The position numbers and the translations under genes were made by a program. A stretch of DNA of 32,000 bases from Flavobacteriaceae bacterium (GTDB taxonomy: Bacteria; Bacteroidota; Bacteroidia; Flavobacteriales; Flavobacteriaceae): positions 3,960,001 through 3,992,000 of the forward strand of contig OZ245049.1 in the NCBI GenBank assembly GCA_965224465.1, read 5' to 3'. This document shows positions 1 to 32,000 of this stretch, in pieces (the stretch's first letter is position 1; every line of letters begins with the position of its first letter). The notes beneath the pieces are model-generated. The model did not search any database and was not told the DNA's origin. It worked only from the letters and a program-made list of their open reading frames with translations.

Positions 1-370
1 TATGGTAATTTTTGTCAATAAGTAATTGTATGGTTGCTTTGATCTCGTCTTTGGGAGCAGTTGCTAAAAAACCGAGCCTTCCTGTGTTGATTCCTAAAAA
101 AGGTATGTTTGTATTTCTAACATATGTGATGGCTCGTAAAATAGTTCCGTCTCCACCAATGGTTAACATTATGTCAAAACTTTCATCTATTTGACTGTGA
201 TGATTGAATGTTTTGTACGCTTTTTTAAGACCTATTTTTTGTTGGATCTCTATGTAAAACTCTTCTTCTATATGTGTTTCTACATTGTGATGTTCCAATT
301 GTTGAAACAATTCTATAATGTATGTTTTTGAAAGTTCAGTAATATGTTGATTGTATAAGGCAATCTTCAT
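1..370 (-). CDS. nadK: NAD kinase, N-terminal ~123 codons (CDS continues past the left window edge)
   Basis: My own reverse-strand translation from ATG (370-368) gives MKIALYNQHITELSK...SFDIMLTIGGDGTILRAITYVRNTNIPFLGINTGRLGFLATAPKDE. It carries the GGDGT and GINTGxLGFL signatures of NAD kinases, and the frame is open to position 1. It is missing from the ORF track because no stop lies in the window. Confidence 0.85.
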   Translation of the reverse strand, partial: MKIALYNQHITELSKTYIIELFQQLEHHNVETHIEEEFYIEIQQKIGLKKAYKTFNHHSQIDESFDIMLTIGGDGTILRAITYVRNTNIPFLGINTGRLGFLATAPKDEIKATIQLLIDKNYH

Positions 371-412
371 GTAGGTTGTAGTTTTATAATTTATTTGTTG
401 CTTTTAGGCGGC

Positions 413-1069
413 CTAAATGCTTAAGTATTTACGTAGGTAATCAGAGCGTTCTTTAAGCGTCTCTAAAAAATAATCGTCTTTGTGTTCTGTGATTACTTTA
501 TAATCATACCTTCTAAATGATTGTATAACTTCGTTTATTTCATCACTGTAAAATTTGACGCCAATTTGGACAATATCGTTCCTGTTTTCGGTGATAAATA
601 CGCCTAGTAATCTTGCTTTAGTACTTTCTACAATTTGTGAAATTTCACTAAAAGAGAAATCTTTAGCAGCTTTTTCTACGATAAGGGTCAATCCTTGCTC
701 GCTTAAAAAAGGGGTGTTGTAACACAATTCTAGAATGTCGTTCAGTTCAAAATATCCTATGTATTGATGCTCTTTGTTCAGTACAGGAAGAATGTTTGTT
801 TCGTTCACTGTAAATTTCTTGAGTAATTCTAATACATCTGTGTTCTCATCTGCAAAAAAGACATCAAATAAATGGGAAGAATCTTTTAATAGGCTATTTG
901 CTTCAATGGCGTGAATGTCACTTTCGGAAATAAGTCCTAATAGTTGGTTTTCAACAACTATAGGGAGATGAGAAATGGGCTGATTTCTGAATACCTGAAT
1001 GGCTACAGCTACCTTGTCCTTTGGAGAAAGCGCCTTTAAATCGGATAATATGTAAGATGTTGTATTCAT
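413..1069 (-). CDS. CBS-domain-containing protein
   Basis: 218-aa ORF with two CBS-like repeats (HLPIVVENQLLGLISESDI; NILPVLNKEHQYIGYFELNDI). It ends 42 bp upstream of nadK on the same strand, so co-transcription is likely. Confidence 0.75.
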   Translation of the reverse strand: MNTTSYILSDLKALSPKDKVAVAIQVFRNQPISHLPIVVENQLLGLISESDIHAIEANSLLKDSSHLFDVFFADENTDVLELLKKFTVNETNILPVLNKEHQYIGYFELNDILELCYNTPFLSEQGLTLIVEKAAKDFSFSEISQIVESTKARLLGVFITENRNDIVQIGVKFYSDEINEVIQSFRRYDYKVITEHKDDYFLETLKERSDYLRKYLSI

Positions 1070-1130
1070 TTGTTGTACTAAATGTAGTGCAAATTAATTA
1101 AAAATAAAACGAATGTTGTACCATTGTTTG

Positions 1131-1138
1131 TAAATTTG
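1131..1138 (+). promoter_or_regulatory. Bacteroidetes-type -7 box TAAATTTG upstream of pdxJ
   Basis: Exact match to the TAnnTTTG consensus, 22 nt before the ATG at 1160. It lies inside the track's TTG-extended ORF, which argues for the 1160 start. Confidence 0.45.
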
Positions 1139-1159
1139 CAAACAATAAAATTTAGAACA

Positions 1160-1888
1160 ATGACAAAGTTAAGTGTAAATGTTAATAAAATTGCGACTTT
1201 ACGTAATTCTAGAGGCGGAGATTTTCCAAATGTAGTAAAAGTTGTCATGGACATAGAATCCTTTGGCGCGCAAGGAATTACTATTCATCCGAGACCAGAC
1301 GAACGTCATATTCGCTATCAAGATGCTTTTGATTTGAAAAAAGTAGTGAAGACCGAGTTTAATATCGAAGGAAATCCTATTCAGAGCTTTATGGATCTAG
1401 TATTGGCAAACAAACCAACTCAGGTTACTTTGGTGCCTGACGCGGTGGATGCGATCACTTCTAATGCAGGTTGGGATACTATAAAAAATGCTGATTTTTT
1501 AAAAGAAGTAATTCAAGAGTTTAAAAATGCAGGAATTAGAACTTCTGTTTTTATTGATACAAACAAGAAATTAATAGAAGGTGCTGCAAAAATTGGAGCA
1601 GATCGTATTGAATTGTATACCGAAGATTTTGCAAGTCAATATGCACTTGGGAATCTAGAGGCAGTAAAAGAATATACCAAAAGTGCTGAATTAGCAACAG
1701 CCTTGGGAATGGGGATAAATGCAGGGCATGACCTAAGTTTGCAAAATATTGAGTTTTTTACAGCCAATGTTCCTCACTTATTAGAGGTTTCTATTGGGCA
1801 TGCTTTAATTGCAGAGTCCTTGTATTTAGGCTTGGAGAATGTGGTAAATATGTATTTGGAAAAATTAAGAAAAGGAAACGCACTTTAA
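1160..1888 (+). CDS. pdxJ: pyridoxine 5'-phosphate synthase
   Basis: MTKLSVNVNKIATLRNSRGG...GITIHPRPDERHI...GHALIAESL is a typical PdxJ sequence. The ATG at 1160 is preferred over the track's TTG at 1124. Confidence 0.9.
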   Translation: MTKLSVNVNKIATLRNSRGGDFPNVVKVVMDIESFGAQGITIHPRPDERHIRYQDAFDLKKVVKTEFNIEGNPIQSFMDLVLANKPTQVTLVPDAVDAITSNAGWDTIKNADFLKEVIQEFKNAGIRTSVFIDTNKKLIEGAAKIGADRIELYTEDFASQYALGNLEAVKEYTKSAELATALGMGINAGHDLSLQNIEFFTANVPHLLEVSIGHALIAESLYLGLENVVNMYLEKLRKGNAL

Positions 1889-1889
1889 A

Positions 1890-2654
1890 ATGATGTTAGT
1901 ACACGCTCGCGTTTTAGGAGAAGGAACACCCTTATTAGTTTTGCATGGTTATTTTGGAATGGGTGATAATTGGAAATCCATCGGTGCCAAACTAAGTGAC
2001 CGATTCCAAGTGCATCTGATTGATCAACGAAATCATGGAAGGAGTTTTCATGCTGATGATTTTGATTATGAAATCTTGGTAGAAGATTTATATGCTTATA
2101 TTTCAGAACATAATCTAGAGAATGTTGTATTGCTAGGACATTCTATGGGAGGGAAAGTGGCAATGCTATTTGCCGTTACTTATCCAGAATTAGTGGCTAA
2201 ATTAATAATTGCGGATATTGCTCCTCGTTTTTATCCAGCACATCATGGTCTTATATTAGAAGCTTTAGGAACTGTTGATTTTTCAATTCAGAAATCTAGA
2301 AAAGAAGTAGAAGAGGTGCTGAGTAAAACTATTACAGAACCTGGTGTGCGTCAGTTTTTGCTGAAAAATGTTTTCTGGAAGGAAAAAGGAAGGTTGGCAT
2401 ATCGTTTTAATTTGGAGAGTTTGACAGCACATACAGATGAAGTTGGTGCTGCATTGCCCAGCTTTACTAATTATGACGGTCCAACATTGTTTTTAAAAGG
2501 AGCGAATTCTAGCTATATATCCGAAGATGACGCGGGATTGATTCATGCGCATTTCCAAAAAGCAGTAATTAAGACAGTAAAAAATGCTGGACATTGGCTA
2601 CATGCAGAAAATCCGACTGACTTTTATGACTATCTGACCGAATTTCTTGATTAG
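1890..2654 (+). CDS. alpha/beta-fold hydrolase (esterase-like)
   Basis: 254 aa with an HG oxyanion motif (LVLHGYFG), a GHSMGG nucleophile elbow and a C-terminal GHWLH histidine. It starts 2 nt after the pdxJ stop. Confidence 0.85.
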   Translation: MMLVHARVLGEGTPLLVLHGYFGMGDNWKSIGAKLSDRFQVHLIDQRNHGRSFHADDFDYEILVEDLYAYISEHNLENVVLLGHSMGGKVAMLFAVTYPELVAKLIIADIAPRFYPAHHGLILEALGTVDFSIQKSRKEVEEVLSKTITEPGVRQFLLKNVFWKEKGRLAYRFNLESLTAHTDEVGAALPSFTNYDGPTLFLKGANSSYISEDDAGLIHAHFQKAVIKTVKNAGHWLHAENPTDFYDYLTEFLD

Positions 2655-2812
2655 GTATTTCTTGGCATGTTTTTGGGATGTTTAAAAATTAACAAGTGAG
2701 TGTCTAAGATAAAAAATGGTTCATATACGAAACCATGAGTCTATGGAAGCCTTTTAAATCAGCTTTTAGGAGCGTTTAGTTAAAGGATGTTACTCATCAT
2801 AAAAAAAGAAGA

Positions 2813-3157
2813 ATGAAAGTTATTTTAAGAATATTATTAACAGCATTGGCAGTGGTTGTTTTAGCCTATTTTCTGCCAGGAGTACATGTGACATCACCGT
2901 CTTCTGCCATTATAGTAGCAGTGGTTTTGGCATTGCTAAGGTTTATAGTAAAACCAATTTTAGTTATATTTACCTTGCCTCTTACCATCATGACTTTAGG
3001 TTTGTTTTTACTCGTTATCAACGCCCTAATAATTATGCTTGCAGATTACTTGGTGTCAGGTTTTGCAGTGACGGGGTTTTGGATTGCCTTGCTGTTTAGT
3101 CTCTTACTCTCTTTTTTCCAATCCATACTCTATTCGTTTTTGAAAGAAACGAAATAA
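2813..3157 (+). CDS. small integral membrane protein, holin-4/DUF360-like
   Basis: 114 aa with four predicted hydrophobic helices. The N-terminus ILLTALAVVVLAYFLPGVHV resembles the family annotated as 'phage holin family protein'. No phage context is present. Confidence 0.7.
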   Translation: MKVILRILLTALAVVVLAYFLPGVHVTSPSSAIIVAVVLALLRFIVKPILVIFTLPLTIMTLGLFLLVINALIIMLADYLVSGFAVTGFWIALLFSLLLSFFQSILYSFLKETK

Positions 3158-3207
3158 AATACTTGAATTTGAATGGTTTAAATATTTGTAAACTAGTAAA
3201 AAAACAC

Positions 3208-3215
3208 TAGTTTTG
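3208..3215 (+). promoter_or_regulatory. -7 box TAGTTTTG upstream of tig
   Basis: Matches TAnnTTTG, 41 nt before the ATG at 3256. It overlaps the 3' arm of an 8-bp hairpin (AAACTAGT/ACTAGTTT, 3190-3213). Confidence 0.4.
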
Positions 3216-3255
3216 CAGCCAATTTTTAATAATTTATAGAAAATAATTATATAGA

Positions 3256-4578
3256 ATGAACATCACAAAAGAAAATATCGATGCGCTAAACGCAGTAGTT
3301 ACAGTTGAAATTAATGCAGATGATTACCAAAGTAAGGTAGATGAAGTTTTAAAAGGCTATCGTAAAAAGGCGGATATCCCTGGATTTAGAAAAGGACAAG
3401 TTCCTATGGGGATGGTGAAAAAGCAGTACGGTAAATCGGTAATGATTGATGAAGTAAATAAATTATTACAAGAATCTTTGAATAATTTCTTAGTAGAAGA
3501 GAAATTAGACATATTGGGGAATCCATTGCCTAAAGTGAAGGAAGACTTTTCTTGGGATGCTGACTCATACTCTTTTGAGTTTGAATTGGGATTGGCACCT
3601 GTTTTTGAAGTAAAGTTAGATGATAAAAAGAAAGTTACTCAATACACTATTATTGCAGATGAGGACTTGATTAATAAAGAAGTTGAGAACCTACAAAAAC
3701 GTTTTGGAAAGTTAGTTTCTAAAGATGTAGTTGGTGAAGGGATGAGCGTTACAGGTACGTTTGTAAATAAAGAAAAAGAAATTGAGAAAAAAGCAACCAT
3801 CGAAGTTGTTGATATCAAAGGAAAAACAAACGTAAAGAAATTTGTAGGTGCTAAAATAGGTGATGTTTTAGTATTGAAAACCAAAGGCTTGTTTTCGGAT
3901 GATCACAAATTAATGAGCGCCTTAGGGATGTCTCATGATGAGATTCATGGATTGGAGATTGATGTAACGTTTACAATCGAAGAGGTAAGCGAAATGGAAT
4001 TGGCAGAAGTGAACCAAGAGTTATTTGACAAAGTTTTTGGTGCAGATGTAATTTCTACAGAAGTTGAATTGAGAGAGAAAATTAAAGAAGATGCTGAAAA
4101 GCAATTTCAAACACAGGGAGATCAACAATTATTAAATGCTATTACTGAGCATTTAGTAGAGAACACCAAGTTTGATTTACCTTCCGTTTTCTTAAAAAAA
4201 TGGTTGACTGTAGCTGGTGAGAATCCAATTTCTGAAGAACAAGCGACTGCCGAATTCGAGAAATCTGAAAAAGGGTTGCGCTACCAATTGATCGAAGGGA
4301 AAATAATGAAGGAACACGACATTAAATTATCTTTCGAGGAGTTAAAAGAGTATACCAAGGAGTTTGTGAAATCTCAAATGGCACAATACGGTCAAATGAA
4401 CCCAGAAGAAAAAGAATTGGACGATATTGCACAACGTGTATTGAGCAATCAAGACGAAGCTAAACGTTTGCAAGAGCAAATGATGAGCCAAAAATTATTG
4501 GACTTCTATAAAGAAAAAATGACTTTCAAAGTAAAAGAACTTACTTATGATGCATTTGTAAAAGAAGTTTACAAATAG
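3256..4578 (+). CDS. tig: trigger factor
   Basis: 440 aa with the ribosome-binding signature GFRKGQVP near the N-terminus and the overall acidic Lys/Glu-rich trigger factor architecture. Confidence 0.92.
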   Translation: MNITKENIDALNAVVTVEINADDYQSKVDEVLKGYRKKADIPGFRKGQVPMGMVKKQYGKSVMIDEVNKLLQESLNNFLVEEKLDILGNPLPKVKEDFSWDADSYSFEFELGLAPVFEVKLDDKKKVTQYTIIADEDLINKEVENLQKRFGKLVSKDVVGEGMSVTGTFVNKEKEIEKKATIEVVDIKGKTNVKKFVGAKIGDVLVLKTKGLFSDDHKLMSALGMSHDEIHGLEIDVTFTIEEVSEMELAEVNQELFDKVFGADVISTEVELREKIKEDAEKQFQTQGDQQLLNAITEHLVENTKFDLPSVFLKKWLTVAGENPISEEQATAEFEKSEKGLRYQLIEGKIMKEHDIKLSFEELKEYTKEFVKSQMAQYGQMNPEEKELDDIAQRVLSNQDEAKRLQEQMMSQKLLDFYKEKMTFKVKELTYDAFVKEVYK

Positions 4579-4601
4579 GTCTGAAATCTGATTATATATA
4601 T

Positions 4602-4631
4602 AAAACGCTCCAAGAAATTGGAGCGTTTTTT
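4602..4631 (+). terminator. intrinsic terminator of tig
   Basis: AAAACGCTCCA-agaaat-TGGAGCGTTTT forms an 11-bp stem, and the T-run extends to 4631. Confidence 0.85.
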
Positions 4632-4787
4632 GTGTTTAGTAGTTATTGATTTTCTTCTTTTAATCGCAAAGTGATAGTCAATTGGATTTAATCCACCAGG
4701 CTGATGTGTCGAAAAAAAGAGGAATGCTATTCAAGACTTCGTGCTCTTGGCTTTTTATGCCTGTTTCAAGTACCATATTCCTAATAC

Positions 4788-4946
4788 TGCCAAACACATT
4801 TCTAAGTGACGGTTTAGAAATGGAATTGTTTTTTGTTTTACCTAGGCGGAAATCCGAAGGATATCCGTAGCTATCGTTCTGTTTTTTAACATCGATAAAA
4901 CGTAAAATATATCATTTATACCGATCATTTTGGGTTGTAATTGGCA
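4788..4946 (+). repeat. MITE-like intergenic repeat, copy A (long form)
   Basis: Aligns over its full length with copies B, D and E. Shared blocks are TGCCAAACACATTTCTAAGTGACGGTTTAGAAATGGAATT, a central hairpin, and ACGTAAAA..CATTTATACCGATCATTTTGGGTTGTAATTGGCA. Confidence 0.85.
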
Positions 4947-4991
4947 TCCTTGTGAACGCTGGGGCTAGCGTTAGAGAAAAGAATCAAGTGT

Positions 4992-5023
4992 AAAAAAAGC
5001 CCTCCAAACCATAAGTTTAGAGG
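4992..5023 (-). terminator. intrinsic terminator of the beta-galactosidase gene
   Basis: On the - strand, CCTCTAAAC-ttatg-GTTTGGAGG (9 bp including one G-U) is followed by GCTTTTTTT. The mismatch is C-A on the + strand, so it folds better in the - sense. Confidence 0.75.
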
Positions 5024-5059
5024 ACTGTTTCTCAAATAAAACAAAATTGTTTTTACAGC

Positions 5060-8000
5060 TTATTTTGCATTACTGTATAATTTACTGAGTTTTATAAATT
5101 GCTCTTTATTTCCTTTATCAAAAGGGATAAGTAAAAAACTATAACGGTGTGTTTTGCTTCCCATGGTTTGATACTTTTTTTGAGGCTTTGAATACCAGCT
5201 ATCATCACCTGCAAGTCCTCGCTGTTTCAAATCTATATTTACCTGCACTAAATCTTGTTCTTTAATATCTATGGTGTGCTTGCTTTTGTTCATAGCAGGG
5301 ATTCCATCAATTCTATAACTGTCATCTATTTTTTCATTCCCATAGTTAAGGTCAGCTGTGGTGTCAAAGTCCTCGTTTGGCATGTGTAAAGCACTAAAAC
5401 AAAAATGTTGGTTTGTTGCTTGTACTACAAGAAGTCCTGATCCATCACTGTTGGAGAGTGCCATCCAGCGGACATCGGTTTTATAGCCGTTTTCTTGTGG
5501 TCGAATATAAGGTACATATTGCTCTTTTACACTGCTGTTGTAAAGTCCCACAAAGGCACTGTGTTTTCTGTCTTGATAGTTCTCCCATGGGCCTCTACCA
5601 AAATAGCTAAGGCTGTTGTATTCTTGTTTCAATTGCAAACGCATTCCTATACGTGGAATGTCTGCTTTGTACGAGGTTTTGTGTAGGGTATTACTTATTT
5701 TAATAACTCCATTTCCGTATATGAGATAGTCAGAATCAAAAGTAGTTTCCACCCCCGGTAATTTGTATGTCACGTGTAATTGTACACTTCCATTGTCCAA
5801 AACCTGATGAGAAACACTGCTAACAGTAGAAAATAAAGAGGCTTTTTTCCATTCTATATTTTTTACCTGCATTTTATTTCCAAAATCATTATCAGTCATT
5901 GCTCTCCAGAAATTTGGTTTTGGTCCTTTTTTATCGTTTAAAAGTTCTTTCCCTTTAATTTTATAAGAGATAATTCTCCCTTGCTTCTTGTCAAAAACAA
6001 CACCTATATTTTTGTTGTAGATGCGAGTTTGAGAACGAACTGTTTTTACTTTTAGATGGTGTTGGTTTGAAATTTCAGTAATTTTCTGACGGTATTTTCT
6101 TGTGAGTGCTATCTGTTCGTGAGCAATTTCAAATCCTTTTTTTAATAAGCCCCAATCCTTTTTAAGTTGTGCGCTTATCGTTACAAAATACTCGGTGTTT
6201 TCTTCAAAATTAATAGCGTTTAAAGGGATTCTAATCAGCTCTCCTGTATGTGTGGTAACACTAATTTCTGGAAGGTTTATTGTTTTTAAGACCTTGCCAT
6301 CTGCTTTAATTTGTGCTGTAAAATTAAATTGATTCAAATTGGTAAAATCATAAAGGTTTTCTAATAATATACGTAGCTCATTATGACGATTGATGCCCTT
6401 TGCTTTAAAGTTGATAAACTCATGAGCCTTTTTTACTTCGTACAATGCAGGTTGTGGTGTTCTGTCAGGAAATACGATTCCATTGTTTAAGAAGGTGTTA
6501 TCCGTTGGCATATTTTTTCCGTAATCACCCCCATAAGCGTAATATCGTTCTCCTTTATCGTTGGTCTTCCAAATAGATTGATCTACCCAATCCCAAATAA
6601 AACCTCCTTGTAGATTGTCATATTTTTCAATTACGTCCCAGTAGTCTTGAAAATTCCCTGTGCTATTCCCCATGGCGTGTGCATATTCACTTGGAATATA
6701 TGGTTTATTGGTAAGGCTTTGTCCTACTTGTTCAAAGGTTCGAGGAGAAGGGTATTGAGGTACAATAATATCTGTGTTCCAGTCCATGTCGTATAAACTG
6801 CCATCTCTATCTTTGTAAGGGCGTTCGTATTGCACAGGACGCTTTGTTTGGTCTATGGCTTTGATTGCCTTGTATCCTGCGTAGAAATTGATACCGTTTC
6901 CTGCTTCGTTCCCCATGGACCAAATGATTACAGAAGGGTGGTTCCTATCTCGTTTTACCATGCGTGTCATTCTGTCCACATGAGATTTTTCCCAGTTGGC
7001 TTTTTTTGCTAAGGAATGGGTGCCGTAATACATTCCGTGTGATTCTATATTTGCCTCGTCCACCACATAGATTCCGTATTGATCACATAACTCATAAAAA
7101 CGATGCCCTCTAGGGTAATGGCTCAATCGGACTGCATTTATATTATTTTCTTTCCATAGTTGAATGTCTTTTAAAATAAGTGCTTCACTCATTACATGCC
7201 CCGTTTCTGGGTCTGCCTCTTGGGTGTTTACTCCTTTTAATGTAATGCGTTGCCCGTTTACTAGGAGTAGACCTTGTTTGATCTCTACAGATCTAAAACC
7301 AATCTGACGTTCTATAATCTCTAAGAGTTTACCTCTTTTAGTATGTGTTTCTATTCTTAAGGTATATAAATTAGGGTGTTCTGCACTCCATGGCGCTACC
7401 GCTTTTAGTACTGAATTAAAAGAAAATGTTTGACGTTTCCCAGCGCTGCATTCTAAATCTTGTGTTCCTTTGGCAAGGGAAGTTCCATTTTTAAGTATTG
7501 CATAAGATACTTTTATTTTTTCAGCCTTGGAATTGTGGTTTTCTAGGCGGATGTCTAGCTTAAATATTCCGTCCTCATATCCTTTGTCTAAGCGGGATAA
7601 GACTTCAAAATCTTGGATGCGTGTTTTTGGTTGAGCGTATATAAATACATCACGTTCGATACCGCTAATTCTCCAGAAATCTTGACATTCTAAATAGCTT
7701 CCATCTGTCCATCTGAAAATCTGAATGGCTAGGGTGTTTTTTCCTTTTTTAGCAGCGTGGGTAATATTGAATTCACTCGGTAATTTACTGCCTTGTGAAT
7801 AGCCTATATATTGACCGTTTAACCATACAAATCCACCCGATTTCATGGCGCCAATATGTAAGAAAATCTCTTTTTTGTTCCATTTTTTGTCGATATTAAA
7901 ATCGCGACGATACGATCCTACAGGGTTGTATTGGTGTGGGACGTGTCCTGGATACTTAGGGTAAATTCCATCCAATTCCATGTCCGAAGCAATCGGAGCT

Positions 8001-8380
8001 TTATAATCGGAAAACTCATATTGATGATTTACATAGATAGGAACACCGTAGCCTTCTATTTCCCAGTTTGAAGGAACTTTAATAGTATTCCAAGAGGAAA
8101 GGTCCTCACTCGGGTTCATGAAAGTTAAAGGTCTATCTTTAGGGTTTTTTACCCAATTGAATTTCCAAAGACCATTCAATGATTTTTTGACTTGTGAATG
8201 CGTGTTTTTTATGTTTTTTTTAGAAGAAAACGAAGTGAAACTGGCATGTGCATCTTCTTTGTTTTCGGATATTACTTGCTCATTTTCAATATAATGCCAA
8301 ATGGAATTTGGAAGTTTGTTTTGCGAAAACCCAATCGCAGTAATAAATGATAATAAGAGTGAGGCTGTCAAGTTCTTCAT
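5060..8380 (-). CDS. lacZ: secreted glycoside hydrolase family 2 beta-galactosidase
   Basis: 1106 aa with an N-terminal signal peptide (MKNLTASLLLSFITAIGFSQ). WSMGNEAGNG matches the LacZ acid/base Glu region and PSEYAHAMGNS matches the nucleophile Glu region. Confidence 0.92.
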   Translation of the reverse strand: MKNLTASLLLSFITAIGFSQNKLPNSIWHYIENEQVISENKEDAHASFTSFSSKKNIKNTHSQVKKSLNGLWKFNWVKNPKDRPLTFMNPSEDLSSWNTIKVPSNWEIEGYGVPIYVNHQYEFSDYKAPIASDMELDGIYPKYPGHVPHQYNPVGSYRRDFNIDKKWNKKEIFLHIGAMKSGGFVWLNGQYIGYSQGSKLPSEFNITHAAKKGKNTLAIQIFRWTDGSYLECQDFWRISGIERDVFIYAQPKTRIQDFEVLSRLDKGYEDGIFKLDIRLENHNSKAEKIKVSYAILKNGTSLAKGTQDLECSAGKRQTFSFNSVLKAVAPWSAEHPNLYTLRIETHTKRGKLLEIIERQIGFRSVEIKQGLLLVNGQRITLKGVNTQEADPETGHVMSEALILKDIQLWKENNINAVRLSHYPRGHRFYELCDQYGIYVVDEANIESHGMYYGTHSLAKKANWEKSHVDRMTRMVKRDRNHPSVIIWSMGNEAGNGINFYAGYKAIKAIDQTKRPVQYERPYKDRDGSLYDMDWNTDIIVPQYPSPRTFEQVGQSLTNKPYIPSEYAHAMGNSTGNFQDYWDVIEKYDNLQGGFIWDWVDQSIWKTNDKGERYYAYGGDYGKNMPTDNTFLNNGIVFPDRTPQPALYEVKKAHEFINFKAKGINRHNELRILLENLYDFTNLNQFNFTAQIKADGKVLKTINLPEISVTTHTGELIRIPLNAINFEENTEYFVTISAQLKKDWGLLKKGFEIAHEQIALTRKYRQKITEISNQHHLKVKTVRSQTRIYNKNIGVVFDKKQGRIISYKIKGKELLNDKKGPKPNFWRAMTDNDFGNKMQVKNIEWKKASLFSTVSSVSHQVLDNGSVQLHVTYKLPGVETTFDSDYLIYGNGVIKISNTLHKTSYKADIPRIGMRLQLKQEYNSLSYFGRGPWENYQDRKHSAFVGLYNSSVKEQYVPYIRPQENGYKTDVRWMALSNSDGSGLLVVQATNQHFCFSALHMPNEDFDTTADLNYGNEKIDDSYRIDGIPAMNKSKHTIDIKEQDLVQVNIDLKQRGLAGDDSWYSKPQKKYQTMGSKTHRYSFLLIPFDKGNKEQFIKLSKLYSNAK

Positions 8381-8753
8381 AAAATAGTTTCTAAAAAATT
8401 GTTCTTTAGCAAGTTAATATAATTATGATGTTTAGGATTCAAGACGGATCAAAGTAAGTAAATATATCTACGAATACGTTTTCGTAAAATTCGTATATCA
8501 ATTATTGATTCTCAATTGAAAGTAATGTGTTGCTTTTTTTGATTATTATAAACTTCTTATTATTTATTTAAACGTATTTTTTACATTTATAGCACTTGTT
8601 TTTTGTTTAAAACGTCAATAATTTGTTTTAAGAGTAAAAAGAACATCCATATAGTGGATTAAGGTTAAGTGCCATGGATTTGAATTTAAGCTGTCCAGAT
8701 TGTTTCTTTTAACGGAAGGGACTTTAAATATTGTTTTGAAAACAGATGTTTTA

Positions 8754-8912
8754 TACCCACTACATTTCCAAGTGACGGTTTAGAAATGGAATTATTTTTT
8801 GTTTTAGCTAGGCGAAACATTTTTGGATAGCCTTAGCTATCGTTCTGTTTTTCAACAACGATAAAACGTAAAATAAACTATTTATATCGGTTCTTTTGGA
8901 TTGTAGTTGGTA
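8754..8912 (+). repeat. MITE-like intergenic repeat, copy B (long form, archetype)
   Basis: Runs from TACCCACTACATTTCCAAGTGACGGTTTAGAAATGGAATT to TTTGGATTGTAGTTGGTA. It has a central 8-bp hairpin (8806-8838) and is flanked by TTA on both sides. Confidence 0.85.
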
Positions 8913-8970
8913 TTAGTAGGTTTGTTTTTGGTCTTCATAAATACAGGGTTTTTTGGAGTGTAAAGTCCAT

Positions 8971-9002
8971 AAAAAAGCCCCAAGGAAAAATCCGAGGGGC
9001 TT
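8971..9002 (-). terminator. intrinsic terminator of the DEAD-box helicase gene
   Basis: On the - strand, AGCCCC-14 nt-GGGGCT is followed by a T-run (complement of the A-run at 8971-8975). It lies 32 bp beyond the stop codon. Confidence 0.7.
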
Positions 9003-9033
9003 GTGTTTTAGTGTTGGGTATACTATCAAAAAC

Positions 9034-10365
9034 TTATTTTCTCTTTTGAGGTCTCGTTTTTGGTTTCTTGTATTTTTTAGCGATTTCTCTTCTGTAAGAA
9101 CCCCCTTGATTTGTTTTACTATTCTTTTCGCTTTTTTCGTGGAAAGCAGGTCCGCTAGGGGTTTCTATTTTACGTTTTTTACCATGAATTTCTGGAATAG
9201 TATCGTCTTGTTCCTCGTAGATCTTTTGAGAATTATAAGCAACAGTATCAGGCATGTCTAATACGTCTATTTCTTTTTTCATGAATTCCTCTATGGCTCC
9301 AAGGTATTCCGCTTCCTCTTCTGTAAACATAGCAATGGCTGTTCCTTGTTTTTCGGCTCTACCAGTACGTCCAATTCTGTGGATATAGGTTTCTGTTTCG
9401 TCAGGAACACTAAAGTTTATTACGTGAGTCACATCTGCAATGTCCAATCCACGGGCAATAATATCTGTTGCAATCAATACAGGGAAAAATCCTTTTTCAA
9501 AGTTTTTTACTGCTCTTAATCTAAAGTTCTGTGTTTTATTAGAATGGATCACACATGTTTTTTGTGGGAGTAATAATTCCATTTCTTCAAACAATATATT
9601 TGCCTGACGTTTGTTTTTTGTAAATACCAATACCTTTTTAAATTTTTCGGTGTCTTTTAACAACTCCACTAAAAAGTTAATCTTGGTATAAAAGTTAGGT
9701 ACAGGATAAGCCAATTGAGTAATGGTGTCCAAAGGACTTCCACTACTTGCCACCTCTATTTTAATAGGGTTTTTGAAATAATCATTCAAAATAGCACCCA
9801 CTTCATTGGTCATGGTTGCAGAGAATAATAAGTTTTGACGGTTTTTAGGCAATAAGTCCAAAATAGTCAAAATCTGAGATCTAAATCCTAGGTTTAGCAT
9901 TTCGTCCATCTCATCAATTACAAATTTCTGGATGTATTTTAGTTTTAAAATACCATCCAAGGCTAAATCTATCAATCGACCAGGTGTAGCAATTAAGATG
10001 TCTAGTCCTTTAAAAACAGCTTGTTTTTGAGTGTTTATATTGGTGCCTCCATAAACGCCTGTGTAACGAACCTTTACATAAGGAGTCAGTTTGTCTAAAT
10101 CTTCGACTAATTGCACTACCAATTCTCGGGTAGGAACAATAATAAGGACGCGGGCAAATTTTTGCTCAGAATAGCTTAAACTTCTAAGGATAGGAAGCAA
10201 ATAGGCAAGGGTTTTTCCCGTTCCCGTTTGCGCAATTCCTACAATGTCCTTACTGCTCATGATGGTAGCAAAGGCTTCTCGTTGGATAGGCGTGGGGTTG
10301 GTGTAACCCATTTCGTCTAGGGCTTGCAACAAAAATCGGTTTAAGTTAAAATCGGCAAAAGTCAT
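9034..10365 (-). CDS. DEAD-box ATP-dependent RNA helicase (RhlE-like) with basic C-terminal tail
   Basis: Motifs present: Q motif (GYTNPTPIQ), motif I AQTGTGKT, Ia PTRELV, II DEMD, III SAT and VI HRIGRTGRA. The tail is Lys/Arg-rich. Confidence 0.9.
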   Translation of the reverse strand: MTFADFNLNRFLLQALDEMGYTNPTPIQREAFATIMSSKDIVGIAQTGTGKTLAYLLPILRSLSYSEQKFARVLIIVPTRELVVQLVEDLDKLTPYVKVRYTGVYGGTNINTQKQAVFKGLDILIATPGRLIDLALDGILKLKYIQKFVIDEMDEMLNLGFRSQILTILDLLPKNRQNLLFSATMTNEVGAILNDYFKNPIKIEVASSGSPLDTITQLAYPVPNFYTKINFLVELLKDTEKFKKVLVFTKNKRQANILFEEMELLLPQKTCVIHSNKTQNFRLRAVKNFEKGFFPVLIATDIIARGLDIADVTHVINFSVPDETETYIHRIGRTGRAEKQGTAIAMFTEEEAEYLGAIEEFMKKEIDVLDMPDTVAYNSQKIYEEQDDTIPEIHGKKRKIETPSGPAFHEKSEKNSKTNQGGSYRREIAKKYKKPKTRPQKRK

Positions 10366-10381
10366 GTATTCAAATTTTTTG

Positions 10382-10389
10382 CAAATATA
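10382..10389 (-). promoter_or_regulatory. -7 box TATATTTG upstream of the helicase gene
   Basis: The reverse complement of CAAATATA matches TAnnTTTG, 17 nt upstream of the ATG (10365). Confidence 0.45.
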
Positions 10390-10978
10390 GACTAATTAAA
10401 ATTAGGGTTTTTCTTTTTTTATTGTTGAGATTAAAGGAATTAAATTTCATAGGGTTTTAGCTGATTTTCTAAATATATCTGTGTTTTTTTTTGAAAATTG
10501 TTTTTTTTTCATAAATTAGAATTTTAAAAAATGAAGTTTCCCCTTATTTTATTTATAAGTAGCAGAAGATAGTTCACAACATTGTCTCATTAAAAACGCA
10601 TGCTTATGTAATAATAAACACAAAGGAGGAGCTTGCGATAAAAGAAGTAAATTTCCTAGCTTCTTGCCAAATTGAATCATCACCATATGCTAAGGTATTT
10701 AAAAAATAAAATTCATGGGTTTTAGGCATTGTAGCAATGGTAGTAATTATGTTAGTTAGGACATCCCTGATTTATGTGAAACAAGTTAAAGGATTTATGG
10801 ATGATAGGGTTGTGTGCAGAATCTTGTAAAAATGTGAGTTGGATTCAGGTGTCTTATGCTTAATATATTTATAGAGGAGTAAATTATAAAAAAACACAAT
10901 AGCCTTATTAAATCTTAAATTCAATTATAAAATGAAATAGGTTTATTGTGATAAATAAAATTTTAAATAGCGATAAAA

Positions 10979-11722
10979 ATGAATATTAAAAAATGGATAG
11001 TAATAGTTGTTCTTGTTGTTTTTAATCCAACGCCATCAAATTCTCAATCCAATACTGGAAAAGTGATTTACCGAGCATCGATAAATACGGACAGTTATGT
11101 GGAGGGGATTAAAAAAGATAAGCGTATTAAAGAAGATATAAAGAAATTAAAAATGAGTAATGCTTCGCGTTCAATACCTATGAATTTTTTTCTTTTTTTT
11201 AATGGAAATGAATCACTTTACCATGCTGAATATGATTTAAATGAACAGAGAGATATGCAAATAGGATGGAATCAAACAGGGGTAGTGGCAGGTGATGATT
11301 ATATTAGTTATGTAAACATAGCAACAAAAGAAAATTTAAAGCAAAATTTTTTCTTAGATAAATTACTTATAAGTGTAGTTCCATTAGAATGGGTATTGAC
11401 ACAAGAAACCAAAAAAATTGGAGACTATATTTGTTTTAAAGCCACATCAATTCTAAAGGAAGAACGTGAAGAAGGAGGGTGTTATTCTGAACCAATTACG
11501 GCTTGGTATACACCAGAAATCCCTGTAACATTCGGAATTCAAAATTTCACGGGATTGCCTGGGTTAACATTAGAGTTGTTTATAGAGACAAAATATGGGG
11601 AACTCCAGTACAAAGCAACGAGTATAGAATTAAATGTAAAAAAAATAAAAATAAAAAAACCTAAAGGAAAAGTCATTACACATAAGAAATATATAGAATT
11701 AATAAGTGGGTTTAGGAATTAG
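10979..11722 (+). CDS. GLPGLI family protein (function unknown)
   Basis: 247 aa with a signal peptide and the family-defining motif near the C-terminal third (FTGLPGLTLEL). It is very Asn/Lys/Ile-rich. Confidence 0.8.
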   Translation: MNIKKWIVIVVLVVFNPTPSNSQSNTGKVIYRASINTDSYVEGIKKDKRIKEDIKKLKMSNASRSIPMNFFLFFNGNESLYHAEYDLNEQRDMQIGWNQTGVVAGDDYISYVNIATKENLKQNFFLDKLLISVVPLEWVLTQETKKIGDYICFKATSILKEEREEGGCYSEPITAWYTPEIPVTFGIQNFTGLPGLTLELFIETKYGELQYKATSIELNVKKIKIKKPKGKVITHKKYIELISGFRN

Positions 11723-11724
11723 AT

Positions 11725-14400
11725 ATGGCTGTGCATCAGAATTTTAGAAAGTGTTTTTCGGTATTTTTTCTTGCTTTTATATCAATTCACATGACATCTC
11801 AAACACATGCCTTGAAGGGGATTGTAAGAGATTCTTTGCAGAATAGCATCCCCTTTGTAAGTATAATTGCAAAGCCAGACCTTAGTAACATGCCCATGAA
11901 GTTTACCATGTCTGATGATAAAGGGAGGTACAATTTAGAGCTAGTGGCAAATGTTATTTATCAAATTTCTGTAAGTCATTTAGGGTATAATTCACTTGAA
12001 TTTAAGTTTAATTCAATTAAAAATACGCAAAAAAACATTTTATTGGTTGAGAACTTAAATCAATTAGACGAAATTATTATTGAGCTTCCGATACTGGTTA
12101 AGCGTGATACTATAATCTATAATGTTAGTAAATTTGTTAATGGTGAAGAACAAAAACTGAAGGATGTTTTAAGGAAATTGCCTGGGATTGAGGTTTCTAA
12201 AAACGGAGAGGTTACAAGTAATGGGAAGGTAGTAACACATTTGCTAGTTGAGGGGAAAAACTTTTTTGGAGGGAATAGTAAGTTAGCCGTAGAGAATATC
12301 CCTGCAGATGCAATAAAAAAAGTAGAGGTAATAGATGATTATAATGAGGTTGCGCTGTTAAAAGGGCTAGAGGATTCTGACAAATTAGCAATGAATATCA
12401 AATTAAAAGAAGGGAAAAAAAACTTTCTATTTGGAGATGTTGAAATTGGGAAAGGGAATAAGAGGTTTTATAAATCACATTCAAACCTTTTTTATTATAA
12501 CCCCAGTTTTAATATTAATTTTATTGGTAACATCAATAATGTAGGAGAAAAAACATTCACATTTAAAGATTATCTAAATTTTAAAGGAACGCGTTCATCT
12601 GTTTTTAAAATGAAAAGTTATGACTTAGATTTAAAAAACATGTCTCAGTTTATGGGGGCAATAAATGTTGTTAAGACGGAGCGTAGCGTTGCTGCTTTAA
12701 ATATTTCTAAATCCATTGATAAAAAGTTAGATGTAACAGGGTATTTGATTTATTCACATTCAAATTCTCAGAGTAATGAATCTATAACCAATCAATATGT
12801 TATTCCGAATAAGGTATATGTGGAAGATTTGGAGAAGAAAGAAGTTAAAATAAATGATTTTGGTATTGCAAAATTAGCGATAAAGTATCGTCCGAATAGC
12901 TTAGAAAGCGGGAATTTTAATTTTCATTTTAAGAGCTCAAATAGTTCTATGAATTCAAGCTTGCTATCGCAAATTAATTCAGAAAAAAACACGATAGAAG
13001 ACCTAAAAGAAAATGCAAGTAGAAATGTAAATACTAATTTAGAGTGGCATAAAAAAGTATCGAAAAAACATATACTTTCTTTGAACTCATCTTTCGTATA
13101 TGATAAAAATAATCCCTACTCTGTTTTGGAATCGGATCAACTATTATTTCAGGATCTAATAAATCTATTACCTGCTGAAAAATATATGTTGATATCTAGA
13201 AAAAAAATGGATAACAGTGTTTTTTCTTTGCGATTAAAATATTATTGGGTTTTGAATAGGAAGGTTCAAATAGCAACATCAATAGGGAACGAAAAAAGAT
13301 GGAATGATTTTATAACAACTGATTCCCAGTTGTCAAACAATAATTATGTAGATTTTTCTGATTCAAATTTTAATAATAACCTTACATTTAAATTGAATGA
13401 ATCTTATATTGGTATTGCTGTTAAATATAGAACAGGGAAATTTCAATTCAAACCAAGTGTCTATCTCCAGAAGTATTACTGGAGTGTAAAACAATCAAAT
13501 TATTTAGCTGAAAATAAATTAGTTGTACTTCCTGGTTTTGTTACAAAATGGAATCTGAGTCAAACAGATAAAATTAAATTAACCTATAAATTACAGAGTG
13601 CTTTTCCTGGAGGTGCCTCTTTTTCTAATAAATTTTATATAAATTCTTATAATCAAATTAACATAGGAAATGAACATATAGAAAATGAATTACAACACTT
13701 TTCTAGTCTTTATTATACAACAACAAATCTATATAGGAGGTTTTTCTTATTGGCTGAAGTTAATTTTATTAAAAAAATAAAGGGATTGCAAACCGTTGTT
13801 GAAACTATGGGGCGTGATAATTATGTGTCTATGAAATTTGTAGATGAACCAAGTGAAAGAATGAGTGGGGTGTTAATTATAAACAAGAGCTTTAAAGATA
13901 TTAAATATCAGCTTAGAGGAAGAGTCAATTCTTTTCAATATGTTGAGAATGTCAATTCAAATTTGGTTAAAAATAAACATGTAAATAGCTTGTTTAAATT
14001 TTCGGTAAAATCCTTGCATAAAGGGTTTCCGAGTATTGAAATGGGCTATAAACAAGGGTTTAGTAACTATGTCTCTGGAAGGCAGACGTTAAAATTCAGT
14101 ACTTATGAGCCCTATGTGACTTTCAATTATAAAATGTTAAATAAAATAAATTTCTTATTAGATTATTCATATTATATTAGAAAGAACAATGCATTGAATA
14201 AAAAGGATACTTATCATACAAACAAATTAATAATCAGTTACAAAGAGGGAAGTTCCTCTTGGGAATTTAAATGTTCATTACAAAATATTTTGAATAATAA
14301 ATCACAAAATAAAAACAGCTTTAATAGTTATATTATTTCTGATACTAAATCTTATATCTTACCTAGAATAGGTGTGTTTTCAGTCATATACAAGTTATAG
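11725..14400 (+). CDS. outer-membrane beta-barrel protein with N-terminal carboxypeptidase-regulatory-like domain (TonB-dependent-receptor-like)
   Basis: 891 aa with a signal peptide and a CarboxypepD_reg-like start (LKGIVRDSLQNSIPFVSIIAKPD...DDKGRYNLEL...ISVSHLGYNS), followed by a plug-like segment. The C-terminus is aromatic (VFSVIYKL). It starts 2 nt after the GLPGLI stop. Confidence 0.8.
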   Translation: MAVHQNFRKCFSVFFLAFISIHMTSQTHALKGIVRDSLQNSIPFVSIIAKPDLSNMPMKFTMSDDKGRYNLELVANVIYQISVSHLGYNSLEFKFNSIKNTQKNILLVENLNQLDEIIIELPILVKRDTIIYNVSKFVNGEEQKLKDVLRKLPGIEVSKNGEVTSNGKVVTHLLVEGKNFFGGNSKLAVENIPADAIKKVEVIDDYNEVALLKGLEDSDKLAMNIKLKEGKKNFLFGDVEIGKGNKRFYKSHSNLFYYNPSFNINFIGNINNVGEKTFTFKDYLNFKGTRSSVFKMKSYDLDLKNMSQFMGAINVVKTERSVAALNISKSIDKKLDVTGYLIYSHSNSQSNESITNQYVIPNKVYVEDLEKKEVKINDFGIAKLAIKYRPNSLESGNFNFHFKSSNSSMNSSLLSQINSEKNTIEDLKENASRNVNTNLEWHKKVSKKHILSLNSSFVYDKNNPYSVLESDQLLFQDLINLLPAEKYMLISRKKMDNSVFSLRLKYYWVLNRKVQIATSIGNEKRWNDFITTDSQLSNNNYVDFSDSNFNNNLTFKLNESYIGIAVKYRTGKFQFKPSVYLQKYYWSVKQSNYLAENKLVVLPGFVTKWNLSQTDKIKLTYKLQSAFPGGASFSNKFYINSYNQINIGNEHIENELQHFSSLYYTTTNLYRRFFLLAEVNFIKKIKGLQTVVETMGRDNYVSMKFVDEPSERMSGVLIINKSFKDIKYQLRGRVNSFQYVENVNSNLVKNKHVNSLFKFSVKSLHKGFPSIEMGYKQGFSNYVSGRQTLKFSTYEPYVTFNYKMLNKINFLLDYSYYIRKNNALNKKDTYHTNKLIISYKEGSSSWEFKCSLQNILNNKSQNKNSFNSYIISDTKSYILPRIGVFSVIYKL

Positions 14401-14549
14401 TACCAATTACAATCCAAAGTAACCGATATAAATAGTTTGTTTTACGTTCTAGCGTTGTTAAAAAAAAGCTAAGGCTGTCCTTCGATTTCTCGCCTAGCCA
14501 ATACAAAAATTAATTCCATTTCTAAACTGTCACTTGGAAAGTGAATTCT
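14401..14549 (-). repeat. MITE-like intergenic repeat, copy E (inverted orientation)
   Basis: The reverse complement aligns with copies A, B and D. It begins immediately after the TAG stop of the OMP gene. The 5' terminal inverted repeat is degenerate, and an internal ~8-nt deletion places T8 directly after the central hairpin. Confidence 0.85.
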
Positions 14550-14581
14550 TTCATGAGAGATTAAAAGCAGTTTTTTCTTCT

Positions 14582-16171
14582 TTATTCCATTCGCTCAAAC
14601 AATAATTTCACCTCAGGATCCCAGTCCAAACTCCTTACCTTTTTCTTTCGTTTAATAGAAATAGCCGCTGTTTTTTTAGTAATATTTATCGTTTTTATTT
14701 CCGAACTACCATCGGTATAATTAATAGCGAGTTCTAGCGGGAAAGAAATGGGGGTTTGTTGGGTTTGTACAATGTTAAATTGGATGTTTTTACCGTGCTG
14801 TTTCCAATTCAACCTTAATATTGGATGCCCAGAGGTAAATAGCCAATCATTAAAAAATAGCGCTAAGTTGTTGCCAGAAACGGTTTCCATTACTTCTCTA
14901 AAATCACGGGTGTTGGCATTACTGAATTTATATTTCTGATAATAGGTACGTAGCCCTTTCCAAAACAGAACATCCCCTAGTTTATTGTGAAGCATGTGTA
15001 AAAACCAAGCGCCTTTTTGATAAGAATTAGCATTGAGTAGCTGTAAATAGTTGGTGGTTTTAGTATCTACTACAGGTGTTTGTTGTTTTTTGTAAAATCG
15101 AATTACTTTCAAACGTTCGTTTTCTAAGCGTTGCTGGAATTTTGTTTTCCCTTGGGTTTCTAGAAAATAAAAATCAGTTAGATAAGTGGCAAACCCTTCG
15201 CTCAACCACAAGTGACTCCAGTGTTTTTCTGTGGCAGAATCACCAAACCATTGATGTGCAATTTCATGAACTAATAAAGCTTCGCTGCCACGTTTTCCAT
15301 CTATAGATTGTTCGTGATAAAAAATATTCCCAGCGTTTTCCATGCCACCAAAACGTGTTTTGGATTGCACATTGGCTAATTTTTCAAAAGGAAAATCGCC
15401 TATTTTGTCAATAAAATAAGCAGTGATGTTTTTAGCAAGGGCATAATCGTAAAATCCTGCTTCCTTATTTTGTGGATAAACCCAGCTAGAAAAGGGAATG
15501 CCATTTAATGCTGCTAATTTTTGTACAGCAAATCGTGCTACCCCTATCACCATTACTTTGGTAGATAGTTGAATGTTGCTTTTATAATGATATAAAACGG
15601 TCATATCATTGATATTGCTTTCTTCTATAAGGACTCCTGTGGCTATTACTTGGTAATGATTTGGAACTGTAACTATAAATTCGACGGTAGCTTTATCTGA
15701 AGGATGATCTACGCAAGGGAACCAATTATGAGCTCTGTTAGGCCAATTGTCAGCAAAAAAAGTGCGGTCTTGGTATTTGTTTTTCTCTATAATTAAACCA
15801 TCGGAAGGAATTCCTTTGTACACAATGGTGTATTTTACAAGGGTATTTAAGGGAACATCATTAATAAATTTCAAATGATTGTTGCGGTGAGAATACCCAA
15901 TAGTAATTCCGTTTTTTAAAACAGCAAGCACTTGCATGCCTTTACCAACATTGTTTTTGGAAGCCAAGTCTAGCTTTATGCTATCTATAGATTGTTTTAC
16001 AATAAGAGCTATCGTACTGCGGCCTTGTATTATATTGTGAGTGTCATTAAGTACGATCTCGTTTTTATAATGTACAATGTCCAACGTATTCAGTTGTTCG
16101 GTATAGGATTGGCTAAATGATAGTTGAGTGATAAAAAGTAAATATGTAAATATGCGTAGGTTATTTTTCAT
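14582..16171 (-). CDS. M1-family zinc aminopeptidase (secreted)
   Basis: 529 aa with a signal peptide, the GGMEN exopeptidase motif, and HEIAHQWFGD...WLSEGFATY (HEXXH-18-E). Confidence 0.9.
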   Translation of the reverse strand: MKNNLRIFTYLLFITQLSFSQSYTEQLNTLDIVHYKNEIVLNDTHNIIQGRSTIALIVKQSIDSIKLDLASKNNVGKGMQVLAVLKNGITIGYSHRNNHLKFINDVPLNTLVKYTIVYKGIPSDGLIIEKNKYQDRTFFADNWPNRAHNWFPCVDHPSDKATVEFIVTVPNHYQVIATGVLIEESNINDMTVLYHYKSNIQLSTKVMVIGVARFAVQKLAALNGIPFSSWVYPQNKEAGFYDYALAKNITAYFIDKIGDFPFEKLANVQSKTRFGGMENAGNIFYHEQSIDGKRGSEALLVHEIAHQWFGDSATEKHWSHLWLSEGFATYLTDFYFLETQGKTKFQQRLENERLKVIRFYKKQQTPVVDTKTTNYLQLLNANSYQKGAWFLHMLHNKLGDVLFWKGLRTYYQKYKFSNANTRDFREVMETVSGNNLALFFNDWLFTSGHPILRLNWKQHGKNIQFNIVQTQQTPISFPLELAINYTDGSSEIKTINITKKTAAISIKRKKKVRSLDWDPEVKLLFERME

Positions 16172-16187
16172 TGTAAAAAATTAAGTT

Positions 16188-16195
16188 CAAATATA
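16188..16195 (-). promoter_or_regulatory. -7 box TATATTTG upstream of the M1 peptidase gene
   Basis: The reverse complement of CAAATATA matches TAnnTTTG, 17 nt upstream of the ATG (16171). Confidence 0.45.
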
Positions 16196-16288
16196 TTGAA
16201 ATACAATTTAATTTATCTATTTTTAAATCAAACTATAATATTGTAGAATAGTTAGTATCTTTACACATTTAAATTTAAAACCCTAAAA

Positions 16289-16948
16289 ATGGATTACGGA
16301 AAAGAATTCAAGAATTACGCAATAAAACATCACGGAATTAACAGTTTACATTACGATACACTACAAAGTAGTGTAACACCTTATATTATAGAGGAGCGTC
16401 AATTAAACGTAGCACAAATGGATGTATTTTCTCGTTTAATGATGGACAGAATCATATTTTTAGGAACTGCCATTGACGATCATGTAGCGAATATTATTCA
16501 AGCACAATTGCTGTTTTTAGAGAGTGTAGATAACTCTAAGGACATTTCTATTTATATTAATTCTCCAGGAGGAGGAGTGTATGCAGGATTGGGTATGTAT
16601 GATACGATGCAATTTATCAAACCAGATATTGCTACTATTTGTACAGGAATGGCCGCTTCTATGGGAGCTGTTTTAATGTGTGCTGGAGCAGAAGGAAAAC
16701 GTTCTGCGTTGCCACATTCTCGCATCATGATTCACCAACCATTAGGAGGTGCATCTGGTCAAGCAAGTGATATCGAAATAACAACTCGTGAGATTTTAAA
16801 GTTAAAAGGAGAGTTGTACGATATTATTTCAAAACACTCAGGTCAAAACATAAAGAAAGTGAGTGAAGACTCTGATCGTGATTATTGGATGACAGCTGAA
16901 GAAGCTAAAAAATACGGAATGATTGACGAAATTTTAAGGAGAAAATAA
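16289..16948 (+). CDS. clpP: ATP-dependent Clp protease proteolytic subunit
   Basis: 219 aa. Conserved blocks include RIIFLG, INSPGG, the GMAASMGAVL Ser, the MIHQP His and the DRDYWM Asp. Confidence 0.93.
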   Translation: MDYGKEFKNYAIKHHGINSLHYDTLQSSVTPYIIEERQLNVAQMDVFSRLMMDRIIFLGTAIDDHVANIIQAQLLFLESVDNSKDISIYINSPGGGVYAGLGMYDTMQFIKPDIATICTGMAASMGAVLMCAGAEGKRSALPHSRIMIHQPLGGASGQASDIEITTREILKLKGELYDIISKHSGQNIKKVSEDSDRDYWMTAEEAKKYGMIDEILRRK

Positions 16949-16999
16949 GTCAATAAGTAGTAATTAAAAGAATAGAATTTTTTATAAAAATTTATAGTA

Positions 17000-18241
17000 A
17001 TGGCGAAAGATGAAATATTAGAGTGCTCGTTTTGTGGTCGTAAAAAACCAGAAACAGATTTGCTTATTGCGGGATTAGATGCCCATATTTGTGATAAGTG
17101 TATCGAGCAAGCACACGGTATTGTAGAAGAGGAGATGTCTCATGGAGAATCGAGCTCTTTAAATGCAGATTTGGAAGTGAAAAGACCTATTGAGATTAAA
17201 GCATTCATAGATGAATATATGATTGGTCAAACAGCTGCTAAACGTGTTATGTCTGTTGCTGTGTACAATCATTACAAACGATTATTACAACCAGAAACGA
17301 AGGATAAAGACGCTGTTGAAATCGAAAAAAGTAATATCATTTTAGTCGGTGAAACAGGTACAGGGAAAACGTTAATCGCTCGAACTATTGCGCGTATGTT
17401 AAATGTTCCTTTTGCTATTGTTGATGCTACGGTATTGACAGAAGCGGGATATGTTGGAGAAGATGTGGAAACTATTTTGACCCGTTTGTTGCAAGCAGCA
17501 GATTACAATTTGGAAAAAGCAGAACGCGGTATTGTTTTTATTGACGAAATTGATAAAATAGCCCGTAAAGGTGACAATCCATCTATTACCCGTGATGTTT
17601 CTGGAGAAGGTGTACAGCAAGCATTGCTTAAATTATTGGAAGGTTCTGTAGTAAATGTACCGCCAAAAGGAGGACGTAAACATCCAGATCAAAAATTTAT
17701 TGAGGTGAATACCAAAAATATTTTGTTCATGGCTGGTGGTGCTTTTTCTGGAATAGATAAGGTAATAGGTAAACGATTGAACCGTCAAGCAGTTGGATAT
17801 GGAGCTTCTATCAAAGAAGATAAAATCGACGAAAAGAATTTGATTCAATACATTATTCCAAGCGATTTGAAAACTTTTGGTTTGATACCTGAAATTATTG
17901 GTCGTATGCCTGTGTTAACATATATGAATCCTTTGGATGCAAAAACATTGAGAGCTATTTTAACAGAGCCTAAAAACGCGATTATTAAGCAATATACCAA
18001 ATTGTTTGAAATGGATAATATTAAATTTACCATTAATAACAGCGCCTTGGATTATATTGTTGATAAGGCGATAGATTACAAATTAGGAGCACGTGGATTG
18101 CGTTCTTTATGTGAAGCAGTGTTAACAGATGCAATGTTTGAATTGCCAGGTAGCGATGTTAAAGAATTAAAAGTTACCAAGAAATACGCTGAAGAAAAAT
18201 TGAATAAATCTACCTTGAGAAAATTAAAGGCAGTATCCTAA
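17000..18241 (+). CDS. clpX: ATP-dependent Clp protease ATP-binding subunit ClpX
   Basis: C4 zinc-binding N-terminus (CSFCGRKK...HICDKC), Walker A GETGTGKT, Walker B VFIDEIDK and an IGR(M)P pore/ClpP loop. Confidence 0.95.
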
Positions 18242-18260
18242 AAAAGTATACAGATATAAG

Positions 18261-18288
18261 ACTCTTAAAAAAATGTTTTTTTAAGAGT
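18261..18288 (+). terminator. AT-rich hairpin after clpX (possible terminator)
   Basis: ACTCTTAAAAAAA-tg-TTTTTTTAAGAGT forms a 13-bp stem, but the trailing T-run is weak. Confidence 0.45.
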
Positions 18289-18304
18289 TCTTAAAATATT
18301 AAAG

Positions 18305-18378
18305 TCGTCATTCCATAGTGTGTAACAGGTTGTAGAATTTTCAATCAGTTTTTTAATTTGGAATGACGATTTTTTTTT
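18305..18378 (+). terminator. long-loop hairpin plus T9 immediately upstream of dnaG
   Basis: TCGTCATTCCA (18305-18315) pairs with TGGAATGACGA (18359-18369) across a 43-nt loop and is followed by T9 (18370-18378). It ends 25 nt before the dnaG start. Confidence 0.5.
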
Positions 18379-18402
18379 GATTAAAAGTAAAGCTATTAAA
18401 CA

Positions 18403-20382
18403 TTGATTTCTAAAAACAGCATAGACAAAGTATTTGAAGCCGCTCGTGTAGAGGAGGTGATAGGTGAATTTGTCCAACTTAAAAAATCAGGATCTAGTTA
18501 TAAAGGATTAAGTCCGTTTACTGATGAGAGAACACCTTCCTTTATGGTGTCTCCTGTCAAAGGGATTTGGAAAGATTTTAGTACAGGAAAAGGGGGGAAT
18601 AGCATCTCTTTTTTAATGGAGCATGAGCATTTTACATACCCAGAAGCCATTAAATGGTTAGCCAAAAAGTACAATATAGAAATAGAAGAAACCGAACAAA
18701 CAGATGCTCAGAAGTTACAAAATGATGAGCGTGAAAATATGTTTGTGGTTTCGGAATACGCCAAGGAGTATTTTCATAAAGTCCTGTTGGAGGATAATGA
18801 AGGAAAAGCGATTGGACTTTCGTATTTTAAGGAACGTGGTTTTACAGACGAAATTATAAAAAAATTCCAGTTAGGATATTCCTTAAACGAGTGGCATGTT
18901 TTTACAGACGAAGCTATAAATAGCGGGTATGATCTCAAATATCTTGAGAAAACAGGCTTGACCATAGTAAAAGAAAACCCTAACAACCCGAACGAACCAA
19001 GGAAGTTTGACCGTTTTAAAGGGCGAGTCCTATTTCCAATTCACAGTATGGGGGGAAGGGTACTTGGTTTTGGGGGTCGTATTTTGACCAATGATAAAAA
19101 AGCAGCCAAATACCTAAATTCGCCAGAAAGTGATATTTACCACAAGAGTAAAATATTATATGGACTGTTTCATGCCAAGCAGCTGATTGCTCGTGAGGAT
19201 AATTGTTATTTGGTAGAAGGCTATACGGATGTGATTTCTTTTCATCAATCTGGAATAGAGAATGTAGTTGCTTCTTCTGGAACCGCATTAACGTCAGATC
19301 AAATCCGATTGGTAAATCGTTTAACAAAAAACATCACCATTCTTTTTGATGGAGATGCTGCTGGAATTCGCGCGTCTCTTCGAGGGATCGATTTGATTTT
19401 GGAACAGGGAATGAATGTAAAGGTTCTGACCTTTCCTGATGGTGAGGATCCAGATAGTTTTTCTAAAAAAGTGAGCCCAGAGGAATTAAAAGTTTATTTG
19501 GACGAAAATGCTCAGGATTTTATCAAGTTCAAAGTCTCTTTATTATTAGAAGAAACCCAAAACGATCCTGTAAAAAAAGCTGGGTTAATCCGAGATATTG
19601 TTACGAGTATCTCTAAAATTCCAGACAGTATCCAACAAGAAGTGTATTTACAGGAGTGTTCACGAATTATGGACATTTCTGAGTCTGTCTTGTTTAGTGC
19701 TTTGGCTCAGTTAAATAGTAAGGAAGAGAGAGGAGATTCTAGGTCTGACTCGCAAGAACAGCCCACAATGGTAGCTGTAAAAGATGATAAACCACGAATA
19801 AAAATAAATGAAATTCGAAAATATGAGTTTCTAATTATTAAAATTCTATTGTTATACGGTAATTTGGAAGTCGATTTTATTGACTTTATAGAAGATGAAG
19901 AAAAGTCTAGACCCAACAATAGAGTTGTGAAAATGGAAGAGTTTACCAATACGGTTTCAAACGAAATTTACTTGAGTTTGCAAGATGATGAAATAGAATT
20001 TACAGATCCTGTGTTTAAAGATATCTATTTTGAAATGATGCATCAAATGAACCAAAATCAACCAATTACAGCGGATCAATTTATAAATCATCCTGACCCA
20101 GCAATCGCCGGTGTAGTTACAGATTTTCTGATGGATGATGATAAATATGAATTAAGTGATTGGGCGGCAAGAGAAGTTGTTGTGAAGCCAAAAGAAAAAT
20201 CGTTGTCCAAATTAGTCTTAGATACCATCTACAATTTAAGAAGGGTGTTAATCGTTGAGAAAATCAAAGAAATTATGGATGCTAAATGGGAGGATGATGA
20301 TCGGATGGAGAAAATGGAATTGATAATGAATTATACCAAATTAAAAATATTAATTAGTGACCGTTTGCACAGAGTAATATAG
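18403..20382 (+). CDS. dnaG: DNA primase
   Basis: 659 aa with Toprim motifs (VEGYTDVI, FDGDAAG) and a conserved N-terminal domain beginning right at the TTG start. An in-frame stop lies at 18397-18399, and the next in-frame ATG-encoded Met is residue 48. Confidence 0.9.
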   Translation: MISKNSIDKVFEAARVEEVIGEFVQLKKSGSSYKGLSPFTDERTPSFMVSPVKGIWKDFSTGKGGNSISFLMEHEHFTYPEAIKWLAKKYNIEIEETEQTDAQKLQNDERENMFVVSEYAKEYFHKVLLEDNEGKAIGLSYFKERGFTDEIIKKFQLGYSLNEWHVFTDEAINSGYDLKYLEKTGLTIVKENPNNPNEPRKFDRFKGRVLFPIHSMGGRVLGFGGRILTNDKKAAKYLNSPESDIYHKSKILYGLFHAKQLIAREDNCYLVEGYTDVISFHQSGIENVVASSGTALTSDQIRLVNRLTKNITILFDGDAAGIRASLRGIDLILEQGMNVKVLTFPDGEDPDSFSKKVSPEELKVYLDENAQDFIKFKVSLLLEETQNDPVKKAGLIRDIVTSISKIPDSIQQEVYLQECSRIMDISESVLFSALAQLNSKEERGDSRSDSQEQPTMVAVKDDKPRIKINEIRKYEFLIIKILLLYGNLEVDFIDFIEDEEKSRPNNRVVKMEEFTNTVSNEIYLSLQDDEIEFTDPVFKDIYFEMMHQMNQNQPITADQFINHPDPAIAGVVTDFLMDDDKYELSDWAAREVVVKPKEKSLSKLVLDTIYNLRRVLIVEKIKEIMDAKWEDDDRMEKMELIMNYTKLKILISDRLHRVI

Positions 20383-20389
20383 GTTATTA

Positions 20390-20493
20390 TACCAAATACA
20401 TTTCCAAGTGAAGGTTTAGAAATGGAATTATTTTTTGTCTAGCTACAACGTAAAACAACCTATTTATATCGGCCATTTTGGATTGTAATTGGA
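20390..20493 (+). repeat. MITE-like intergenic repeat, copy C (short form, internal deletion)
   Basis: Both termini are intact (TACCAAATACATTTCCAAGTGAAGG... and ...TTTTGGATTGTAATTGGA), but the central hairpin and adjacent segment are missing. It starts 7 bp after the dnaG stop. Confidence 0.8.
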
Positions 20494-20531
20494 TTGATTT
20501 TTAGAGCCTGCGATGGCCACTATTCTGATGT

Positions 20532-20576
20532 AAAAAAGCCCCGAAAAAATGATTGATCATTCTTCGGGGCTTTTTT
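20532..20576. terminator. bidirectional intrinsic terminator between dnaG and nadE
   Basis: AAAAAAGCCCCGAA...TTCGGGGCTTTTTT forms a perfect 14-bp stem. The loop contains an inner AATGAT/ATCATT stem. There is an A-run on one side and a T-run on the other. Confidence 0.85.
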
Positions 20577-20598
20577 ATTAGTTTTAAGCGGAATGTGA

Positions 20599-20786
20599 TA
20601 CCAAATGTATTTTTAAATACCTATTTATATCAAATTCATCTCCAAGTGACGGTTTAGAAATGGAATTATTTTTTGTTTTAGCTAGGCAAAAAAGGGAAGG
20701 ATAGCCGTAGCTATCGTTCTGTTTTTTAACAACGCTAGAACGTAAAATAACCTATTTATATCGGTCATTTTGGATTTTAATTGGTA
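20599..20786 (+). repeat. MITE-like intergenic repeat, copy D (long form with rearranged 5' end)
   Basis: The core and 3' module are near-identical to copy B. Between the 5' terminal inverted repeat and the core sits ~28 nt that repeats part of the element's own 3' module (AAATACCTATTTATATC). It ends exactly at the nadE stop codon. Confidence 0.85.
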
Positions 20787-21575
20787 TTACTTCCATTCGT
20801 TGGGGATCAAACACACAGGAATAGGAACTATCTTATGTTTATTTGCTCGGTTTCGTTGGGTGTATATTTTAAATACTTCCAAGTCTCTTCCTTTAAAGTC
20901 TGTATCTGTTTTTCCTTTCTCTTGAGCAGCCATGGCCCATTCTAATTCGTCGTAAGTAGCGCCTATTTGCTCTTCATCACTACGGCTATCTCCAAATAAA
21001 CCATCGGTAGGTTTTGCTTTTAAGATAGAAGAGGGGACTTGTGCATGTGCTGCTAAGGCTCTTACGTCCGATTTTAATAAATCGGCAATAGGGCTTAAAT
21101 CTACGCCTCCATCACCGTATTTTGTGAAGAATCCAACTCCGAAATCTTCTACTTTATTTCCTGTTCCAGCAACTAGTAATCCTTGGATTCCTGCAAAATA
21201 GTACAAGGTGGTCATGCGCAATCTAGCACGTGTGTTTGCCAATGATAGTGCTACTTTGTCAGAGGGTTCTATGCTAGGCAATACGTTTTTAAAGTCTTCA
21301 AATGTTGAGGTTAAATTCACTTCCAATGAGCGTACATTAGGAAAACGTTTTTTTAATTGGTCTATATGTTCTTTGGCTCTGTTTACTTGGTTTATTCCTT
21401 GGTGAATTGGCATTTCGATGCATAATAGCTCCATTCCAGTTTCTGCACAAAGCGTGGAAGTTAATGCAGAATCAATTCCGCCAGATATTCCAATTACAAA
21501 TCCGTTTACTCCAGCGTTTTCTGCATAGGATTTTAACCATTTAATAATATGTTTTGATACTTTTTCTAAATTCAT
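20787..21575 (-). CDS. nadE: ammonia-dependent NAD+ synthetase
   Basis: 262 aa with the PP-loop GISGGIDSALTS and typical NadE length and blocks. Confidence 0.92.
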   Translation of the reverse strand: MNLEKVSKHIIKWLKSYAENAGVNGFVIGISGGIDSALTSTLCAETGMELLCIEMPIHQGINQVNRAKEHIDQLKKRFPNVRSLEVNLTSTFEDFKNVLPSIEPSDKVALSLANTRARLRMTTLYYFAGIQGLLVAGTGNKVEDFGVGFFTKYGDGGVDLSPIADLLKSDVRALAAHAQVPSSILKAKPTDGLFGDSRSDEEQIGATYDELEWAMAAQEKGKTDTDFKGRDLEVFKIYTQRNRANKHKIVPIPVCLIPNEWK

Positions 21576-21591
21576 TGTAAAACTATTTTAG

Positions 21592-21599
21592 TATTTTTG
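21592..21599 (+). promoter_or_regulatory. -7 box TATTTTTG upstream of gldB
   Basis: Matches TAnnTTTG, 30 nt before the ATG at 21630. Confidence 0.45.
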
Positions 21600-21629
21600 C
21601 GATTGCTTAATAGCGTAAAGATAAAATAA

Positions 21630-22583
21630 ATGAACAAATTCCTTGCATGTTTGTGCACCCTAGTACTAGTTATTTCTTGTGGAGATACTACAAACACTCA
21701 TAGCATCACTATTACAGAGGATGTAGACGTATATCGTTTTGAACAGGATTTTTATTCGACGGATAAGAATAGCCTGTCAGATTTAAAAAAGAAAGTACCT
21801 TTTTTGTTCCCAAATCAGGTGAGTGATAGCGTTTGGCTGGCAAAAATAAACAATACTGATGAGCAAACATTGTTTGAGAAGTCTGTCAAAGTCTTTCCAG
21901 ATTTTATCCAAGAAAAACAAGCACTTGACTTGCTGTTTTCTCATGTAAAAAAATACAAGCCTAGCTTTAAATCACCAGAAGTAATTACATTGATTACCGA
22001 TTTGGATTACAAAAGTAATGTGGTCTATACAGGTGATTATTTGTTTGTAGCATTGGATATGTATTTGGGAGACACAAGCGTAGTCTACTCTGATTTCCCC
22101 TTGTATTTAAAACAAAACTATAACAAAAAGCAATTGGTGGTGGACGTAGCTTTTAAAATTTCGGCATTGGCTGTGACAAAAAACACCAAGCGCCAGTTTA
22201 TCGATAAAATGGTGACAGAAGGCAAAAAAATGTATATGATGGATGTTTTTTTACCTGAAAAATCGGATGCGGAAAAAATGGGCTATTCTAAAGAGCAATT
22301 GACATGGCTTGTAGAAAACCAAGCCAATGTTTGGAGTTATTTTATCCAACAGAAATTACTGTATAGTACAGATGCTAAATTGGGCTTGCGATTTATAGAC
22401 AATGCACCTTTTTCTAAATTTTACAATCTATCAGACAAAGATTCTCCTGGGAGAGTGGGTGTGTGGATGGGTTGGCAAATGGTGCGTTCTTATATGAAAA
22501 ACAATACAACTTCTGTCAAAGAAATGCTGAGGTTGGACGCTGATACCCTACTTAAAAAATCAAAATATAAACCAAAAAAATAA
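21630..22583 (+). CDS. gldB: gliding motility lipoprotein GldB
   Basis: 317 aa with a lipoprotein signal (LVLVISCGD). It lies directly upstream of a GldC-like gene and divergent from nadE, as I recall for Flavobacterium gldB-gldC. Confidence 0.75.
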   Translation: MNKFLACLCTLVLVISCGDTTNTHSITITEDVDVYRFEQDFYSTDKNSLSDLKKKVPFLFPNQVSDSVWLAKINNTDEQTLFEKSVKVFPDFIQEKQALDLLFSHVKKYKPSFKSPEVITLITDLDYKSNVVYTGDYLFVALDMYLGDTSVVYSDFPLYLKQNYNKKQLVVDVAFKISALAVTKNTKRQFIDKMVTEGKKMYMMDVFLPEKSDAEKMGYSKEQLTWLVENQANVWSYFIQQKLLYSTDAKLGLRFIDNAPFSKFYNLSDKDSPGRVGVWMGWQMVRSYMKNNTTSVKEMLRLDADTLLKKSKYKPKK

Positions 22584-22586
22584 ATA

Positions 22587-22922
22587 ATGGCTGTAATTAA
22601 TAAATCAAAAATTGAATTTACCATAGGACTGGACGAGAATAAAGTGCCAGAAGAAATTTCATGGACAGCAGATGATGGTGATATCAAAGATGCCGAATCA
22701 AAAGCCTTGATGATTTCCATTTGGGATAGTGAGAAAAAAGATACCCTGCGAATGGATTTGTGGACAAAAGATATGCCCGTAGATGAAATGAAAATATTTT
22801 ATCACCAAACATTGGTGTCTATGGCTAATTCTTTTGAACGTGCTACGGATGATGAGAAAATGAGTGCTACGATGCGTGATTTTTGTGATTATTTTGCGGA
22901 GAAATTAGAATTAAAAAAATAA
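22587..22922 (+). CDS. gldC: gliding motility protein GldC
   Basis: 111 aa. The blocks DENKVPEEISWTADDG and DLWTKDMPVDEMKIFYHQTL...DFCDYFAEKLELKK resemble GldC. It starts 3 nt after the gldB stop. Confidence 0.75.
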   Translation: MAVINKSKIEFTIGLDENKVPEEISWTADDGDIKDAESKALMISIWDSEKKDTLRMDLWTKDMPVDEMKIFYHQTLVSMANSFERATDDEKMSATMRDFCDYFAEKLELKK

Positions 22923-22926
22923 ATAG

Positions 22927-22964
22927 AAAACCGTGCCGTCGTAAAGATAGTGCGGTTTTTTTTT
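22927..22964 (+). terminator. intrinsic terminator of gldBC
   Basis: AAAACCGTGC-13 nt-GTGCGGTTTT (two G-U pairs) is followed by a T-run extending to 22964. Confidence 0.6.
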
Positions 22965-22971
22965 GTAGTCG

Positions 22972-23110
22972 GTTTTAGCACTGTTGTCTTTTGAGTGGGT
23001 AGTTTGCAGTTGGTGGTAGCACTGTTGCGGGTAGAGTAGGCAGTTTTAGCACTGTTGTCTTTTGAGTGGGCGGTTGCAGTTGGCGGTAGCACTGTTGCGG
23101 GTAGAGTAGG
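22972..23110. repeat. two tandem ~71/70-bp units containing four copies of TAGCACTGTTG
   Basis: Unit 1 starts at 22977 and unit 2 at 23048. They differ by a few substitutions and one 1-nt indel. The 11-mer starts at 22976, 23017, 23047 and 23087. The + strand is G/T-rich. Confidence 0.85.
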
Positions 23111-23152
23111 TAGTAGTATAGGGGTTTTGGAAAATCGTAGTTCTCTAGTTTT

Positions 23153-24292
23153 CTATTTGATTTCTTTTTTAGCTGCTTTAATCAAGTTCAAAATAGTGGT
23201 ATAATCTGCTTTGTTTTGAACAAAGTCCATTTCGGAAACGTCAATTACTAATGTGTTTAGATTTTTTTCTGTCTGGATAAAGTTTGAATACCCTTTATGG
23301 ATTTTTTCTAAGTAAGATGCTTTTATGTTTTGTTCGTAATCTCGGCCTCTTTTTTTGATGTTCTCTATCAATCTATCTGTGCTTTGATAGAGGTAAATGT
23401 ACAAATCTGGTTTGGCGATTTCTTTATACATGATGTCAAACATTTTTCGATATAAAAAAAACTCATCGCTGTGTAAGGTGATTTGTGCAAAAATAAGAGA
23501 CTTAAAAATATAGTAATCTGATAAAATAAAGTTTTTAAACAAATCAAACTGAGCCAAATCTTCTGATAATTGATGGTACCTATCGGCTAAGAAACTCATT
23601 TCTAACGGAAAAGCATAACGCTCGTTGTCTTTGTAAAATTTTGGTAAGAATGGATTGTCTGCAAAACGTTCCAAGATTATTTTAGCATTGAAATCATCAG
23701 AAATCATATTAGAAAGTGTTGTTTTACCAGCACCTATGTTTCCTTCGATGGCTATATAGTTAAAATTATCAGAAATAGAGATTGGTCTAATTAACTGAAT
23801 ATCCGTTTTTTCGATGGCTTCTGTATCTTCACAAGTTGCAGCCTCTTTAGAGATACGTTGTTTGCTTATGGGATGGATGATATGTCCTGCAATTTCTGCC
23901 AATGGAACCATTACAAAATTACGCTTGAGCATGCTTTTGTGAGGGACCAACAGGTCTTTAGAAAAAATGATCTCATCTTCAAACAATAAAATGTCTATAT
24001 CAATCACCCTGTTCGCATACCCTTTGGATCCTGAGCGGATACGCCCCATTTGTTTTTCGATTTCATGAATCGTTTGGAGTAAAATCTCTGGATTTAAACT
24101 CGTACGAACCTTGATGCAGATATTTAAAAAAGCATTGCCTTTAAACCCCCAAGCAGACGTTTTATATACCGAAGATATAGTCTGCACAGCTCCTATAGAT
24201 TCATCAATGTTATCTATCGCATTTTGAAGATTTATTTTTTGATCACCTTGGTTAGTGCCTATGGATAAATATGTTGTTCTGAGTATTTGCAT
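23153..24292 (-). CDS. folK: fusion protein: 6-hydroxymethyl-7,8-dihydropterin pyrophosphokinase (N-terminal) + deoxynucleoside kinase (C-terminal)
   Basis: Residues 1 to ~165 are HPPK-like (YLSIGTNQGD, IDIDILLFE, VPHKSMLKRNFVMVPLAEI). Residues ~178-379 are dNK-like (P-loop EGNIGAGKTT, ERFADNPFL, ADRY, lid KKRGRDYE). It is a single uninterrupted ORF. Confidence 0.85.
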   Translation of the reverse strand: MQILRTTYLSIGTNQGDQKINLQNAIDNIDESIGAVQTISSVYKTSAWGFKGNAFLNICIKVRTSLNPEILLQTIHEIEKQMGRIRSGSKGYANRVIDIDILLFEDEIIFSKDLLVPHKSMLKRNFVMVPLAEIAGHIIHPISKQRISKEAATCEDTEAIEKTDIQLIRPISISDNFNYIAIEGNIGAGKTTLSNMISDDFNAKIILERFADNPFLPKFYKDNERYAFPLEMSFLADRYHQLSEDLAQFDLFKNFILSDYYIFKSLIFAQITLHSDEFFLYRKMFDIMYKEIAKPDLYIYLYQSTDRLIENIKKRGRDYEQNIKASYLEKIHKGYSNFIQTEKNLNTLVIDVSEMDFVQNKADYTTILNLIKAAKKEIK

Positions 24293-24331
24293 ATCGAACT
24301 ACAAAGAAAAGAAAAGTATCAGATAAAAGTA

Positions 24332-24339
24332 TATATTTG
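24332..24339 (+). promoter_or_regulatory. -7 box TATATTTG upstream of sppA
   Basis: Matches TAnnTTTG, 79 nt before the ATG at 24419. Confidence 0.35.
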
Positions 24340-24418
24340 TGATTCAACTTATAAACATTTTAAAGAGACTGTAGCTTTCTGCTTGAAACTCTTTTGTTTA
24401 AATATATAAATTAAAACT

Positions 24419-26173
24419 ATGAATTTTTTAAGAAATTTAATTGCATCAATTATAGGAACTGTTATTGGTTTATTTACCTTGTTTTTTCTGTTTATTTTGA
24501 TTGCAGCAGCTGTGGGGGGGGGCAATGAAGTGGTGGTAAAAAAGAATTCTATTCTGCAAATAGCCTTAGAAGATGAAGTGAAAGATTTTGCACCTAAAGA
24601 ATCAGGTCCATTTTCCGAATTTTTAAAGTTATATGAAGGTAAATTAGGGTTGAATTCAATTTTAAACGCCATAGAAAACGCTAAAACAGATCCCAATATA
24701 AAAGGAATTAGCATAGAGAGTAATTATATAAATGCTGGTTTGGCACAAACACAAGCCATTCGTGATAAGTTGATCGACTTTAAGGAATCAGGAAAATTTG
24801 TGATGGCCTATGCCGATATGTATGACCAAAAAAAATATTACTTAAGTACGGTAGCGGATTCTGTTTTCTTGAATCCAGTTGGTGGACTAACTTTTAAAGG
24901 CTTGAGTTTGGAAGTCATGTATTTAAAAGATATTCAAAATAAGACAGGAATAAAAATGGAAGTGATTCGCCATGGAAAATATAAAAGTGCTGTTGAAATG
25001 TATTTGTCAGATAAAATGAGCCCTGCTAATCGCGAGCAAATTTCTTCTTTTTTAGGATCTATCTGGGGAGAGATGTTAGCAGATATTTCTGAAAGTAGAA
25101 ATGTGACTTTAGAAGTGTTAAATGATATTGCAGATGGTTTAAAAACAAGAACACCTCAGTTGGCTTTACAACATAATATGGTGGATGGCTTGTTGTACTT
25201 GGATCAATATGAGGAGCGTTTGCGTTTGGCGTCAGGATTGGATGCGGATGCAAAATTAATATTGGTTAAAATAGGAAAATACATTGCTTCTGGTAAAGGG
25301 AAAATTAAGTCGAAGGCAAAAGATAAAATAGCCGTTATTTATGCACAAGGTGAGATTCATTATGCCAAAGGAAACGAAGATGTTATTGGTCAAGAAATGA
25401 TGACTAAAGCCATTCGTAGAGCCGTAAAAGATAAAAATGTAAAAGCAATTGTATTGCGTGTAAATTCACCCGGAGGAAGCGCTTTGGCATCAGATTTGAT
25501 TTGGAGAGAATTGGAGTTGGCTAAGAAAGAGAAACCCTTAGTCGTGTCCATGGGGAATTATGCTGCTTCAGGTGGTTATTATATCGCTTGTAATGCAGAT
25601 AAAATATTTGCAGAACCAACTACGTTAACAGGGTCTATCGGTGTGTTTGCAACGGTGCCTAATTTTAGTGTGTTGGCAGACAATATAGGAATTAACGCAG
25701 AACAAGTAAGTACTAATAAAAGCCCCTCATATAGTGTTTTTGAACCTATGACCGACGCTTTTAGAAAAGTAGCTCAAGGTGGGGTAGAAAATGTGTACGC
25801 TACATTTATTCAACGTGTTGCGGATGGGAGAAATATGAGTATTAAAGAGGTTGATGCTATTGCTCAAGGACGTGTTTGGACTGGTGCAGAAGCTATAGAG
25901 AATGGCTTGGTAGATGTGTTAGGTAATTTGGATGATGCAGTTGCAGCAGCAGCAGAAATGGCACAGATTGAAGACTATAAAACAATTAATTTACCAGTGT
26001 ATAAAAAAGATTTTAAAGAGGTAATGGGCGGATTGCCTTTTATGAATACCAAACAAGCGATATTAAAAGAAGAGTTAGGACAAGAAAATTACCGAATTTA
26101 CCAAGACTTTAAAAGAGTCTATGGTTTAAAAGGAATGCAAGCGCGTATTCCTTATGTGTTTACTATCAAATAA
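24419..26173 (+). CDS. sppA: signal peptide peptidase SppA, 67K type
   Basis: 584 aa with an N-terminal transmembrane helix and tandem S49 domains. The second domain has [10 protein letters not shown] and the [10 protein letters not shown] serine region. Confidence 0.9.
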
Positions 26174-26199
26174 GTCTAGCATAATTTAAAAGAATAATA

Positions 26200-26799
26200 A
26201 TGAAAGTTTTTAGAAGTTTTACTACAAGTTTTTTATTGATGATTGGGCTGTTGTTGACAGCCCAAGAAGGGCAGAAAATCCCTGATTTTAATGCTAAGAA
26301 TGCAGTGGGTATTATCCGTTTTGATGAGGAAATTGCCTGTAAAAAAATGAAAGTAAAAAAGAAACCTGCTCTAGCCTTGGTTTCGAAACGTATCATTCAA
26401 TTTAATAGGGAAATGGATGAACTTAAATTTCGGCATTTTGTAAAATTAAACGATACAGAATTGTTGGTAAATATGAAACAAAGGTCTTTATGGGCATCCA
26501 AGGACTATCAAGCATTGACCGAATTGCAAATTGAAACACATGAAACTTTGAGCCCTATTAGAGTGGAAGTAGTTGCGCTTACGGATGGTTTGACAGAGGA
26601 TCTAAAAAAAATGCTTTCTAAAAAACAATTTAGAAAATGGGGGAAATATGTCACTGCTGTAAGAAGAGAATTATTTCCGTCGGTAGAAGAAAAACATAGT
26701 CCAGCCATGTCTAATAGTATGTACAACAACCGTTCTTCTGGCATGAACAGAGGGATGAACAGAGGAATGAATGGTGGAATGGGACGTAGAATGTATTAA
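26200..26799 (+). CDS. secreted hypothetical protein with C-terminal Gly/Met/Asn/Arg repeat tail
   Basis: 199 aa with a signal peptide (LLMIGLLLTAQ), a helical Lys/Glu-rich body and the tail GMNRGMNRGMNGGMGRRMY. It starts 26 bp after sppA. Confidence 0.65.
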   Translation: MKVFRSFTTSFLLMIGLLLTAQEGQKIPDFNAKNAVGIIRFDEEIACKKMKVKKKPALALVSKRIIQFNREMDELKFRHFVKLNDTELLVNMKQRSLWASKDYQALTELQIETHETLSPIRVEVVALTDGLTEDLKKMLSKKQFRKWGKYVTAVRRELFPSVEEKHSPAMSNSMYNNRSSGMNRGMNRGMNGGMGRRMY

Positions 26800-27027
26800 G
26801 TCCCTCTTCTTTTATATACAAAGAAGTGATGCTTGTTTCTAGTTAGAATTATTGTTTTATTGCATCGGTTTTTTACTTGTGGGATGGTATCATCTAGCGT
26901 TTATCTGTTGAAAATTAAAATAAGTGAAATGTAATTGCGTATTTAGCGCGTCGTGATTAAGTAGTAACGGCGTATGAAGTATGATTCAATGTGTTTCTTG
27001 AATTTAATATTGAAAAATTGTATGCTT

Positions 27028-27816
27028 ATGAAGATTGTATGTTATATCCTTTTCTTTATTTTCTTTAGTTGTTCAGATTGCTATAATACTGAAGTAAAGC
27101 GTAGTGGGCTGTATGGGGATGTGGAATGTATAAAGAAAATTTCATTTCGTGTTGTTTCATCTACGGATGGACTCTCAAAGCTAGACACCTTGTCGATTAG
27201 GGATGTAGAATATGATAGTATTGGATTGTTGCGAAGGGAATATCTTAAATTTCAATTCGATAAATATTCCTATGCTGGAAATTATTTTTATAATCCTGAG
27301 GACCTTTTAATAAAGGAAATCGGAAAAATGAGCAATCAACAAAATGAAATCGTAGTAGATTATTTTTATAAAGAAGGAAAAATAGTTAGTACAAGAGGAT
27401 ATTTAAAAGAAAATAGTGGAGGTTTTGATGTAGAATCATTTCAAATAGAAAATTATTTTTATTCAAAAGAGCGACTAATTCAATGTAAGCAAGATAGCTT
27501 TTTAGTACATCTAAAAGATAATGATACTACGTATGTAAGTGGTTATACTTCTAAATTTGATCATAATAAATTAGTAATTGAGGTAGATTGGAAAGTAATA
27601 GATTCGGTATATCCAATGGGTAAATCCACATATATTAGAGATTGTAAAGGGCTTGTAGTTAAAGAGGTGTGGACTGATAAAGTTAAGGGTATTACTAAGG
27701 TTTTTAAGTATAAGTATGAGTATGATGAGACAGGGAATTGGATTGAAAGGAGAAAATTTAAAAACGATTCAATCAAAAGTATTGTTAAAAGAATAATTGA
27801 ATACAGGAAGTTTTAG
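27028..27816 (+). CDS. hypothetical lipoprotein with degenerate YD-like repeats
   Basis: The lipobox FFIFFSCSD follows MKIVCYILF, so I prefer ATG 27028 (or 27022) over the track's 26974. Repeated motifs are VEYDSIGLL, NYFYNPEDLL, DYFYKEGKIV, NYFYSKERLI and YEYDETGNWI. Confidence 0.6.
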   Translation: MKIVCYILFFIFFSCSDCYNTEVKRSGLYGDVECIKKISFRVVSSTDGLSKLDTLSIRDVEYDSIGLLRREYLKFQFDKYSYAGNYFYNPEDLLIKEIGKMSNQQNEIVVDYFYKEGKIVSTRGYLKENSGGFDVESFQIENYFYSKERLIQCKQDSFLVHLKDNDTTYVSGYTSKFDHNKLVIEVDWKVIDSVYPMGKSTYIRDCKGLVVKEVWTDKVKGITKVFKYKYEYDETGNWIERRKFKNDSIKSIVKRIIEYRKF

Positions 27817-27849
27817 CTAATAATTATCAACGTTAATTGAAGGACTTGT

Positions 27850-27923
27850 TATTTAGCTAATTGTCAAATCAAAACACAGTACTATTCCGCTTCTAAACCG
27901 GTCACTTGGAAATGTATTTGGTG
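27850..27923 (-). repeat. MITE-like repeat, copy F (truncated and degenerate, 5' half only)
   Basis: The reverse complement reads CACCAAATACATTTCCAAGTGACCGGTTTAGAAGCGGAAT..ATTAGCTA, which matches the 5' terminal inverted repeat and core of the family. No 3' module is present. Confidence 0.65.
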
Positions 27924-27966
27924 TTATTTGTTATGAGTGCTGATTTTTTTAAAAAAACAAAACTAT

Positions 27967-28818
27967 ATGAAGGGGTTAAACAAAATAATGGCTTTTATGA
28001 TGGTGTTTTTGGCAAATCAGCTATTAGCTCAAACGATCTCAAAGGTACATGGGCTAAGTCCGTTGGTAATTGGAGAAAGGATTGAAATTAGGTCTGATAT
28101 TTTAGAGGAGAATCGAATTTTAAATGTGTATCTTCCAAATGGATATTCTAGTGATACGTTAAAAAAATATCCTGTAATTTATTTATTAGATGGCTCGATG
28201 GATGAGGATTTTATTCATGTTTTAGGGATTGTTCAATTTGGCTCGTTTTCTTGGATAGACATGTTGCCAGAATCCATTGTTATTGGAATAGCCAATGTAG
28301 ATAGAAAAAGAGATTTTACGTTTCCAACGAATAATAAAAAGGATAAAGAGGATTTTCCTACCGCTGGTAAGTCGAAAAAATTCATAGATTTTATAGCAAA
28401 AGAATTGCAACCCTTTGTTAAGCACAGGTATAAAACAACTGCTGTTAGAACCTTGATAGGACAATCACTAGGAGGGCTTCTTGCGACAGAAATCTTATTT
28501 AAAAAACCAGCATTATTTGATAATTATATCATTGCCAGCCCTAGTTTGTGGTGGGACGATGGATCATTACTTAAAGAGGTTCCAGTAACGTACACGTCAA
28601 AAAAAACAATTTTTATTGCTGTAGGTAAAGAAGGCGTTATAATGGAACGAGACGCTAAAGAATTGTTTGATACGTTACAAATTGAATCAAAAGAGAATGC
28701 GAATCTATATTTTGAGTTTTTTAAAAATCAAAACCATGGAGATGTATTGCATTTAGCGGTTTATAATGCCTTTGGGAAAATTTTCAAAAAAAAACCTAAA
28801 GAATTGGAACGATGGTAG
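27967..28818 (+). CDS. secreted alpha/beta hydrolase (putative esterase family)
   Basis: The signal peptide MKGLNKIMAFMMVFLANQLLAQ starts at ATG 27967 (the track start at 27937 is GTG). It has the GQSLGG nucleophile elbow and a C-terminal NHGDV. Confidence 0.8.
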   Translation: MKGLNKIMAFMMVFLANQLLAQTISKVHGLSPLVIGERIEIRSDILEENRILNVYLPNGYSSDTLKKYPVIYLLDGSMDEDFIHVLGIVQFGSFSWIDMLPESIVIGIANVDRKRDFTFPTNNKKDKEDFPTAGKSKKFIDFIAKELQPFVKHRYKTTAVRTLIGQSLGGLLATEILFKKPALFDNYIIASPSLWWDDGSLLKEVPVTYTSKKTIFIAVGKEGVIMERDAKELFDTLQIESKENANLYFEFFKNQNHGDVLHLAVYNAFGKIFKKKPKELERW

Positions 28819-28821
28819 TGC

Positions 28822-29304
28822 TTATCGTTTTAAAAAACGCACAAAACTATAGTTAAATTTGTTCTTTTCATCTGCTTTAAAATCTTCACGACTGTCTTCT
28901 TTCCAAACATCCATATCTATAGTTGGGAAAAAAGCATCTGCTTCAAAACTATGGTGTACAAAGGTTAGGTCAAGCACATCAGCAATTTCAAGTGCTTGCT
29001 TATAGATTTGGGCACCTCCAAGAATAAATGGGTTTGAATCGTCTTTAGCTGCTGTTATAGCTTCTTGTAAAGAGTGTACAACAACACAGCCATTGGCTGT
29101 ATAATCTTTATTTCGGCTAATAATAATATTCACGCGATTTGGCAATGGTTTCCCAAGTGATTCAAATGTTTTTCTTCCCATAATCACATGGTGACCAGAG
29201 GTTACTTTTTTAAATCGTTTTAAGTCGTTAGGAATATGCCAAATAAGTTGATTGTCTTTTCCTAGGGCGTTATTCTTTGCTATGGCGGCTATAATGGTAA
29301 TCAT
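28822..29304 (-). CDS. folA: dihydrofolate reductase
   Basis: 160 aa. MITIIAAIAKNNALGKDNQLIWHIPNDLKRFKKVTSGHHVIMGRKTFESLGKPLPNR is canonical DHFR. Confidence 0.93.
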   Translation of the reverse strand: MITIIAAIAKNNALGKDNQLIWHIPNDLKRFKKVTSGHHVIMGRKTFESLGKPLPNRVNIIISRNKDYTANGCVVVHSLQEAITAAKDDSNPFILGGAQIYKQALEIADVLDLTFVHHSFEADAFFPTIDMDVWKEDSREDFKADEKNKFNYSFVRFLKR

Positions 29305-29714
29305 TCTGGAAGATTTTGTTGCGTTGGTTTTTCCTTTTTCTTAAATAAGAGAGGGTGTAGTTTACGTTCTGTTTTTATTGGATGCTCTTTGACTACTTTT
29401 TGTTCGAGTTTTGCAATTTTTAATTCTTGTTTATGGATGAGTCTTTCCGTTTGGATGCGTTCCCAATCTTTGCCCATAAATCGGTTGGTAATAAATACAT
29501 TGATAAAATGCAGTACCCAAAAGAAAAACCAAGATAATATTCCCCATACAAACCAATCCTTTGAGAAGTTTTCACCAAAGTTAAGTACTTTATCTATCAC
29601 GATTAAAAAAACAGAACCTACTAAAAATAAAATAAAATGGTAGTATAGGCGTTTTTTTTGTTTGACTCTTTTACGGGCGTTTTCGTAGAGTTCGTGCTGT
29701 TCTTTTGTGTCCAT
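29301..29714 (-). CDS. 2TM-domain membrane protein
   Basis: 137 aa with two hydrophobic helices (YYHFILFLVGSVFLIVI; WGILSWFFFWVLHFINVFI) followed by a charged coiled tail. Its stop overlaps the folA start (ATGA). Confidence 0.7.
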   Translation of the reverse strand: MDTKEQHELYENARKRVKQKKRLYYHFILFLVGSVFLIVIDKVLNFGENFSKDWFVWGILSWFFFWVLHFINVFITNRFMGKDWERIQTERLIHKQELKIAKLEQKVVKEHPIKTERKLHPLLFKKKEKPTQQNLPE

Positions 29715-29717
29715 ATT

Positions 29718-29906
29718 TTACATGTTTTTGACCCATTCCTTAATATAATCATTAAAGTTTTCCGTTTTTGTTGGGTCGTGCATCACTTCAGTTAGATGTT
29801 CTAAATTATCCTCAGATAGAATATGTTGCAAGGTATTGAGTGTTTCTAGATCGTCAATATCTATTATTTGCTGAATAATTGCTTTCTTAAGTGCTTCTTT
29901 TTTCAT
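29718..29906 (-). CDS. small acidic hypothetical protein (62 aa)
   Basis: Non-overlapping ORF whose stop lies 3 nt before the 2TM gene start. It has a plausible helical composition and no recognisable motif. Confidence 0.5.
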   Translation of the reverse strand: MKKEALKKAIIQQIIDIDDLETLNTLQHILSEDNLEHLTEVMHDPTKTENFNDYIKEWVKNM

Positions 29907-30078
29907 CCTGCTTTCTTTTGATTAAAATTACCAAAAGAAATTAACATATAAGTAGTTTATAAGTTAAAAAACGAATTGTTGTTTTGTTGTGCGTGATTTT
30001 GAGATTGCAAATTACAAGGGTTGCTACTCTTACTAGTATTCAATCTTTTTGTTGTGTAAATCTAATTTCAATAGCGGT

Positions 30079-30903
30079 TTATATGCTTACTTTTCCTTTA
30101 ATATGTGGGTGAGGTTCGTAATTTTCTAAGGTGAAATCTTCAAAAGTAAAGTCAAAAATATTTTTCACTTCTGGGTTTATCTTCATAGTAGGCAAGGGCT
30201 TTGGTGTCCTTGAAAGTTGTAGCGCTATTTGTTCTGCATGGTTATTATATATATGTGCATCACCAAAAGTATGGATAAAATCTCCATATTCTAAATCACA
30301 GACCTGTGCTACCATCATAGCAAAAAGGGCATAAGAGCTGATGTTAAACGGGACGCCTAGAAAAATATCAGCGCTGCGCTGGTATAACTGGCAAGATAGT
30401 TTTCCATTGCTCACATAAAATTGAAAAAATGCATGACAAGGTGGAAGTGCCACTTTTCCATTGGCTACATTTTCTGAGAATGAGACTTCTGTGTCTGGTA
30501 AAACGCTTGGGTTCCAAGCGGAAATTAACATACGTCTACTGTTTGGGTTTGTTTTTATGGTGTGAATGAGTTCACTTATTTGATCAATGCCTTCGCTGTT
30601 CCAATTTCTCCATTGGTGACCATATACAGGACCTAGGTCTCCGTTTTCGTCTGCCCATGCATTCCAAATATTCACCTTGTTTTCTTTGAGGTACGCAATA
30701 TTGGTGTCTCCTTTTAAGAACCATAACAGCTCGTGTATAATGGATTTTAGATGTAGTTTTTTTGTGGTTAACATCGGGAAACCATCATTTAAATCAAAGC
30801 GCATTTGATAACCGAATACACTTTTAGTTCCAGTACCTGTTCTATCTCCCTTTTCTATTCCTTTTTCGCTTACATGGCGAATTAGATCTAAGTATTGTTG
30901 CAT
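30079..30903 (-). CDS. thyA: thymidylate synthase (ThyA type)
   Basis: 274 aa with [11 protein letters not shown]...GDRTGTGT, the active-site [12 protein letters not shown] and the [12 protein letters not shown] block. Confidence 0.95.
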
Positions 30904-30924
30904 AGCAATGTTTTTTTATAATAA

Positions 30925-32000
30925 TTAGCCAATAATCATTCCTGCAATAGTAGCAGACAATAAAGAGGCAATAGATCCTCCTATTAAAGCTTTAATCCCA
31001 AATTCCGACAATGTTTTCCGTTGTCCTGGAGCCAAGGATCCAATACCTCCAATTTGAATTCCGATGGATGCGAAATTTGCAAATCCGCATAACATATATG
31101 TGGCCATTATTACAGATTTACTATAGGTAAAATGGGTAGCACTTGCCATATTTTTAAGTTCGGCTAATTGGATGTATCCGATAAATTCACTGGCAGCTAA
31201 TTTTATTCCTAAGAGTTGTCCCATCAGCATCATGTCTTCTTTAGCAACCCCTATTAACCACATTAATGGCGCAAAAATAGTTCCTAAAATGGCTTCTAAG
31301 GATAATTCCTGATATGGAGAATTGGACGCTATAAAATCATTTAAATGTGTAACAGATCCAATTTTCCCTAAAATCCCATTCATCATGGCGATGAAAGCAA
31401 CAAATACCAATAACATGGCGCCTACATTAACGGCTAATTTTAGCCCTTCTGTAGTTCCATTGGCGATAGCATCTAAAACATTAGAGCCTATTTTTTCTGA
31501 AGATACTTTTACATCTGTATCTATTTTTTCGGTTTGTGGGTAGAGTATTTTAGAGATTACAATGGCTCCTGGTGCTGCCATTACAGAGGCTGCTAATAGG
31601 TGTTTGGCAAATTTTAATCGCAATACGGGGTCGTTTCCTCCTAGAAAGCCAATATATGCAGCCAATACAGCTCCAGCTACTGTAGCCATTCCTCCAATCA
31701 TTACCAATAGCATTTCAGATTTTGTCAAACGTTCTAAGTAGGCTTTTATCAATAGAGGTGCTTCGGTTTGACCTAGGAATATATTTCCTGCAACGGACAA
31801 GCTTTCTGCTCCTGAAATATGAAGTATTTTAGAAAGTAACATTGCCATTAATTTCACTAAATATTGAATAATTCCGAGATAAAATAGTAGCGAGGTAAGG
31901 GCAGAGAAAAAGATAATGGTAGGCAATACTTGGAAAGCAAATATAAAACCATAAGATTCTATATTCATCATACCTCCAAATAAAAATTCACTTCCCGCTC
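30925..32000 (-). CDS. nupC: NupC/concentrative nucleoside transporter, C-terminal ~358 codons (CDS continues past the right window edge)
   Basis: GFIFAFQVLPTIIFFSAL, GQTEAPLLIKAYL and GFANFASIGIQIGG are NupC-family blocks. The frame stays open upstream of the track's Met (..AGSEFLFGGMMN) to position 32000. The stop lies 21 bp before thyA. Confidence 0.88.
   Translation of the reverse strand, partial: AGSEFLFGGMMNIESYGFIFAFQVLPTIIFFSALTSLLFYLGIIQYLVKLMAMLLSKILHISGAESLSVAGNIFLGQTEAPLLIKAYLERLTKSEMLLVMIGGMATVAGAVLAAYIGFLGGNDPVLRLKFAKHLLAASVMAAPGAIVISKILYPQTEKIDTDVKVSSEKIGSNVLDAIANGTTEGLKLAVNVGAMLLVFVAFIAMMNGILGKIGSVTHLNDFIASNSPYQELSLEAILGTIFAPLMWLIGVAKEDMMLMGQLLGIKLAASEFIGYIQLAELKNMASATHFTYSKSVIMATYMLCGFANFASIGIQIGGIGSLAPGQRKTLSEFGIKALIGGSIASLLSATIAGMIIG

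What the first reader, a model, noticed from the sequence alone, without database searches (positions are those of the whole stretch)
8754..8912. Dense family of ~160-bp MITE-like elements with 11-bp terminal inverted repeats: six copies in 32 kb
The same element occurs at six sites:
- A: 4788-4946 (+)
- B: 8754-8912 (+)
- E: 14401-14549 (-)
- C: 20390-20493 (+, short form)
- D: 20599-20786 (+)
- F: 27850-27923 (-, truncated)

The consensus ends are 5' TACCAAATACA and 3' TGTAATTGGTA, which are complementary at 10 of 11 positions. The 26-nt core CCAAGTGACGGTTTAGAAATGGAATT is identical in B and D and has 1-2 changes in A, C and E. The 3' module (ACGTAAAA..CTATTTATATCGG..TTTGGATTGTAATTGGTA) is likewise shared.

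Every copy is intergenic, usually right at stop codons of convergent genes. No transposase is present in the window. Copy B is flanked by TTA/TTA, or by TA/TA if the outermost TA is treated as target; C has TTA/TTG and D has TGA/TTA.

Long and internally deleted short forms, terminal inverted repeats and this placement recall Correia, ERIC and RUP-type non-autonomous elements. I do not recognise this sequence as a described family.
Basis: seen in the sequence. Interest (0 to 1): 0.7.

Follow-up and report, generated by a model that had tools for sequence, protein, structure and literature searches.

The report
Small mobile DNA repeat (MITE) family
The six repeats are copies of a 159-base non-coding mobile element that jumps into TTA/TAA sites, often a gene's stop codon, in a small group of marine Flavobacteriaceae. 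It is a real and probably undescribed family, but of an ordinary, well-known kind.

Summary
The window has four full or nearly full copies (A, B, D, E), one internally deleted copy (C) and one 5' fragment (F); chance expects none. Seven intact copies, three in the window and four in related genomes, are each exactly 159 nt.

The ends are 11-bp inverted repeats (TACCAATTACA / TGTAATTGGTA). All seven intact copies plus a 180-nt variant have identical 3-nt flanks or nearly so: TTA/TTA in five, TAA/TAA in two, and TAC/TCC in copy A.

A filled versus empty orthologous site was found in relatives. Downstream of purF, one North Pond genome has exactly 162 nt (159 + TAA) that two close relatives lack, and both flanks are collinear.

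In three copies the duplicated triplet is the stop codon of the abutting gene. Orientation relative to transcription is mixed. There is no Rfam match and no coding capacity.

The MITE reading is supported. Corrections: D starts at 20628, not 20599, where an older fragment of a variant end lies. The duplication is 3 bp (TWA), not TA.

The transposase that moves the element was not found. The family was found only in this genome and three North Pond MAGs.

This is a new member of a known kind, of modest interest. A stronger fold on one strand and a very conserved 5' core leave a small chance of a secondary RNA-level role.

The parts
4788..4946 (+). Copy A, full length (159 nt). The termini are TGCC...GGCA, a mirrored change in both ends. 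The flanks are TAC/TCC, so the duplication is decayed. It lies between the terminators of tig (+) and lacZ (-).
8751..8753 (.). Left copy of the TTA target-site duplication of B.
8754..8912 (+). Copy B, full length (159 nt). Left inverted repeat 8754-8764; 26-nt conserved core 8768-8793; internal hairpin plus T-run 8826-8851; right inverted repeat 8902-8912.
8913..8915 (.). Right copy of the TTA target-site duplication of B.
14401..14550 (-). Copy E. The 3' end is intact at 14401. The 5' tip is degenerate and there is an 8-nt internal deletion. The flanking triplet 14398-14400 (TAG) is the stop codon of the 891-aa gene 11725..14400. E fills the gap to the convergent M1 peptidase gene.
20390..20493 (+). 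Copy C, short form (104 nt). The central ~55 nt are deleted between two GCTAG direct repeats. The flanks are TTA/TTG. It lies between the dnaG stop codon and the shared bidirectional terminator.
20600..20618 (+). Older fragment of a variant 5' end (ACCAAATGTATTTTTAAAT). D lies next to it. The same variant end is seen at L015 11967-12011 (-).
20625..20627 (.). Left copy of the TTA duplication of D.
20628..20786 (+). Copy D, full length (159 nt). It lies between the bidirectional terminator and the nadE stop codon.
20787..20789 (.). Right copy of the TTA duplication of D. On the minus strand it is the TAA stop codon of nadE (20787..21575). NadE keeps the family-typical 262 aa.
27865..27923 (-). 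Copy F. Only the 5' ~59 nt are present and they are diverged. The flanking triplet at the 5' end is TAA (27924-27926 on the plus strand reads TTA).

Best explanation
This is a family of miniature inverted-repeat transposable elements (MITEs).

Shown:
- The unit is a 159-bp non-coding element. It is bounded by about 11-bp terminal inverted repeats, and looser complementarity extends about 55 nt into each arm.
- It sits between two copies of a 3-bp target (TTA or TAA).
- It occupies different intergenic loci in different genomes.
- At one locus it is present in one genome and precisely absent from two close relatives.

Inferred:
- A DDE-type transposase supplied in trans binds the two ends, makes cuts staggered by 3 bp at a T-W-A target, and joins the element in. 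Gap repair then duplicates the triplet.
- TAA is a stop codon and the duplication restores it. Insertions exactly at the end of a gene are therefore harmless and tend to be kept. Three of eleven copies lie this way.
- Copies then decay (A, E, F) or lose their centre by slippage between short direct repeats (C).
- When transcribed as part of a 3' untranslated region, a copy would form a long hairpin. Any effect on the mRNA is a by-product, not the reason the element exists.
For: Repeat reality.

Uniform size: seven copies align without a single gap at 159 nt.

Inverted repeats: 11/11 in L005; 10/11 in B and L001.

Target duplication: all seven copies with both termini intact have identical flanking triplets, and two alleles occur. 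B, D, L001, L003 and L004 have TTA/TTA. L005 and L006 have TAA/TAA. The flank is therefore a direct repeat that varies with the site and not part of the element.

Filled versus empty site: L001 (NORP129) was compared with L018 (NORP167) and L019 (Ga0105359). The loci are collinear at 88% upstream and 79% downstream. There is one gap of exactly 162 columns, which is 159 + 3. The predicted empty site has the same length as the real one.

Dispersal: the family occurs in three related MAGs at loci unrelated to the window's. Syntenic relatives of the window have no copy at the sites of A to E. The dnaG-nadE spacer of L011 holds only the terminator.

Orientation relative to flanking transcription is mixed.

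There is no ORF of note and no Rfam match.

The short form C is explained by a deletion between GCTAG repeats.
Against: No autonomous element with the same ends was found, so the transposase family is unknown. The only insertion sequence seen in the related loci (L006 1758-3104) has unrelated ends.

The nucleotide-precise empty site is for a copy in a relative, not for a window copy. Intergenic DNA around the window's copies is too diverged from the available relatives (86-92% protein identity) to align.

The 5' subterminal core is about three times better conserved than the rest, and the extreme 5' tip is the least conserved part. Uniform neutral decay would not give this pattern. Part of it is ascertainment, because the relatives were found with a pattern taken from that core.

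The element's plus strand folds much better than its complement. A purely DNA-level parasite need not show this.
Confidence: 0.88

Rival explanations
1. The copies are, or have become, functional structured RNAs. They could be a multi-copy small RNA, or a 3'-UTR stabiliser or processing hairpin. Selection on the RNA hairpin and on the 5' core would then keep the sequence. Mobility would only be how the copies arose.
For: All ten long copies fold better on the element's plus strand, by 6 to 20 kcal/mol.

The consensus fold is -40.3 kcal/mol on the plus strand and -20.5 on the minus strand. G-U oppositions outnumber A-C by 42 to 13 cells, or 20 to 7 columns.

In the consensus fold 95% of cells are paired, and 4 pairs show changes on both sides.

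The 42-nt 5' core has 0.29 minor alleles per column, against 0.8-1.2 elsewhere.

An internal hairpin followed by a T-run resembles a terminator.

C and D lie inside 3' untranslated regions, upstream of the real terminator.
Against: Orientation relative to the flanking transcription is mixed: about 3 sense and 5-6 antisense.

A lies between two terminators.

Covariation is not clearly above the controls. The covariation score was reached by 9/500 shuffles, and the count of pairs changed on both sides by 77/500. All copies share ancestry, so the strand asymmetry is close to a single inherited observation.

There is no Rfam match.

The short form C lacks the whole apical part.

The conservation of the core is inflated because the search pattern came from it.
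Confidence: 0.1
2. The copies are REP/BIME-like or IS200/IS605-type palindromic elements. A tyrosine (HUH) transposase would move them as single-stranded DNA hairpins, or they would serve simply as intergenic terminator palindromes.
For: The whole element is a long imperfect palindrome. The copies sit at gene ends, often between convergent genes. The stronger fold on one strand would suit a single-strand intermediate.
Against: These families make no target-site duplication and have no terminal inverted repeats in the DDE sense (my own knowledge). Here a 3-bp duplication is seen in 7/7 intact copies and in the filled/empty comparison.

At 159 nt the element is several times longer than a REP unit. 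No run of T follows the outer stem, so it is not a classical intrinsic terminator.
Confidence: 0.02

Closest known systems
Tourist-type MITEs, mobilised by PIF/Harbinger transposases (eukaryotes), and their bacterial relatives in the IS5 family
   Same: Both are short non-coding elements with terminal inverted repeats and a 3-bp duplication of a T-W-A target (TTA/TAA). Canonical Harbinger elements make 3-bp duplications and are related to the IS5 family (PMC12730594). The TWA target preference is from my own knowledge.
   Different: This element is bacterial. No IS5-family partner was found. The TACC...GGTA termini do not resemble the G-rich ends I recall for IS5-family elements. IS30-family elements (2-3-bp duplications, common in Bacteroidota; my own knowledge) are an equally open candidate.
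Correia elements (NEMIS) of Neisseria
   Same: Both are about 100-160 bp, with terminal inverted repeats and many intergenic copies. Both have a full form and a form shortened by an internal deletion of about 50 bp. Both are often co-transcribed with neighbouring genes and fold into a hairpin (my own knowledge).
   Different: Correia elements duplicate TA, not a triplet. There is no sequence similarity. The host phylum differs. No promoter or IHF site could be identified here.
ERIC/IRU and RUP elements (Enterobacteria; Streptococcus pneumoniae)
   Same: These are also imperfect palindromes of 107-127 bp. They lie in intergenic or 3'-untranslated regions and form RNA hairpins when transcribed. 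They are thought to be moved in trans by a resident insertion sequence (my own knowledge).
   Different: They use TA targets linked to IS630-type partners. Their sequences and hosts are unrelated. Here the duplication is 3 bp and is frequently the stop codon itself.

Membership tests
MITE (non-autonomous DDE-type transposable element) | Short (well under 500 bp), with no transposase or other coding capacity | tested here: met
   Seven copies are exactly 159 nt. Only incidental ORFs of 27-44 codons overlap B, and they run into the flanks.
MITE (non-autonomous DDE-type transposable element) | Terminal inverted repeats | tested here: met
   TACCAATTACA / TGTAATTGGTA. The match is 11/11 in L005 and 10/11 in B and L001.
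MITE (non-autonomous DDE-type transposable element) | Target-site duplication of fixed length flanking each copy | tested here: met
   The duplication is 3 bp. Five copies have TTA/TTA and two have TAA/TAA, out of 7 copies with intact ends. The inserted length in the filled site is 159 + 3.
MITE (non-autonomous DDE-type transposable element) | Multiple dispersed copies at non-homologous loci | tested here: met
   There are 6 sites in the window and 6 sites in three MAGs, each with different neighbours.
MITE (non-autonomous DDE-type transposable element) | Insertion polymorphism: filled and empty orthologous sites | tested here: met
   The purF 3' end is filled in NORP129 (L001) and empty in NORP167 (L018) and Ga0105359 (L019). 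For the window's own copies there is only a gene-order-level absence in relatives.
MITE (non-autonomous DDE-type transposable element) | A cognate autonomous element with the same ends that encodes the transposase | tested here: inconclusive
   None is present in the window or in about 200 kb of related loci. The one insertion sequence seen has other ends.
IS5 / PIF-Harbinger-mobilised (Tourist-like) MITE | 3-bp duplication of a TWA target | tested here: met
   Only TTA or TAA occurs at intact copies.
IS5 / PIF-Harbinger-mobilised (Tourist-like) MITE | Ends matching those of an IS5-family element in the same or a related genome | not testable with these tools
   There is no access to ISfinder or to the whole source genome. 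The TACC ends do not resemble the GG/GA ends I recall for the family.
   No way of placing the boundaries gives TA/TA at the TAA-flanked and TTA-flanked copies alike. The filled/empty difference is 162 = 159 + 3.
REP/BIME (RAYT) or IS200/IS605-derived palindromic elements | No terminal inverted repeats of the DDE type and no target duplication; short (20-40 nt) palindromes or subterminal hairpins | tested here: not met
   Both a duplication and terminal inverted repeats are present, and the unit is 159 nt.
Any curated RNA family (Rfam 15) | Covariance-model match at or near the gathering score | tested here: not met
   There were 0 matches in the window at gathering thresholds. On copy B with its flanks (8700-8960) the only hit was spurious, with E = 8.

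The most novel reading that the evidence does not exclude
The element is more than a parasite. Its plus-strand hairpin and its invariant 5' core (TTTCCAAGTGACGGTTTAGAAATGGAATT) would be kept by selection. The cause could be that resident copies act as RNA modules in 3' untranslated regions (stabilisers, processing sites, insulators between convergent genes). Alternatively, transposition could go through a strand-specific single-stranded foldback. Together with a preference for TAA stop codons, this would make it a bacterial 'Tourist-like' element that systematically re-tails genes.
Probability: 0.12. Interest if true: 0.5.

Novelty: new member of a known kind. Interest (0 to 1): 0.3.

Why it matters
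The finding adds a well-documented MITE family to the Flavobacteriaceae. My literature searches found no described MITEs in this genus group.

It gives a clean bacterial example of a 3-bp TTA/TAA duplication in which the stop codon itself is the target and is regenerated.

It offers practical markers for strain typing and for spotting recent genome change in a poorly known lineage linked to the subseafloor North Pond aquifer.

It also warns annotators that the long 'structured' intergenic segments in these genomes are mobile DNA rather than RNA genes.

It does not open a new kind of biology.

Tried and rejected
- Rfam at gathering thresholds over the window, and at relaxed thresholds on copy B, gave nothing.
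- The one metagenome scan returned only L007. That is a eukaryotic contig (a tyrosine phosphatase gene with introns) with a chance 23-nt match.
- Three scans of viral contigs and one plasmid search gave nothing.
- The source genome (a 5.24-Mb contig) could not be fetched by exact-protein look-up. I therefore obtained no genome-wide copy number and could not search for the parent element.
- I looked for the parent among the transposases in related loci. The only one (L006 1858-3033; DDE_Tnp_1 + DUF4372) lies in an insertion sequence with 15-bp ends CAATCCCGTCCTAAA, unrelated to the element.
- I tested whether A-lacZ-B is a composite transposon. This was rejected: B has its own TTA/TTA duplication and A's flanks do not match B's.
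- I tested a TA duplication and a no-duplication reading of the purF site. Both were rejected on length: the real empty site matches the 3-bp model with no indel.
- I considered the 14-codon ORF inside the element (MELFFVLARR...). It has a variable length and end, and is cut to 6 codons in C, so I did not pursue it.
- I looked for the Bacteroidota promoter motif (TAnnTTTG) by eye and found no exact match on either strand.
- Literature searches for MITEs in Flavobacteriaceae, Tenacibaculum or Polaribacter found nothing relevant.

Full report

Yes. The repeat finder recovers a family of direct and inverted matches at the listed places. A 23-nt pattern from the core and a 25-nt pattern from the 3' module each hit five sites, with 0.00 expected in shuffled sequence. 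A profile built from the copies finds six sites and nothing else of note in the window.

Exact ends:

| Copy | Coordinates | Strand | Length and state |
|---|---|---|---|
| A | 4788-4946 | + | 159 nt, full |
| B | 8754-8912 | + | 159 nt, full |
| C | 20390-20493 | + | 104 nt, internally deleted |
| D | 20628-20786 | + | 159 nt, full |
| E | 14401 to ~14550 | - | nearly full; 5' tip degenerate |
| F | ~27865-27923 | - | 5' ~59 nt only |

That TACCAAATGTA belongs to a separate short fragment of a variant 5' end, which also occurs in a relative (L015 11967-12011). With the true start, D is flanked by TTA/TTA.

**Anatomy**

Three window copies and four copies from other genomes align without a single gap at exactly 159 nt. 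The tips are 11-bp inverted repeats, TACCAATTACA and TGTAATTGGTA, which match 11/11 in L005 and 10/11 in B and L001.

Looser complementarity continues inward, so a single strand folds into a rod of 57 pairs with a small branched tip. For copy B the fold energy is -46.3 kcal/mol, z = -5.4.

It shows 0.29 minor alleles per column, against 0.8-1.2 elsewhere. Part of this is ascertainment, because the related copies were found with a pattern taken from that core.

The short form C lacks the central ~55 nt. The deletion lies between two GCTAG direct repeats.

There is no coding capacity, no Rfam match, no tRNA and no transposase in the window (gene tables).

**Target-site duplication**

Immediately outside TACC...GGTA, the flanking triplets of the copies with both ends intact are as follows:

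| Copy | Left flank | Right flank |
|---|---|---|
| B | TTA | TTA |
| D | TTA | TTA |
| L001 | TTA | TTA |
| L003 | TTA | TTA |
| L004 | TTA | TTA |
| L005 | TAA | TAA |
| L006 | TAA | TAA |

- All seven copies with both termini intact have identical triplets on the two sides.
- The triplet differs between sites, yet the left and right copies always agree as a direct repeat, not an inverted one. It is therefore target DNA and not part of the element.
- No placement of the boundaries gives a TA duplication.
- The decayed copies deviate: C has TTA/TTG and A has TAC/TCC.

**Mobility**

The six loci there are unrelated to the window's. The metagenome scan added only a chance hit in a eukaryotic contig.

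One of the MAG copies (L001, NORP129) abuts the stop codon of purF. I fetched the orthologous purF loci of NORP167 (L018) and of a JGI contig (L019), whose PurF is 95-96% identical.

- Both loci are collinear with L001 on both sides, at 88% identity upstream and 79% downstream.
- The alignment has one gap of exactly 162 columns, which is the 159-nt element plus one extra TAA.
- The empty site predicted by removing the element and one triplet is GAGCGTAT-TAA-GAAGTAGTGAGATATTAG.
- The real empty site in L019 is GAGCGTAC-TAG-TAAGTTGTGAGATATTAG. It has the same length, with no indel.

**The window's own sites**

The source genome is a 5.24-Mb contig present in NCBI/ENA but unnamed. Its nearest named relatives are Tenacibaculum, at about 74% NadE identity. 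It could not be fetched.

Syntenic contigs from relatives were fetched: NadE 86-92% identical, DEAD helicase at least 90%. The genes align at 77-88% DNA identity. None of these contigs carries the element at the sites of A to E.

The dnaG-nadE spacer of L011 is 140 nt and holds only the shared bidirectional terminator. The window has the same layout plus C on one side of the terminator and D on the other. Intergenic DNA is too diverged at this distance for a base-precise empty site.

**Stop codons as targets**

- In D, the right-hand TTA is the TAA stop of nadE on the other strand. NadE keeps the family's usual 262 aa.
- In L001, the duplicated triplet is the purF stop codon.
- In E, the triplet next to the intact end is the TAG stop of the 891-aa gene.

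That is three of eleven copies. TAA is a T-W-A site and the duplication restores the stop, so such insertions cost nothing. I estimate about 10% by chance, so a true preference is not shown.

**Mechanism**

The shown parts are the ends, the 3-bp duplication, the dispersal and the presence/absence difference. The inferred part is a DDE transposase, acting in trans, that cuts T-W-A targets with a 3-nt stagger.

A 3-bp duplication is canonical for Harbinger elements, and the IS5 family is related to them (PMC12730594). From my own knowledge, Tourist MITEs and several IS5 groups use TTA/TAA, and IS30-family elements also make 2-3-bp duplications.

The partner was not found. The only insertion sequence in the related loci has unrelated ends.

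**Hints of something more**

- Every long copy folds better on the element's plus strand.
- The consensus fold is -40.3 kcal/mol on the plus strand and -20.5 on the minus strand. G-U oppositions outnumber A-C three to one.
- Mirrored changes in both ends occur in A (TGCC/GGCA), B (ACTACA/TGTAGT), and L001 and L003 (TTAAA/TTTAA).

Formal covariation is weak. The covariation score was reached by 9/500 shuffles, and the count of pairs changed on both sides by 77/500. All copies share ancestry. Orientation relative to transcription is mixed, with roughly 3 sense and 5-6 antisense. I therefore give an RNA-level role about 10%.

**Verdict**

- D starts at 20628.
- The duplication is TWA, not TA.
- An IS630 partner is therefore unlikely.
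- A decisive empty site has been added.

This is a new family of a familiar kind, found only in a narrow lineage.

Noticed in passing
window 4640-9030 and 10408-14593: A syntenic relative (scaffold_246, also MAG GCA_016764435.1; loci L015, L011) has different content at these two stretches.

Between tig and the DEAD helicase, the window has a lacZ-like GH2 gene where the relative has a LytTR/histidine-kinase cassette. Between the helicase and the M1 peptidase, the window has two extra genes (a Porph_ging-domain protein and an 891-aa CarboxypepD_reg protein).

Copies A, B and E lie within 45-150 nt of three of the four island borders. By my hypergeometric estimate P is about 0.06, so this is not significant. 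It could still mean that the elements mark or promote rearrangement sites.
   Followed up: partly
window 22965-23114: A 70-nt tandem repeat of 2.1 copies at 91% identity, with 41-nt sub-repeats. It lies in the gldC-HPPK spacer, which does not align with the relatives.
   Followed up: no
L002 4788-4962 and L006 6509-6688: Both loci are from NORP167 and carry a longer subfamily (about 175-180 nt). An extra ~23 nt sits at the same point of the 3' arm, and the same 6-7 nt are missing from the 5' tip. L006 has clean TAA/TAA flanks.
   Followed up: partly
L006 1758-3104: A 1347-bp insertion sequence with perfect 15-bp ends (CAATCCCGTCCTAAA) and a 391-aa DDE_Tnp_1 + DUF4372 transposase. It lies 3.4 kb from a MITE copy but has unrelated ends.
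   Followed up: yes
L008 7292-7725; L013 1-835 and 8180-8739: The relatives' spacers at the same gene junctions hold other short repeats: GACAAGAGACAGGAC-type runs, CCCCTTCGGGGAG hairpins and a called 51-aa ORF. Different repeat families therefore occupy the same intergenic places in different genomes.
   Followed up: no
window 8787-8831 and the same place in other copies: A short ORF starts at the conserved ATG of the core (MELFFVLARR..., 12-17 codons). Its end varies between copies and it is cut to 6 codons in C. It is probably meaningless, but it could be the start of the lost transposase gene.
   Followed up: partly
window 8826-8851, 20700-20725: Inside the element, a 6-bp hairpin (GATAGC-nnnn-GCTATC) followed by GTTCTGTTTTTT scores as terminator-like on the element's plus strand. 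The stem is conserved in nearly all copies.
   Followed up: no
L007 (Ga0114940_10062124) 1622-1644: An exact 23-nt match to the core. The contig looks eukaryotic, carrying a split protein tyrosine phosphatase gene with the VHC..AGVGRTG motif. I take it as a chance hit.
   Followed up: yes
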